Shown here one piece after another: positions 1 through 64,000 of a stretch of 64,000 nt of DNA (positions are counted from its first letter, which is position 1; each line of letters starts with the position of its first letter). The notes below the pieces were generated by a model. The model did no database searches. It worked only from the letters and a program-made list of their open reading frames with translations, and was not told the origin of the DNA. Origin of the DNA: a virus; UHGV virus genome UHGV-1363143; one strand, 5' to 3'. The translations under genes were made by a program, and so were the position numbers.

Positions 1-136
1 ATTAACGAAGCTATCTTGATTCGTTGATTCTTTTATTAGTCTATTTTTTTCTTCTTTCATTATAACTAGTATTTCTTCTCTGCACATATCATAATTATAA
101 ATTTTAGCTGAATTATTATTTAAATCCATTCCTATC
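1..136 (-). CDS. hypothetical protein, partial; the start codon lies in the window and the gene continues past the window start
   Basis: ATG at 134-136 preceded by AAGGAG; the open frame (MIGMDLNNNSAKIYNYDMCREEILVIMKEEKNRLIKESTNQDSFVN...) runs off the window. Confidence 0.3.
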
Positions 137-141
137 ATATT

Positions 142-306
142 TTATTTCTCCTTATCTTTAATTACTGCATAATCAAGTCCACAAGTTGGACATGTAGCAA
201 ACATTATTAGTTCATTATTTACTTTTTCATAATAAGATACCTTTAAAGGCTTATTGCAAAAAAGGGCACAACGTAATCTCTTAAGTTTAATTATAAATTC
301 TATCAT
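142..306 (-). CDS. small zinc-ribbon protein (54 aa, CxxC...CPTC)
   Basis: manual translation MIEFIIKLKRLRCALFCNKPLKVSYYEKVNNELIMFATCPTCGLDYAVIKDKEK; two Cys pairs. Confidence 0.3.
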   Translation of the reverse strand: MIEFIIKLKRLRCALFCNKPLKVSYYEKVNNELIMFATCPTCGLDYAVIKDKEK

Positions 307-596
307 ATTATCTCCTAATCATACTCTGGTTCACCATATTCATACTTATCACAAGTTTCTGTATTAATACGATCTTCATAGTTATTCTTAGAACAAACGC
401 CAGTGCAAGTTCCAACTAAAATAAAGTGAACACATCTACCACATTGACCTTCACTGGCAAAATTACCACTTATATGAAACAAAACAAAATCACACTCCTT
501 ACAAAAGCAAAACAAGGAAAAGGGCAGAAGAACCCAAAACCAAGATTATTAATAGCTAAAAAGACGTACCCACAACAAAGCAGGCACGTCCAAAAA

Positions 597-1853
597 CTAC
601 ATTGCAGTGTCTAAGTATTCTTCATTATCACTATCTTCGATATCATGATCTTCAATATTACTTATTTCAAACTTCTTAGGCATATTTGAATATCTATATT
701 TTTTATATAGCCATTCAACACCTTTTGGAGTTACCTTTACAGTAATTCTGCTTGATTCATTATCTTCGTCAATAGGTTTAACTTCAAATAATCCTTGGCC
801 TATAAATCTTTGATATGGAGTATTTCTATCTTCTCCGCTAGAAATTAAAACGCCATCTCTTCTTAACCATGCTAATAATGTATTTCTACCTATTATAGTT
901 TTAGAAGTCGCTGTTCTTGGTATAGCTACCATTTTAGCAGCGGCAGAGAAGCTATATAATCCATCACTATTTATAAAGTCTTCATAGGCCATAAGCTTTG
1001 GAGCATTATCAACCTTTTCTCTCAATAATGCTTCTTTTTCTTCTTTTTCTTTTTTATAGTTTTCAAAAAGTTGTATAGCTGCATCTGGATCATTTAAGAA
1101 CTTCTCAACAGTAGAACCAGTAGCATAGAATCCATGTTGTCTTATATCAGGTAAAACTTCATCAAATACCCAAGATTCAAATTTTTGAGCAGCAGGTAAT
1201 TTAGATCCTGTTATTAATCTATAAATATCACCTTGAGGTATAATGATCATAGATTGTTTTCCACCTTTTGAAAGGATGTCGTGTTTCACGACTCCCTTAC
1301 AATGTCTAGCTATTGCATCTCTGTAATTGCTGTATCCAAGCGCCTTCGCAACGTCTTTTGCTACAGCATATTCTTTGTGGTTTATAGCTACAAACCTTAC
1401 TGTACCAAATATTTCATTTTCCTTAAGAATAACCTTACTTGGTTTACTGTCTAGTTTTATAACTTCAGTACTAACCATTATCTTCTTAGGTTTATTTGTT
1501 TTACGAGTTCTAGTTTTAGTCGCATTAGATTCAATAGAACCAACGCTACTAAGATATTCTATTATTTCAATAGTAGTATCATTAACTCTCATTCCTGATA
1601 CTATTTTAATTGCAGCTTCAACTGTTATATCATAATTTATAACAGGTCTACCTATAGTACTTTTATTAACTACAGTTGTAACATAATCTTTATTTGCTAT
1701 AAGATTTTCAGATTTAATCTTAGCTCTAATCCAAGTAGGGAAGTCCCTTCTTATATTTAAGCTACCATACAATTCTCTTGCATCTAGCATTTTTTCATTT
1801 CCTTCATTAAATATTTTTATAGTTCCTTCTTTTCTCATAATCAATTCCTCCAT
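597..1853 (-). CDS. phage antirepressor (AntA-like N-terminus, Bro-N domain, KilA-C-type C-terminus)
   Basis: N-terminal AntA-type region (IFNEGNEKMLDARELYGSLNIRRDFPTWI); Bro-N-like core (FGTVRFVAINHKEYAVAKDVAKALGY...IIPQGDIYRLITGSKLPAAQKFESWVFDEVLPDIRQHG); 418 aa. Confidence 0.8.
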   Translation of the reverse strand: MEELIMRKEGTIKIFNEGNEKMLDARELYGSLNIRRDFPTWIRAKIKSENLIANKDYVTTVVNKSTIGRPVINYDITVEAAIKIVSGMRVNDTTIEIIEYLSSVGSIESNATKTRTRKTNKPKKIMVSTEVIKLDSKPSKVILKENEIFGTVRFVAINHKEYAVAKDVAKALGYSNYRDAIARHCKGVVKHDILSKGGKQSMIIIPQGDIYRLITGSKLPAAQKFESWVFDEVLPDIRQHGFYATGSTVEKFLNDPDAAIQLFENYKKEKEEKEALLREKVDNAPKLMAYEDFINSDGLYSFSAAAKMVAIPRTATSKTIIGRNTLLAWLRRDGVLISSGEDRNTPYQRFIGQGLFEVKPIDEDNESSRITVKVTPKGVEWLYKKYRYSNMPKKFEISNIEDHDIEDSDNEEYLDTAM

Positions 1854-1893
1854 ATTCTTTGTATTTTTATATTATGTTGCGTTTTTAAAAAAG

Positions 1894-1933
1894 AATAATA
1901 AAAAGTCGATACTCTCCGAAAAAAGTACCGACT
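1894..1933 (-). terminator. rho-independent terminator downstream of rtcB and a small ORF
   Basis: 9-bp stem agtcgatac/gtaccgact with one mismatch, followed on the minus strand by TTTTATTAT. Confidence 0.5.
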
Positions 1934-2110
1934 TTATCATTATTTCTTAGTAAGAGTAATATCATATCCACAAAAAATTGCTATGACTAAAATCACAACA
2001 ATTAGCCATACTGCAATATCTAAGAATACAGCTCCTCCTTTGTAAGAGATTTCAAGACTCCAAATAGCTTCTAATATTATGTCAAACAAGTTATACATAG
2101 CTGTCTCCTT

Positions 2111-3325
2111 TTAGTGGGCCTTATAGTTATATATAGGCTTTATTATTTCAATATCATCTACAGTGTCAACTATGTTTTCTAGAATTTCTTCTATTGGTTT
2201 ATAAGCCATAGGAGCTTCATCAAGAGTTGATTCACATACAGAAGAAGAGTAGATATCTTTCATTGTATCTTTAAACTCTTCTATATTTAATAACTCTTTA
2301 GCTTGACTTCTAGAATATAATCTTCCTGCTCCATGTGGAGCAGAGTAGTTCCATTCTGGATTACCTTTTCCTACAGCTATAATAGATCCATCTCTCATGT
2401 TGATAGGAATCAACACGACTTCGCCATCAGCAGCACTAATTGCTCCTTTTCTTAATATAGGATAACATCCTGTTTTAGAAGTAACATCACAATCAACTTC
2501 AATATAGTTATGAATAGTGTGAAAAGATCTACCTGTTTTTAATTCCATTTTTTCAATAATAATATCCGCTATAGCTTCTCTATTCATTTGAGCATACCAT
2601 TGAGCTATTTTCATATCATGAAGATAGTCATCATAGTTTTTTCCTGCAAGATAACATAATGAATCTGGTATTTTAGGTCCATCTAAGAGCTTTAAAGCTA
2701 CTTGAAGTTCTTTTTCTCTTCCTTCAAGTTTGTATTGAGAGATTATTTTAGCTTTCTCATGTTTATTATCGTTTATAGTTTTAATAGCTAATTTTTGATA
2801 ATACTCAGCTACTTGCTTACCTAGATATCTAGAACCAGAATGAACCACTAAATATAAGTTGCCGTTAGCATCTTTATTTAGCTCTATAAAATGATTTCCG
2901 CCTCCTAGAGTACCTATTGACTTTCTAGCTCTATCTAAATTAATTTGAGACTTGCAAAGTAATTCATTTAAATTTACATACCTATTATAATTATGATCTT
3001 TACTCCTTATGCTCTGCCCTGAAGGAATATATTTTTTAATAACTTCATCTAAAGCTTTTAAATCAATTTCCTTATCTTTTAGTTGTACGCAGAACATTCC
3101 ACATCCTATGTCTACACCTACTAAGTTAGGAACGACTTTACCATGTAAAGTCATTGTTGTTCCTATAGTACATCCAGCACCAGCATGAGTATCAGGCATT
3201 ATTGCAATGTTTGAATCTTTAGCGAACTCTTGATTACACAATTCGATTATTTGAGAGATTGCTAAAGATTCTATATTATCTGTAAATACTTTTGCTTCAT
3301 TATATTTTCCTTGTAATTTAATCAT
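2111..3325 (-). CDS. rtcB: RNA-splicing ligase RtcB (3'-phosphate/5'-OH RNA ligase)
   Basis: RtcB hallmark motifs MPDTHAGAGCTIGTT, GGGNHFIE, APHGAGR; 404 aa. Confidence 0.9.
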   Translation of the reverse strand: MIKLQGKYNEAKVFTDNIESLAISQIIELCNQEFAKDSNIAIMPDTHAGAGCTIGTTMTLHGKVVPNLVGVDIGCGMFCVQLKDKEIDLKALDEVIKKYIPSGQSIRSKDHNYNRYVNLNELLCKSQINLDRARKSIGTLGGGNHFIELNKDANGNLYLVVHSGSRYLGKQVAEYYQKLAIKTINDNKHEKAKIISQYKLEGREKELQVALKLLDGPKIPDSLCYLAGKNYDDYLHDMKIAQWYAQMNREAIADIIIEKMELKTGRSFHTIHNYIEVDCDVTSKTGCYPILRKGAISAADGEVVLIPINMRDGSIIAVGKGNPEWNYSAPHGAGRLYSRSQAKELLNIEEFKDTMKDIYSSSVCESTLDEAPMAYKPIEEILENIVDTVDDIEIIKPIYNYKAH

Positions 3326-3343
3326 ATATATCCTCCTAAGATA

Positions 3344-6300
3344 TTAATTTAATGATTGTACTAATATTTGATAAGTCCATAATATTCTAGCGAAATATTC
3401 ATATCTAACTTGAGGATATGGTATTATTCCACTTTCAGAAACATACTGCTTAATGTATGGAGCAAATTCTCCACCTGTCATAGGGGATAGGGAATATTTT
3501 TTAATTGTATTTGAAACTGTTCCTTGTCCACTATTATATCCGTAAAGAGTAATTGGCCATGTTCCCCATTCTTTACCTCTTAACGCCATTATGTCCTTAC
3601 GTTTACCCATTAAGTGATCTATTGATCCACTTACTTGAGTCTTGAAGTATTCAGTTGCTTCTGCTGAACCAGGTTTTACATTAGTAGATAATGATGCTCC
3701 ACCTGAGCCTGGAGCTAATTGTAGAAGTCCTGGATCTGGTCCACCAGCATGAGGATTACCACCAGCTTCGACTCCTGACAATGCCAGCATCATGTATGGA
3801 TCAATCTCTACTCCATATTGTTTACTCTTTTCTGCACATACACTTGCAAAGATAGGTGCATAGTTCCACTTTTGATTATTAGTGATAACTCCGTTTGCCC
3901 AACTTTGAGCTCTAGATTTAATATTATCTCTTAAATCACTTGGAAGCTTTTGAATATCTGGATCAAATGAATCTGCAGCTGTTGCCGATATAGCATTTTT
4001 ATCTGCTTCAACAAGTTCTTTAGGTCTACCAAAAGCAAATATTCTTTTATCCCAATTCTTTGTAGGAGATTTTTTAAGATGCTCAGTTATAGGTGCATTA
4101 TTAGTAGAAGCGTGAATGTATTCTCCGTTTCCTATATATATACCTACATGTCCTATTTGACTTAAAGAAGCTTTAGCTAATTCTTCTTGAGTGCTTGGTT
4201 TTGGCTCTTGTGAAGTAAACCATACTAAATCTCCAGGCAATGCTTTATCTTCTTCAGTATGAGGTATAATGATTCCTCCAGTAGAAGGCAAGCATAATGG
4301 ATATTCAGATGATGTATTACCAGCTATACTTGTTAAACCAGCATGTTTATATGCAGCTTCTGCAAAAGAAGAACAGTCCCAATAATGAATGCCATTTACG
4401 GCATTGTCATTATGACTATATCGTGTCGGACCATTAGCGCTATTGGTATTCATAGTATATCTACCTTTACCGTCTTTACATAGCTTAAGTCCATTTTCAA
4501 CATATTCAACTATTTTCTTTCTTATTGCAGCCCCGCCTCCATATAGTCCAGAAACACTTAAATCGCTTTCAGTACCGAAGTCCTCAAAGCTATAATTATT
4601 AGAATCATATTTTAGAGTTTCATATGCTTCTGTTTCTTCAACTACATTTTTGAATTCATCTTCTATAACAGGTTCATTTTCTTTTTCGACTACAGGTTTA
4701 ACTGCTTGGATTCCTTCTGTTTTGTATTCCGCAACATTATGTCTTTGTGCTTCAAGTGGAGTAGGGTTCCAATCCATTTTAAAACCTTCCTCAAAAATCT
4801 CATTAAAAGGCTTAGGTGGAGTAGCTTCAGTATTTAACTTAGCTGGTTCTCTTTCGACATGCATTTCTTCGGTTCTTGTGAAGTCTATATATTCTCCCAT
4901 ACTCATATAGCTCATTTGAATATCATCTAATACTTGAGCAACATTAGCTCCAGTATCGTCTAATATAGCATATACTTGACCAAGTATAGGTTCATATCTA
5001 GTACATGATAAGCATTGGTCTAAAGTCATACTTTGACCATCATTAATTCTGTCATTATGAAGACATCTTATACATTTATATTTACCATAAACATCTTGAC
5101 CTCCATAATATACACAATTAACTTGCATTCTAGATGCTGTCCTAAATAAATTTCTCATTACAGTTGAAAGAATATTTTCTAGTTTAACTAGTCTTCTTTC
5201 AGTTCTTTTGGCCATAGTAATGATTTCATCTTGTACCATAGCAAAATTCTTTGCTACCTCAGGCCCAATGATTGAGTCTGGGTGATTACAGTCATGTAAA
5301 TTAAATGCTACTTCATCAATCTTTACTTTAGGCATATGACTTTCTAACTCTTTTATCTTGTCGTCAGTAGGGAATGGATCGTTATTATTTACAGGTTTCC
5401 CTTCAATTTTTTTAACAGCACCAACATAATCTTTTATGTTAAAGGCTTTCTCACGATTATCAAATTCCTCAACAGACAATGGAACAGAGTTAGATTGAAT
5501 AGGTTTACTCTCTGTACTAGAGTTTAATAAAGTAATAGTTCCTCCAGGGGGAACTGCTAGATCAGGGTATATTGGTTCAACCTCAAGATTATTAGGAGTT
5601 ACTTTACCTGTTAAGGTATCAAAAGCTCTGCTACAATGACTAGATGAAGGAGGGGCATTTTCAACAACAGAATAAGTAAAAACATTATTTTGTTTTGTAG
5701 TAAAGTCTTTAATATCTCCTGGATCATTTGATTTGAATTGAACTATTTTTTCAATATCTCTATGATCTGGTTCAAAGCCTTTAGCATACTTATCCGCATC
5801 TTGTCCATATTTCAAATAGAATTTCCTAACTTCTTCGTCAGTATATGAAGTGTCAGCATTTTCAAGATCTTCATCCTCATAATCCTCATCCTTTATAGCC
5901 TTATATGTATCTTCTAATAATTCAATAAAGTGTCTCCATTTATCTTTTTCAAGTAAATATAGTGGGGAAGGGGATCTATTTAAATCAAATGCTCTCATCA
6001 CATCATCTGGTGAAAGTTCATTCTTTATTAAATAATCAGCAATGAATTTAATAGTTTTTCTTTCTATATCTTCATACTTAGAATCTTTAGGAATTACTAT
6101 TAATATTGATATAGATTCTTCATTTGCCTTGTTATTATAAAGTGCCCTATTAATAAAAGTATTTTTTCCTTCTATAATGTGTTGTGTTTGCTTGTTATCT
6201 GGAACACAATTCATAATATCCTTATCATCAATAATAAAATGATATCCTTTTTCAGATTTAAACTCGTCATCATCAGCTATAATTATTGCACTTTTAGTAA

Positions 6301-6448
6301 ATACAGTGTCTTCCTTATATTCAAATAAATCTGACCTGCAATGAATAGTAATACCTTTTACTTTTTCAAGATCTTTAAGTTTTTTTATTTGTGATTCATC
6401 TGCAATACTATCTGTAATTTCTATATCAATCATTGCTAACGCCTCCAT
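3344..6448 (-). CDS. large multi-domain peptidoglycan hydrolase: amidase-like N-terminus, NlpC/P60 endopeptidase and lytic-transglycosylase (SLT) domains
   Basis: NlpC/P60 region GIHYWDCSSFAEAAYKHAGL...GDLVWF...IGHVGIYIGNGEYIHAS; SLT-like LALSGVEAGGNP...GLLQLAPG; N-terminal GITIHCRSD...GYHFIIDDKD resembles an Amidase_2 domain; Cys-rich central segment; 1034 aa. Confidence 0.7.
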   Translation of the reverse strand: MEALAMIDIEITDSIADESQIKKLKDLEKVKGITIHCRSDLFEYKEDTVFTKSAIIIADDDEFKSEKGYHFIIDDKDIMNCVPDNKQTQHIIEGKNTFINRALYNNKANEESISILIVIPKDSKYEDIERKTIKFIADYLIKNELSPDDVMRAFDLNRSPSPLYLLEKDKWRHFIELLEDTYKAIKDEDYEDEDLENADTSYTDEEVRKFYLKYGQDADKYAKGFEPDHRDIEKIVQFKSNDPGDIKDFTTKQNNVFTYSVVENAPPSSSHCSRAFDTLTGKVTPNNLEVEPIYPDLAVPPGGTITLLNSSTESKPIQSNSVPLSVEEFDNREKAFNIKDYVGAVKKIEGKPVNNNDPFPTDDKIKELESHMPKVKIDEVAFNLHDCNHPDSIIGPEVAKNFAMVQDEIITMAKRTERRLVKLENILSTVMRNLFRTASRMQVNCVYYGGQDVYGKYKCIRCLHNDRINDGQSMTLDQCLSCTRYEPILGQVYAILDDTGANVAQVLDDIQMSYMSMGEYIDFTRTEEMHVEREPAKLNTEATPPKPFNEIFEEGFKMDWNPTPLEAQRHNVAEYKTEGIQAVKPVVEKENEPVIEDEFKNVVEETEAYETLKYDSNNYSFEDFGTESDLSVSGLYGGGAAIRKKIVEYVENGLKLCKDGKGRYTMNTNSANGPTRYSHNDNAVNGIHYWDCSSFAEAAYKHAGLTSIAGNTSSEYPLCLPSTGGIIIPHTEEDKALPGDLVWFTSQEPKPSTQEELAKASLSQIGHVGIYIGNGEYIHASTNNAPITEHLKKSPTKNWDKRIFAFGRPKELVEADKNAISATAADSFDPDIQKLPSDLRDNIKSRAQSWANGVITNNQKWNYAPIFASVCAEKSKQYGVEIDPYMMLALSGVEAGGNPHAGGPDPGLLQLAPGSGGASLSTNVKPGSAEATEYFKTQVSGSIDHLMGKRKDIMALRGKEWGTWPITLYGYNSGQGTVSNTIKKYSLSPMTGGEFAPYIKQYVSESGIIPYPQVRYEYFARILWTYQILVQSLN

Positions 6449-6788
6449 TATAAGAACTATATAAGTCTTGTATCATTTCATTTTCTTCATCAGGTCGAGG
6501 ATCATACTTCCCAGCAACCTTTCTGTCTAGAATAGTGCTTCCTAACATTTGTCTAGTTGCATCTCGAAGCATTCTCTTATAATCAGCTTCACTTTGAGCA
6601 GCATTGATTCTTGAGTAATCCCATGTTTCTTCTTTCTGTTTATCTTTCAATTCCTTATAAACAGTGGCTTTTATTCTAACTCCATCTACATCATCTATGT
6701 AGTAGTAGTCACCTGGTCCTATCAGTTCACCTGATACATCACACTTCATTAACTCATTAAAGCGAGTGTTTCTTTTTAACCATAACAT
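6426..6788 (-). CDS. hypothetical protein
   Basis: 120-aa ORF in the operon frame; no recognisable motif. Confidence 0.35.
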   Translation of the reverse strand: MLWLKRNTRFNELMKCDVSGELIGPGDYYYIDDVDGVRIKATVYKELKDKQKEETWDYSRINAAQSEADYKRMLRDATRQMLGSTILDRKVAGKYDPRPDEENEMIQDLYSSYNGGVSND

Positions 6789-6855
6789 TTTTTGTCCTCC
6801 TTCAATGTAATTTATATCATACTATAAATTATGTTTTATTTTGCAATTTAAGCTA

Positions 6856-6950
6856 CAATATATATTACGTTGTATATCATAATATATATTACATTTAATA
6901 TAACAACATATATTAGATTATAAAATGCAATATATAATATGTTTCCTATT
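6856..6950. repeat. array of about four imperfect 22-24 bp AT-rich direct repeats with core AATATATATTA (iteron or dif-like site)
   Basis: caatatatattacgttgtatat / cataatatatattacatttaatat / caacatatattagattataaaatg / gcaatatataatatg; 13/18 match to the central TATATA-TTA region of a Firmicute dif site as recalled from memory; the array lies beside a Xer-like recombinase gene. Confidence 0.45.
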
Positions 6951-7239
6951 AGCTTATATAATAGAAAAAACCCACAACTTAAATTAGTTGCAGGTCATTC
7001 AGGAGATTCGATTTTGTTATTTTCATGGTACATATTGAACAGTTTAATGTCATATTCAGGACTATGTACGTGGGAGCACCAACCGTTCAGTGCCCCCTAT
7101 ATTTACGGAGGTAATATATGAAAAAGAAAAACTGTAAGGGTAGGGAATACAATGGGTACAGGAGGTGTTTGTTCCATGTATCCCTGAGGAAGTTTTACAT
7201 TTATATATTATGTTATCTATGAATAATAGACTACTAATC

Positions 7240-7437
7240 TTAAAGTTTTTCAACAATTTTATTTAAGAAATTTGAAATTTCATCACATTCCAAAACTATA
7301 GAATTACATACATTCTTTTGATTATTTCCAACGTCTTCGGATAATTTAGCGAATGCAGTAGATATTCTATTTAGTGTTTTTATATATTCATTTATTTTTT
7401 TATATTCAAGATTTTTTAATAAAATATACTTACTCAT
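7240..7437 (-). CDS. hypothetical small protein
   Basis: 65-aa ORF immediately downstream of the recombinase gene. Confidence 0.3.
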   Translation of the reverse strand: MSKYILLKNLEYKKINEYIKTLNRISTAFAKLSEDVGNNQKNVCNSIVLECDEISNFLNKIVEKL

Positions 7438-7475
7438 ATTGCATTCCTCCTAGTGTATTTACTATATTAATACAC

Positions 7476-7503
7476 ATAAAAAAAGCACTAATACAATAGT
7501 GCT
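7476..7503 (-). terminator. rho-independent terminator after the recombinase gene
   Basis: stem agcacta/tagtgct with a 6-nt loop, followed by TTTTTTTAT on the minus strand. Confidence 0.55.
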
Positions 7504-7506
7504 TAA

Positions 7507-8472
7507 TTAATAATTTAATGGATTTAATTTAACAGTTTCTCTTAATTGCTCTTCATCAACATGAGTATATATTTGAGTAGTCGCAACACTTTCATGCCCT
7601 AAGATAAGCTGTAAGCTTCTAATATCAGCTCCATTTTTATACATTAGGGTAGCAGCAGTATGTCTTAGTTTATGAACAGAATACTTCTGTGATAATCCAG
7701 CTTTCTCTAAAGCATTGTTTACAATGTCTTCGACAGCCCTTTTACTTATTCTTCTTTTCTGTTCACTAATAAATAATGCATCCTTACTATCTTCTTTAAT
7801 TTCTTTCTCTATCTTTTTTCTAACCTTTTTATAGCTTTTTATAGCATCTAAGCAAGCATCATTCAGATAGACAAATCTCTGTTTATTACCTTTACCAGTT
7901 ACAACAAGAGTGTCACCTTTAATAGAAGATATATTGATTCCACACAGTTCAGATAATCTCATTCCAGTGTTAAGAAAAACAGTAATAATACATCTATCTC
8001 TTATTGTGTTTCTGCTATCAACTGAATTTATCAGTGTTCTGCTTTCTAAAACAGTTAGATAGATAGGTAATTTCTTTCTAATCTTTGGACTCTCAAGTTC
8101 GGTCCCTAAATCATAATCCAGGTATTTAGCTTTATTATGACAATATTTAAAGAAAGACTTTAGGCAAGCTACCTTTCTAGCTCTTGTAGTTCCTTCATTC
8201 TTTCTGTTATTTTCAAGATATTCTAAAAAACTATAAATATCAGCTAAGTCTATTTCTTTAAGAAAAGAAATATCTACATCCATAATAGAGATCTCGTGGA
8301 AAGGAGTAATTTCATCAACTTTGCCATAATATATTTTTAAAAATCTAAAAAATAAAATCAAATCATTCTTATAAGCATCTACAGTTTGCTTACTTGCACC
8401 TCTAATAGAAGAGAGGTAGCTTAAATAACCTTTAATTACTTTTGGGACATTGGTTTTTGGCTTGCGTATCAA
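7507..8472 (-). CDS. tyrosine site-specific recombinase, XerC/XerD-like (integrase or resolvase)
   Basis: C-terminal catalytic region HKLRHTAATLMYKNGADIRSLQLILGHESVATTQIYTHV (R..H..Y of tyrosine recombinases, very Xer-like); N-terminal SAM-like domain; 321 aa. Confidence 0.85.
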   Translation of the reverse strand: MIRKPKTNVPKVIKGYLSYLSSIRGASKQTVDAYKNDLILFFRFLKIYYGKVDEITPFHEISIMDVDISFLKEIDLADIYSFLEYLENNRKNEGTTRARKVACLKSFFKYCHNKAKYLDYDLGTELESPKIRKKLPIYLTVLESRTLINSVDSRNTIRDRCIITVFLNTGMRLSELCGINISSIKGDTLVVTGKGNKQRFVYLNDACLDAIKSYKKVRKKIEKEIKEDSKDALFISEQKRRISKRAVEDIVNNALEKAGLSQKYSVHKLRHTAATLMYKNGADIRSLQLILGHESVATTQIYTHVDEEQLRETVKLNPLNY

Positions 8473-8538
8473 TAAAACCCCCTCCTTATCTATATGATAA
8501 TATCATTGTAAATAAAAAACAAGTAGGAGAGTAGAGTA

Positions 8539-9231
8539 TTAACTAGCAACACTTTCTTTATCTTCTTTTTTCTTATAAAGTTTTTTTGGCCATCCATTAA
8601 TCATAAAAGCAGGAGTATACCATATATCCTTACATTCTACCAAAAGACTATTACCTAATATAACATAAGCAGGTATTCCTAGTAAACTAAGTTGTATGTA
8701 AGTCATCATAACACAAGTTCTGTCAATATCCTGTGCGGTAATAAGAAGATGTTTTTGACAATCAAATCCAGCTTCCTCCATAGCTTCAGCAAATGCTATG
8801 CACATACCACCGCCTCCTGAGCATGGCTCATTCATTGTTATATATCCTTTTTTATTTATTAACTTTGACATTCCATCTTTATCTACTGTCATTTTTGCCA
8901 TCATTTGGCTTATACTGTAAGGAGTGAAGAATTGACCTCCACATTTCTTACCAAGATCCATTTGCATATAAACTTCACCAAGTAAATCTGTTTTCTTTGC
9001 ATTAAGTCCTTTAGCTAGCTCAGCAAGTATTTCTACAAATGTATAGAAATCTTCTTTAGAATATTTTGATTGAACTTCATAGAAATATTTTTCTCTTTCC
9101 TCAGAATGAATAAAATCAACTTGATTACTTAATGAAACTGAAGCAATAACTAAAAAATCATAAAATACACTAGACATATCATATTTGTATCTGAACTTTT
9201 CAAATAATTTAATAATCTTTTTAGAATACAT
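8539..9231 (-). CDS. HsdM-like N6-adenine methyltransferase fragment: AdoMet-binding half without the catalytic (D/N)PP(Y/F) motif
   Basis: GQFFTP motif followed by motif I NEPCSGGGGM and ITAQDIDRT...VILGNSLL, but the protein ends at 230 aa with no NPPF/NPPY. Confidence 0.45.
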   Translation of the reverse strand: MYSKKIIKLFEKFRYKYDMSSVFYDFLVIASVSLSNQVDFIHSEEREKYFYEVQSKYSKEDFYTFVEILAELAKGLNAKKTDLLGEVYMQMDLGKKCGGQFFTPYSISQMMAKMTVDKDGMSKLINKKGYITMNEPCSGGGGMCIAFAEAMEEAGFDCQKHLLITAQDIDRTCVMMTYIQLSLLGIPAYVILGNSLLVECKDIWYTPAFMINGWPKKLYKKKEDKESVAS

Positions 9232-9471
9232 AATTTCCTCCTAATTATTTGTTTTTGTATGTAAAAAAGCCTTGCAACCCGCATTATATCTAGGTTTACA
9301 AGACTTTTAAAATGGTGTTATAACTCTTCGTAAAATAACAATTTCACGCAGAGTTTCTAATGGATAATAAAAAGACTTTTACAATAATTAGCCAACATCA
9401 AATTCTGACGCTCTTCGCATTTTTAAAACAATTCAAATGTACAAATATTAGTCTGAAATAATTCTAGAAAT

Positions 9472-10254
9472 TTATTTTCTGTCAGAATCGGTGCTGTTAA
9501 ATATATTCTTTTTAACCATTAATTTTATTATTCTAGTTAGATACTCATTAGCTTGTGAGTCGAATTCTTTTTCTTTATAAATTGGTCCATAGATTTCCAT
9601 TGTAGTTTGCAAAGTGCGTTCAGCATATTGTAAAAATCTATCTTTTGGAATTGTACCATTTTTTATTCCTAAAAGAAGTCCTCTCATTGGATCTTTATTC
9701 TCATACCATAATGCTGCTTTAAAATCTGTAAAATTATTGTCAGCATATCTTTTTATAAAATTTAGAGATCTAATTGCATGCATAGCTTCTTTTGTATCGT
9801 ATCCAAACTTTTCAACTAAATGTTTTGTTCCTGAAGTTCCTTTTTCTAAGTTCTTCATTCTTTGATTAAAAGTTCCTATACATGTGCTATATAAATTTGA
9901 TAAATTCATTCTAGCGATATGATCTCTCATTTTATATAATTCTTCAACCAGGTCCTGAGTAATCTTATGAGTACCAGTACCTAGTATTAATTCTTCTGTA
10001 AATAGTAATTCTAGAAAATTAGTATTAGCCTTAAAAAATAAGTTTGGTAATTTTCTAATATCGTGAACATCTAGGTCAATTTCATCACCTATATGCATTT
10101 TACTGTATTTTATGTTCTCATACATATCATCAAATGTCGGTAATACAAATACCTTATAGTCTTTATCACTACCAGCTGTATTAAGATTATAATTATGAGA
10201 ACCGACTAAAGCTCTAAAAGCTTCTTTTCTTCCTTCGTGTAATAGTCTGTCCAT
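9472..10254 (-). CDS. Pol-beta-superfamily nucleotidyltransferase (RlaP-like; RNA-repair-associated family inferred)
   Basis: minimal nucleotidyltransferase signature LVGSHNYNLNTAGSDKDYKVFV (GS-x9-SDxD); 260 aa; lies in the same unidirectional block as rtcB. Confidence 0.45.
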   Translation of the reverse strand: MDRLLHEGRKEAFRALVGSHNYNLNTAGSDKDYKVFVLPTFDDMYENIKYSKMHIGDEIDLDVHDIRKLPNLFFKANTNFLELLFTEELILGTGTHKITQDLVEELYKMRDHIARMNLSNLYSTCIGTFNQRMKNLEKGTSGTKHLVEKFGYDTKEAMHAIRSLNFIKRYADNNFTDFKAALWYENKDPMRGLLLGIKNGTIPKDRFLQYAERTLQTTMEIYGPIYKEKEFDSQANEYLTRIIKLMVKKNIFNSTDSDRK

Positions 10255-10265
10255 ATTCTCACCTT

Positions 10266-10688
10266 TTATACCTTTACAACTTCCACATTATTTAATTTGA
10301 ATAAATCAAATGCATATTCATCTACTCTGTAGTCATTTTTATAAACTACTTTAGTTATGCCTGCTGCTATTATGCTTTTTGTACAATTTAAACAAGGGAA
10401 ATGTGTTACATATAATGTAGTTCCTTTTAAAGCAACTCCTTCTCTTGCACAATATGTTATTGCATTAATTTCAGCATGTATTGTTGCAATGCAATGTCCA
10501 TCTCTAAGAGTATGTCCTACATCATCACAATGAGGATTGTTAGCAACGCTACCATTATATCCAGTACTTACAATTCTATTATCTGAATTAACAATTACTG
10601 CACCAACACTTGCTCTATCACAAGTTGAGCGTGTAGCTAGTTTTTCAGCCAATTCCATAAAATACTCTGACCAAGGTTGTCTAGCCAT
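10266..10688 (-). CDS. deoxycytidylate (dCMP) deaminase
   Basis: zinc-binding HAEINAI...PCLNC motifs of the cytidine/dCMP deaminase family; 140 aa. Confidence 0.85.
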   Translation of the reverse strand: MARQPWSEYFMELAEKLATRSTCDRASVGAVIVNSDNRIVSTGYNGSVANNPHCDDVGHTLRDGHCIATIHAEINAITYCAREGVALKGTTLYVTHFPCLNCTKSIIAAGITKVVYKNDYRVDEYAFDLFKLNNVEVVKV

Positions 10689-10803
10689 ACTTATGCCTCC
10701 TTATTCTTTAATGCTATATATTACGCAAAAAAATATAATAAAACTAATAGATACGATACATCTATATAAAATGCGACAGTATAAACTGCCGCATATAACA
10801 TCT

Positions 10804-11169
10804 CTATATTTTCTTTTTAAATGTATTAAAATCTATAAACATTTCAGGATCATTATGTTCATCATATCTATTTGGTATAGTGTAGCCATATCCAACATAT
10901 ACTTCTTCTCCAACAATGGATTCAAGTATAACTTTTGAAGAATGACTATATTTCTTATCAATCCTAATTGTAAATCCTAGTTTATTAATAGCTTCTTCTA
11001 ATTCATTATCAAATGAAATTCCTCGCCTACTATTTTCAGTATCAGTACCATAACAATATTTAGTTTTAATTTCCTCTAAGTATAGAGTTTCATTAGGTTG
11101 CTCAGCATTAAGCTGTTCAATAATTTCAAGTATTTGTTCATTTACGTTTTTTGAATTAAAGTCTATCAT
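10804..11169 (-). CDS. hypothetical protein
   Basis: 121-aa ORF. Confidence 0.35.
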   Translation of the reverse strand: MIDFNSKNVNEQILEIIEQLNAEQPNETLYLEEIKTKYCYGTDTENSRRGISFDNELEEAINKLGFTIRIDKKYSHSSKVILESIVGEEVYVGYGYTIPNRYDEHNDPEMFIDFNTFKKKI

Positions 11170-11195
11170 ATCACATTACCTCTATCTTTCTTGCG

Positions 11196-11223
11196 TATAA
11201 AATAAAAGGGAGCTTTCGCTCCC
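11196..11223 (-). terminator. rho-independent terminator
   Basis: perfect stem gggagc/gctccc with tttc loop, followed by TTTTATTTTAT on the minus strand. Confidence 0.55.
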
Positions 11224-11410
11224 TAAATTGTTATTCTTCAAAGTATTTTTCAAACATTGATGTCATTAAATTAATCCATTTATCAACGTCTTCTTTGGTT
11301 TTAAAGTCTGGCCAATGGCCAGGTACTACCTTTATGTCGTTTTTCTTACATTGCTCAAAGAAATACTTCTTTAATTCATTAGTCATTAGATCCTCCTACG
11401 TTGTATAATC

Positions 11411-11746
11411 TTAGCATTTTAAATATACTTTTAAGCATTTACTCAAATGATTTTCATAAAATTTTACTGTACATATATGAACGCACCAGTCACAAAAAAT
11501 TATAAACTTGCCATTATGATTTTCACGTAAGTATTCTTTTGCTAACCTTATGAATTCTTTTTGCACCATATATATCTCATTATGAGACAGTTCATCTTCT
11601 AAATCCTGATTGCTTATAAAGTTAATACATTTTTCATCCGTGAATTTGTTGTTTTCAACTATGTCTTTTAATTCATCTAGTTGTTCATTAATATAGTCAT
11701 CAAATAATTCAACATTAAACATGTTCAGATTCCTCCTATACTGCAT
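11411..11746 (-). CDS. hypothetical protein
   Basis: 111-aa ORF overlapping the upstream helicase stop codon by 11 nt. Confidence 0.35.
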   Translation of the reverse strand: MQYRRNLNMFNVELFDDYINEQLDELKDIVENNKFTDEKCINFISNQDLEDELSHNEIYMVQKEFIRLAKEYLRENHNGKFIIFCDWCVHICTVKFYENHLSKCLKVYLKC

Positions 11747-14700
11747 ACGGCCTATATAAGTTAGCTACATGTTGCTTACCACTAAATATAGACTTCATCA
11801 ATTTAGTAGTTGAAGTAGGTCTACTCTTCTTAACTACTTCTCTTGATAAATAGTCTAAATGTTGTCTTACGAAAGTTTCTACTAATAGTTCAGCTAAAAG
11901 TTTTCTATCTCTTTCAGCCTTAGTTCCCATAATTACACTGTCATTAGTAGATCTCTTTCCTGTAAATACTTCAGCTTCAACTGTATGTTTAATACCTTCA
12001 ACAACTGAACTTGCTATTTGAGATAATAAATCTTCATTATCTGCCATAGCTCTTAATCCTTCTTCTGAGAACTTACCTTCTAACGCCATAGAAGCTTGTA
12101 ACTTACTAGCCATTAATGACATGGCTTGCTCTTGGATAGTTTCTTTATAGAACATAAAGTAAACTTCTATATCTTTAGTTTGAGATAATCTCCAAGATCT
12201 TCTACTAGCTTGTCTCATTGTGAATATATTATATCCCATTTGATAGAATACAATAGTAGTAAAATCTAATAAATCTAAACCAGTTTTAACTAAGTTAGGA
12301 TTACACATTAGTACATCTATATCATTCTTTGCTAATTGTTCTTCCACCCATCTTTCTCTATTTTTAGCTTTAACTTTAGAAGTTAAATCAACTGCTTTAA
12401 TTCCTTCTTCATTTAAAGCGTCAATTAATTTAGATGCAACATCAGTCTTATTAGTCCATTCATAATAAACTAGCACTTTTTCACCAGCAGCTTTCTTTTC
12501 CTTAACTAAATTAATAAGAGCTCTTTCTTTATTTCTTAATCCCTTATCTAGTTCTCTAGGAGTACAAAGAACGTCAGCTGTATCAGGATGTATTATTGGA
12601 ACACAATTATATGGCATATCAGGATAAGTAGATAATGATTGCAATAAAGCACCCATTGTCTTCATTCCTCCGCCACCGCCCCAAGAGCATAAGCTTCTTA
12701 GGTTATTTTCTAATTCTTGATAAGATGCATTTAACTCTGCGTCCATATCAACTGGTAATGGATATTCAGTATACTCTGGTAATCCTTCGGCCATATCTGC
12801 TATAGAAACAAATACTGCATTTTCAAGTAAGAATTTAGTGAATACTAGTGGAGATACTCCTGGTAATCTCTTTTCAGAGCCACTCTTAATCTTATCTCCC
12901 CTTCTTCCATTTCTACCTCTTTCATGTTCAGATGTTCTCTTAACAACACCATAAGTTCTTTGGAATGCTGCTTCATCAGAGTACTCAAACCCTTCTGCTT
13001 TCATTACTTCTGGCATAGTTCTATAAAGAATATAGAATAAACCATCAGCATATCCATTTAATAAAGTACCAGTTAATCCGATTACTTTATTAGCTGCCAT
13101 TGCTAAATCTCCCATAGCTTGTCCTTGTAAAGAGTCGCCCTTATATTCATGTAATTCGTCTGCTATAAAGTAATCTACATGTCCTTTAAGTCTTTCTCTA
13201 ACATATTTAGCTATAGAATATTTCCTTACTCCATTTGCAGATGAAGAAATATTGCCAGTTTCTTTTAATTCATCTTTCTTCTCCATTAACTTTAGTAAGA
13301 AACCTTGTTCTTTCTTATTTAAAGTTTCTCTTCTTGAGAAGTAATCATTATACATTTCTTCAAAATGACTCTTCATTATCCATCCTTCAGAACCTAACTT
13401 AACCCATTTAGAATCTTTCTCAAATTTATTAAGTGGTGTCCATAGCTTAGCATTACAAGGCACTCTAACGTCCCTGTTTTTTTCAGAATCAAATTTTAAT
13501 ACACTATTGCCACATACAATATTATAAGCATACTCTTTTAGAAAGTCTTTTTCAGTTAATCTTTCTCTTACCTTATATCTGTTTCTTCCTTCACCTTTGT
13601 AAACTTCTTTAAATAAAGTTTTACCACATTCAGGACATACAAAACATTCTTTTGATTTAGACCAAATTGCTGCAGGTCTTTTTTCATAGCTAAACTTTGC
13701 ATTTTCTTTTGATAAAATTATAAATGAATGTTCTTTCTTATACTTATCTTTAATTGTATCTTCAAGTGCCATTAATTCAGATATATTTTCTACTATATAT
13801 CCTTTAGCATTAGGCACTAATCTTTCTACTTCTCTTTGCCACTTTTCAACTAAGTGTCCAGGACACATTATAATAGTAGAACTTCCTGCCTTTTTTCCGT
13901 AATGAGCATAAGCCATTCCTGCACCTAATAGTGTTTTACCGACACCCATCTCCCCTACTACTATTGTAGTTTTATTCTTATTCATATTATTAACTACAGC
14001 TTGTATAACAGCTTTTTGAGCTTCATATATTTCTATTCCACCATAATAACATGAATCATCATAGTTATTTACATACTCTGAATATGTATCTTGATGTGGA
14101 TCAAACTTAGGTACAAATGCTCTTTGTATTTTTTCTGCAAGTATATCTCCAAATACATTTAAATACATATCTAATCCAGTAACTTCAGTCATTACTTCTG
14201 AAACGGTATTGTTGTTATTGATACTTAATACTCCACTTCTTAATCCATTTTGAACGATATCTAGTAAGCCGCTTCTAGACACAGAAAACTTTAAACATTG
14301 AAAAGGAGTATTTTCATAACAATGATATACTGTTATTCTTCTAATACAGCCTAAAGATCTTAAATTGCTTAATATGTATGGAACCCATTCTCTTAATATT
14401 GGTACAGATGTGTTACCATATATTTTATCATATAAGATTTCTTCTAATTCATCTTCATTTCTATAAAATACATAGAATGTGTATAGTTCATTTGTGTCTG
14501 TTCTATTAATAACATCTTTTTTCTTTATAACCATGTATGAGAAGTCACTTCCATTTTGTTTTTCCTTCTCAATATCGAATTGCCCTTGAATAGTAGCATG
14601 ACATCTACCTTCAACATAACAGTTAACTCTTTTCTTAAGAGCTTTAGAAACGTTCTTTAAAAGTTTATCAGATGCTACAATAGAACCGAATACAAATTCA

Positions 14701-14783
14701 GATGACTGTCTATCAATAGCAACAGCTTCATAGTGCATAAAACTACTATTATCTATAGTTATTCTTCCAAAATTCTTTGCCAT
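11736..14783 (-). CDS. SNF2-family DNA-dependent ATPase/helicase
   Basis: VVGEMGVGKT (motif I), DELHEYKG (DExH), LTGTLLNG (SNF2 LTGTPxQN-like), C-terminal helicase domain; internal CxxC zinc finger; 1015 aa. Confidence 0.75.
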   Translation of the reverse strand: MAKNFGRITIDNSSFMHYEAVAIDRQSSEFVFGSIVASDKLLKNVSKALKKRVNCYVEGRCHATIQGQFDIEKEKQNGSDFSYMVIKKKDVINRTDTNELYTFYVFYRNEDELEEILYDKIYGNTSVPILREWVPYILSNLRSLGCIRRITVYHCYENTPFQCLKFSVSRSGLLDIVQNGLRSGVLSINNNNTVSEVMTEVTGLDMYLNVFGDILAEKIQRAFVPKFDPHQDTYSEYVNNYDDSCYYGGIEIYEAQKAVIQAVVNNMNKNKTTIVVGEMGVGKTLLGAGMAYAHYGKKAGSSTIIMCPGHLVEKWQREVERLVPNAKGYIVENISELMALEDTIKDKYKKEHSFIILSKENAKFSYEKRPAAIWSKSKECFVCPECGKTLFKEVYKGEGRNRYKVRERLTEKDFLKEYAYNIVCGNSVLKFDSEKNRDVRVPCNAKLWTPLNKFEKDSKWVKLGSEGWIMKSHFEEMYNDYFSRRETLNKKEQGFLLKLMEKKDELKETGNISSSANGVRKYSIAKYVRERLKGHVDYFIADELHEYKGDSLQGQAMGDLAMAANKVIGLTGTLLNGYADGLFYILYRTMPEVMKAEGFEYSDEAAFQRTYGVVKRTSEHERGRNGRRGDKIKSGSEKRLPGVSPLVFTKFLLENAVFVSIADMAEGLPEYTEYPLPVDMDAELNASYQELENNLRSLCSWGGGGGMKTMGALLQSLSTYPDMPYNCVPIIHPDTADVLCTPRELDKGLRNKERALINLVKEKKAAGEKVLVYYEWTNKTDVASKLIDALNEEGIKAVDLTSKVKAKNRERWVEEQLAKNDIDVLMCNPNLVKTGLDLLDFTTIVFYQMGYNIFTMRQASRRSWRLSQTKDIEVYFMFYKETIQEQAMSLMASKLQASMALEGKFSEEGLRAMADNEDLLSQIASSVVEGIKHTVEAEVFTGKRSTNDSVIMGTKAERDRKLLAELLVETFVRQHLDYLSREVVKKSRPTSTTKLMKSIFSGKQHVANLYRPYAV

Positions 14784-15011
14784 AATATTTTACCTCTTTC
14801 TTTTCATTTCGTATGTAAGGCTCAATTAAGAGCCACTATTAAGACTTCTTAAAAAATGAATGACCTTTAATAAATGTTTTTTAGGAATTTTAATTTCCAT
14901 AGTCATTAATTCATTGTTTTCTTCCTTTGCAAAGTTTAGAGCTATATCTTCTAACTTCCTGAATTTTTCTAATTCTTTTTTATCCATAGATACTTCTCCA
15001 TCACTTCATAT

Positions 15012-15440
15012 TTACTTTATTTTATCCCAAGATAAATTTACGCCACATTGAGAGCAATTAGATTCTCCTTTAGCTACTTGGTGCTTGTTATTAAGAGCAT
15101 CACATATAGGACAAGAATATTTTTTATATTCATCTCCATAATCATGCTCTACCGGATATATCTTTGTAATCCTTTGATATGCAAACTCGCCTTCAGTTAC
15201 TGTACCTCTAGTACTTCTTCTAAGCTCCTTTGTCCTTTCTCTTAATCTTTCTATATATAAATCTTTTTGAACTAGCATACTATCTCTTTTAGATAAAGCT
15301 TGTTCAAGATCTTTAATTTGTTTATCATACCAATCTGCATTATTTCTATAATAATTATTTGTAAATAAAACTTTATCTGCTGTAGATGAAGCAATTTTAT
15401 TTATTTGTTCATCGCTTAAAGTCACATTGATTCCTATCAC
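15012..15440 (-). CDS. hypothetical protein with C-terminal zinc ribbon
   Basis: CPIC...CSQC; 142 aa. Confidence 0.35.
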   Translation of the reverse strand: MIGINVTLSDEQINKIASSTADKVLFTNNYYRNNADWYDKQIKDLEQALSKRDSMLVQKDLYIERLRERTKELRRSTRGTVTEGEFAYQRITKIYPVEHDYGDEYKKYSCPICDALNNKHQVAKGESNCSQCGVNLSWDKIK

Positions 15441-15664
15441 TTTATCACCTCATAGTTTCTATAAATTATTGCTTTTAATATGTTCTTGAACTTCTTTTGG
15501 AAAACTACTTATATCATCAGTCCAGTATCCACAATTAATCCCATAGTGATATAATTCATACTTCCCACAACAATCACATTTAGATAGTCCCTGTTGATAA
15601 AAAGGAAGAGAAAAGCCTAAGACTCTTCTCTTATGAAATCCGAAGAAGCATTTGATTTTTTGAA

Positions 15665-16165
15665 TCATATTTTCTTCTCCTTGTTAGATATTTTTTCTGT
15701 ATCTATAAATTGATACTCATATCCATTTTCTTTAAATATCTTACTAGCATTAGTTACTCTAAAAGCTCCTGGCTCTACTTCAAAAAAAGTATCTGCATCA
15801 GTTTCTGCAAAAACTTGGGTAAGATATAATTTATTGCAGTAAGGCATGAATATTTTATATATTTCTGCCCCACCTATTATGAAGATCTCTTCTTCACTAT
15901 CATTATTTAAAATAATATTTATATCATTTATATAAGTTACATTTTCAGTAGATTCTTTTGGAGTTCTTGATAAAACAATATTTTTTCTATTAGGCAAACC
16001 ATCTTTAAAAGGTAAACTTTCAAAAGTCTTTCTTCCCATTACAACTGTTTTATCAGTAGTGATTTCTTTAAATCTTTTTAAATCACCTGGAATATGCCAT
16101 AATAGTTTATTATCTTTTCCTATGCCACCATTTGAATCAACTGCTACAATTATATTAATGTTCAT
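15665..16165 (-). CDS. folA: dihydrofolate reductase
   Basis: IIVAVDSNGGIGKDNKLLWHIPGDLKRFKEITTDKTVVMGRKTFESL...IIGGAEIY, the canonical DHFR fold signature; 166 aa. Confidence 0.9.
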   Translation of the reverse strand: MNINIIVAVDSNGGIGKDNKLLWHIPGDLKRFKEITTDKTVVMGRKTFESLPFKDGLPNRKNIVLSRTPKESTENVTYINDINIILNNDSEEEIFIIGGAEIYKIFMPYCNKLYLTQVFAETDADTFFEVEPGAFRVTNASKIFKENGYEYQFIDTEKISNKEKKI

Positions 16166-16177
16166 AAACTCACCTCA

Positions 16178-16900
16178 TTAGCTATTAAGCCATCTATTGT
16201 CTAGATAGCAGAATCCATATACTGCTAGACATATTACTGGAATCCATATTGCCCAGAAAATAACCTTACCGAAATTAGAACTTAAATTATCAACTGTTTC
16301 GTTGATTGTAGAATCTGCATATATAGGAACTCCACTTTCTCCAATGTTTCCGTCCTTTAGTTTGGTGTATATGGTACCTGTTATTTTTGTAGGTACTCCA
16401 TAGTATTTATACCTTACATGTGAAGATGTTTTTATTGTAGTTATATGTGGTGCATAAGGCATTGCGAATTGAGAAACATTAAACTTTACATCTAAGAATG
16501 TAGCTTCTTTTGCAGATAGATCCTCTGAACCTGCATAGTCCCAGGTCCAATAAGTTTCAGTTTTAGTTTTCGTCTTACCTTTAGAATCAGTATAAGTTAC
16601 TGTTCTTGTATGCATAGTATATACTTCTTTTACTTTTTCAACATATAAATATTCTCCATCTATCTCAGGATAAGATACTGTATCAATAGCTACTAAATCT
16701 CCATATACAAAGGCATTACCAACATTGGTATCCATAGCATATCTAAATAATTCATTATTATCTATTTTAAGAGCTTTATTATACTCCTCGTTTTTATCCA
16801 TTTGTATTTCTGATATTCTTCCTGATACTAGAAATCCTAATACTAACATTATTGCTGCGATTGCGATACTAAGTATAATCTCTCTTTTAGTGATCTCCAT
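16178..16900 (-). CDS. membrane protein with N- and C-terminal TM helices (possible LemA partner)
   Basis: hydrophobic N-terminus (ILSIAIAAIMLVLGFLV) and C-terminus (VIFWAIWIPVICLAVYGF); adjacent to lemA. Confidence 0.4.
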   Translation of the reverse strand: MEITKREIILSIAIAAIMLVLGFLVSGRISEIQMDKNEEYNKALKIDNNELFRYAMDTNVGNAFVYGDLVAIDTVSYPEIDGEYLYVEKVKEVYTMHTRTVTYTDSKGKTKTKTETYWTWDYAGSEDLSAKEATFLDVKFNVSQFAMPYAPHITTIKTSSHVRYKYYGVPTKITGTIYTKLKDGNIGESGVPIYADSTINETVDNLSSNFGKVIFWAIWIPVICLAVYGFCYLDNRWLNS

Positions 16901-16903
16901 ATA

Positions 16904-17449
16904 CTACTCTCCAAATAAATTTTGAGGTGCGTCAGATGGTGCATTGTAATCTAAGTAATCAAATTCAACTAATTCATATCCTAAGAATCCAAGTATTTGC
17001 TTACTAGGGAACTTTTTAACATATCTGTTATATTCTTTGATTTGTTTGTTATAATTGCTTCTATATTCTGCAATCATATTTTCTGTAATACTAAGTTCAT
17101 TCATTAATTGCTTATAGTTGGTGTTAGACTTTAGTTCTGGATAAGCTTCAGCAGCAGCGTTGATCATTGTAGTTACTTCTCCAATATCACCTTTTCCATT
17201 ATTTCTAGCTTCAACAACATTTTGTAAAGTTTCTGCTTCATGCTTGTCATATTGCTTTACTGTATCAACTAAATTGTAAACTAAGTCAACTCTTCTCTTT
17301 TCTTGAACTTTAATATCAGAATCAGCTACTCTTATTTGTTCTTCAAGGCCTATTGCTTTGTTTTGTACAGAATTAAATGCAAATACTCCTAGAATAACTA
17401 ATGCTAAGATAGTAGCTACAATAACTAAAATTGTTTTTAAATTTTTCAT
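16904..17449 (-). CDS. lemA: LemA-family membrane protein
   Basis: single N-terminal TM helix followed by the LemA-family core (…AAAEAYPELKSNTNYKQLMNELSITENMIAEYRSNYNKQIKEYNRYVKKFP…); 181 aa. Confidence 0.75.
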   Translation of the reverse strand: MKNLKTILVIVATILALVILGVFAFNSVQNKAIGLEEQIRVADSDIKVQEKRRVDLVYNLVDTVKQYDKHEAETLQNVVEARNNGKGDIGEVTTMINAAAEAYPELKSNTNYKQLMNELSITENMIAEYRSNYNKQIKEYNRYVKKFPSKQILGFLGYELVEFDYLDYNAPSDAPQNLFGE

Positions 17450-17468
17450 AATTTTAACCTTCCTTTGC

Positions 17469-18365
17469 TTATATTCCTAATTCGAACTTTAGTTGAGGTT
17501 TAACAGGTTCATAATCTATTAGTTCAAAATCATCGACTGTGAAATCATAGAAATTATCCTTACCTTCTTTTAAGATTAATTTAGGCGACTTATTACTAGG
17601 TGTTCTAGAAAGCATGTCCATTGCTTGTTCAGTATGTCTATCATAAATATGAAGATTATCCACTACATGCATGAACATACCTGGCTTTAAACCAACATGT
17701 CTTGCTACCATCATCATTAATGCTACATATTGCATTTTATTTATATGACCAGCTACAAGATAATCATTTGATCTTTGAGTAAGAGTCATATCTAAATACT
17801 GACCTCTAACAGTCCAAACAGTCATAAATGCACAAGGATTTAAGCCTTTGGTTTCTTCAAAATCTGAGTATTGATATAGATTCATGATATGTCTTCTAGT
17901 GTATGGTTCATTTTTTAAACCATCTAATAGCTTATTCATTAAGTCATATTTCTTTACTGTAGCTCCATATCTTTGACCTATGGTTCTAGTATTATCTACT
18001 TCCCATGAATCCCACCAAGTAATACCATACTTGTTAGCTAATAAATCTAAATCATTCGATTGCTCTTGGTAGATCCATAAAATCTCGCCAATAGCTTTCT
18101 TAATATAAATAGGTCTTAATGTAGTAATAGGAAATTCTCCTTTACTAATATCATATTTCTCAACTATTTGATTGATAAATATTGTATGAGCTGGTTCTCC
18201 ATCCTCATATACTGGTCTTACCTTGTGACCTTCTGTACTTGTACCTTCTGATAATATTTTTAATATATTATCTAAAGTATACTTATCTGCTTTTGTTATG
18301 TTATTTTGCATCTTTATTCTCCTTGCTATATATTTCAATAATATCTTCATCAGTAAAATCAACAC
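17469..18365 (-). CDS. thyA: thymidylate synthase family enzyme (ThyA-like; active-site Cys present, adjacent His replaced by Ala)
   Basis: EILWIYQ, RRHIMNLYQ, LNPCAFMTVW (compare PCH), QRSNDYLV...GHINKMQY (the Asn that specifies uracil is retained); 298 aa. Confidence 0.8.
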   Translation of the reverse strand: MLILLMKILLKYIARRIKMQNNITKADKYTLDNILKILSEGTSTEGHKVRPVYEDGEPAHTIFINQIVEKYDISKGEFPITTLRPIYIKKAIGEILWIYQEQSNDLDLLANKYGITWWDSWEVDNTRTIGQRYGATVKKYDLMNKLLDGLKNEPYTRRHIMNLYQYSDFEETKGLNPCAFMTVWTVRGQYLDMTLTQRSNDYLVAGHINKMQYVALMMMVARHVGLKPGMFMHVVDNLHIYDRHTEQAMDMLSRTPSNKSPKLILKEGKDNFYDFTVDDFELIDYEPVKPQLKFELGI

Positions 18366-18777
18366 TAGCTAAGTGCTCGCCATTTAATACTTCTCCTTTA
18401 TACCTTATTAGATTCTTTAAATCATAATCATAACTATCTAGAACCTTGGAGATTTCTATTACTTTTACAAAGACTGCATTCATTGATCTAGTATTCACTT
18501 GGACAATATCTAAAACTGAAATATCTTTCATACACTCACCTCCTTAAAGATAATGTCTATATATTTTTACATTGCTCCAAAATTCTATATATGAAATCTC
18601 ATCAAGGAACTTTTTAGTAAAATCATTTATTTCATTAAAGGGTAACGGTATTTTATCAATAATTAATTGGGCATCTATATTGCTGGAGTCTAGTAATTTA
18701 ATACCTTCTCCAGCAACTATGCAATCCCATCTTTTATCTAAAACTTGTACATAATTCACTTCTCTTATTGTCATTTT

Positions 18778-19638
18778 TTATTTTCCCATCATCAATTTGT
18801 GAGATTTTATAACATTTTCACATAATGCTATAACTGTTAATGTTCCAGTATGTCCATAACCACTAGCTATATTGATATTAGAATAATGATTTAAGATATC
18901 TTCTTTATCAAAATCTCCTACACCAGGTATTCCATCTACTCTATCCATAGAGCAATCAATAATTGTTTCTACAAAAGATCCATCAATATCGCAACTGTTA
19001 AACATTTTTCTTTTGCCACATCCAGTTACAATAATATCTGTTTCTTCCAATCCCTTTTCCTTTTCATATTCTGCACTTTTAGTATGAAGAACGGTTGGTG
19101 TCATATTCTTTTGTAACGCTAATTGCATTAAAGGTTTACCTATCAAATTACTTCTATTGAATATAGCAATAGACTTACCAGTTAAATCTCCATGTACATA
19201 CTCAAGTAGCTTAATAACCCCTAGAGCAGTACATGGTACTAACGCTTTATCACTTCCTGAAACTAATAATCCTTTTTGTTCATTAGTAAATCCATCTACA
19301 TCTGCATTTGTAGGAATTAACTTTGCTATATCTTCTTCAGTTAACTGAGGGAATGGTAATTGAACTATAATTGAATATCCTTCATGTTTACTTATGATAT
19401 TTTCTAAAGTAAATAGTAATTCTTCTTTAGTTCTTCCACTCCATTTAACTTCTGCCAGTGCTACTTCAATACCTAACTCATTTGCTACTTTCATTTTATT
19501 AGAAACGTATTTCTTACTTGGCTCATAGTAACGTTCAGCCATAATAATCAATAGTTTAGGTGTAGATTTGAGATGCTTAATCTCTATCCTAAGTTGCTCT
19601 TTCCATTGTTCTGCGAATGCTTTAGTGTTAATTTCCAT
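18778..19638 (-). CDS. folD: bifunctional 5,10-methylene-tetrahydrofolate dehydrogenase/cyclohydrolase
   Basis: SKKYVSNKMK (YxxxK), IIVQLPFP, DVDGFT, PCTALG, NRSNLIGKPL — near-diagnostic FolD motifs; 286 aa. Confidence 0.85.
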   Translation of the reverse strand: MEINTKAFAEQWKEQLRIEIKHLKSTPKLLIIMAERYYEPSKKYVSNKMKVANELGIEVALAEVKWSGRTKEELLFTLENIISKHEGYSIIVQLPFPQLTEEDIAKLIPTNADVDGFTNEQKGLLVSGSDKALVPCTALGVIKLLEYVHGDLTGKSIAIFNRSNLIGKPLMQLALQKNMTPTVLHTKSAEYEKEKGLEETDIIVTGCGKRKMFNSCDIDGSFVETIIDCSMDRVDGIPGVGDFDKEDILNHYSNINIASGYGHTGTLTVIALCENVIKSHKLMMGK

Positions 19639-19659
19639 GTCAATTACTCCTTAAATGTT

Positions 19660-19890
19660 TTATTTACTTTTTAATTTTTGACCACAATATACGCAGTAGA
19701 ATATTCCATCTATTGCAGATGTAACTCTACCGCATTTGCATATACCAGTATCACTTTCTTCGTCATATTTACTTAATTTATAAGTTGAATCTTTATCAAT
19801 TAATGCTTTTAACCATTCTTTTGATTCTTCATCCATAATGCGATTATCATTAATTGTTGTAATAGTATTTCTGACTCCTATATCAGTCAT
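19660..19890 (-). CDS. small zinc-ribbon protein
   Basis: CKCG...CVYCG; 76 aa. Confidence 0.35.
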   Translation of the reverse strand: MTDIGVRNTITTINDNRIMDEESKEWLKALIDKDSTYKLSKYDEESDTGICKCGRVTSAIDGIFYCVYCGQKLKSK

Positions 19891-19920
19891 AGATTTTAAT
19901 TCCTTTCATTAAATAAATTT

Positions 19921-21291
19921 CTAAGCAAGTACTTTAAACTCTCCATTTGGAAGAAGTACATTAATCTCAACTTTATTCACAGTAGTTTCAGTAATTTCAA
20001 CACCTTTATCAGTGTCAGTTTCAGTTTCAACTGTTTGTTTTGAAACTCTACCTTTAATAAGATGACTATGGCCATCTCCTTCATCTACTATTCCATCTAG
20101 ACATCCTGATGTTAAAACTAATCCAAGTTGTCCAATATTAAATGGTAGAAGAGGATTCTTGATAGTTTCATCTAACTTCTCAACTCTTTGATTTGCCCAC
20201 ATCTTATCCATTAAAGAAGATTTTTCAATAATTTGTTCAACTTCTTCTAAGTCCAATGCAGATCCTTTAAATAAATCAATATAGACACTTGATCTTGGTA
20301 AAACATATTCTGTATCAAGTTCTTCAATATTTGCTATTCTTGAAAATTCAAATAATCTTCTTAATTTTGCATACTCTTCTTCTCTAGGTTCTTTGACAGA
20401 TTCCTTTTGGCCAATAATATGAACTAGTCCAAGGTTAGAAAATCCAATACCTTCAGCTTTTATTATTTGAATATTTTTTAAATGTTTACTAAGCATTGAA
20501 CAAATATCTTTGAATAATCTAGTGTAAGGCATTGTTATTACCATTACTCCGTCTGTTCTAAGGTATTTGAACATATCTGCTATATAGCTTTTTTCAATTC
20601 TTTTATTAGCAAAGATATCTTCTTCATCTATTTCTAAGTGAAGTTTCGGTTGAACATATAAGATATCAAATGCATTGTTTTGTATTCTTGAACCTCTCAA
20701 AATACCTTTTACTACCTTATGCATATTTGACTTAGCTCTAGATAACATTACATCATTCGCTTCATTACCATAGGCCAACACTTTGTTTGGAATAATATTA
20801 AATGGATCTATATTTGCTCCATCATAACAATCAGGATAAAACAAAGTTATATCCCTATTTCCTGTTGGAATTATCTTTCTAGATATTTCATACAAAGAAG
20901 AGCTATTGCTTATATCATTCTGTTGCCTATTACTATAAGCTTGGTGCCATTGCAAAGCATATCTGTTAAAATCTGCGGATGAAAAATCTTTAAGCATTAT
21001 CGTGTCAAATTCTTCACATATTGTAGTTAATGCTCTTTTAAATGCGTGCACATCCTCAGCTGTTTGTGCATTGCTTATTTCTAAAAGTATATTTCTATAT
21101 TTAGAATGGAATAAATCTCTTCCAGTAGTAAAATATGCTTCACCTGTTGCCAAAGCTATGTCATATGCTAATGCGTAAAACTTATTTTTGTATGTAAGTA
21201 AGCTATCTGGTTTTGTATCAAGTTTAACTTGATCATTTAAAGTTTTCATTCTTACGATATTGTCTCTGATTGTATATAAACTAAATAACAT
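19921..21291 (-). CDS. hypothetical protein (456 aa)
   Basis: long ORF in the operon frame; no confident motif. Confidence 0.4.
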   Translation of the reverse strand: MLFSLYTIRDNIVRMKTLNDQVKLDTKPDSLLTYKNKFYALAYDIALATGEAYFTTGRDLFHSKYRNILLEISNAQTAEDVHAFKRALTTICEEFDTIMLKDFSSADFNRYALQWHQAYSNRQQNDISNSSSLYEISRKIIPTGNRDITLFYPDCYDGANIDPFNIIPNKVLAYGNEANDVMLSRAKSNMHKVVKGILRGSRIQNNAFDILYVQPKLHLEIDEEDIFANKRIEKSYIADMFKYLRTDGVMVITMPYTRLFKDICSMLSKHLKNIQIIKAEGIGFSNLGLVHIIGQKESVKEPREEEYAKLRRLFEFSRIANIEELDTEYVLPRSSVYIDLFKGSALDLEEVEQIIEKSSLMDKMWANQRVEKLDETIKNPLLPFNIGQLGLVLTSGCLDGIVDEGDGHSHLIKGRVSKQTVETETDTDKGVEITETTVNKVEINVLLPNGEFKVLA

Positions 21292-21351
21292 TTTTGTACC
21301 TCCATTTTTCCATTAAGCGTCATAAATAAAGCACTTTTTTATATTATGCTT

Positions 21352-21388
21352 TTTAAAAAAATAAAAAGACCGGATTTACTCCGATCTT
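21352..21388 (-). terminator. rho-independent terminator after dnaE
   Basis: stem agaccgga/tccgatct with one mismatch, followed by TTTTTATTTTTTT on the minus strand. Confidence 0.5.
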
Positions 21389-21394
21389 TAAAAT

Positions 21395-24300
21395 TTATGC
21401 AATAAATTGTTGAAGGATTAAAGAATCCCTATCTCTTTTTGCTTTAATTGTAATAACTTGATTGTTTTTCATATATTTTGTATTTCCTTTATATATTGTA
21501 CTGAATACAGTACTATCAATGTATCCTGATGTAGTTTCTAAAGTTAAGAAGGCCATTGGATTATTATTCTTATCTTTTATCTTCTTAACTCTTCTAACTA
21601 TAGCTTGTAATTGACATACTTCTCCATGTCTAACTCCTTCAAATGAAAATGGTTCAAAATATTGAACTGGATTACTTGTTATAGGTACTTCATATAACAC
21701 AGATTCTATGTCTTGAAGACTAGCTTCTGATTTAAATATCATATCTTTTGAAATTTTAATCTCGGCCAAAGGTTCTTCCTTTCTAGCTTCACAATATTCT
21801 TTATATACTGCTAGTCTATTTTCTTCAAAACATTCAAAAGCTCCTCCAAAAATAGAAACCACAAATGCCTTCTTATTGAATTTACTTGTAACCTTGTCCA
21901 TAGTATCTTTTAAAGAGCTTAATGGTCTTGCAGCGTCTAATGCATCATATGCAACTTTACCTAAGCCTTTAGCTGCAACGAATCCTATTCTTAATTGGTT
22001 ATCTTCTATTGAGAATGGCCATAATGATTTATTTATATCTAATCCTAAGAATCTTATTCCTACTCTTCTACATTCTTGTATTGTTTCAGATATAGATTCT
22101 TTTCTATCATATGCATTTGTTAAAGAGTTCTTCATCCACTCTAACGGATGATATGTCTTTAAGTAAGCTGTGTAATAGCATAATAATGCATAAGCAACTG
22201 CATGAGATTTATTAAAACTATACTTACCAGTATCAAGCATTATATCCCATATTCTAGTTGCTACATCTTCAGGAACTCTATTCTTATTAGCAAGTTCTCT
22301 ATATTCGGTTTCTGCAGCTGCTAATTTTTCTTGTTTCTTTTTAGCAGCAAACTTCATTACTTGGAATGCTCTTTCTAGATCCATACCAAAGTTAACAAGT
22401 ATTTGCATCATTTGTTCTTGATATAAAAGAACACCATTGGTACTAGCTGTAACAGAATCATAGAATGGATGTATAAGTTCAATTTCTCTTTTACCTTCAA
22501 CTACTTGCATATATACTTCATCTAGTTTAGAAGATATGCATGGTCCACGAACTAATGCTAAACAAGCAGCTAGTTCTTCTATTGTTCTAGGTTTTAATCT
22601 ATCCATTCTCTTTTTATAAGTTTCTGATGATATTTGGAATAACGTAGTAGTATTTTTAGATCCTATCGTATCCCAAACATAAGGATTATTTAACCATACA
22701 TCATCATCAAAATCAGCTTCGAAATTAATATCTATTTCTGTAGCTGAAGTTACGTCAAGAGTTGCTAATGATAAATAATCATACTTAATGGCACCTGCAT
22801 ATTCAGCATCTGATAAATTTAATGCTGTGGCCATCATGCCATCGTCTTTTCTATTTTTGATTAATGGGACGTATTCTTTTAAAGGAATAGGACTAATAAG
22901 AGTACCAGCAGCATGTATGCTAGTTGTTTTAGATAAGTTTTCTAATTTCATAGCAGCTTCGAACCATTCTTCATGTTCAGCTTTAATAGTTCTTAATTCT
23001 TCGCTAATTTCAAGAGCTTCTTCAATAGACAAATCAGTTTGCTTTTCTCCATCTTCATCATTGTAATATACTTGAGGAATCAATTTAGCAGTATACTCTG
23101 CAAAATCGCTCTCTATATTGAAAATTCTAGCAGTATCTTTAATAGCAGAACGAGCCTTTCTTATAGTAAAAGTACTAACAAGAGCACAACATTCCTTACC
23201 ATATTTATTAAGAGTATATTCAAACAGTTCCATTCTTCTGTTACTAGCAACATCTAGGTCTACATCTGGAACAGAACCCTTTCTATGAATAGAAATAAAT
23301 CTTTCAAATAATAATCCATACTTAATAGGATCTACTTTTGTTATCCCTATTAGATATGCAATTAAACTTCCTCCTATCGAACCTCTGCCTGGTCCCATTG
23401 GAATATGTTTCTTTTTTGCATAATCATAAATATCTTTAATGATTAATAAATATCCACTAAATCCTACTTCTTTTAAAGTTTCAAGCTCATATTGAGCTCT
23501 ATCATAATAAACTGATGGATCTTTTAATCTATAACTTATTTCATTTAATTTATCTATAGATATTTTTGCAAGATATTCATCCTCATTATATCCCTCTGGT
23601 ATATCTGCTTTAGGCATTTTTATTTTACCATCATACAAATTAGATAAATCTATTTGTGAAGCTATTCTAACTGTATTATCAATAGCTTCTTCTACTATTT
23701 CTCTATCTAGATAAGGAAATAATTCTACTATTTCCTCATGATTCATTAAATAATAACATTTATCAGGATAAATCATAGCGTCATCATGCTTTTTCTTTTG
23801 GGCCATCTTTACATGTTGATCATGTGCTATATAGTCCTCTGCATTTAAATAATGAATGTCGTTAGTTACAACCAGCTTTGTGCAGGTTTCTTTAGCTAAT
23901 TCCACTAATAATTTATTAACTGTTATCTGATCTTCAAAATCACCTGGCTGAATTTCAAGATAAAAGTCAGCAAATATTTCTTTATATTCTTCAATTAATT
24001 TAATTATTTCTTTGTATCTTATATTAATATAATCATCTATAATATCTTCTTGAGATATTTCTATTGGATCTATTCCTGCAGTCTTTAAAACATTGTTGAT
24101 ATTATCCATATGCATTTCTAAGCCTTCAATACCATCATTACTCACTTTAACTATATCCATAATCATTTTAGGTATTCTACCACCTAAACATGCAGATAAA
24201 GCTATTAAGTTTGAACCGTGTTCTCTTAATACTGATATATCTGTACGTGGTTTGTAGTAATATCCATTGAATTGTGAGTCTGCTGATATATGTAAAAGGT

Positions 24301-24583
24301 CTTTATAACCTTGTTTGTTCTTAGCTAATAATACTAAATGATAATACCCTTTTTGTTTTTCAGTACGGTCATTGCACTCATAGGCTTCTAATCCTATTAA
24401 TGGCTTGACACCATGTTCATTGCACTCTTTGTAAAATTCAATTACATTGGCCATAGAACCATGGTCAGTAATAGACAATGCTTCTATGCCTATATTCTTG
24501 GCTTTCTTCACAGCATCCTTAGTTTTTAGTATGCTGTCACCAATTGAACCTTTCGCATAGTGCATGTGTAAAGGTATATACAT
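21395..24583 (-). CDS. dnaE: DNA polymerase III alpha subunit (DnaE-type, N-terminal PHP domain)
   Basis: PHP domain MYIPLHMHYAKGSIGDSIL...ALSITDHGSMANVIEF...LIGLEAY; Pol III alpha core (…YSFNKSHAVAYA…); 1062 aa. Confidence 0.85.
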   Translation of the reverse strand: MYIPLHMHYAKGSIGDSILKTKDAVKKAKNIGIEALSITDHGSMANVIEFYKECNEHGVKPLIGLEAYECNDRTEKQKGYYHLVLLAKNKQGYKDLLHISADSQFNGYYYKPRTDISVLREHGSNLIALSACLGGRIPKMIMDIVKVSNDGIEGLEMHMDNINNVLKTAGIDPIEISQEDIIDDYINIRYKEIIKLIEEYKEIFADFYLEIQPGDFEDQITVNKLLVELAKETCTKLVVTNDIHYLNAEDYIAHDQHVKMAQKKKHDDAMIYPDKCYYLMNHEEIVELFPYLDREIVEEAIDNTVRIASQIDLSNLYDGKIKMPKADIPEGYNEDEYLAKISIDKLNEISYRLKDPSVYYDRAQYELETLKEVGFSGYLLIIKDIYDYAKKKHIPMGPGRGSIGGSLIAYLIGITKVDPIKYGLLFERFISIHRKGSVPDVDLDVASNRRMELFEYTLNKYGKECCALVSTFTIRKARSAIKDTARIFNIESDFAEYTAKLIPQVYYNDEDGEKQTDLSIEEALEISEELRTIKAEHEEWFEAAMKLENLSKTTSIHAAGTLISPIPLKEYVPLIKNRKDDGMMATALNLSDAEYAGAIKYDYLSLATLDVTSATEIDINFEADFDDDVWLNNPYVWDTIGSKNTTTLFQISSETYKKRMDRLKPRTIEELAACLALVRGPCISSKLDEVYMQVVEGKREIELIHPFYDSVTASTNGVLLYQEQMMQILVNFGMDLERAFQVMKFAAKKKQEKLAAAETEYRELANKNRVPEDVATRIWDIMLDTGKYSFNKSHAVAYALLCYYTAYLKTYHPLEWMKNSLTNAYDRKESISETIQECRRVGIRFLGLDINKSLWPFSIEDNQLRIGFVAAKGLGKVAYDALDAARPLSSLKDTMDKVTSKFNKKAFVVSIFGGAFECFEENRLAVYKEYCEARKEEPLAEIKISKDMIFKSEASLQDIESVLYEVPITSNPVQYFEPFSFEGVRHGEVCQLQAIVRRVKKIKDKNNNPMAFLTLETTSGYIDSTVFSTIYKGNTKYMKNNQVITIKAKRDRDSLILQQFIA

Positions 24584-24603
24584 TGTTCTCTCCTCCTGAA
24601 GTC

Positions 24604-24632
24604 AAATAAAAAAGACCAGTTAATACTGGTCT
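24604..24632 (-). terminator. hairpin + T-run (possible attenuator) immediately upstream of dnaE
   Basis: 8-bp perfect stem agaccagt/actggtct followed by TTTTTTAT on the minus strand. Confidence 0.45.
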
Positions 24633-24638
24633 TTAAAT

Positions 24639-25130
24639 TTATAATATATTATCTAATTCTTTAAATTTATCAAAAATATTAAATTCACAGGCACCATCTA
24701 AGAATTGATAGTTACTGCCATTATCTGTTGTAACATATAAATATTTTACGTCTTTCATCACAAAAGCATTAAGGTCATCAGTCAATTCTTTTGACTCTAT
24801 TATATCTTTATTAGGACCATAATATCTTTTATATGTAGATTTTAGTCCGTCTATCATTGCTCTAAGTGGAACTTTAGCTGGATTATCGTCATATTCTAAA
24901 TCTTCATTTACTGCTTTTAAATCTTTATATCTTTCTTTGTCGATTTTAAGTAAATCGCCTTCCCAAAACAATTCTATTTTCCCAAGAAAAAGTCTACTAA
25001 GTTTTCCACTTCTTTCTTTGGCTATATATATTTTTTCATACGGAACTGTTGTTGTAGACAATCCATAATCAATTATATCCTCACTTCTCAATCTTTTATT
25101 ACCAAATTTTATAAAGCTCAAAATAGCCAC
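24639..25130 (-). CDS. hypothetical protein (probable GTG start)
   Basis: 163-aa ORF; no in-frame ATG near the 5' end. Confidence 0.35.
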   Translation of the reverse strand: MAILSFIKFGNKRLRSEDIIDYGLSTTTVPYEKIYIAKERSGKLSRLFLGKIELFWEGDLLKIDKERYKDLKAVNEDLEYDDNPAKVPLRAMIDGLKSTYKRYYGPNKDIIESKELTDDLNAFVMKDVKYLYVTTDNGSNYQFLDGACEFNIFDKFKELDNIL

Positions 25131-25158
25131 CCTCTCATTTGTGTTTTTATATAATTTA

Positions 25159-25188
25159 TTGTATATTTATTTGAAATTGTGCTATAAT
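25159..25188 (+). promoter_or_regulatory. plus-strand sigma70-type promoter with extended -10 (TTGTAT-N18-TGcTATAAT)
   Basis: TTGTAT at 25159-64; TG at 25180-81; TATAAT at 25183-88. This is the only strong plus-strand promoter-like element found in the window. Confidence 0.45.
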
Positions 25189-25194
25189 ATTAGT

Positions 25195-25291
25195 AAGGAA
25201 AGGTCAAGTGTTACATTTGACCTATGGCTTATGATATGTTAAAGATTAAAGTAGCTTAACTTGGTGAGTGTGGGCTACTTTTTTCTTTTTG
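25195..25291 (+). ncRNA. putative ~95-nt antisense small RNA convergent with, and overlapping the 3' end of, the small membrane-protein gene
   Basis: defined by the upstream promoter and a plus-strand terminator (stem gtagc/gctac 25251-25278 followed by TTTTTTCTTTTT); contains near-palindromic hairpin aggtcaagtgttacatttgacct. Confidence 0.35.
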
Positions 25292-25439
25292 TATCTTTAT
25301 CTTCAGTTACAGACAATTCAGCTGTAACACCATCTATACTTCTATCAACTTTCGTTGAGAATTTCTTTCCAAATACAATCGAAACTATAGCAACTATAGT
25401 TACACTGATTATAAGTAAAGCTTGTATAAATTCTGACAT
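25275..25439 (-). CDS. small single-TM protein, 54 aa (type I toxin-like or holin-like)
   Basis: ATG at 25437-39 with AGGTGG 6 nt upstream; MSEFIQALLIISVTIVAIVSIVFGKKFSTKV... is a hydrophobic helix followed by a charged tail; own extended -10 promoter (TGgTATAAT) at ~25527-25555. Confidence 0.5.
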   Translation of the reverse strand: MSEFIQALLIISVTIVAIVSIVFGKKFSTKVDRSIDGVTAELSVTEDKDTKRKK

Positions 25440-25562
25440 GGATACCACCTTCTTCCCGTCATTAAAATTGCCATAGAGCAATTTGTAACACTCGACCTAA
25501 ATGAAGAAGGATAACTTATCATAAGTTTCCTTACTGAATTATTATACCATAATTGGTATAAG

Positions 25563-26324
25563 CTAAGCTATGTTAACTTTTAAACTTTCTGTTTCTATTG
25601 TTGTTGCATTAAACATATGCAGATCTCCAGTTATTTTATTAAATCCTATAATATTATTTAAAATATTAAAAGTAGTAACTGCACTGGTTATGTTTGCACC
25701 TATGTTTTGAATATTTTCTAACATGATTTCACCACAGCTTGCTGTAGGTTCTTTTATTTCCTCGTCTTCAAGTATTTGAGGAAAGTAAGTACTAGCAGAT
25801 GGAAGTACCACTTCATCACGAGTTCTATAAGCTATTACAGTTTGTCCTGTAAGTTCATCTAAGCTACCACTATTACCAGTATCAATTGCAATAATTCCTG
25901 GGCAATTATGATTAGTAAATTCAAAATCATTAAATGCTTGGTCAATATATTTCCTAGCTTCATTATTATCTACACATGAAACTATTATATTTGTTGTTCC
26001 ATAAGATCTATCTAATAATTTTAAAACATCTTCTTTAGATGATATGTACTTATCGACATAGGATATTTCCATTCCAAATACTGCAGAATACCTATCAGAT
26101 AAAACTTCAGCTTTTAATTTTCCCACATCACTTTCTAAGAATTTTTGTGTTCTTAAATTTTTTTCTTCTACTCTATCACCATCAACTAATATAACTTTAT
26201 GTTTCATATTATAAACCTTGTTATTTCCTATTAGCTGACTTAAAAATGAAATAAGGTGAGAACCAGTCCCACCTACACCTACCACTATTATATTATAAGA
26301 TGAATTCTTTTTAAGCTCTATCAT
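25563..26324 (-). CDS. E1-like adenylating enzyme of the ThiF/MoeB/HesA family
   Basis: VVGVGGTGS Rossmann motif; DGDRVEEKNLRTQ; VSCVDNNEARKYI; C-terminal SCGEIM...AVTTF matches the MoeB CxxxGV region; 253 aa. Confidence 0.8.
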   Translation of the reverse strand: MIELKKNSSYNIIVVGVGGTGSHLISFLSQLIGNNKVYNMKHKVILVDGDRVEEKNLRTQKFLESDVGKLKAEVLSDRYSAVFGMEISYVDKYISSKEDVLKLLDRSYGTTNIIVSCVDNNEARKYIDQAFNDFEFTNHNCPGIIAIDTGNSGSLDELTGQTVIAYRTRDEVVLPSASTYFPQILEDEEIKEPTASCGEIMLENIQNIGANITSAVTTFNILNNIIGFNKITGDLHMFNATTIETESLKVNIA

Positions 26325-26346
26325 TATATTGCCTCCTTACAAGCCT

Positions 26347-26913
26347 TTAGCCTTTAGTTTGGAATTTAAGAAGAACTTCCAATGTTCCAGTAGATTCATC
26401 AAAGTCATAGAATACCTTATCTTTCTTAAAGTTTGGAAAATTATATTCTGTAACTAATTTAACTCTGATATCTTCAAATTTTGCATTGGTATCTTCTTCG
26501 ATATATATTTCTCTACCGAATACTTTAACAATCCTTGGACCATCATATTTAGGTTCTTTTGGTTTTGAACTCTTCTTCTTAGAAGATTTCTTTGCTTCAG
26601 TTTTAGTTCCATCAGGATTTCTATCCTTATCATATTCAACTAAATGATCTATAGCAAAGGCTATTGCATCACATGCATTAGTAAATGCATTTGGATTTAA
26701 TGTAGAATATCCACATTCATTATCTGCAGGAGTTAGAACATCAAATCTTCCATCTCCCCATTCCATTACTCCTATCGTTAAATTTTTATATTTAATTTCT
26801 CTATTTTCTCTAAAGAAAGCCTCAAACTGCTCTCTAGTCATAGACTCTGTAATATTTGTATCCTCCTCATCATGAAGATCGCTTATATAATTAATTGTAT
26901 TTTCTGTTGTCAT
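26347..26913 (-). CDS. protein with a C-terminal ubiquitin-like beta-grasp domain ending in a single Gly
   Basis: C-terminal ~62 aa RIVKVFGREIYIEEDTNAKFEDIRVKLVTEYNFPNFKKDKVFYDFDESTGTLEVLLKFQTKG* has the ubiquitin-like secondary-structure pattern; the ORF ends in Gly immediately before the stop. Confidence 0.5.
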   Translation of the reverse strand: MTTENTINYISDLHDEEDTNITESMTREQFEAFFRENREIKYKNLTIGVMEWGDGRFDVLTPADNECGYSTLNPNAFTNACDAIAFAIDHLVEYDKDRNPDGTKTEAKKSSKKKSSKPKEPKYDGPRIVKVFGREIYIEEDTNAKFEDIRVKLVTEYNFPNFKKDKVFYDFDESTGTLEVLLKFQTKG

Positions 26914-26931
26914 AACATCTCTCTCCTATTC

Positions 26932-27633
26932 TTATCTTAAATTATCTAAAAAGCTTTGATATGTTGGTGTATTGTATGATTGCACTAAAATATTATTATC
27001 AAACGAAGAACCTTCCATTAATTCTAAAAGTTCTTTATATGAAAATGGACTAGAATTACTTCCAATGTACCCATCATTATTATTTGTCATTGATAAAAAC
27101 ATTTCAGGAATCATTACTATATTGCTTAAATCATTTAATTCAAAATCACTTAATGTATTCCCTCCAAGGCATACACTTTTTGTATCGAATACATTACTGT
27201 AAGGGTATCTATATATAGGCATGTCCATAGTTATAGGACCATTTTGCACACATCCTATTCTTAACGAAACGCATTTATTATTACATACTTTAATAGCATA
27301 TAAAGTTCTAGGCATAGCTACTTTCTTGTATACTTTTTTCGCAAGTTTCATATCTGCAGGAACTTGTTCTCTCAATAAAACATACCATTTAGATTTACTA
27401 GAGAATATTTCTTTGACTTGAATTGTAGATATCATATGATCTCCTGGTAGTATATCTGATACTTGAACGTTAGCTGATGAGTTATCAAAATTATCTTCTG
27501 TAGTGGAACAATTTAATAGTGATAATAAAGTTTCAAAACTTATATTTTTATTTGTCTTAACTCCATTTTCATTTTCAACAATAACTTTACAGTAATTACT
27601 ATCATTCAATTCTATGATTGTTCTCTCGCTCAT
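26932..27633 (-). CDS. E2-like (UBC-fold) protein with a variant HPN motif
   Basis: PIYRYPYSNVFDTKSVCLGG corresponds to the UBC HPN(I/V)x3-4GxICL active site with the catalytic Cys conserved; 233 aa. Confidence 0.5.
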   Translation of the reverse strand: MSERTIIELNDSNYCKVIVENENGVKTNKNISFETLLSLLNCSTTEDNFDNSSANVQVSDILPGDHMISTIQVKEIFSSKSKWYVLLREQVPADMKLAKKVYKKVAMPRTLYAIKVCNNKCVSLRIGCVQNGPITMDMPIYRYPYSNVFDTKSVCLGGNTLSDFELNDLSNIVMIPEMFLSMTNNNDGYIGSNSSPFSYKELLELMEGSSFDNNILVQSYNTPTYQSFLDNLR

Positions 27634-28238
27634 TAAGCTACCTCCTTTTCATTTAAAGTTTGTACATTTAATTGTTTTTCATAAAATTCTACTTTTTCCC
27701 TAATCTCTTCTAAAAAGATACAATATGTTTCAAAAAACATATCTATCATAAAATATTCTTCTGGAACAATTATATAAATATAATCATTAAAAATAATCTG
27801 TACATCTGTTACTGTGCTTTCTTCACACATACAGCAATTTTCTGTAAATAATTGAATAAATTTATTTATAAAATCATTGTTATTTAACTTATACTTTATA
27901 AGTTTATCAATATCAGGATTTTCTATTTTCACGGTTAATCCATTTATACAGTCTTTATCATAAGTAGAATATGGTATCTTACCACCTATAGAAATCAATT
28001 CATCTTTCATATACTCATTAGTGCCACAGTAACCAGTTCCTATTGAAGTACCCAAAAGTCCTCCAAGGAATTCTACTTGATCTATGCCTCCATATCCATC
28101 TTCATCAGCCCTTGTATCTATTGTTATATAAGTGCCTTCTTCGTAGATATATCCTAATTTTTTTATTCTCATGCAATTACCTAACATAACTAATTTCCCA
28201 AATAATCTATCTATTTCATCTTCATTAATATCAATCAT
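27633..28238 (-). CDS. hypothetical protein in the Ubl cluster (no JAB/MPN motif)
   Basis: 201-aa ORF whose start overlaps the E2-like gene by 1 nt; no HxHx7Sx2D. Confidence 0.35.
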   Translation of the reverse strand: MIDINEDEIDRLFGKLVMLGNCMRIKKLGYIYEEGTYITIDTRADEDGYGGIDQVEFLGGLLGTSIGTGYCGTNEYMKDELISIGGKIPYSTYDKDCINGLTVKIENPDIDKLIKYKLNNNDFINKFIQLFTENCCMCEESTVTDVQIIFNDYIYIIVPEEYFMIDMFFETYCIFLEEIREKVEFYEKQLNVQTLNEKEVA

Positions 28239-28247
28239 GATTCCCTC

Positions 28248-28547
28248 CTAAAATAAATCAGCTTGTAATGCCTTTTTTTGTGTTTTAGTAGATCTAGCTA
28301 ACCCATTCATTTTTGATGTAGCTGCCATTGAATGTAATAATATTGGATCATTTGTAACCATATCTATTGCCTTATCTAATGTTTCGTCTGTTAAGTTCAT
28401 TATTGTGGCTGCTTCGCAGTCTATGTAATCTGATATTATTGAAATAAGTTCATGTGCTTTTATTTCAACATCAGTTAAAACTTTTTCTTGTTTTATGTTC
28501 TTAATTGAATCATTAAATTTATCAATATTAAATTCTAGTTTTATCAT
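28248..28547 (-). CDS. hypothetical protein
   Basis: 99-aa ORF. Confidence 0.3.
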   Translation of the reverse strand: MIKLEFNIDKFNDSIKNIKQEKVLTDVEIKAHELISIISDYIDCEAATIMNLTDETLDKAIDMVTNDPILLHSMAATSKMNGLARSTKTQKKALQADLF

Positions 28548-28559
28548 ACTTACCTCCTT

Positions 28560-28592
28560 AAAACAAAAAGAGCAAGCCTAAGCTTGCTCCTT
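28560..28592 (-). terminator. rho-independent terminator
   Basis: perfect 8-bp stem gagcaagc/gcttgctc, followed by TTTTTGTTTT on the minus strand. Confidence 0.55.
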
Positions 28593-28871
28593 CTTATTTA
28601 CATAAAGATCTAATACTAATTCATTTTTCTTATTCCTAGAAACTAATATAGTTGCCTTTTCTGTTTTTGTAGGTTTATAATCATCCTCATATTTTGTTAT
28701 AAATATTACTTCAGCCCCTTTTTCATTATCTATAATATTAGCTAGAGGCTGAAAGTCAATCTTGCCAAGGTCAAAGTCAAATGATGCTATAACTTCATCA
28801 TTGACTTTAATCTCTTCGACATAATGAGTCTTATTTTTAAGCCTAATCAAAGTTACAACTATATTATCCAT
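28578..28871 (-). CDS. hypothetical protein
   Basis: 97-aa ORF overlapping the ligA stop codon. Confidence 0.3.
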   Translation of the reverse strand: MDNIVVTLIRLKNKTHYVEEIKVNDEVIASFDFDLGKIDFQPLANIIDNEKGAEVIFITKYEDDYKPTKTEKATILVSRNKKNELVLDLYVNKKEQA

Positions 28872-30762
28872 TTATGATTTCCTTTAACTCATCTAATGAA
28901 TTGATTATAGGAGTACCTAAATCTGTAGCTTTGGTGTACTTAGTAGTACCTTCCTCACCAGGACTAGCTAATAAATAACTTGTCTTAGAAGAGACAGAGC
29001 CACTAGTCTTATGTCCAGCATCCTTAATCATTTGTTCGATTTCTTTTCTAGGAATATCAAATGAACCTGTAATAACAAATGTCTTAATATCTGAATTAGA
29101 AATTTTTTTAGCTACTGTAGTTACATCTAAAGGTCTTACTCCAGCATCCCATAGCATTCCAAATCTTTCTGCTCCATATTTATTAAGATTCTCTATCATT
29201 TTAGGTCCTATTTTTTCAATAGAAGCTATAGTTTTATAACCCGTCTTTACTTCATTTATTAAATTAGGCAAAGTACGAATAGTATTAGCTATATCTTCGC
29301 TAGCAGACTTTCCTATTAAAGGTATGTTAGCTGCTAAAATGAATCTCTTTAATTCAGTTTGTTTTGCTTTTTGAATACTGTTATATAATTTTTCAGCACT
29401 CTTTTCAGCAAACCCTGGTAGATTTAATATATCTTCTTTATGAAAATATAATGGCGTTGTGAAATCATACTCATATTCTTTTTCTTCACAATAATTCATT
29501 ATCTTTATAATAGTTTCTTTTGATAATCCAGTTATATTTAAAGCTTCTCTTGATGAAAGTTTGATTGTTTTACCTAATTCTTGAGCGTCACATTCTTCCC
29601 CAGTGCAATATAATATATTATTTTTAAATTCTGTAGGGGCTCCACATACTGGACACTTCTTAGGAGGTATTATTGGAAAAGTATCTCTAGTTACCTTAGG
29701 TTCACCTTTTATTATTTTAGGTATAACATCATTAGCTTTAACTACAAATACTCTCTCATTAATTCTGATATTAAGGGCGTTAATAATGCTAATATTGTGT
29801 AATGTAGCTCTATTAATTGTAGATCCTAATATTCTAATTGGTTCAATTTCTCCAACGGGTGCAATTATACCAGTTTTCCCTACTTGCCAAGTAACAGATT
29901 TAAGCGTAGTCCATTCACCTTGGGCTTCAAACTTAACAGCTATCGCACCATTAGGATGATGTCTAGTAAATCCAAATTTCTTACTTCCATCATGCTTTAT
30001 GACTAACCCATCAATATCATAATCTAAAGAATCCCTATATTTATCTTCATAAGTTAATATATAATCTAATGCTTCTTCTTCAGTCTCTGGCTTAAAATTA
30101 TCTACAGTATTCCAGCCTAACATTTGTAAAGACATAATTTGATTACTTGAATCATTTGATTCTTCAGTTCTAATCATATTGTAAGCAAAAGCTTTTAATC
30201 CTTTTACTTTATTAATATCAAGTTGTCTAAGCATACCAGCTGCAGCATTACGAGTATTATCAAATGGTTTTTCTCCATTTTTTATTTTTTCTTCATTTAA
30301 CTTATTAAATTCAGATTTTAACATTACAACTTCTGATCTTATAGGAACTTGAACATTACTAAATTCGCCTATTCCATCGACATTCGTTACTTTTAATGTA
30401 ACTACTTCACCAATTTCTCCGTTTCCTCTAGTCACATGTTCTCCACTTGGATATGATACTAAAGTTAATCCATCCATTTTAGGCTGTATAGTAACAGGCC
30501 ATAACCTATGGATATGAGATTTTAATTCATCAATCTTTGTAATTTGGCACTTATCTAATGAAGATATATTTGTTGTATGTTGATATTTAACGCTAGTTTC
30601 ACTAGCTTCTCCTGGCACATAATCATATTCTTCAAGACCAGTTAATTCTAAGTATCTTGCTTTAAGTGCATCATATTCAAAATCTGATATCTCAGGAGAA
30701 TCTTGATTATAATATAAGTTATCATGATAATCTAATAACTTTTTTATTTCATTGGCATTCAT
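28864..30762 (-). CDS. ligA: NAD+-dependent DNA ligase
   Basis: adenylation motif KMDGLT, ligase N-terminal Ia domain, OB/Zn/HhH/BRCT-length C-terminus; 632 aa. Confidence 0.9.
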   Translation of the reverse strand: MNANEIKKLLDYHDNLYYNQDSPEISDFEYDALKARYLELTGLEEYDYVPGEASETSVKYQHTTNISSLDKCQITKIDELKSHIHRLWPVTIQPKMDGLTLVSYPSGEHVTRGNGEIGEVVTLKVTNVDGIGEFSNVQVPIRSEVVMLKSEFNKLNEEKIKNGEKPFDNTRNAAAGMLRQLDINKVKGLKAFAYNMIRTEESNDSSNQIMSLQMLGWNTVDNFKPETEEEALDYILTYEDKYRDSLDYDIDGLVIKHDGSKKFGFTRHHPNGAIAVKFEAQGEWTTLKSVTWQVGKTGIIAPVGEIEPIRILGSTINRATLHNISIINALNIRINERVFVVKANDVIPKIIKGEPKVTRDTFPIIPPKKCPVCGAPTEFKNNILYCTGEECDAQELGKTIKLSSREALNITGLSKETIIKIMNYCEEKEYEYDFTTPLYFHKEDILNLPGFAEKSAEKLYNSIQKAKQTELKRFILAANIPLIGKSASEDIANTIRTLPNLINEVKTGYKTIASIEKIGPKMIENLNKYGAERFGMLWDAGVRPLDVTTVAKKISNSDIKTFVITGSFDIPRKEIEQMIKDAGHKTSGSVSSKTSYLLASPGEEGTTKYTKATDLGTPIINSLDELKEIING

Positions 30763-30773
30763 TATTAGTCCTC

Positions 30774-31220
30774 CTATCTTACTGACACTGAACCACCAGC
30801 ATCTATGTCTCCTTTATGAGATCCACTTATAATTACTGAACCTCCACAGTCTATATTTCCTGTAACATCTCCTTTGGCTGTAACACTACCGCCACAATCA
30901 ATGTATCCTCCTAATTTGCCACCTATAGTTACACTACCACCGCAATCAATACCATTTATCACATCGCCTGTGACTTCTACTGAACCATTGCATTGAATAC
31001 TTTCTACATTACCTTCAATGATTACGTTTATGATTGTATTGCTGTTAATTCCATCAATATCATTGATTTCTTTTCCATCAACAATAATCTTACCATTACT
31101 AATGGATACATTATTGCCTGCAACACTAATTGTTTTGCCATTAATAGATACTTTATGCATATTTCCATTGCTAATAATACATTGACTATTTCCATTTATA
31201 AAATTCTTAAAAAAGCCCAT
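30774..31220 (-). CDS. beta-helical repeat protein (bactofilin-like ~17-aa repeats)
   Basis: repeated (G)xIDCGGSV(T/I) units: IDCGGSVTIGGKLGGYIDCGGSVTAKGDVTGNIDCGGSVIISGSHKGDIDAGGSVSV; Gly- and Val-rich; 148 aa. Confidence 0.45.
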   Translation of the reverse strand: MGFFKNFINGNSQCIISNGNMHKVSINGKTISVAGNNVSISNGKIIVDGKEINDIDGINSNTIINVIIEGNVESIQCNGSVEVTGDVINGIDCGGSVTIGGKLGGYIDCGGSVTAKGDVTGNIDCGGSVIISGSHKGDIDAGGSVSVR

Positions 31221-31468
31221 TAATTTTCTTTCCCTTCGAATATACTTTCTAGTCTAGGAACTGAATCTATCATTGCTTCTTCAAAATCAACTAAGTGTTC
31301 TAACTCTAGAGGGATTGAGCCACTTAATATAGTTCCAACTAAAGCAAAGAATTCATGTCCAAATTCTTCTGGATCTTGATCTGTATTGAAGTATAAATCA
31401 TAAAAAAGTTGAATTAATATTTCCTTTTCTTCAGCTGTTAAATCTGTATACACTGTTCTATTTCCCAT
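31220..31468 (-). CDS. hypothetical acidic protein
   Basis: 82-aa ORF. Confidence 0.3.
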   Translation of the reverse strand: MGNRTVYTDLTAEEKEILIQLFYDLYFNTDQDPEEFGHEFFALVGTILSGSIPLELEHLVDFEEAMIDSVPRLESIFEGKEN

Positions 31469-31479
31469 TGCTATTCCTC

Positions 31480-31698
31480 CTAATATTTATGTAAATCTGA
31501 ATTCATTATGTCACATAAATATATTTCTGAATTATTTTCTTTAAGGATTTCGCCATCTTTAATTATAGCTGCGCAATCATCAACTCTTTCAATATTATAA
31601 TTTGAATGACATTTATCTATTGCTTCACTTAAATTAGAAGCTTCAACTTCCATATCTATTGATTTTATAATCAATCCTTTTAATTGATATTTAGGCAT
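31480..31698 (-). CDS. hypothetical protein
   Basis: 72-aa ORF. Confidence 0.3.
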   Translation of the reverse strand: MPKYQLKGLIIKSIDMEVEASNLSEAIDKCHSNYNIERVDDCAAIIKDGEILKENNSEIYLCDIMNSDLHKY

Positions 31699-31844
31699 TA
31701 TTCATCTTCCTCCTCTAATTCCTCTCTACATTGAGTAAAGTATTCTGTAACTAGATCATCTATCTTTGTTAATATATCTCTATCCTTTGAACCAGAAGAT
31801 ATTAATAATTCATTAATTTGTGATAATACGTCATGTGGATCCAT

Positions 31845-32414
31845 TTATTTCACCTCATATTTTCCTATAGTTATTTCGACTAAATCATATTCATCTTGCA
31901 AAATATAACTATATATTTTTTCATTTGCATTTAATTTTTCTTCATCTTTATATTCAGATTGTCCAAATTCTTTTTGAGCTTTGTCTCTAATTTCTATTGC
32001 TTTTTCATAAGCTTTTGTAAAATCAGTTGTGATTAAGTGAATATTACTACCAATTTCACATTGATTATTCATATATCTATAATCTTCTTTAACTACAAAT
32101 ACACCAATATTATCAATTTCATCGGAAGTTAATTCGAAGATTTTTTCTTGTCCCTCTCCATAAACGTAATGTTTATAAATAGCGTCATTATTATCAATAT
32201 CTTCTTCTAATGAATGAACTATCCATTCTTCAATTTGCTCATCTGTTACATCTGGTGAGTCTCCTATTAAACAATCTTCCTTATTGTATGCCCATTCCTT
32301 TTCGCTATCTAGACAGAACTTTCTAGCTTCATCTAAATTTAAAAATATTCTTGTAGAATGCTCTGCTGCTTCCTCTAAATCTGTCCAAATTATATTGACT
32401 GCATATGCTTTCAT
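31845..32414 (-). CDS. hypothetical acidic protein
   Basis: 189-aa ORF. Confidence 0.35.
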   Translation of the reverse strand: MKAYAVNIIWTDLEEAAEHSTRIFLNLDEARKFCLDSEKEWAYNKEDCLIGDSPDVTDEQIEEWIVHSLEEDIDNNDAIYKHYVYGEGQEKIFELTSDEIDNIGVFVVKEDYRYMNNQCEIGSNIHLITTDFTKAYEKAIEIRDKAQKEFGQSEYKDEEKLNANEKIYSYILQDEYDLVEITIGKYEVK

Positions 32415-32416
32415 AG

Positions 32417-32716
32417 TTACGCAACCTCCCCAGCAAATAATTCTTTTGTAACTTGATCAGCTAAGTTATAAGCCAAATCAGAAACAAGGTCTGTATTAAA
32501 CAGTCTTTCTGCTAATGTTTTTATAAAGATTTTTCTTTCTTCATCTGATAATGTTCTGTCTATAGCTTCTTCACATTCACATACTCTTGACTCTGCTTCC
32601 ATAAAGCAAAAAGCTTCTGATGCAGAATCATATATTTTTGACTCTATGTTATTTTCTTTTAAAAATTTTAATAAATTAACCTTCTCTTCCATGCTTATAT
32701 CTAATTCTAAGTACAT
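32417..32716 (-). CDS. hypothetical acidic protein
   Basis: 99-aa ORF. Confidence 0.3.
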   Translation of the reverse strand: MYLELDISMEEKVNLLKFLKENNIESKIYDSASEAFCFMEAESRVCECEEAIDRTLSDEERKIFIKTLAERLFNTDLVSDLAYNLADQVTKELFAGEVA

Positions 32717-32735
32717 TGTATCTACCTTCCTTTGT

Positions 32736-32760
32736 CAATAATAAGAGGCCCTAAGGCCTC
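32736..32760 (-). terminator. GC-rich hairpin after groL
   Basis: stem gaggcc/ggcctc with ctaa loop, followed by TTATTATTG. Confidence 0.4.
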
Positions 32761-32766
32761 ACAGTA

Positions 32767-34585
<1,819 letters not shown>

Positions 34586-34596
34586 ATTTATACCTC

Positions 34597-35289
34597 CTAT
34601 AAATTGTCCAAAGTTCTATCTGGATTTTTAATCAATTTATATCTTATTTCATATAAATGTTCTTCAAACTCTTCTAAGTTTGTTATTTCTATACGATCAT
34701 AGTCACAGTATAGTTCAAAGCAACCACAGTTAAGTTCTTCATCTTCTTCATCAGTAGTTTCTTCTCCATTGGATAACTTTTTCCAATATGACTTAAGTTT
34801 TTCTACCTTTTCGCTTGTGAAAACTCTTTCTTGACAATCAAAGTTGTGATAATGACTGCATGATACAACATAATTCTTTTCAAGTATTTTCTTTTCTAAT
34901 AAAAAATTTATTACTTTTTCATCAAGACTATTTATTTCATTTCTTTTTATGTTTCTCTTAGAAAGTAATCTATCAAGTTTTATCTTTTCTTCTTCTGAAA
35001 TAAAATCAATCTCTTTTATCTCTTTAAAGTAATGAACACCTAAAATTTCAGGATATAATTCTGCTTTTTTAGCTTCCATTATTTCTTTTACGTTAGACGT
35101 AGTTTCATCATTGTTCATATATATTATCAACTTAAAAAACTCTTTAACTTCTTGATAAGACAATTTTTTTACATCTTCTAAGTCTATATTGCTGCTCATA
35201 TCTTTTAATTCTTGATATTTTTTTAAAGCAATATTATCAGCATTTTTATACTCTTTATTTTTTTCTAGAATTTCTTTTACGCTATACAT
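34597..35289 (-). CDS. hypothetical protein
   Basis: 230-aa ORF. Confidence 0.35.
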   Translation of the reverse strand: MYSVKEILEKNKEYKNADNIALKKYQELKDMSSNIDLEDVKKLSYQEVKEFFKLIIYMNNDETTSNVKEIMEAKKAELYPEILGVHYFKEIKEIDFISEEEKIKLDRLLSKRNIKRNEINSLDEKVINFLLEKKILEKNYVVSCSHYHNFDCQERVFTSEKVEKLKSYWKKLSNGEETTDEEDEELNCGCFELYCDYDRIEITNLEEFEEHLYEIRYKLIKNPDRTLDNL

Positions 35290-35304
35290 AATTAAGTCTA
35301 CCTC

Positions 35305-35712
35305 CTACCAGTACCTTAATCCTTCTTTAGGTATTTCTATTTTTCTAGTAGTCATATAATAAGCTATTCTATTGACATATCTTGCTCCTTCTACTAGCCA
35401 AGCTTCTTCATCTTCACAATCAATAACAGTATAAACATGTACATCTGAGAAAGTATTTGCGACCTCATTAGCAGCTCTACAATCATCCCATCTGAATTTG
35501 TCTCTTAAAAATTCTACTTTTTCATTTCCCCCTGGCATAATAAAATATTTTTCATTATCTTTAAAGAAATTTTCTAGAGCCTCCTCCTGTGCATCTGTCA
35601 TTTCATCAACTTCTATGCAATAACCTCCACATTCAGGACATCCTTCATCATGTTCATCTGTTTCAACAATCTCTTCTCCTAAGTAATCACATTCTTGACA
35701 TCTCCAAGCCAT
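35305..35712 (-). CDS. hypothetical zinc-ribbon protein
   Basis: CQEC...CPECGGYC; 135 aa. Confidence 0.35.
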   Translation of the reverse strand: MAWRCQECDYLGEEIVETDEHDEGCPECGGYCIEVDEMTDAQEEALENFFKDNEKYFIMPGGNEKVEFLRDKFRWDDCRAANEVANTFSDVHVYTVIDCEDEEAWLVEGARYVNRIAYYMTTRKIEIPKEGLRYW

Positions 35713-35739
35713 CTTTGTCTCCTCCTGTATATTTAATTT

Positions 35740-36324
35740 TTATATAATTGATACTTTCGTAGTTTTTATATTAAATGTCTTGCATAATAGATAGTCAATG
35801 TAACCATCTTGCAATACATTGTCCTTATTAACTCTTATAGGTTTTGCAAACTTACCGTTTTCCTTATAATAAGTTAATTTATTTATAACTTTATCAGGTG
35901 ATGGAGTGTGCTCTTTAAAAACTTCTTGTATTTCGATATCATCAACATTTACAAGCATTAAGTTTTCATTAAGCTCATCACATTTCTTTTGAGCTTCTTC
36001 TCTTGTTAAGAATAAGCTCTCTTCTGATCTATTTAACATTTGTGAGCCACAATAACCTTTATACTTTACGACAGATTCTCCATTGTTATTAACTTCAATC
36101 TTAGTTTGCTTAATTACAAAAGGGGTTTCATGTACTATGTTAGTAGTTTTCTTTGATGTAAATGAACCTGCTCCCATACATTCAGGGCATCTCATATTCT
36201 TATTGTTAAATTTAATAGTTCCTTCACCTTCACATATTTCACAAGGTATTTCAACTTTAACCTTTTTTATGGTATATAAACTTTCTCCATTTAGAAATTT
36301 AACTGGTATTTGCAATGTATTCAT
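35740..36324 (-). CDS. hypothetical protein with DnaJ-type CxxCxGxG zinc-finger repeats
   Basis: CEICEGEGT...CPECMGAGS; 194 aa. Confidence 0.35.
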   Translation of the reverse strand: MNTLQIPVKFLNGESLYTIKKVKVEIPCEICEGEGTIKFNNKNMRCPECMGAGSFTSKKTTNIVHETPFVIKQTKIEVNNNGESVVKYKGYCGSQMLNRSEESLFLTREEAQKKCDELNENLMLVNVDDIEIQEVFKEHTPSPDKVINKLTYYKENGKFAKPIRVNKDNVLQDGYIDYLLCKTFNIKTTKVSII

Positions 36325-36352
36325 AATAATTTCTCCTTTAGTTTTTTATTTT

Positions 36353-36682
36353 TTATACAGCAAAGAAGTTAAGTGACTTACACTTTGGACAACAAGGCTC
36401 TCCATTAAGTATTAGTTCCTCAGCTTTTTCTGCTGTAATTTTATATTTATCTATTAGTTTGTTAGCATCTATTGTATCCAAATCAAAATGTAGAGGATTT
36501 GGACCTGGTTCTGGTTTTACTATAAAAAATTCTTTAACATGAATTAATCCTTCATAACCTTCTACCTTCCAAAGACCTGTTTCTCCTATGTATTTACAAT
36601 CAATACATTCATTTGAAAATCTTTTTGACATTATTCTACCTCCAGTTATGTATAAACAATTACCTTGTTTAATATTATGCAA
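36353..36682 (-). CDS. hypothetical Cys-rich protein
   Basis: CIDC...CCPKC; 109 aa. Confidence 0.3.
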   Translation of the reverse strand: MHNIKQGNCLYITGGRIMSKRFSNECIDCKYIGETGLWKVEGYEGLIHVKEFFIVKPEPGPNPLHFDLDTIDANKLIDKYKITAEKAEELILNGEPCCPKCKSLNFFAV

Positions 36683-36737
36683 ATAAAAAAAGATAGACTA
36701 TTATTTTTGCCTATCCTATCGAAATATAGTTATTAAA

Positions 36738-37151
36738 TTATTCGCCTCTTAATATTTCTAATTGATCCTTTTCATTTTTAAGTTTTCTGATTAATGCTGT
36801 AATGCAATCGTCAATAGTGTGATTTCTACCACAATAAAACTTAATATAAAAATATTTTCCTATAATTTTTATATCAATTCTTACAGTATTCTCTATAGTA
36901 AAACTTTTATTTATTCTATTATTTATAAGTTCTTTATTGTCTTTAAAATATGATGAACATTCATGAATAATATAATCTTGAACTACTCCACTTTCTAATA
37001 TTTGTTTTAAAATTGTATTATTTAAGTAAAGCTTTTTCTTATTAAAACTTGCTGAAAATCTAAGAGTTGCCATTAAGCATTGCTCCATAGATGTTTTTAT
37101 ATCATTGTCAGTATTGTTATTTATTATTAATTTTCCTGAGTAATATCCCAT
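36738..37151 (-). CDS. hypothetical protein downstream of the MazF-like gene
   Basis: 137-aa ORF. Confidence 0.3.
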   Translation of the reverse strand: MGYYSGKLIINNNTDNDIKTSMEQCLMATLRFSASFNKKKLYLNNTILKQILESGVVQDYIIHECSSYFKDNKELINNRINKSFTIENTVRIDIKIIGKYFYIKFYCGRNHTIDDCITALIRKLKNEKDQLEILRGE

Positions 37152-37154
37152 ATT

Positions 37155-37532
37155 TTACACCGCCTTAAAAGGATCATCTTGTTTAATGTAAGATTTTCTT
37201 CCGAATTGTATGTCAGCAGCTTGATCTATTTTATTCATATATTCAACTGATAATGAGCCTATTTTTTCTCTTAACTGAGTCTTATTAATAGTAGTAATTT
37301 GTTCTAATAGAGCCATAGAAGGTTCTTTTAAACCAAAGCCTTCAATTAATACATGCACACATAACTCTTTAAGCTCACTACTCAATGGAATAGCTTGAAG
37401 AACTGGTGCGAATATGTTATTTGTGTTATTTGAATAAATTATTACTGGTCTAACGCCAATTTGCTGATTCCCTATTCCATACAATTCAGCATAGAAAATA
37501 TCTCCTCTTCTTATTTTTGGTCCTCTCCCCAT
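37155..37532 (-). CDS. PemK/MazF-family endoribonuclease toxin homologue
   Basis: RRGDIFYAELYGIGNQQIGVRPVIIYSNNTNN...APVLQAIPLSS matches the MazF/PemK fold signature (RGdI..v.l....G.E..k.RPvlVvS); 125 aa. Confidence 0.75.
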   Translation of the reverse strand: MGRGPKIRRGDIFYAELYGIGNQQIGVRPVIIYSNNTNNIFAPVLQAIPLSSELKELCVHVLIEGFGLKEPSMALLEQITTINKTQLREKIGSLSVEYMNKIDQAADIQFGRKSYIKQDDPFKAV

Positions 37533-37550
37533 GTTTATCCTCCTGTATGT

Positions 37551-38036
37551 CTAAAAGTAAATCCTTTCTTTTTTCTTTAAATCAATAATCCTTTGATTAG
37601 CAGAGCCTGTATATAGCTGTGCACCTTCACGATTATCTATTTCGAACCTTCCATCAGCTAAGTAATCAGCTATTGAAAGTATTTCGTGTATATATGAATT
37701 ATTCATACCTATTAACTGCTCATAGGTTCTACCAGAATAAATCATTATATTAAGTGATGGGCATTCAGACTTTATTCTTTTACAAAGTTCTAATATTTCC
37801 TTTGGTTGCTCCATAGGATCTCCACCACTAAGAGTAACTCCTTCTATAAATGGACTAGATTCTATATGTTCCATTATTGTATCTATAGGCATACTTACTC
37901 CTAATTCTTTGTTCCATGTATGAGTGTTATGACACCCAGGGCACCCCATTGAGCACCCTTGAGTGAATAGAACATATCTCATACCAGGTCCATTGGCTAA
38001 ACTATCATATAGTTCACCTGCTGTTTGTATGTTCAT
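37551..38036 (-). CDS. nrdG: anaerobic ribonucleoside-triphosphate reductase activating protein (radical SAM); start placed at an internal Met
   Basis: NGPGMRYVLFTQGCSMGCPGCHNTHTW (CxxxCxxC)...SGGDP...IDGRFE; the longer ORF call would overlap nrdD, so a start near 38036/38045 is more likely. Confidence 0.8.
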   Translation of the reverse strand: MNIQTAGELYDSLANGPGMRYVLFTQGCSMGCPGCHNTHTWNKELGVSMPIDTIMEHIESSPFIEGVTLSGGDPMEQPKEILELCKRIKSECPSLNIMIYSGRTYEQLIGMNNSYIHEILSIADYLADGRFEIDNREGAQLYTGSANQRIIDLKKKERIYF

Positions 38037-38049
38037 ATAATGCATCTCC

Positions 38050-40218
38050 TTAAAGCTTTTCTTTTTGAGCGTTAGCATAGATTTTTGCGTCGCTATCATT
38101 ATTATGAGCAACTCTATCAGCTCTTTCAGCTTCCTTACCTGCACCAAATCTTTCATCTAAAGCTAAATATCCTGTTATTCTAGATACACCTTGTATTTTT
38201 CTAGAACCACAATTAGGGCATTCTTCTTCAGTTCTTAATAACTGTCCACATTCTTTACAGTATCTAACGTGGAAGTTAATTCCGATATATCCCATATTGG
38301 TATTAGTGAAAGTCCAAGTAATTATTTTTTCTATTTCTTCTGGTGTAGGATAATCATCTAATTCAATATAAGAAATTCTTCCACCATTACATAATTCGTG
38401 GAATGGAGCTTCCTTTTGGATTTTCTCCTTAACAGATATCTTAAATCCTGGATTAATATGATATCCATTAGTATAGTAAGCATGGTCTGTTACTCCTTTT
38501 ATTTCACCGTACTTAGCTTTGTCTATTGCAATAAATCTACCGCAAAGACCTTCTGATGGTGCAGCATAACAGCTCCAATTTAATTTATCTATTTCTTTAT
38601 ACTTATCACAGTATTCTCTAATCATTCTTACTACAGTATCAGCTATTTCTAAAGCTTTTTCATCTTCACCATGATGTTTACCGATAGCAGCCATTAACAT
38701 TTCATGTATTCCAATAAATCCTATTGCATAAGAACCTTGTTTTAAGATAGGTTCAATAGAATCATTTGGCCCAATTTCTTCTGCTCCCACATACATATTA
38801 TTTTCAGTTAAGAAAGGAATGTCTTTTCCTTTTAATTGCTTTAATACACTATATCTGTATAATAATGATTCTCTAGTTAAATCAAGCATTTTTAATAAGC
38901 TATCATATAAGAACTTAATCTTTTCTTCATCTGAACATCCAGTTTCTTTTTGGTGTAATGAAGCTTCTATACCTAATCTAGGTAAATTGATTGTTGTTGG
39001 TGCAATATTGCCCCTTCTCTTAGCTCCTTTAGGCCCATTGATATTATCAATAGTACTTGTTCTACATCCCATTGTGCTTATTCTTACTCCTTGCTCATGT
39101 AAAGGTAAGTTATAAGAAGCATCAATATTTAAGAATGTTGGGTTTAATCTTCTTGAAGCTACTTCACAAGCTATTTTGTATAAGTAGTAATATGGATCAC
39201 CAGGATTTCTATTAACTCCTGACTTAACTGCGAATACCATATTAGGGAATATTAATTGCTCACCAGCACCTAATCCTTTTCCATATTCTATTAATGCATG
39301 CTTACATACTAATGCAGCATCGTCATCCTTAGGTAAACCTATATTTAAAGAAGAGAATACTATTTGAGATCCACTTCTTGATTCCATAGTAGATAAATTG
39401 TACATTACTGATTGCATGGCTTGGCCTACAGCTTTATCAAGCTTAGCCTCAACTCTTGCTTTTATAACATCTTCAGGTTGACCAACCATTAATGCTGAAT
39501 ATTCTTCATATATTTCATCTCTTGTAGCTTTTACAAATACAGCCATATCATTATCGAAGTCATCTATACTTTGTCCTCCGAACATTTGATTTTGAGCACA
39601 TTGTAATAAGATACAAGCTAATTCAGCAGCAACATTAATTCTTTTAGCTGGTCTAATTGTTCCGTATGAAGTTTTAAAACCTGTCTTCAATGGTTCTAAG
39701 CTATGAGAGCAACAATTAAATGTTAAGTTAAAAGCATCTAAATCATGAAGATGATAATCTCCTTGCTCATGTGCTTTCGCAATATGTTTAGGCATGTTAG
39801 CTAAGTTTTGCCACTTATTTGATTCAGAAGCTATTCTTAATAGCTTTGCTCCAAAGTTATTACCAACATTACCATTATCTCTATCAGTATGAACACCAAT
39901 CTTTCTAATAGCTTTCATTATGTCAGATTTAGTTTCTCTTACTTCATTTCTTTCTTTTCTATAATCTAAATATGCATCTTTAGTTAATCTAAATCCATTT
40001 ACATATATAGCTGTTTGAATGAAATCTTGTAGTTTTTCAACTGTGATTTCTGTTTTATTTAACTCTGATATTTTAGCTTCAACTACATCTAAAATAACAT
40101 TAAGAACTTCAGCGTCTATTATTTGTTTTGCACTTTTAGCAGCATTAATAACTGATGCAGCTACCTTTGTTCTATCATAATTTGTTTTTCTACCATCTCT
40201 TTTTATAATTGTAATCAT
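38050..40218 (-). CDS. nrdD: anaerobic ribonucleoside-triphosphate reductase (class III, glycyl-radical)
   Basis: N-terminal ATP cone (MITIIKRDGRKTNYDRTKV); C-terminal Zn ribbon CKECG...CPNCGS and glycyl-radical motif SRITGYLA; 722 aa. Confidence 0.9.
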   Translation of the reverse strand: MITIIKRDGRKTNYDRTKVAASVINAAKSAKQIIDAEVLNVILDVVEAKISELNKTEITVEKLQDFIQTAIYVNGFRLTKDAYLDYRKERNEVRETKSDIMKAIRKIGVHTDRDNGNVGNNFGAKLLRIASESNKWQNLANMPKHIAKAHEQGDYHLHDLDAFNLTFNCCSHSLEPLKTGFKTSYGTIRPAKRINVAAELACILLQCAQNQMFGGQSIDDFDNDMAVFVKATRDEIYEEYSALMVGQPEDVIKARVEAKLDKAVGQAMQSVMYNLSTMESRSGSQIVFSSLNIGLPKDDDAALVCKHALIEYGKGLGAGEQLIFPNMVFAVKSGVNRNPGDPYYYLYKIACEVASRRLNPTFLNIDASYNLPLHEQGVRISTMGCRTSTIDNINGPKGAKRRGNIAPTTINLPRLGIEASLHQKETGCSDEEKIKFLYDSLLKMLDLTRESLLYRYSVLKQLKGKDIPFLTENNMYVGAEEIGPNDSIEPILKQGSYAIGFIGIHEMLMAAIGKHHGEDEKALEIADTVVRMIREYCDKYKEIDKLNWSCYAAPSEGLCGRFIAIDKAKYGEIKGVTDHAYYTNGYHINPGFKISVKEKIQKEAPFHELCNGGRISYIELDDYPTPEEIEKIITWTFTNTNMGYIGINFHVRYCKECGQLLRTEEECPNCGSRKIQGVSRITGYLALDERFGAGKEAERADRVAHNNDSDAKIYANAQKEKL

Positions 40219-40304
40219 CTTTAGTAACCTCTTTTCTTTGCTAATTTCTTCATACTCTATTATTACTAATAGCTAGCTCCTTATTGTGGGTGCTAGCTAT
40301 CAAA

Positions 40305-40919
40305 TTAATATATTTTCTTCTTCTCAGCAAAGTGGTCTACGATGTATTTACTCCAACCTTCTAATTTTTCATAATTAGCTATTAATTCATTTATGTCCAT
40401 CCATTGGCCAATTAAATTGTCCTTTTCTTTAACTATAACTTCACCAGTAGCATGTGCTAATATCACAACTCCTGTATGATCACTTGTACTTGAAGCTAAA
40501 TCTCTTACATAACCAATTATTTCTAATGGTTTTAATATATCAGCTTGAACTTCTTCAAATAATTCTCTTACAGCTGCTTTGAACAATACTTCTCTTCCTT
40601 CATCACATTTATCTATGTGACCTCCACAAGCTATGCTTACTTTATCGACAAGTCTTGAATCACCAGCAACTCTTTTTGTTGTAAATACTTTTTGACCGCT
40701 TTCATCTAATATTAGAATATACGGTATTATTTGTTGCATATAAGGTTGTCCTTCTGCATCATACCTATAAATAAATTCACCCATAGAATCAAACTGTCCC
40801 CAAATTCTAACATCATGTTTTAATGGCGTAAATCCGTCAGGTATAAACTCTACTTTTGAATATGGAACAGCAAAAACTTTTTCTTCACCATATTTGGCTA
40901 TCAATTGTTTTCTATTCAT
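40305..40919 (-). CDS. Nudix hydrolase
   Basis: Nudix box GGHIDKCDEGREVLFKAAVRELFEEV (Gx5Ex7REUxEExGU); 204 aa. Confidence 0.8.
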   Translation of the reverse strand: MNRKQLIAKYGEEKVFAVPYSKVEFIPDGFTPLKHDVRIWGQFDSMGEFIYRYDAEGQPYMQQIIPYILILDESGQKVFTTKRVAGDSRLVDKVSIACGGHIDKCDEGREVLFKAAVRELFEEVQADILKPLEIIGYVRDLASSTSDHTGVVILAHATGEVIVKEKDNLIGQWMDINELIANYEKLEGWSKYIVDHFAEKKKIY

Positions 40920-41212
40920 TACACTAATTCTCTCCCATTTAAACCTTTCTTGATTTTAGTTGATAATCCTAATCTAATAGTTCTACTATCAGGAATAACA
41001 ATCTCCTCTTTAGTTGTAGGGTGTTTTGTTTTCTTTCCTGGCACTGTGCCATATTTAAAAACTGCGAAGTTTTTTATTCTAACTTCTTCTCCTTCTTCAA
41101 CAAGTATCTTTGAGATCTCATTAAATGTATCTTCTATAATGTTGTGCGCATCTTTTTGAGATATTTTTTGATTCTCTGATACTCTTTTAGATAAATCTTT
41201 AATATTCTTCAT
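40919..41212 (-). CDS. HU/IHF-family DNA-binding protein
   Basis: FNEISKILVEEGEEVRIKNFAVFKYGTVPGKKTKHPTTKEEIVIPDSRTIRLGLSTKIKKGL — HU fold including its beta-arm; 97 aa. Confidence 0.8.
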   Translation of the reverse strand: MKNIKDLSKRVSENQKISQKDAHNIIEDTFNEISKILVEEGEEVRIKNFAVFKYGTVPGKKTKHPTTKEEIVIPDSRTIRLGLSTKIKKGLNGRELV

Positions 41213-41256
41213 TTGTGTTCTATCCTTTCGTAAGTCTATATTATAAATTATGTCAA

Positions 41257-41300
41257 ATAAAAAAAATAAGATACCGTAGGGAACTATTTAAGCTCCCTAC
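41257..41300 (-). terminator. hairpin + T-run terminator
   Basis: stem gtaggga/tccctac, followed on the minus strand by ggtatctt then TTTTTTTTATTT. Confidence 0.4.
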
Positions 41301-41306
41301 TTTTAA

Positions 41307-41639
41307 TTACCTTGGTTTAACTTGCTTATTACTTCTCATTCTTAACATAGTTCTATGACATTTAATACATTCATAAGGTCTACACCCTATATTATAGAAT
41401 TGTTGAACTGCCATACATGAGCTATGTGCTTTACCTCTTTTAGGAGTTTCGCCTGTTGATTTTGCGTAATAATTCTTAATACATTTTATTTTTGTCTCAT
41501 TAGTTAATAGGATAGAATCAAATACTATTGTATCTATTTCAGGTTGTCCATCTACTGAATTAAAATTAAGAATTTCTTCTAAATCTTTAATGTTAATGCC
41601 TTCTATCTGATTTCTTGTTTTTCTTTGAAATATGTTCAT
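41307..41639 (-). CDS. hypothetical Cys/His-rich protein
   Basis: 110-aa ORF. Confidence 0.3.
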   Translation of the reverse strand: MNIFQRKTRNQIEGINIKDLEEILNFNSVDGQPEIDTIVFDSILLTNETKIKCIKNYYAKSTGETPKRGKAHSSCMAVQQFYNIGCRPYECIKCHRTMLRMRSNKQVKPR

Positions 41640-41651
41640 AAATTCACCTCA

Positions 41652-42116
41652 TTATAATGCTTGCCAACACTCAGGGCATAGCAAATTTAAAGTATCACCA
41701 TCTACAGTGGCACAACAACTGCAAATGTCTTTTCCACAAGTGCTACATTTAGCAGCATCTTCTTTAAAGGTACTAGCTCCACATCCTTCACAAGTATGAT
41801 CTAATACAAGTGGTTCAGCTACAAATGTGGTTTTAGGCTCAGCTTTTTTTTGAGCTGCTTTTTCTTGTTTCATTTTTTCTTGCCTATTTTTATTAGATAG
41901 TTCATTTATTCTATCTCTATCAACCTTTGGCTTACCAGTAAAAGGATCTATTTCTACTTTAGGTTTTAGTTCCTTTTCTTTAGTACGTATCATGTGATTA
42001 TTATTAAAATCACAGCTGTCGATAGTGATACTTGCATGAACCATATGTTTTGCAATATCACTATAAATATTGCAAATTGGCTTTATATCACATTCTTTGC
42101 AAAGTGACATAAACAT
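41652..42116 (-). CDS. hypothetical Cys-rich (multi-zinc-ribbon) protein
   Basis: CEGCG...CSTCGKDICSCC...CPEC; 154 aa. Confidence 0.35.
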   Translation of the reverse strand: MFMSLCKECDIKPICNIYSDIAKHMVHASITIDSCDFNNNHMIRTKEKELKPKVEIDPFTGKPKVDRDRINELSNKNRQEKMKQEKAAQKKAEPKTTFVAEPLVLDHTCEGCGASTFKEDAAKCSTCGKDICSCCATVDGDTLNLLCPECWQAL

Positions 42117-42122
42117 TCCTCC

Positions 42123-43280
42123 TTAAAGTCGCATATTCATTCTCTTAAGAATATATTCTTTCATGACCATTCTTTCGGCTTCGTAAGGAATTTCTTCAAG
42201 TACCTTTTTGATATCTTTATATTGCTTTAACTTTAATTCATTAATCTGACTATCATATGAATTAACTATCTTTTGCATCTTATACTGTCCATAAGTAAGT
42301 GCATTGGTCTTTATATAATCTTCAATATCACATTTAAGCTCTATTGATAATTCACATAAATCTTTGTTGCCAGGTAGGATTAATATTTTAGAATAGATCC
42401 CCTCAGAAGCCAGTTTGTTAATAGCTTTTTCTGCAGCAGCTATTCCTGGTCCATCTCCATCCATTATGAATACAGGAGTCTTATTCCAATTCTTGATTAC
42501 TTTTACATGTTCATCTGTAAAAGCTGTTCCTAATGTTGCAACTATATTTAATGCATTATACTTATCTGCCATTATTACATCCATTGGTCCTTCAGTTATT
42601 CTTATTTCCTCGAAGCTCTCTATTATATTATGCGAACCATAAAAATAACTAGACTTGTTGAATATCTTACTTGTAGGACTGTTTTTATATTTATCATTTC
42701 TTCCTTCAGGAACTTCAAGCCATCTCTTAGTAAATCCTATTGGATACTTATATCTATTAAGTAATGGGAATACTATCTTTTCTCCTTCAAAACCAATCAT
42801 CCATTTTTTAATATCCTTATCACTTAAACCTCTATTATATAAATAGTTTAATGGTACAGAATATAAATTTTTTATATAACTTTCAGTTTGTATTCTTCTA
42901 AGTTTATATAATTTATCAAATTCTGAACTGGGAATAGGTATCTCATACTTTTCACAAAGATCATAAACTGCTTGTTTCCAATTAACTCCTTCTATCCATT
43001 GATAAAAAGCTATACAATCAGAACCATAATTTTTATGTTCTTTGCTAGATGTATTTTTATCTCCAGAATGACAGACCATACAAGCCCAACTATCAAACTG
43101 ACTGTTTCTATATCCTCTCTTCCAAATTCGGAAAGATGGGTTTTTATCATCATGATTAGGGTGAGGACACTTACCTTGATATATATTGGTGCCTGCTTTA
43201 TGGAGAGCTGTGTATTCTGAAACAAGTTCTACTAAATCTACCTTTTCTTTTATTTCATTAATAAACTCTTGCGGAAACAT
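42123..43280 (-). CDS. DNA primase (DnaG-like: CHC2 zinc finger + TOPRIM)
   Basis: CPHPNHDDKNPSFRIW...CMVCH zinc finger; TOPRIM IMDGDGPGIAAAEKA; 385 aa. Confidence 0.8.
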   Translation of the reverse strand: MFPQEFINEIKEKVDLVELVSEYTALHKAGTNIYQGKCPHPNHDDKNPSFRIWKRGYRNSQFDSWACMVCHSGDKNTSSKEHKNYGSDCIAFYQWIEGVNWKQAVYDLCEKYEIPIPSSEFDKLYKLRRIQTESYIKNLYSVPLNYLYNRGLSDKDIKKWMIGFEGEKIVFPLLNRYKYPIGFTKRWLEVPEGRNDKYKNSPTSKIFNKSSYFYGSHNIIESFEEIRITEGPMDVIMADKYNALNIVATLGTAFTDEHVKVIKNWNKTPVFIMDGDGPGIAAAEKAINKLASEGIYSKILILPGNKDLCELSIELKCDIEDYIKTNALTYGQYKMQKIVNSYDSQINELKLKQYKDIKKVLEEIPYEAERMVMKEYILKRMNMRL

Positions 43281-43315
43281 GTTAGAATTTACTCACCTCT
43301 TTCGATTTTGTGTAT

Positions 43316-43340
43316 GTAAAAAGACTCCCTTTAGGGAGTC
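43316..43340 (-). terminator. rho-independent terminator
   Basis: stem gactccc/gggagtc with ttta loop, followed by TTTTTACAT on the minus strand. Confidence 0.55.
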
Positions 43341-43346
43341 CTTGGC

Positions 43347-44315
43347 TTAGTTTTTAGAACTATCTACTATTCTTACTGATCCATTTGCTTGTACAGTTTT
43401 AGTAGCAATTTCTTGTACCTTAGCATAAGCATCATCTAGTTTAGTTTTTGTTACTTCATGAGCAGCTCTTTCACTTGATAAAGCTTCTTCTAATGAAGCA
43501 ATTTTTTCTTCAAGTCTTTCTTTTGCCCATTTAGCTTCTTTTTCAATATAGCTCTTTTGAATATTGAACTCTTTAGAAGCCTTATCTCTACCTTCTTTGA
43601 ATGAAGATTCTTTAATTTCTTCAATCTTATCATTTAAATTAGCAATATGTTCATTTAATTCTGCATTTTTAGCCTCAATTTCTTCAACCTTAGATTCTCT
43701 TTCAGCTACAGCTAATTCCTTTTCTGCTAATACGGATTCTCTAGAAGCTTTTTCATCTTCCCAAGCATCATTATCCTTTTGTCTTTCTCTCTTTAGGTTA
43801 TATTCAAATTCTTCTTTTTCTCTAGCTCTTTCTTTTTGAAGTTTAACCTTTTCTTCTTGGAATTCAGCTCTTAAATCAGTTTTTAATTTATCATATTCTT
43901 CATTTAATTCCTTAACTGATTTAGCAACTTCTGCTCTCTTTTCAGCTAGATTTGCATTCATTTCCGCTACTTTAGCTTCATAATTAGCATCAAGCTCTCT
44001 ATCCTTATCCTTAGCAGCATTTATTAATGCTTCTAAAGAATCAGCTTCCTTCTTTATGCTATATAATTCTTCTATTTCTTCTTCTAATAAGTCTACAGTC
44101 TTTAATAGAGCAGTATACTTATCCTTCATATCATCATTTAATATTTCTAAATCAATTATTTCTTTTGCTTTAGCCTTTACTTCCTTTATTTCCTTAGCCT
44201 TTACAACTTCTGCAGTAGTAGTTCTTCCTTCTTTTAATCTCTTGATTTCTTCTTGCGCTGCATTGTATGCCTCTAATATTTGATCCTTTGTGTTTTTTGA
44301 TGTTACTTTTGCCAT
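43347..44315 (-). CDS. coiled-coil Lys/Glu-rich protein
   Basis: 322 aa of heptad-like K/E-rich sequence; no enzymatic motif. Confidence 0.4.
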   Translation of the reverse strand: MAKVTSKNTKDQILEAYNAAQEEIKRLKEGRTTTAEVVKAKEIKEVKAKAKEIIDLEILNDDMKDKYTALLKTVDLLEEEIEELYSIKKEADSLEALINAAKDKDRELDANYEAKVAEMNANLAEKRAEVAKSVKELNEEYDKLKTDLRAEFQEEKVKLQKERAREKEEFEYNLKRERQKDNDAWEDEKASRESVLAEKELAVAERESKVEEIEAKNAELNEHIANLNDKIEEIKESSFKEGRDKASKEFNIQKSYIEKEAKWAKERLEEKIASLEEALSSERAAHEVTKTKLDDAYAKVQEIATKTVQANGSVRIVDSSKN

Positions 44316-44630
44316 TTAAAATTCCTCCATCTCTCTTGTTAAAAATCATTTTAAATCTACATACTTTATATTATGTGAATAATAAAAAAAAGAGCATTAA
44401 AATGAAAAAGCTTCCACTCTAATATCTCTATTTTGATTCTATATCCCAAATTGTTATATTTTTATAATTTTTAGCATACCAATATCCAAAATCTTCGTAA
44501 TTATCAAAGTATCTGTATTGGTATCCATCTTGGCTAAATCGTTGATTATACTTCACTCTTATCATTAGTTCACCTTTAAATATATTGAATATCATAGAGG
44601 CTATTAAATAGCCCCTACATAATTAAAAAA

Positions 44631-45383
44631 TTACTTAATTTCAAATTTATCTTCCTGAGTTTGAATTGTTACAGAAGGGATAACAGTATCTCCTAAATAG
44701 AATTTACCATCTTCAATTCTTCCATTTTTCTTAAGCATACTCTTATCAAGCTTCTCAACTGTTTCTACTTTTATTAAGTCAGGATTCACTTCTTTAACTA
44801 ATGATTTAAGTTCATCCTCATCTCCATAAATATATTTAGGTTGCTGCTTTTTAAACGATAAGTTTCCATATGGAAGTTTTATAGTCCTAGTTTTTTTGCC
44901 TTCTAATTCTTGCATAGCAAAATCTTTTAATATACTAGAGAAATATGATTTCTTTCTATCTATTTCATCTTGTCTTTGCTTTCTAAATGCATTAACTGCC
45001 TTTGAAGTTCTTTCAATTTCTGAATCACATAACTCATTCATTTCTGTTTCTTCAAGTATTAATTGATTATAAAGCTTAATATAGAAATTAGCTTGAGCCT
45101 TAGTCATTGAACCTGGTTCTTCTATAGAATCCACATTTAAATCAGTCTCTGCAAATTCATTCATAAAATCTCTTAGTTCTCCTAAGAAATCTTTTGCAAA
45201 TGCATTTTGAGGCTCTGTAACAGGAGTCTCTACTTTTTCTTCTTTTGGAAGTAAAGTATCAACCATATCTCCAAAAGGCATAATATTATTAGGCTTTTGT
45301 GAGAACGGGTTATTTTTAATTGCTCCTGGTGGTGGAGCAGGAATTGGCATAGGTGGTACAAGTCTTGCATTTTCCATTAACAT
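44631..45383 (-). CDS. Mu Gam-like host-nuclease inhibitor (Ku-like) candidate
   Basis: central coiled coil followed by KTRTIKLPYGNLSFKKQQPKYIYGDEDELKSLVKEVNPDLIKVETVEK, resembling the Gam-family C-terminal domain; Pro-rich N-terminus; 250 aa. Confidence 0.4.
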   Translation of the reverse strand: MLMENARLVPPMPIPAPPPGAIKNNPFSQKPNNIMPFGDMVDTLLPKEEKVETPVTEPQNAFAKDFLGELRDFMNEFAETDLNVDSIEEPGSMTKAQANFYIKLYNQLILEETEMNELCDSEIERTSKAVNAFRKQRQDEIDRKKSYFSSILKDFAMQELEGKKTRTIKLPYGNLSFKKQQPKYIYGDEDELKSLVKEVNPDLIKVETVEKLDKSMLKKNGRIEDGKFYLGDTVIPSVTIQTQEDKFEIK

Positions 45384-45390
45384 ATCCTCC

Positions 45391-46452
45391 TTAAATAAGA
45401 TTTTTGTTTATATAATCCATTATTGTATTTAACCTTTGATTATAATTACCGCCAACTTCAACAATTTTATCTTCAAATCCTCTTTCGATATACATATGTT
45501 TAAGTCTTTGGTGTAATTTTTCTCTTTTTTCTTGGTCGCCGTTAAGTCTTTGGCCATCTGATACCCACTCAACGTCTGGCTTAAGTAAAAATACTACATC
45601 ATATTTATCAGGATCTACACAAGCTTCTACTTGTGCATTTCTCTCACCCATATATAAAATGCTATAATATTGGGTAATAGTTGCATCTGTATCAAAGAAA
45701 CATAATTTATTAGCACATCTTAAAGCTTCGTAATCTTGCTCAACTTGTTGATGAGCAATTCTAGAAAAGTCTTGAGTAGTAAATATCTCCTCATTTCCTC
45801 CAAGGAATCTTTGAGCATAATATCTACCTACTTCTTCACTCCAAGAGGTGTGATATAATTTAGCCAATGATTTAGTTAAAGTAGTTTTCCCACAACTTTC
45901 ACTTCCAGCTATTAATACTTTCTTAGTAAAGAAAGGTCTTGCAGGTCCTAATATATGATCCCAATGTTTGATAGGATTGCTTCTAATTTCAGTAGCACTA
46001 ATGTTATAAGTAGTTCTCATTGGATCAAATAGATCTACCTTAGCATTAGGGAAATACTCTTCTAGCTTTTCTACATATTCATGCTCTCCACAAAAGAAAA
46101 CATCTATATTGTCTCCTACTGCTCCTTTCATTAGTTCAGCCCACATTGGCCATCCATTAGGATACTCAGGTATATTAGATTCATCTAATTTAACTACTTT
46201 GATGTGAGGCATATCTATAAGCTCTTGAGATAACCATTGTATTCTAAGGTTAACATTAATTTCAGGAATGCCTGATTCTTTACAGATTCTTCTGCTTCTT
46301 TCTATATTGTCACTTACTACTACATAAAGTTTTTGAACCTTTGTGGCAGCATTTAATATAGCTGTTAAATGTCCTCTATGTGGAGGAAGGAATTTACCAA
46401 AGTAAACTCCAACCTTAGGCATATCATTTAAATTGAAAATTGAACCACTCAT
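45391..46452 (-). CDS. nadR: bifunctional NMN adenylyltransferase / ribosylnicotinamide kinase (NadR-type, no HTH)
   Basis: NMNAT motif GKFLPPHRGHL (HxGH); C-terminal P-loop kinase AGSESCGKTT; 353 aa. Confidence 0.8.
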   Translation of the reverse strand: MSGSIFNLNDMPKVGVYFGKFLPPHRGHLTAILNAATKVQKLYVVVSDNIERSRRICKESGIPEINVNLRIQWLSQELIDMPHIKVVKLDESNIPEYPNGWPMWAELMKGAVGDNIDVFFCGEHEYVEKLEEYFPNAKVDLFDPMRTTYNISATEIRSNPIKHWDHILGPARPFFTKKVLIAGSESCGKTTLTKSLAKLYHTSWSEEVGRYYAQRFLGGNEEIFTTQDFSRIAHQQVEQDYEALRCANKLCFFDTDATITQYYSILYMGERNAQVEACVDPDKYDVVFLLKPDVEWVSDGQRLNGDQEKREKLHQRLKHMYIERGFEDKIVEVGGNYNQRLNTIMDYINKNLI

Positions 46453-47133
46453 TTATTTCACCTCTTTTATTTGAGCCTTTTTCCATGAATATAATCCAAA
46501 TATAGAATTGCATAGGTAAACTATCCACATAATTAATGTAGCCATCTCTCCTACACCATTTATTAAAGAGAATGCCCACATGATTATTGATACTACATTG
46601 ATAATAACCCATATCACCCATTGCTCCATAAATTGTTTAACCATTAATATCATTGCAATGATAGATAGAATTGTTGAAGTTGAATCTAAGAATGGTAGAT
46701 AATTACCTAAAGACTTTAAGAAGAATCCATAGAAAATAACTAAGGAAACTGATATTCCGACTAATCTAATTCTTCCTTCTGTGCTAAGACTTTTTGATTC
46801 TATTTCTCCATCATTCTCTTCCTTAGCTTTCTTCCACATATAAAGACCTATAAATTGCATAGGCAAGTAATATAACGCATTTAACATTACTTCTCCATAG
46901 AAGCTAGCTTGGTAAGATAAAATAGCATAAGTAGAAACATTAATAGCACCAAATAAATAATTTAATGACATTCTCTTAGCTACTAGGATTACAGATAAGA
47001 TACCTGTTAATGAAGATACAATCGCTAAGGGACTATCTCCCCAATAAAGGCTTAAACCTAGTGTAGATAATGTCGCAACTGTTACCCATAAAATTTCATA
47101 AAGCTTCCAGTTTTTAAATATTGTTTTGTTCAT
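46453..47133 (-). CDS. pnuC: nicotinamide riboside transporter PnuC
   Basis: multi-TM protein with PnuC-family motifs (EILWVTVATLS...NALYYLPMQFIGLYMWKK); 226 aa; stop codon abuts the nadR start. Confidence 0.8.
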   Translation of the reverse strand: MNKTIFKNWKLYEILWVTVATLSTLGLSLYWGDSPLAIVSSLTGILSVILVAKRMSLNYLFGAINVSTYAILSYQASFYGEVMLNALYYLPMQFIGLYMWKKAKEENDGEIESKSLSTEGRIRLVGISVSLVIFYGFFLKSLGNYLPFLDSTSTILSIIAMILMVKQFMEQWVIWVIINVVSIIMWAFSLINGVGEMATLIMWIVYLCNSIFGLYSWKKAQIKEVK

Positions 47134-47231
47134 ATACTTTTCTCCTTCGATTTTTGTTTCAAAATTATGTTATGTCTTAAAAAATAAAAAGACTACTTTT
47201 ACGAAAAGCTTCGCAAAAATAGTCATATTTT

Positions 47232-47264
47232 ATTTATAAAAATAGAGACTGCTATGCAGTCCCT
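47232..47264 (-). terminator. rho-independent terminator overlapping the helicase stop codon
   Basis: stem agagactgc/gcagtccct with one mismatch, followed by TATTTTTAT on the minus strand. Confidence 0.45.
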
Positions 47265-49093
47265 TTAGCTAAACTCTTAATTAGCTCTAAATCATAATTT
47301 TCTTTTTTAGCAACAACTTTTAGTTGAATTTCATCCCAACTCTCTTGTGCTATTAGTTGATATACAAATACGTTATCATGAACGCTATCAGCTCTTTCTA
47401 GTCTACCATGTCTCTGTGTCTGAATAGCATAACTACCAGCTATATCATATTCAATTAGATATTTGCATTTAGATAAATTTAAACCTTCAGCTCCAGCATC
47501 AGATAACAATAATACCTTATAATCTGGATTATCTCTAAATTTATCATATACTTCAACACTTCTTTCTTGTGATGATAATGTTCCATTAACATATGCTATT
47601 TTAATGTTTTTATTGTATTTATGGATCCTCTCAGTTATAACGTGTTGCATTCTTTCAAATTTTGAAAATACAGCAACCTTTTCTCCTGATTCAACAATTT
47701 CTTCTATTAAATCCATAAATAAATCCATCTTAGGATTCTTCTTTGTTTTCACTACATACTTTTTAGCAAATTCAGAATCACTATCCTCTAAAAGCTTTGG
47801 TTCGTTTGCAATTTCTTGAGCAAATGTTTGTAGTGCTAATATTTGAGCTCCTATTTTTTGAAGCTCAGGATTTAATTTAGCTTCTAGCTCTGTTCTACAT
47901 TTAGATCTTATTGCGAAATCTTGTTCCTTCAATTCATCTAATTGTTGCATGATTGTATTATTCATATCATACTGTTCTTCTGTAAGTGTAACATACCTTT
48001 GAATGACCTGTAATTTAGGTAATTGATCACTTATTTCTTCTTTTGATTTAATCATAATATATGGTCCAATAGTTTTAGTAAGTTTATTGCCGTTACGCAC
48101 TCCTGCAATCCTGCCTCTCCCTGCCCATTTAATAAATTCAGATGAGAATTTACTCCATGAAGGAAATAAGTCTGGTTTAATAAATTTAAAAATTGAATAA
48201 ACGTTTTCAGGATTTTTTGTAATAGGAGTAGCTGTTGCTCCAACCTTTATTTTTGCTTGGAACTCTTGTAACGCTTTTGATCTTTTACTATCTTTTGAAC
48301 CTATCATGTGAATTTCATCAGCAAAGATAAAATCTAATTTCATTGAATGAAGTTGTTGACGAATAGTATCATCAAGTAAGGCTTCATAATTAACTACAAA
48401 CAAATCATGTCCTTCAAACTGTTCTTTAAACTTAGAGGATATCTTTTCTTCTAATCTTAAATTCTCAAGTTTAATATCACTGATTTTATCTTTGTCTTTT
48501 ATCTTGTCTAGTGTTTTAATTAACTTTTTATTCTTGTTAATTTTAGACTTTGTGTATGCTGAAATACTTGATGGCGATTCAACTGCTACAGCTTTTAAGT
48601 CACTAAACTTGCTAACTTCATTAACCCATTGAGTTTTTAATGAAGCTTTTACAACAATTAAGCCTTTTCCTGAAATCATTCCTCTTTCAGTGGCCTCGAT
48701 AAACATTCCTATTCCTGATGGAGTTTTACCAGCTCCACAAGGCAATACTAGTAAAGCATTATTATTATCAAGTACGAATTTAATAGCCTCTCTCTGATAT
48801 ATATATGGCTTTAATTTCATGGATAAGCCTATTTCATCAAGTGATTTATCGTATCTTCGTATTTTAGGTAAACTGTGTTCTACACTTATGTTTAAATAAC
48901 TATAAGCATTGATAAAAGATTGAAGATCTTCTTCATACAGTTCCCATTGTTTAGTGATAAAATTGAAGTGTACAAATGGATTGTACACAACAATATTTAA
49001 AAATTCACTAAGTTCAGTTTTTTTGCCCAAGAATTTCAACCTATATTTTCTAGAAATAACTCTTTCTATTTTTAATAGTTCCATAGGTTGCAT
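47252..49093 (-). CDS. SF2 DEAD/DEAH-box-type DNA helicase
   Basis: Walker A PCGAGKTPSG; FADEIHMIG (DExH); GATATP (motif III); C-terminal helicase domain (QTQRHGRLER); 613 aa. Confidence 0.75.
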   Translation of the reverse strand: MQPMELLKIERVISRKYRLKFLGKKTELSEFLNIVVYNPFVHFNFITKQWELYEEDLQSFINAYSYLNISVEHSLPKIRRYDKSLDEIGLSMKLKPYIYQREAIKFVLDNNNALLVLPCGAGKTPSGIGMFIEATERGMISGKGLIVVKASLKTQWVNEVSKFSDLKAVAVESPSSISAYTKSKINKNKKLIKTLDKIKDKDKISDIKLENLRLEEKISSKFKEQFEGHDLFVVNYEALLDDTIRQQLHSMKLDFIFADEIHMIGSKDSKRSKALQEFQAKIKVGATATPITKNPENVYSIFKFIKPDLFPSWSKFSSEFIKWAGRGRIAGVRNGNKLTKTIGPYIMIKSKEEISDQLPKLQVIQRYVTLTEEQYDMNNTIMQQLDELKEQDFAIRSKCRTELEAKLNPELQKIGAQILALQTFAQEIANEPKLLEDSDSEFAKKYVVKTKKNPKMDLFMDLIEEIVESGEKVAVFSKFERMQHVITERIHKYNKNIKIAYVNGTLSSQERSVEVYDKFRDNPDYKVLLLSDAGAEGLNLSKCKYLIEYDIAGSYAIQTQRHGRLERADSVHDNVFVYQLIAQESWDEIQLKVVAKKENYDLELIKSLAKGTA

Positions 49094-49101
49094 TCCTCCA
49101 T

Positions 49102-49941
49102 TTAGTCATGAACTCCAATTATATCTAGCATTTCTTTACAGATATTAACTGTTTCTAGCTCAAGATCGTATTTTTCGCAGATATAAATAGCTGATTTTCT
49201 GCTCAACAGGTCTTTAGCCAACGAATCTCTTTCTTCTTTATCTATATAGCATTGTTCATCTAAAGAATCATATAGTAATTTAAATTTCTTACCAAGTCTT
49301 TTGTATACCTTAGGAATATACGATTTTGATACCTCTGCTTCCTCGGCTATTTCCGCTTGGCTTTTCCCTTTTATTTTAAGAAGATAAACTCTTCTTTCTT
49401 TATCTGTGCAGGCATCTATTAGTTCTAATAAAAGGTAAATAAAGTCAAGCAAGAACTCTTGAAATACTACTACATCATCTATATCACAATTATCTCCCAC
49501 TAAATTCAAGAGTTCTATACTTTTCTTATCCGAAGAAGGATTAGGAATTATAGAATCTAGCGAATAATTCATCTCATTTCTTAATATGTTATTTTTTTGA
49601 GCCTCTAAAGAACGTTTAATCATTCCAAGCTTGGACTCACATACTATAAATATCCATGATGACAATCCAGATCTATCTAGATCACATTTATTTACATTTT
49701 TAAATATGTGCGCCCATAGCTCATTATGCATATCTTCTAGATCGTATTGACCTTTACTCAAAGTATTAATGGCTGGATACCACTTTTTAGATATATCCCA
49801 CACTAATCTATCATACTCTTCATAAAATATAGTTGTTTCCGGTTCTTTACCATCAATAACACACTTCAGAAATTCTTTATTGCTATTAATATTTTTTAAA
49901 TTCATAATTCTCCTCCCCATTTTACAGACACTATTCTGCAT
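49102..49941 (-). CDS. sigma-70-family RNA polymerase sigma factor (regions 2 and 4)
   Basis: region-2-like DLEDMHNELWAHIF...SSWIFIV; region-4 HTH ERRVYLLKIKGKSQAEIAEEAEVSKSYIPKVYKRLGKK; 279 aa. Confidence 0.6.
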   Translation of the reverse strand: MQNSVCKMGRRIMNLKNINSNKEFLKCVIDGKEPETTIFYEEYDRLVWDISKKWYPAINTLSKGQYDLEDMHNELWAHIFKNVNKCDLDRSGLSSWIFIVCESKLGMIKRSLEAQKNNILRNEMNYSLDSIIPNPSSDKKSIELLNLVGDNCDIDDVVVFQEFLLDFIYLLLELIDACTDKERRVYLLKIKGKSQAEIAEEAEVSKSYIPKVYKRLGKKFKLLYDSLDEQCYIDKEERDSLAKDLLSRKSAIYICEKYDLELETVNICKEMLDIIGVHD

Positions 49942-51181
49942 ATCTATACATATATTGCTTGTCTATTTCTGTAACAAATCTCGACTCTTGAGTCCTGATA
50001 TAGCTTCCTTGCTTAAGCGTATAAATAGGCCTTGTAATAAAAAGGAGTTTTTTTGCTCGTGTAACGGCAACATACATTAACCTTCGTTCTTCTTCGTAAT
50101 CTGCCTCTGTAGTTGCTCTATATGAAGGTATTACTCCCTCATTTGATCCTGCAATAATAACAATATTCCATTCCAATCCTTTACTGCTATGCATAGTTAA
50201 TAACTGTACGCAGTTCTCTTCATCCTGATTTTGTTCTGCAATAGTGCTATCTAAATTTATATTGTCGGATAATTCTTCCATACTTTCAAAGTGAGTGGCT
50301 AATTCTATTAGCTCTTGAATATTTTCTATTCTATCGTCAGCAATGTTTTTCTTTTCACTCTCTCTGATATAAGGAATATAACCTGTTATTCTTAGCATAG
50401 TCTCTATTGCAATGTCTGGAGTGTTAGTCTCCATTTCTACAGATAGTTCCCCTACTATATCAAGAAAATCTTTAGCACTTGACTTTGCTTTTCCTGTTAA
50501 ATTTATTTGCTCTAATGCTTCAATTAAATTACATGAATTTGTTTTTGCAAAGTCAATTATTTTCTCGACTGTTTTGTCTCCTAGTCCTCTTTTTGGTGTG
50601 TTTATTGCTCTTGAGAAAGCAATTGTATCATTAGGGTTTATTATTAACCTAAAATAAGAAATTATATCTTTAATTTCTTTTCTACTATAAAAGTTGGTTC
50701 CTCCTACAATTTTATAAGGAATTCTATATTTAAGAAGAGCATCTTCTATTTGTCTAGATAGATAGTTCATTCTATATAAAATAGCTATATCACTGTACTT
50801 GTAACCATATTTTTTAACTGATAATTCAATTAATTTAACTATTCTTGCTGATTCTGCCATAGGATCTTTTTCAGGAAAAAATATAATTGGATTACCTTTT
50901 TCATTATTAGATCTTAAGCTTTTTTCTACTAGCTGTTTATTATTACTTATTAAACTTTTAGAAGCGTCAACTATCATTGAAGTACTTCTATAATTAGTAT
51001 TTAATAGATGTACTCTCATGCCAGTAAATATGTTTCTCATATTCATTACAGCTTCTATCTTAGCACCTCTAAAAGCATAAATGCTCTGGTCATTATCAGC
51101 AATCATACAAATATTTTGGTTTTCTCCTGTAAGAAGATATATTAATCTTAAATCCATTACAGAAGAATCATGACTCTCATC
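49931..51181 (-). CDS. UvrD/PcrA/Rep-family helicase, exon 2 (begins in motif II DESHDSS; includes motif III and the 2A/2B domains)
   Basis: the frame is open upstream of the called Met: ...DESHDSSVMDLRLIYLLTGENQNICMIADNDQSIYAFRGA aligns with UvrD DEFQDTN...LRLL...VGDDDQSIYGWRGA; 1251 nt in one frame. Confidence 0.75.
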   Translation of the reverse strand, partial: DESHDSSVMDLRLIYLLTGENQNICMIADNDQSIYAFRGAKIEAVMNMRNIFTGMRVHLLNTNYRSTSMIVDASKSLISNNKQLVEKSLRSNNEKGNPIIFFPEKDPMAESARIVKLIELSVKKYGYKYSDIAILYRMNYLSRQIEDALLKYRIPYKIVGGTNFYSRKEIKDIISYFRLIINPNDTIAFSRAINTPKRGLGDKTVEKIIDFAKTNSCNLIEALEQINLTGKAKSSAKDFLDIVGELSVEMETNTPDIAIETMLRITGYIPYIRESEKKNIADDRIENIQELIELATHFESMEELSDNINLDSTIAEQNQDEENCVQLLTMHSSKGLEWNIVIIAGSNEGVIPSYRATTEADYEEERRLMYVAVTRAKKLLFITRPIYTLKQGSYIRTQESRFVTEIDKQYMYRYAE

Positions 51182-51762
51182 CTTTTTTGTAAATCTAATT
51201 AATAATATAATGTTTCATCTTTTTAGAATAATCTCCTTTCAACACGAACTTACGTTCTTATCATATTTTAGCATATTTCCAATATATACTCAATAATAAA
51301 TACATTTAACAAAAGTATTTATTATTCACAAAAAAAGCGTAACATTAACAATAATATTAGATTTTTCTTACTTTCGCAAGTGTGGACTATATCATCATCT
51401 CATAATTACTAATTTTAGCCCTATTGCTAGTTCTAGTTTTATGAGAATGCCTCTTGTTTCACGCAGAGTTACCTTTCGGCACTTTGCTAGTCTCTGAACC
51501 TTCTTCCACCCTGGCATATAATTATATGTTACATTGGAAGCTTGGCTGCTGATTCCCCATTATTAAGGTCCTTAGCACCATCATATTTAATGATAGCTTT
51601 TATTTCAGCTTAGACTATCCTTAGTTATTTTTTCTGCCTTTCGGCGACATTCACGCTTGTCCTTACGGACTACGTTGTAGTTAACTTAGGCTTTAGGGAT
51701 TGTTCCAGCAATTAAAGAGGTACGCACACTACGTCACCGTAATATGGGCCGATGAGTTCAGC
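51182..51762 (-). ncRNA. group I self-splicing intron (581 nt, ORF-less) interrupting motif II of the UvrD-like helicase gene
   Basis: R-like element GUUCAGAGACUAGCA (rc of 51486-51500) and S-like element GAUAUAGUCC (rc of 51384-51393) in the correct order; P8-like stem UCUCAUAA/UUAUGAGA; GAAA tetraloop hairpins (gccGAAAggc); upstream exon ends in U and the intron ends in G; local GC content above the surrounding DNA. Confidence 0.7.
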
Positions 51763-52407
51763 AACGATATATTGGTATTGTCTATTGATTTCAGATTTGA
51801 CTTCAGGGAATTGTTCTAACAATCTAACCGTCTTATAAATTAAATCATCAAAATCTACACAGTTATCTTGCATCATTCTGGAATGATAGAGTTGATAGAG
51901 TTCTGCGAATTGTCTTTCTATTGTATTGGTTGATTCTCTCAACGCTTGACTTGGACTTATTAGCTGACATTTATAATCTGATATTTTCCATAATACCTTA
52001 TCAGCTTCAAAATTGTAACCAGATGTTTTAATGATTTCTTTCATTAATTTCTTGCAATCTTCAGTATCGCATATACTAAAAGATTTAGTAAGTCCAATAT
52101 AATTTGCATATTTTCTTAAAAATCTACTGCATACACTATGGTATGTACCGACCATTATACTATTTGCTTCAGGTCCTATAGTAGCAGTTACTCTTTCTTT
52201 GATTTCCATAGCTGCTTTCTTAGTAAATGTAAATAATATAATTTTATCAGCCGGTATTCCGCTTTTAATCATGTTAGCTGTTCGAACTACTAAGGTAAAA
52301 GTCTTACCAGCTCCTGGACCAGCTATAACCATTGAAGGTCCATGAATATCTATTGCGGCTTCCTTTTGTTCATCATTAAGTCTATTAAATAATTCTGATA
52401 GTTCCAT
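51763..52407 (-). CDS. UvrD/PcrA/Rep-family helicase, exon 1 (Walker A through the start of motif II)
   Basis: MELSELFNRLNDEQKEAAIDIHGPSMVIAGPGAGKTFTLV...QYQYIV matches the UvrD N-terminus up to ...RYILV(DEFQDT). Confidence 0.75.
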
Positions 52408-52419
52408 TTTAAGCCTCCA

Positions 52420-52449
52420 AATAAAAAAGGGGAGTTGTTTAATACTCCC
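52420..52449 (-). terminator. rho-independent terminator upstream of helicase exon 1
   Basis: stem gggagt/actccc, followed by TTTTTTTATTTGG on the minus strand. Confidence 0.5.
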
Positions 52450-52669
52450 TCAATACTTAATTCAATTTTATAGTAACTGGTGATGAGGGATCTGCTTCAT
52501 AAAATTCTTTTGTTTTTTCTTTTGATACAATTGTTCCACCTAATGCAAGCTCTAAATCTTTAGTTCTTTCTATACATGAAGTACCTGCAAATCCTTCCTT
52601 AGCTTGAAATGTATATCCACCTTTTTCATTTATTCTTATTTCAACTGTTTCTTTTCTCATGATTGCCTC

Positions 52670-53392
52670 CTAGTTTTCAATATCTTTTAATATTGCCTCA
52701 ACAGTTTCTTTTGCTATTGACGCAAGATTGATATCATAAGAAATAGTATTAAAATAATCATCATCATTTAATACATTTCTATTTGGATATCTTTTTAAAA
52801 CAAGTTTATTCTCTCCAATATTGTTTTCTATTTCTTCTAGTAAAATTATTGGAGCATTATCTAGCTTCACTACTACTCCATTTGGAAAATTATCATCATT
52901 TCTTTTGAAAGTTAATTCTCCTACTATAGTATTAATTACTAATTCTTTTACCTCTGCCATATTTTCAATATAATTTTCAAGATCTGTTTTAAATTTTTGC
53001 AACTGTTTTGTTCTATCTTCTGTATTTAGTTGCAAAAACATTAATAGGCTATCAAAATCATATTTATCAATATAACTCATAGTATTGCTCATAATATTGT
53101 ATGGCAATATTATCATTTTCACATTATCATAACCATCTTCTTTGTTTTTCGATTTAATTGCATCCTCTATATTATTTGTATATAAGAATTTAGATAAATC
53201 ACTATATTTATCATAATATATTAGTGCAGTTGCTTTTGGTAACTCATCTGATTTATTAACTAATTGTTTAACTATAAATTCAATACTATCGTTTAAATAT
53301 ACTGACAGAGTATGAACGTTATTAATTTTTTGTTTAAGTATAGTAACTGTTCCTATATCTGTATATAATTTCATCTCGATTTTATCTATCAT
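52670..53392 (-). CDS. hypothetical protein
   Basis: 240-aa ORF. Confidence 0.35.
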   Translation of the reverse strand: MIDKIEMKLYTDIGTVTILKQKINNVHTLSVYLNDSIEFIVKQLVNKSDELPKATALIYYDKYSDLSKFLYTNNIEDAIKSKNKEDGYDNVKMIILPYNIMSNTMSYIDKYDFDSLLMFLQLNTEDRTKQLQKFKTDLENYIENMAEVKELVINTIVGELTFKRNDDNFPNGVVVKLDNAPIILLEEIENNIGENKLVLKRYPNRNVLNDDDYFNTISYDINLASIAKETVEAILKDIEN

Positions 53393-53445
53393 GTATTCGC
53401 TCCCCCAATATCTTTAAGGTTATCACTTCAGTCTTTTAAATTATA

Positions 53446-53856
53446 TTATACTACATAACGACTTGCTTGTATAACAATTTCCTTTGTCTTACTATCTATG
53501 GATATATCTTCCTTGTTTATTGTCCATCCTTGTTTTTCACATTGAAAAATTACATCATGCTTTTTATAAGCTTGTGATAATCTATCTATAAAAGTCTTTT
53601 CATCTATTCCTGTACAGAAGAAATCACCAGCTACTTCTAGGTTAGTGTTTTTTCCTTCTTTTATGAATTTTATTCCTATTGATAATGGCTTCCCATCTCT
53701 AACGAATCCAGCGTCAACTTTTTCTGTTATCCAAGTATTTTGAATTAACTTAATATCATGGTCTATAGTTAATCCTAAATCTTTTGCTGCTCTTGATAAT
53801 AATGTTTTTTTACAGTTTACTAATACTTTTGAATTATAAGTTGTTAAATGTGACAT
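53446..53856 (-). CDS. hypothetical protein
   Basis: 136-aa ORF. Confidence 0.3.
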   Translation of the reverse strand: MSHLTTYNSKVLVNCKKTLLSRAAKDLGLTIDHDIKLIQNTWITEKVDAGFVRDGKPLSIGIKFIKEGKNTNLEVAGDFFCTGIDEKTFIDRLSQAYKKHDVIFQCEKQGWTINKEDISIDSKTKEIVIQASRYVV

Positions 53857-54182
53857 TGAGATCTCTCCTTTTGTTTTAAAAAATATTTATATTTCTTCCC
53901 ATTTAGGGATACATACATATTATTATGACTTGTTTTACTTAAGTGAAGTTTTAAAGCTGGTATATAATGTTTAGCAGCAAATACTTCTCTTAAACCATTT
54001 TTCGAATTATAGAATATTGGCATATATTCTATTTGATTACTTTCTAAATAATCTAAAATTATTACTTTTGTTAATGTGCTATGAGGTTTCCCATTCATAC
54101 TATATAATCCAAATGCTTCAGCTATTTCTTTTGGATATAACATATGCTCTTCAGTTTTTATTTCTAAATAAAACTTATACAT
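53844..54182 (-). CDS. hypothetical protein
   Basis: 112-aa ORF. Confidence 0.3.
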   Translation of the reverse strand: MYKFYLEIKTEEHMLYPKEIAEAFGLYSMNGKPHSTLTKVIILDYLESNQIEYMPIFYNSKNGLREVFAAKHYIPALKLHLSKTSHNNMYVSLNGKKYKYFLKQKERSQCHI

Positions 54183-54559
54183 TAGAATGGATCATCTTTT
54201 TGATTAGATATATATTTATTGATTAAATCTTTATACATATCTTCTCTCATAGCTAAATAATCTTGTTCAGAAATAAATGGTGGTCTATTTCCTTCAAAAA
54301 TAGGTTTTACTAATGATTCTAATATTTCTTTTACAAGAAAAAATCTTACTTGTTCTCCCATAACATCATTAAATATTTTTTTAAATGCAGCTAAACTCGA
54401 TACCTTTTTCACAAATTCATTTGCAAGATTTTCATATTCTTTGATTTCTTTATATCCATTTGCTTGTACTATTTTTAACTTATTTAATGCTTCTGGATTA
54501 TCAGCATTAGCTACTGGCTCTGTTTTTTTTAAGCTTATGTTAATAACATTTGATGACAT
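54182..54559 (-). CDS. hypothetical protein
   Basis: 125-aa ORF. Confidence 0.3.
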   Translation of the reverse strand: MSSNVINISLKKTEPVANADNPEALNKLKIVQANGYKEIKEYENLANEFVKKVSSLAAFKKIFNDVMGEQVRFFLVKEILESLVKPIFEGNRPPFISEQDYLAMREDMYKDLINKYISNQKDDPF

Positions 54560-54569
54560 ACATTACCTC

Positions 54570-56228
54570 CTAACCTCTTTTTAAATCATCTATTGAAAGA
54601 ATTCTTGATATTTCTTTATTATTGTTAATATTACAACCATATTCATTGATTAATTGATTACTAAATCTAGCTCTACTTTTTGCATATTCATTTAGTGCTG
54701 CAATTTTTTCTCTAGATGATTTGGCTACAGGAATAACTTCAACACAAGCTTTTTGAATATCTTCTTGTGTAATTTCTTTATTGCCATCTTTTCTGTATCT
54801 AGAAAAAGCTTTCTTTAATGTATTCTTAACAGCTTCTTTGATTTCTGCTCCAGTAAAATCATTTGTTATGTCAGCAGCATAAGTTAATAAAGAATCGTCT
54901 AAACTTTTTCCTAACTTATTAAAATGTATATTAAATATATCTTTTCTTTCATCCTTTTCAGGTAATCCAAAATACCATATAGCATCTAATCTACCAGCTC
55001 TAGTAAGTTCAGGTGGTAATTGTGACACATCATTTGATGTCATAACCACAAATACTCCATGATCTTCTGCTAAGAATTCTAATATAGCTCCTATTGATCT
55101 TGCCATAGTACCTGCATCACTTGAACCACTTGATTGCATACCTGATAAAGTTTTTTCTACTTCGTCAATCAATAATACACATGGAGCTGTAGCCTTTATC
55201 ATTCTAATAGCTTGAGCCATATTTTTTTCTGAACTACCCACTTTTGAATCTAAAATTTTTGACATATCTAATTTTAAAAATGGAAGGCTCATTGATGTAG
55301 CTAAAGCTTCAGCTAATAAAGTTTTTGCAGATCCTGGTACACCTAATGCTAAATATCCTTTTGGTTTTACACACCCAAATTCCATTGCCTCTGGTGTCAT
55401 AGCATCCATTACTTCATCAATCCAAGATTTAAAACCAGCATTTCCTCCAATTTCATCAAGACTTGAATTTGGGATTTTATAATCTAGCACATTTGATTTT
55501 TTTACCAGCTCTATCTTATAATTGCTAATTTCATCTACAGAGATTGTTTTATTTTTAACCAATGATATTCTAAAACTACACGCTATTTCTTCCAATGTCA
55601 ATCCTTTACAGGAATTTATTATCAATTCTTTATCCTCTTCACTGACTGGAATGAAGCCTGGTGTTCGTTGACCTGCCATTAAAGCTGCATTAAGAATGTT
55701 CCTAATTAAATTTTCGTCAGGTGTATTATAATCAACTACTGAGAAGATTTTTTCATGTTCTATTGGTATCTCTGTTACTGGAGAAATTATAATAATTGTA
55801 TTATAGTTTAGGTACTTTCCTTCAACTATATCTCTAAGCATTCTTTTTATATTTGGATTATCTATCATAAGATGAAAGTCTTTTAATATGAAGATATTAT
55901 TTTTATCTTCAATTACAGTTTGTCCATCCTCTTTCATCATTTCAATAGTTTCATCATCCATTTCTATACCTCTAGTAATGTCGTATATAGTTTTTAATAA
56001 TTTATCGACACCAATAGAAGGATCTAGTTTATTTTCTCTATTTGAAGTTAATTCTACCTTCTTTATACCAGTAGCAAATGAATGAACATATATTGGCATA
56101 GGTATTCTTAAAGCTGTAGAAACTTCTTTTATGTCATTAATAACTGCTTCTTCTTCATATGTATTTATCCAAATACATTTTGCCTTAGCGTTTATTAAAT
56201 TTAAAACTTCGTTCATACACTCTCTCAT
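54570..56228 (-). CDS. classical-clade AAA+ ATPase (C-terminal AAA module, ~280-aa N-terminal domain)
   Basis: Walker A GVPGSAKT; Walker B LLIDEVEK; sensor-1 / second region of homology MTSNDVSQLPPELTRAGRLD; 552 aa. Confidence 0.75.
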   Translation of the reverse strand: MRECMNEVLNLINAKAKCIWINTYEEEAVINDIKEVSTALRIPMPIYVHSFATGIKKVELTSNRENKLDPSIGVDKLLKTIYDITRGIEMDDETIEMMKEDGQTVIEDKNNIFILKDFHLMIDNPNIKRMLRDIVEGKYLNYNTIIIISPVTEIPIEHEKIFSVVDYNTPDENLIRNILNAALMAGQRTPGFIPVSEEDKELIINSCKGLTLEEIACSFRISLVKNKTISVDEISNYKIELVKKSNVLDYKIPNSSLDEIGGNAGFKSWIDEVMDAMTPEAMEFGCVKPKGYLALGVPGSAKTLLAEALATSMSLPFLKLDMSKILDSKVGSSEKNMAQAIRMIKATAPCVLLIDEVEKTLSGMQSSGSSDAGTMARSIGAILEFLAEDHGVFVVMTSNDVSQLPPELTRAGRLDAIWYFGLPEKDERKDIFNIHFNKLGKSLDDSLLTYAADITNDFTGAEIKEAVKNTLKKAFSRYRKDGNKEITQEDIQKACVEVIPVAKSSREKIAALNEYAKSRARFSNQLINEYGCNINNNKEISRILSIDDLKRG

Positions 56229-56255
56229 ATGTTTGTCTCCTTTCCTGTGTGTTAA

Positions 56256-57131
56256 CTAAAAATCAAAATCAGCAAATAAATTATTTACAATATCTTGATC
56301 TGCGTTATTGGTATTAAACATAGATTCTCTACTAGCAAGCAATTCTGCTCTTTCATCAAAATAGAAATCATAATCTAATATATTATTGTTTGTTTCTGCT
56401 ATTATTGGTTCATCACAAGGAACAGAATAGCAATTAGTTACTTTAAGTTTATACTGTCTTATTATTCCTTCTGTATTACTTATGATATCAAAATCATTAA
56501 TTACGAAATTATAATGACCAGTAAAAAATTCTATTTTTGATACATTTATATCTTTTAATGAGATATAAGATACTACATCATTTAAGTTAATTAGAAATTC
56601 ATTATCATCACTTAATGAAGTTTCAAAGCTATTAATAATTGCTACAACTTCATTATTTGTATTTATGATTCTTCCAACAAAATCATATTTTTTATCTGCA
56701 AGAATCTCTCCAGTGAATGCGAAGAAATCTCTCATTAATTCGTCTATTGCCTTTCTTTTAACTTCTAATATTAATTCATGTTCTTCAAAAGAACGATTTT
56801 GGTATATAGTTTCACATAATGCATCTGTAAAATCCTGAATTTCTATCTTTGCTGCAGTAGCTTTATGATCATTAATTATTGCAGATACATTAACATTAAT
56901 AGGATCTATATCTTTATTGAATTCACATACAAACGATATTTCTGTTTTACCATTTTTGCATGTAGCTTTATTAATAGTATCTACTTTTATAGGAACTATA
57001 ACTGCTTTAGACACTTCTTCTAGTAGCAAATAATCATATGTTCCATCATCTTCACATACAAAACTAGCATAAACACCTTCTTTACCAGTCAAATCTACTT
57101 GTTGTATACTATTTCTTTCATATAAAGCCAT
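56256..57131 (-). CDS. hypothetical protein
   Basis: 291-aa ORF. Confidence 0.35.
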   Translation of the reverse strand: MALYERNSIQQVDLTGKEGVYASFVCEDDGTYDYLLLEEVSKAVIVPIKVDTINKATCKNGKTEISFVCEFNKDIDPINVNVSAIINDHKATAAKIEIQDFTDALCETIYQNRSFEEHELILEVKRKAIDELMRDFFAFTGEILADKKYDFVGRIINTNNEVVAIINSFETSLSDDNEFLINLNDVVSYISLKDINVSKIEFFTGHYNFVINDFDIISNTEGIIRQYKLKVTNCYSVPCDEPIIAETNNNILDYDFYFDERAELLASRESMFNTNNADQDIVNNLFADFDF

Positions 57132-57141
57132 ACTGTACCTC

Positions 57142-57822
57142 CTATCCTATAAAATAAGTCTTACATTCTAAATCTTTTAAGATATATTGCAAGTCATTGC
57201 TATTAGTTAAGAACATGCTATCTATATCTCTCATGGCAAATCCATACTTCTTTTTTGTATTCCATATAATTTGATTTCCTGAGCCTACTGAACTTAATAA
57301 TCCATCTTCTTTTTCTCCATCCCATAGTCTTTCATCTTGCTTATACTCCCCATCAACTATAATATCTACGATTTTAGCTAATCTTCCTAGCTTATCTCTG
57401 AATATACTTTCTGGAGTTAAAGCTGAATTAACTATAAGACCTTTACCTATATACTTCTTTAGTTCTAAATGAGTATAAATCATAATGTGAAATCCATATT
57501 TTTTAAGTTCTTCACACAAAATTAGTAGATTATCTATTTGATCAGTTGGTTCACCTCCACCAATAGTTATATATTTATTAGGAGCAAATTCATTTATATG
57601 TTTAGCCATATCTATTGGATTGTGACTAATTTCTGCTTTTGAAACATCCCATGTACTGCTGTTAAAACAACCTTTACATGGATTACCTAGCATAGCCTTT
57701 TTACATCCTAATAAAAATATCTCTGTTCTATTATTATCATCTGGACTAGGGCCTGCAGTTTTTACACTCCATCTTACATCCCTCAATAATAATCCATTTA
57801 AATCATTGTTAGCCTTGTACAT
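57142..57822 (-). CDS. divergent NrdG-like radical-SAM activating-enzyme paralogue with a Cx8Cx2C cluster motif
   Basis: GCKKAMLGNPCKGCFNSSTW; GGGEP; IMIYTHL; IIVDGEYKQDERLWDG...GSGNQIIW is collinear with the canonical nrdG at 37551-38036; 226 aa. Confidence 0.6.
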   Translation of the reverse strand: MYKANNDLNGLLLRDVRWSVKTAGPSPDDNNRTEIFLLGCKKAMLGNPCKGCFNSSTWDVSKAEISHNPIDMAKHINEFAPNKYITIGGGEPTDQIDNLLILCEELKKYGFHIMIYTHLELKKYIGKGLIVNSALTPESIFRDKLGRLAKIVDIIVDGEYKQDERLWDGEKEDGLLSSVGSGNQIIWNTKKKYGFAMRDIDSMFLTNSNDLQYILKDLECKTYFIG

Positions 57823-57835
57823 AGTTTGTTCCTCC

Positions 57836-58045
57836 TTATATTATTGAATATTTCACTATTTGATTTGTTACATCCGTTTCACATGCTGAACAAACATAGA
57901 TAGTTTTTTTATTACCCTTAGTTAATTTAATTCCTGATGGTGTATTAGTTCTTCTTAAAGTAAACACATCATTCTCTTTGAATACTACACCTTTACATTT
58001 AGGGCATTGTATATATTCATTTTCATTAAGCATATTGATTGCCAT
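57836..58045 (-). CDS. small zinc-ribbon protein
   Basis: CPKC...CSAC; 69 aa. Confidence 0.3.
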   Translation of the reverse strand: MAINMLNENEYIQCPKCKGVVFKENDVFTLRRTNTPSGIKLTKGNKKTIYVCSACETDVTNQIVKYSII

Positions 58046-58096
58046 TGAAACTACCTCTTTTCTCTAAATCTTGATAGCAAAAATAGGGAGGAGCTA

Positions 58097-58852
58097 TTAA
58101 GCTCCTTGTGCTTGCTCTTGAGCAGAAACTAACCCTTTTAAGTAATTTACAAACTCTGAAATGTTTTCAGGCATTAAATAGTTTGTTGTTGGTAAAGCAC
58201 CATTTGAGAAAGTATTTATATAATTATCCATATCTGCTTCAACTAATCCATATTTCTTTTTGAACTCATCTAAATAAGCAAAATCTTCTTTATGTTCATC
58301 TAATGCTTCTTCAGTCCATGGATCTTCATAATTCATTAAATTAAAGAAATAAGCTTCATTTTCATCTCTGTATAATTCTAAGCCTATACCAAACATAGTA
58401 GCAGCTTTTTTAAGAGCATCAGTATTGGCACCTTTAAAGATATTTTCTTGCTCAGATTGTCCTCCAACTAAACATTGTGCTCCAGGAGCTGTTTTTGAAA
58501 TTTGATAAAAGCGTCCAGAATCATCTTGTAGATGAACTGTTAATCTACCTATTACATGAGCAACTGGTTGTTGTGGTTCATATTCAGGTGAATCAAGATT
58601 TACTTTCTTTCCATTTACGTACTTTACTTTTATCATCTTAGGCTCACTTTGTTGGATAAATCTTTCGATTATATCCCATGACCATCCTGTATACCCAAAA
58701 GTAGCGTTTAATTTATCAATAACTGCTTGTCCACTTACATATGTTAAGCTAGTTTTTCCCGCAGGCTTTTGTTTGTGGATATACTCTGGTAATGGAGTTG
58801 CAAGAGCTACTTTTAATTCTTTAGGTGTGTTTATTACTTGTAATTCTGACAT
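58097..58852 (-). CDS. Rad52/Sak-family single-strand annealing protein
   Basis: YQISKTAPGAQ...ANTDALKKAATMFGIGLELY is the Rad52/22-family signature; 251 aa. Confidence 0.65.
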   Translation of the reverse strand: MSELQVINTPKELKVALATPLPEYIHKQKPAGKTSLTYVSGQAVIDKLNATFGYTGWSWDIIERFIQQSEPKMIKVKYVNGKKVNLDSPEYEPQQPVAHVIGRLTVHLQDDSGRFYQISKTAPGAQCLVGGQSEQENIFKGANTDALKKAATMFGIGLELYRDENEAYFFNLMNYEDPWTEEALDEHKEDFAYLDEFKKKYGLVEADMDNYINTFSNGALPTTNYLMPENISEFVNYLKGLVSAQEQAQGA

Positions 58853-58864
58853 AAATTTGCCTCC

Positions 58865-59320
58865 TTAAGTTTCAATAATTAAATTTGGATTATACTCAGT
58901 CAATGTCAAGCTGTCTATATCATCGTTTTCGATGTTGATTTTAAACATTTTTATATCATTTTCTATCATGAATTTAGTCATAGTTGGCTCAAACTTATCT
59001 GATATAACACATACAAATGCTAAATTACCTGCTACATCAACATAGAAATTTCTGAATTCTAGCTGCTTTTTTAATTCATAAACAAGATCTCTCATTTCTG
59101 AATTATATTTAACTTCGAAGAATACAGGGGCCACATGTTTAAATGGACTTGGTTTAAGTCCGTAGGCCTCCCTGTCTACTTCTAAGTTAGCAGCTATATC
59201 AACTCTAAAATTTCTAAAACTATATTCAGTTCGCCAAAAACGTAGTTGAGGGAAGTAATCTTCCCATGAATCAACTATTTTTTTTACTATGTCTTTTTCC
59301 TTTAATTTGGTTTTAGACAT
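58865..59320 (-). CDS. hypothetical protein
   Basis: 151-aa ORF. Confidence 0.3.
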   Translation of the reverse strand: MSKTKLKEKDIVKKIVDSWEDYFPQLRFWRTEYSFRNFRVDIAANLEVDREAYGLKPSPFKHVAPVFFEVKYNSEMRDLVYELKKQLEFRNFYVDVAGNLAFVCVISDKFEPTMTKFMIENDIKMFKINIENDDIDSLTLTEYNPNLIIET

Positions 59321-60426
59321 TAATTATTAGAATGACTTTTCTCCATTTTTATTGCTGAAGACATTGTAATAAGTACATCTGATTTATATTTAATAGTGTC
59401 CATAACACTCTTTAAGAAATAGAATCTATTTTTAGTTTCATCATAAACTTCATATAGATTTACATTTTCTCCTTCTGGAGTAACATAATTCATTACTGCA
59501 AGAACTCCAGCTTTCTTTCTAATAGTTTCATTAGCACCTTCTAGGCTAGCAAATTTAACTCTTTCAATTAAACCTTCAGTATCCTTATTTGATAAGCTTT
59601 CGAATAAAGACTTAGTATCTACAAAGTTAACCCATATTTTTTCTCTTAAAGCATTTAATTTGGCTATAGTTTTTTTCATAGCTCCTTCTTGCATGTCTGA
59701 TTCAATAACTATCTTATCTGATTCTTCAATAACTTCTTTTCTGAAGTTTTCCCATTCTTCATCTACAAACTTACTTTTAATAGCTTGTATAGCTTCAGAA
59801 TACTTTATACTAGTAGTTGGCATCTTAAATAAAGTTTCTATTGTTTCAGTAACTTCTGGAGTATCAACTACTTCTTTTGTAGTAGCTTCTTCTGCTTTCT
59901 TTCTAGTTGAAGTTTTTCTACTCTTTGTTTTAGTCTCTTTTTTAGTTTCAGCTTTAGCTTTAGTAGCCTTCTTTTCTTCAACTGCTTCTTTTTTAGTTTC
60001 AGCTTGAGCTGCAGTTGGTTCTTCAACTTTAGTTTCTTTTATATCCTTAATCATTTCTTCAGTAGAAACTTCTTTAGCCTTTTCCTTAACTTCTTCCTTA
60101 GTGTCAGCTTTAGCTTCAACTGGTGCTGGAGTTGGAGAAGTCGCTGGCTTTACTGGTGCTGGTACTGCCCCTGGTTTTGGTACGGCCATTCCTGGTGCTT
60201 TAGGTACTCCTGGGAAACTTGGTTTACCTATAGGTGCAGCTGGTTTACTTGGTACTGCTCCTGGTGCTACAGCTATATTGAATGGTGCTGCTGGTGCAGG
60301 TGTTCCCTTAGGTGCAAATGGATTATTCGTGCTATTAGTCATCTTAGTTCCTCCTGATGTTGCGAATGGATTAACTCCTCCGCCGATTCCTGGTTTATTT
60401 GCTTTAACGTTATCTAAAAAACTCAT
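59320..60426 (-). CDS. protein with a Pro/Ala/Lys-rich disordered N-terminal half and a structured C-terminal domain
   Basis: PAPAAPFNIAVAPGAVPSKPAAPIGKPSFPGVPKAPGMAVPKPGAVPAPVKP... then KEEVKEKAKE repeats; this GC-rich low-complexity coding produces the spurious plus-strand ORFs at 59660-60460. Confidence 0.45.
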   Translation of the reverse strand: MSFLDNVKANKPGIGGGVNPFATSGGTKMTNSTNNPFAPKGTPAPAAPFNIAVAPGAVPSKPAAPIGKPSFPGVPKAPGMAVPKPGAVPAPVKPATSPTPAPVEAKADTKEEVKEKAKEVSTEEMIKDIKETKVEEPTAAQAETKKEAVEEKKATKAKAETKKETKTKSRKTSTRKKAEEATTKEVVDTPEVTETIETLFKMPTTSIKYSEAIQAIKSKFVDEEWENFRKEVIEESDKIVIESDMQEGAMKKTIAKLNALREKIWVNFVDTKSLFESLSNKDTEGLIERVKFASLEGANETIRKKAGVLAVMNYVTPEGENVNLYEVYDETKNRFYFLKSVMDTIKYKSDVLITMSSAIKMEKSHSNN

Positions 60427-60484
60427 AATTCTTGTCTCCTTTATCTTAATTTTTATATAATATTTCTTGTCTTAAATTTACTGT

Positions 60485-61099
60485 TTATATAATTATGTCA
60501 AGCATCTTACTAGCTGCTTCCTCGGCTGTTATGTTTGTAGTATCAATTATTTCTACCTTAGCCTTTCTAGGCTTATAAATATGAATCATATTTAAATAGT
60601 TTAGATTGGCTCCTAATAGATCAACTTTTTCAGAATCTTTGTCCAATCTATTCACTTCATTTCGAAGTTGCATTCTTCTCTTCTTTTCTTCTTCTGATAC
60701 CGTAAAGAAGAAAATAATATTTGGCTCAACTCCATTTAAAGCCTCTTTATTTAAATTGAAGACTTTTTTATGGCCAATACCTTTCATTACACCTTGGTAA
60801 TATAGTGAAGAATATATAAATCTATCACATATAACTGTTTTACCTTGGTCTAATAAATCTTTAATTTTTTTAGTATGCTCTGCTCTACTTGAAGCAAAAA
60901 GATAAGCTTCAGTTAGTGGATCCATATTGTTTTTAAATATTAGCTCTCTAATATCTTCTGCCACAACATTATCTAGTCCACCTGGTTCTCTTGTGAAAAC
61001 TACATTATCATCTGAACCATATAATTCTTTAAGCTTACTAAGTGCTAAAGTCTTACCAGCAAAGTCCATACCTTCGGCTATAATGAATTTCCCAGCCAT
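60485..61099 (-). CDS. tmk: thymidylate kinase
   Basis: FIIAEGMDFAGKT P-loop; TREPGG; lid and DR(F/Y) regions; 204 aa. Confidence 0.85.
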   Translation of the reverse strand: MAGKFIIAEGMDFAGKTLALSKLKELYGSDDNVVFTREPGGLDNVVAEDIRELIFKNNMDPLTEAYLFASSRAEHTKKIKDLLDQGKTVICDRFIYSSLYYQGVMKGIGHKKVFNLNKEALNGVEPNIIFFFTVSEEEKKRRMQLRNEVNRLDKDSEKVDLLGANLNYLNMIHIYKPRKAKVEIIDTTNITAEEAASKMLDIII

Positions 61100-61130
61100 G
61101 CTATCTCACCTCTTCATATTTAAATTATGT

Positions 61131-61161
61131 TTAAAAATAAAAAAAAGCGAATTACTTCGCT
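61131..61161 (-). terminator. rho-independent terminator upstream of tmk
   Basis: stem agcgaa/ttcgct with ttac loop, followed by TTTTTTTTATTTTT on the minus strand. Confidence 0.5.
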
Positions 61162-61275
61162 AAAAATTTGAATATTTTAAATGTAAACCTTTTCTTGTAC
61201 TTTGTACCAAAGCAACTATTAGTGCATTTCGGTACATTTTTACATGTATTACAATCTTGAATCATATCTATCACC

Positions 61276-61656
61276 TTACTGAAATATTGAAACCCCTTCA
61301 TTAAATTCTTCTGCAATATCTCTGAAGAAGTCTTTAAATTCAATTTTTTCATTTGTTATTATTGTACAATCAGCTCCAAGGTAATTTAACTTTTCATGTC
61401 CTACTGATGATACAAAAGCTTTTTCTCCATCTTTGATATGCTTTTTAATTAAATTATAGTAATCATTTTCCGAAAATTCTTCGTCACCATCTTCGTCTAT
61501 TGTGCTAAATAATGGTCCATAAATAGCTACTGTCACTTTATTATTAGAAATGTTAAAGAATTCAGTGCCATTAACTCTTTCTAATTCATCCTTAAATGAA
61601 TCTATATCCTTAACTTCAAACCAATTTGATGTTGTATAACTATTATAATCTGCCAT
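61276..61656 (-). CDS. hypothetical acidic protein
   Basis: 126-aa ORF. Confidence 0.3.
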   Translation of the reverse strand: MADYNSYTTSNWFEVKDIDSFKDELERVNGTEFFNISNNKVTVAIYGPLFSTIDEDGDEEFSENDYYNLIKKHIKDGEKAFVSSVGHEKLNYLGADCTIITNEKIEFKDFFRDIAEEFNEGVSIFQ

Positions 61657-61670
61657 GTTAAATCTCTCCC

Positions 61671-61973
61671 TTAATCTAGATTTTCATTATTCTCTATTCT
61701 TAATCTCAACTCTTCTTTTAATAATCTATAAATCCTAAATTCTTCAGGCCATATGTAAGCTTCATATGCTTCCCTTTCAATTTTCTTTATAGTATTAATT
61801 AGATGAGTATAGTCAAATTCATTTGGAAAAAGCTTTCTTCCATTTTGTGAAACCCAATAACCTTTATTTTGGCGTATACTATACTCTATATCTCTTCCGT
61901 CTTTCATCCTTATTCTAGATCTCATATCAAAGCTATTTCTTAATGATTCATAGTAGCTATTCTCTCTACTCAT
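61671..61973 (-). CDS. hypothetical protein
   Basis: 100-aa ORF. Confidence 0.3.
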   Translation of the reverse strand: MSRENSYYESLRNSFDMRSRIRMKDGRDIEYSIRQNKGYWVSQNGRKLFPNEFDYTHLINTIKKIEREAYEAYIWPEEFRIYRLLKEELRLRIENNENLD

Positions 61974-61982
61974 AGTTATCTC

Positions 61983-62720
61983 CTAAAAAGGTAACTGTAT
62001 ATTGCCTATCCCACAATTAGGATTTTTAGCTAAAGCAATATTAAAAGCATTATATAAATCAGTTAAGAAATTATCTTTATACATATTTAAGATTTCTTCA
62101 TCAAATTTCTCAGCCATTTGTCTAAAAAATCCTGGATGGAAAGTTGGGATTACAGGATATCCTCTATATTCAAATCCTTGTCCCCTACTTTCTAATATAG
62201 ATATCTTTGTTGTACTTAACGCATTTGATGAAACACTACCAAGAGTTATGATAACCGCTGGATTAAGTGCGTCAATAACTTTATCTATATGAGCTTTACA
62301 AGTAGTACGTTCTTTTACACTAGGAATTCTTTTATTTATAGATCCTTTAACTTCTCTAGCTGGATAACAATTAACACTATTCATCATATAAATAGCATTT
62401 CTATTTGCATTGATTACTCCAAGGGCCCTATTTAGAGTATCACCATCTGTATCCATTAGAGGTAATGTTACTGCATTTCTTTGAAGGTATTGTTCTTCAG
62501 AAACATCATCACTAATCATAAGAATAGATGAATTTATATCTCCATAAGTTATTGTTTTTACTCCGAAGTTACAAAGTTCACAATTATTACAAGATTTAAT
62601 GTCGTTATTAATTTTTTCTAATGCATAGCCTTTAACTATGTTTTGTGTATACTTTATAGGATCTTCAGGGTTAGTCATTTTAACTAAAGCCAAAATTTTA
62701 TCTTCTACTGTAATATTCAT
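61983..62720 (-). CDS. uracil-DNA glycosylase superfamily protein, family-4-like (Fe-S type), with a non-canonical motif A
   Basis: CNNCELC; YMMNSVNCYP; IPTFHPGFF as in family-4 UDGs, but ILMISDDVSEEQ replaces the GEAPG motif; 245 aa. Confidence 0.6.
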   Translation of the reverse strand: MNITVEDKILALVKMTNPEDPIKYTQNIVKGYALEKINNDIKSCNNCELCNFGVKTITYGDINSSILMISDDVSEEQYLQRNAVTLPLMDTDGDTLNRALGVINANRNAIYMMNSVNCYPAREVKGSINKRIPSVKERTTCKAHIDKVIDALNPAVIITLGSVSSNALSTTKISILESRGQGFEYRGYPVIPTFHPGFFRQMAEKFDEEILNMYKDNFLTDLYNAFNIALAKNPNCGIGNIQLPF

Positions 62721-63380
62721 CTATAGGCCTCCTTCAGCTAATTTAAATTCTAATTCTTTTATTTTTGCTTTTAATAATTCATTCTCCGCAAACAACTTAG
62801 CTGATTCTGCTTCTTTTAGCATTGCCTTTTTCTCTGCAATGTTTATCTTGTACTCTGCACCTTTTGCTACTCTTCTATCTTCAACCATTGTTTTAACCAT
62901 TGACATTATAGTGTCAGATTCTACTACAATATAGTGGTCACGATCTTCATCCTTAAATGCAAACTTTAAGTACCAAAATTCTTTATCAGCTTCTTTAGCT
63001 TCTTTGTTCAGTTTAATTAACCAACTTTTTTGAATAGTGAATGATTCCTTACCTGGTTGTCTACCTTCATTTTTCTTTTGGTGAGTTTTTAATTCTTCCA
63101 TTATGTTAATAATTCCTCGAATTTCTTCATCACCTTTGATATTACCAGCTCCACTGTTAGGAGTCATTCTTGAGGATACATCACTAAGTAGGTCATGGTT
63201 ATTTACATGATTCCTTGCTTCAAATAATGATCCTTGTCTTTTAGTAACCTTAGCCTTGGCCATAGTCTGTTTTTTCTTAAACTTCGGTTCATAATGATAG
63301 TCTGGTGCTGTACATAAATGGCACTTACTATCTTCATTCTTACAATCTGTTCTACCCCAATCGCAACTCATTTCTTGCAC
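62721..63380 (-). CDS. PD-(D/E)xK nuclease-fold protein, Hjc/RecU-like Holliday-junction-resolvase candidate, with N-terminal Cys cluster
   Basis: QGSLFEARN...RMTPNSGAGNIKGDEEIRGIINIMEELK parallels Hjc GsxxEr...SGG...D...E.K; C-terminal coiled coil; 219 aa. Confidence 0.35.
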   Translation of the reverse strand: MQEMSCDWGRTDCKNEDSKCHLCTAPDYHYEPKFKKKQTMAKAKVTKRQGSLFEARNHVNNHDLLSDVSSRMTPNSGAGNIKGDEEIRGIINIMEELKTHQKKNEGRQPGKESFTIQKSWLIKLNKEAKEADKEFWYLKFAFKDEDRDHYIVVESDTIMSMVKTMVEDRRVAKGAEYKINIAEKKAMLKEAESAKLFAENELLKAKIKELEFKLAEGGL

Positions 63381-63987
63381 CTCCTATTAAATTTGGTTGT
63401 AGCTTATGTGACAATAATTTAAAATCATTTTTTCCATAAAACCCTACTCTTACTGTACAATACATTTGAAACATATTATTCCATCTTGGTACTGTTTCCT
63501 CATTTTTATATATTAAGTGATTAACAGCTATTAAAGTTGCTTCTTCACCATACATAATTGTATTTAGATTTCTTAATAACTTTGGAACATTTTGATTTAC
63601 TTTCATATCAAAACCATTCTTCTCATTCTCAGTTAATATTTCTGGAATAGAATCTATAATAAAAAGATCTACTACATTAATAGTACTTTTTACAAAATTG
63701 ATAATCTCAGTTTCGTCATTAGTAACACAAAGTATTAGTTTTTCATCTTTTGTTAAGCCTCTTGCTTCTAAAAAACCTAATGATTTAGTAGAAGTAGCTA
63801 TATAAGCTACAACTACTTCTTCATTTTTTAAATTTTCTATAATATCAAATAAGAAGCTAGTTTTACCTATGTCTGGCTCACCAGTTATTTCTGTTATCTT
63901 TCCTATAGGTAATCCTCCTCCTATTAAATTGTCAAATGCATTTATATTTGTTTTTAAGCATTTAAAAGGTCTTTTATTAAGAGGCAA
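63352..63987 (-). CDS. small RecA-family ATPase (Sak4-like recombinase candidate)
   Basis: FDNLIGGGLPIGKITEITGEPDIGKTSF is a RecA/RadA Walker A region; Walker B-like LFIIDS; 211 aa; the start codon lies 13 nt from the window end. Confidence 0.55.
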   Translation of the reverse strand: MPLNKRPFKCLKTNINAFDNLIGGGLPIGKITEITGEPDIGKTSFLFDIIENLKNEEVVVAYIATSTKSLGFLEARGLTKDEKLILCVTNDETEIINFVKSTINVVDLFIIDSIPEILTENEKNGFDMKVNQNVPKLLRNLNTIMYGEEATLIAVNHLIYKNEETVPRWNNMFQMYCTVRVGFYGKNDFKLLSHKLQPNLIGGARNELRLG

Positions 63988-64000
63988 TGGAAATCTTGTT

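Follow-up and report, generated by a model that had tools for sequence, protein, structure and literature searches.

Our question was what separates the two helicase reading frames of this locus, and whether they are expressed as one protein or two. The window, by which we mean the whole 64,000-nt stretch of DNA that was analysed, carries them on the minus strand, on which all the features given below also lie. Gene callers and public annotation list them as separate proteins of 231 and 408 aa. The value of an answer for annotation is that public records show two separate 'helicase' ORFs, e.g. DAV25099.1 (231 aa). A preliminary description, made from the letters of the DNA, had proposed a group I intron in a UvrD/PcrA-family helicase gene, and this proposal is borne out by a covariance-model match to Rfam RF00028, by covariation in 11 introns, by a P1 with its U·G pair together with P10, and by the restoration of the helicase sequence. 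We consider it very probable that a group I intron of 578 nt (51182..51759), probably of subgroup IA, occupies the gap. It is free of any endonuclease ORF, is shared at the identical site by ten relatives, and lies between the codons for Ala216 and Asp217, so that the catalytic DE of motif II (Walker B) follows it directly.

The two blocks are present as they had been described, one as an ORF that opens at 52407 and the other as a frame that runs from 51181 to 49931. Exon 1 (51760..52407, from the ORF listing and the sequence) encodes aa 1-216 with motifs Q, I and Ia through ...RQYQYIVA, and its final codon is GCU (51762..51760, Ala216), of which U51760 is the 5' splice-site U. From the splice site the ORF of exon 1 (52407..51712) continues for 15 more codons into the intron until a UAA at 51714..51712, which lies in J3/4. 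The ORF has a similar length in the relatives, with 231 aa in most of them. Exon 2 (49931..51181, including the stop codon) encodes aa 217-632; its frame starts at 51181 with DESHDSSVMDLRL, opening with the DESHDSS of motif II, and remains open to the stop at 49931. Once joined, the protein matches the Pfam families UvrD-helicase (PF00580, E=1.4e-68, in exon 1) and UvrD_C (PF13361, E=3.7e-70, in exon 2). In HMMER it aligns end to end with the PcrA structure 1pjr (E=4.8e-117, residues 5-623), and structures of PcrA, UvrD and Rep match it at E=1e-98 to 5e-117. The helicase motifs GAGKT (motif I, GxGKT) and DESHD (motif II, DExx) are found in it. We infer that the phage encodes a single 632-aa PcrA/UvrD-type SF1 helicase which is made by splicing, and whose identity to the helicase of any isolate in the phage collection does not exceed ~38%. 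The preliminary description had expected a continuous helicase of ~631 aa from two blocks in frame. The continuity holds, at 632 aa and not ~631, but the blocks are in frame only once spliced and not as they stand, because the 578 nt of the intron do not make up a whole number of codons.

The most direct evidence for the class of the element comes from its covariance model, a check that gave a positive answer. When a 951-nt stretch (51000..51950) was searched, RF00028 (Intron_gpI) matched 51769..51365 with 53.7 bits (E=1.1e-12) over model positions 1-253 of 253, which exceeds the curated gathering score (50) by 3.7 bits, and it was the sole Rfam match. Scans of the whole window, both at the gathering thresholds and at a permissive E-value, gave zero matches. 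Since the match on the short stretch is above threshold, these misses are filter losses and not an absence of the intron, and standard Rfam scanning of long contigs can overlook a genuine above-threshold group I intron. No other group I intron was found within the window by nhmmer with the intron-family profile. A pattern search of the window for R and S elements gave one lead, at 18501..18511, where Rfam was negative, as it also was in the window gaps 6650-7650 and 31050-32000.

The composition and coding content of the gap agree in large part with what had been noted beforehand. It was said to be richer in GC than its surroundings, which is true of the core with 39.9% (51762..51365) compared to 30.2% for the window, but not of the tail with 19.7% (51364..51182); the whole gap has 33.6%. 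It was also said to have no ORF, and none of endonuclease size was found in the gap, where the longest sense ORF has 40 aa (51517..51395) and lies within the ribozyme core. A homing (mobile) intron with its own endonuclease was considered as an identity and set aside, no sense ORF in the intron being longer than 40 aa.

The position of the splice sites can be read from proteins that do not carry the insertion. A search of 5.8 billion proteins provided uninterrupted homologues such as P0001 (632 aa, 70% identity), P0003, P0006 and P0007, with many more at 45-50% identity. The junction was examined in an alignment of 13 sequences, consisting of the window's spliced protein and 12 uninterrupted homologues (46-75% identity). 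D217 and E218 are invariant in these homologues at the junction, at least 90% of the aligned proteins keep Ala216, and the consensus is Y-x-Y-I-V-A-D-E-x-H-D-S-S. The 632-aa spliced protein aligns to the intron-less homologues without a gap over YIVADESHDSS, whereas the join YIV|DESHD forces a one-residue HMMER gap exactly at the junction ('yi.vde') in both of the alignments printed. Given that Ala216 is conserved in the uninterrupted homologues, the GCU at 51762..51760 belongs to exon 1, the intron extends from 51759 to 51182 and the product has 632 aa. The junction YIV|DESHDSS that had been proposed earlier is thus replaced by YIVA|DESHDSS, as the uninterrupted homologues read Y-x-Y-I-V-A-D-E. 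Of the 581-nt gap that had been delimited, the 3' end at G51182 was right, but the 5' end was one codon off, at U51763 instead of U51760. The placement of the intron within a conserved ATPase motif was also correct, directly before the DE of motif II. The predicted ligated junction is GUUGCU|GAUGAG, i.e. CAAUAUAUCGUUGCU|GAUGAGAGUCAUGAU. The last base of the intron, G51182, is the terminal G (omega-G), and all 11 introns end in G.

The pairings at the splice sites can be assessed independently of the protein. P1 (51748..51762), as found by RNAalifold, pairs the exon GCU and the intron GA (51762..51758) with UCGGC (51752..51748) and is short, with three exon and two intron base pairs. Its splice-site wobble U51760·G51750 is an invariant U·G in 11/11 sequences, and the first intron pair covaries, being A-U in five sequences and G-C in four. 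The internal guide sequence CUCAUCGGC (51748..51756) binds the end of exon 1 through its GGC, and through its CUCAUC it binds the GAUGAG at 51181..51176 of exon 2, forming a P10 of 6 bp that is 98.5% paired. Taken together, P10 and the exon part of P1 are paired in 99% of cells, as compared to 27-57% in slid controls. In two relatives (L010 and L134) the exon has the synonymous codon GAA in place of GAG and the guide has U in place of C, so that a C-G pair has become U-A. With exon 1 ending in GCU the guide makes nine contiguous pairs across the ligated junction, and P10 is the closing pairing when the complete RNA is folded to minimum free energy (z=-4.5).

These pairings also bear on the alternative that the 5' splice site follows U51763, with an intron of 51762..51182 and a product of 631 aa joined as YIV|DESHD. 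That position is also a U, the join is in frame, and for this one sequence an alternative P1 of 8 bp can be drawn by hand, in which CGUU|GCUG pairs with CGGUGACG at intron nt 21-28. Such a P1, however, needs the 3' half of P2, which is itself 100% paired with compensatory changes, and it breaks where the loop of P2 differs, e.g. in L011 (CCGCAAGG). It offers no P10 against the nine contiguous guide pairs of the GCU site, while the protein would lose the near-invariant Ala216 at the very point of the HMMER gap. We give hardly any weight to a cut after U51763 and retain the site after U51760.

The structure of the core was counted on A3, an alignment of 11 sequences, using the helices from RNAalifold to which the P7 pseudoknot, the outer pairs of P6 and P9 were added. 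On its own RNAalifold recovers P1, P2, P3, P4, P5 with a branched extension of ~135 nt, P6/6a/6b, P7.1 and P8. Standard pairs make up 96.0% of 1111 cells (shuffled mean 83.8%, slid partners 35-42%), a figure that is inflated by the structure having been derived in part from the same alignment. The two-sided changes, which are less affected by this, occur at 56 of the 104 pairs compared to a shuffled mean of 33, and the covariation score is 0.424 versus 0.189, a value that 0/500 shuffles reached. Nearly every pair of P5, the P5 extension, P6a and P7.1 covaries, while P4 and P7 are nearly invariant and hence uninformative on covariation.

Following the RNA from its 5' end, P2 is a hairpin of 9 bp with a GUGA tetraloop (51725..51746; 100% paired, with two pairs changed on both sides). 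The 5' strand of P3, CCUCUU (51715..51720; 97% paired, again with two such pairs), meets its partner AAGAGG at 51455..51450. P4 (UGCUGG 51710..51705 with UCAGCA 51552..51547) surrounds P5 and the branched extension, and in this domain (51547..51710) most pairs covary. It is followed by the P6/P6a/P6b hairpin domain (51499..51545), where 6/6 pairs of helix 15 are changed on both sides. The 5' strand of P7, G(A)GACUA with a bulged A (51488..51494; 97% paired and nearly invariant), lies in the R element and pairs with UAGUCC (51389..51384) of the S element to form the pseudoknot with P3. Both elements had been recognized previously and are seen in the sequence as the R-like GUUCAGAGACUAGCA at 51499..51485 and the S-like GAUAUAGUCC at 51393..51384.

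A P7.1 hairpin between P7 and the 3' strand of P3 is a hallmark of subgroup IA. The one seen here (51463..51487) is a single 25-nt hairpin with a bulge and a GAAA loop, in which 8/9 pairs of helix 18 are changed on both sides. It could be read as P7.1/P7.1a (IA1), with no separate P7.2 seen. The P8 stem, CAU(U)CUCAU / AUGAGAUG (51396..51449), is found in the alignments and by RNAalifold. It carries a 37-nt insertion (51440..51404) that extends the hairpin (fold z=-4.3), occurs once in the window and is missing from all ten relatives, including L001 with exons that are 95% identical. The P9 hairpin CUUGC-GAAA-GUAAG (51367..51380) is only 64% paired in the relatives, which is partly an effect of the alignment. 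The P8 stem and the GNRA hairpins of the preliminary description are therefore both found, the tetraloops being those of P2 (GUGA), the P5 extension (GUAA, GAAA), P7.1 (GAAA) and P9 (GAAA).

The relatives that made this comparison possible are ten (L001, L008-L011 and L131-L135), and each has its intron, 443-524 nt long, inserted precisely at YIVA|DESHDSS behind an exon 1 that ends in GCU. Their exon 2 is 63-97% identical in amino acids to that of the window. In four cases the longest contig that carries the intron allele is 194-245 kb in length, so these relatives are jumbo phages. All ten share one gene order, with an AAA ATPase, DUF1257, DUF2997, the helicase, a sigma-like protein of ~265 aa and an SNF2 helicase. 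The gene is uninterrupted in the syntenic L005-L007, which encode P0001 and read gttgca|gatgag at the site, and in L002 (47% identity). Ala216 is encoded by GCU in 11/11 alleles that have the intron and by GCA in that of P0001, which lacks it.

The identity of the intron cores tracks that of the exons, with a Pearson r of 0.86 over 55 pairs that are not independent of each other. This correlation indicates predominantly vertical co-inheritance, and points to an intron that has been inherited mostly vertically with the helicase gene inside the clade. In a neighbour-joining tree the intron-bearing L132 falls outside a clade made up of the intron-less P0001 and P0003 and all the other intron-bearing alleles. 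At least one extra loss or gain of the intron is likely from this placement, in a tree that is crude and has no support values. A scan of IMG/VR with a 17-mer core pattern returned chance matches and distant introns, and served only as search space for nhmmer.

Both exons are open and conserved in all 11 intron-bearing alleles, from which we argue for a gene that is still used and therefore has to be spliced. One could instead suppose that the helicase now works as two polypeptides or that the gene is dead, with a ribozyme-like insert that no longer splices. This would fit the annotation as two proteins and the fact that the spliced product is not on record, the exact protein being absent in both its 632-aa and its 631-aa version from a collection of 15 billion proteins. 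A degenerate DNA pattern for the spliced junction had 0 matches in JGI metagenome or IMG/VR contigs. The sequence of exon 2 is difficult to reconcile with a separate protein, however. Its beginning has neither a start codon nor a ribosome-binding site, and a start at the first ATG (51157, the ninth codon after 8 others) would have no Shine-Dalgarno site and would cost the protein its catalytic D-E. The starts called for it differ among the relatives, giving proteins of 406-444 aa, of which ~20 that correspond to exon 2 alone came up in the search of 5.8 billion proteins. The break also separates the beta-strand of a single Walker B motif from its DE. A dead gene is opposed by exons that have neither frameshift nor stop in 11 lineages, by a core that is held by compensatory changes while the exon DNA falls to 66-75% identity, and by the maintenance of the P1 and P10 pairings to both exons. 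We regard a split or dead gene as very improbable, and an intron that is still spliced as the better account of the locus.

An intervening element of another kind (group II intron, intein or IStron) was also considered. Inteins do occur in related helicases (P0008, P0033, P0045 and P0115), and IStrons are IA2 introns with an insertion at the 3' side (PMC3984707). In the relatives, however, the inteins lie ~35-50 residues further downstream, close to motif III. There is neither a transposase nor a reverse-transcriptase ORF, and Rfam gives Intron_gpI only; taken together, this leaves the explanation a probability of practically nil. Two of these identities were ruled out individually. For an intein there is a stop 15 codons into the insert and a length of 578 nt that is not divisible by 3. 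For an IStron, transposase genes of the IS200/IS605 type are required at the 3' end, where the 183-nt tail has no ORF.

The part of the intron that needs a different interpretation from the one first given is its AT-rich 3' tail, of 183 nt and ~20% GC (51183..51366), which folds with z=-3.1 relative to shuffles. A perfect 9-bp stem closes it, formed by AAAUCUAAU (51364..51356) and AUUAGAUUU (51199..51191), and 8 nt then lead to the terminal G. Most tails of the relatives likewise close with a long-range stem, and their length varies widely. We read the tail as a variable, stem-closed peripheral extension of P9, and propose that the stem would bring the 3' splice site back to the core. The preliminary description had suggested a degraded endonuclease remnant, and it is worth looking at what such a stump, in which a deletion would have spared the promoter, the ribosome-binding site and the first codons of a homing-endonuclease gene, could be built on. 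The tail has a promoter-like TTGAGT-17-TGcTAAAAT (51293..51265), a GAAC-GUAA-GUUC hairpin, and a Shine-Dalgarno-like GAAAGGAG (51240..51233) 14 nt upstream of the ATG of a mini-ORF, MKHYIIN* (8 codons with the stop, 51218..51195). A TGnTAAAAT-like element recurs in L001 and L008, endonuclease ORFs are often held in 3' peripheral loops of phage introns (PMC3984707), and LAGLIDADG ORFs are carried by sister genes in relatives.

Against this, promoter-like sites of that type are no more frequent than in shuffles, and the mini-ORF shrinks to MKH* in the 95%-identical L001. An ORF in the tail was found in 0/11 family members, with introns of 443-578 nt. With nhmmer the tail matches L001 alone among ~140 loci. 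When the whole intron was compared to 50,697 phage records by blastn, the matches were confined to nt 30-226. The significant fold and the 9-bp closing stem are what an ordinary peripheral extension of P9 has. A search by 5'-intron pattern for an endonuclease-bearing member of the family returned only an L001-type contig and one GC-rich chance match (L139), and no endonuclease domain was present in the ten flanking proteins scanned. An endonuclease stump is thus unlikely, and the P9 extension is our preferred reading of the tail.

The known chemistry of the group I family suggests how the steps of splicing would follow one another. The gene would be transcribed as a single pre-mRNA, in which the ribozyme would fold into P1-P9 with the P3/P7 pseudoknot, and the guide would hold the GCU end of exon 1 in P1 through the U51760·G51750 pair. 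An exogenous guanosine bound in P7 would attack the 5' splice site, after which the same guide would take the GAUGAG of exon 2 as P10. The freed 3'-OH of U51760 would then attack after G51182, ligating the exons into an mRNA for the continuous 632-aa helicase (...YQYIVA-DESHDSS...). Because the frame of exon 1 stops at the UAA in J3/4, ribosomes would be kept out of the core. We infer splicing itself, its catalysis and its timing, as distinct from the covariance match, the covariation, the splice-site pairings and the restoration of the ORF, which are observed.

Another question is why the intron has stayed at the Walker B codon of one jumbo-phage clade. It may have been kept there for a long time because splicing, or the conserved, promoter-like TGnTAAAAT element of the tail, was co-opted, and it could spread by 'collaborative homing' with a free-standing endonuclease from another part of the genome, but we see only a slim chance of this. 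If there was such a co-option, splicing might time the production of the helicase, or the tail element might drive transcription of exon 2 together with the sigma-like and SNF2 genes that lie downstream.

The novelty of the locus becomes clearer when it is compared to known systems. The locus had no megablast match in 50,697 phage records. Blastn against the same records showed that intron nt ~30-226, the P3-P6 part, is 70-75% identical to introns of Brochothrix A9, Staphylococcus Twort/K-like, Listeria LPJP1 and Enterococcus phages, Klebsiella Miami and Vibrio USC-1. The introns of Herelleviridae and other Firmicute phages likewise split conserved genes of DNA metabolism in large virulent phages, and in Brochothrix A9 the matching stretch lies between the fragments of its split ribonucleotide-reductase gene. 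Here, by contrast, the gene is a PcrA/UvrD helicase and the phage an uncultured one of ~240 kb, and P1-P2, P7.1-P9 and the tail have no detectable DNA similarity to the Herelleviridae introns. With the T4 introns in td, nrdB and nrdD (sunY), the textbook phage introns of subgroup IA, it has in common the P1-P10 architecture, an extra P7.1 hairpin, the U·G wobble and the terminal G, as well as an early in-frame stop and an insertion at a functionally critical codon (background on the family and PMC3984707). The T4 introns hold or once held I-TevI, I-TevII and I-TevIII, whereas 0/11 members of the present family have an endonuclease, and its P7.1 is a single hairpin and not a clear P7.1 plus P7.2.

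Group I introns that fragment essential genes, often alongside inteins and free-standing endonucleases, are also common to the jumbo phages Jug and PhiPA3. In the Jug gut phages the essential genes are full of ORF-less group I introns, with ~18 per genome and splicing confirmed by metatranscriptomes (PMC12880540). With a mean length of ~206 nt, those introns occupy terL, nrdD and polymerase genes of Bacteroides phages of 360-402 kb (PMC12880540), compared to the 578-nt, ORF-less intron described here in the helicase gene of a phage of ~240 kb and 30% GC. The RNA-polymerase intron of PhiPA3 encodes a nuclease used in phage competition (PMC11620839), unlike the helicase intron with no ORF. Phage group I introns are typically found in conserved codons of polymerases, ribonucleotide reductases and terminases, and ORF-less introns and 'collaborative homing' with free-standing endonucleases have been described (PMC3984707). 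A survey of B. cereus reported a group II intron in a uvrD/rep helicase gene (PMC2504315). Our literature search found no report of a phage UvrD/PcrA gene that contains a group I intron, so the target gene may be new although the kind of element is not. The intron is absent from public annotation. The element is real but ordinary in kind, and no concept is changed by the finding. It adds motif II of SF1 helicases to the conserved active-site codons that are hit by phage group I introns, and the endonuclease-free family of 11 members with its rich covariation could be used to study how such introns persist in jumbo phages or are lost from them.

The helicase that is split by the group I intron is already on deposit in pieces, and the public records of the exon-1 and exon-2 proteins carry no annotation of the intron. 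The exon-1 reading frame (window:51712-52407:-) is deposited as a separate protein of 231 aa that includes 15 codons derived from the intron, an example being DAV25099.1, 'MAG TPA: REP HELICASE [Caudoviricetes sp.]'. The entry for exon 2 is a 408-aa 'PcrA' whose first residue is an internal Met. When the entire 64-kb window was submitted to Rfam, in both the 'gathering' and the 'evalue' modes, the intron was missed even though it lies above the gathering threshold, and it was recovered only with a 951-nt stretch as the query. Similar introns may stay hidden in other windows that have been scanned whole.

In the window's copy of the intron, the P8 loop contains 37 inserted nt (51404..51440, minus strand), which lengthen the P8 hairpin of the ribozyme. 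This insertion is unique to this copy and is missing even in a relative whose exons are 95% identical.

Related introns were found in other genes and on other contigs. The nearest non-helicase relative (L091:3915-4164, nhmmer E=6e-27) comes from another viral contig of about 238 kb. This intron is about 250 nt long, has no ORF, and interrupts the gene for a type II topoisomerase at its ...CDAD|..GNHI Toprim motif. Downstream of the helicase in two of the related loci, L009 and L011, a SNF2-family helicase gene is split by LAGLIDADG-type ORFs (L009:5616-8257 and L011:5583-8224), and L009 has, besides these ORFs, a second intron (L009:7516-7675) that falls in the sequence class of the helicase intron. 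The SNF2 gene of the window (47252..49093, 613 aa) has no interruption. Two IMG/VR contigs have several separate matches to the intron-family profile, with five in 13 kb on L065 (204 kb) and three in 9.5 kb on L085 (198 kb). This intron class densely populates some jumbo phages, as these two contigs illustrate.

Four relatives of the helicase (P0008, P0033, P0045 and P0115, about 950-1000 aa) each contain an intein (Pfam PF14890). The inteins sit at a site corresponding approximately to residues 250-267 of the window's protein, in the DQSIY region of motif III, which lies about 35-50 residues further downstream than the intron. The gene is thus a target for two types of intervening element, at two ATPase motifs.

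Among the neighbouring genes, a PnuC-type nicotinamide mononucleotide transporter (PF04973, 1e-46) and an adjoining NadR-like protein, the latter composed of an AAA_28 and a cytidylyltransferase-like domain, are encoded at 45391..47133 on the minus strand, and the pair looks like a phage NAD+ salvage module. The gene at 49102..49941 (minus strand) has an 11-nt overlap with the helicase gene at the stop codon of the latter and encodes a 279-aa protein, which is kept in all the syntenic relatives at about 265-270 aa. Its matches to sigma-70 region 2 and region 4 are weak and fall under the Pfam cut-offs, and it is possibly a phage sigma-like factor.
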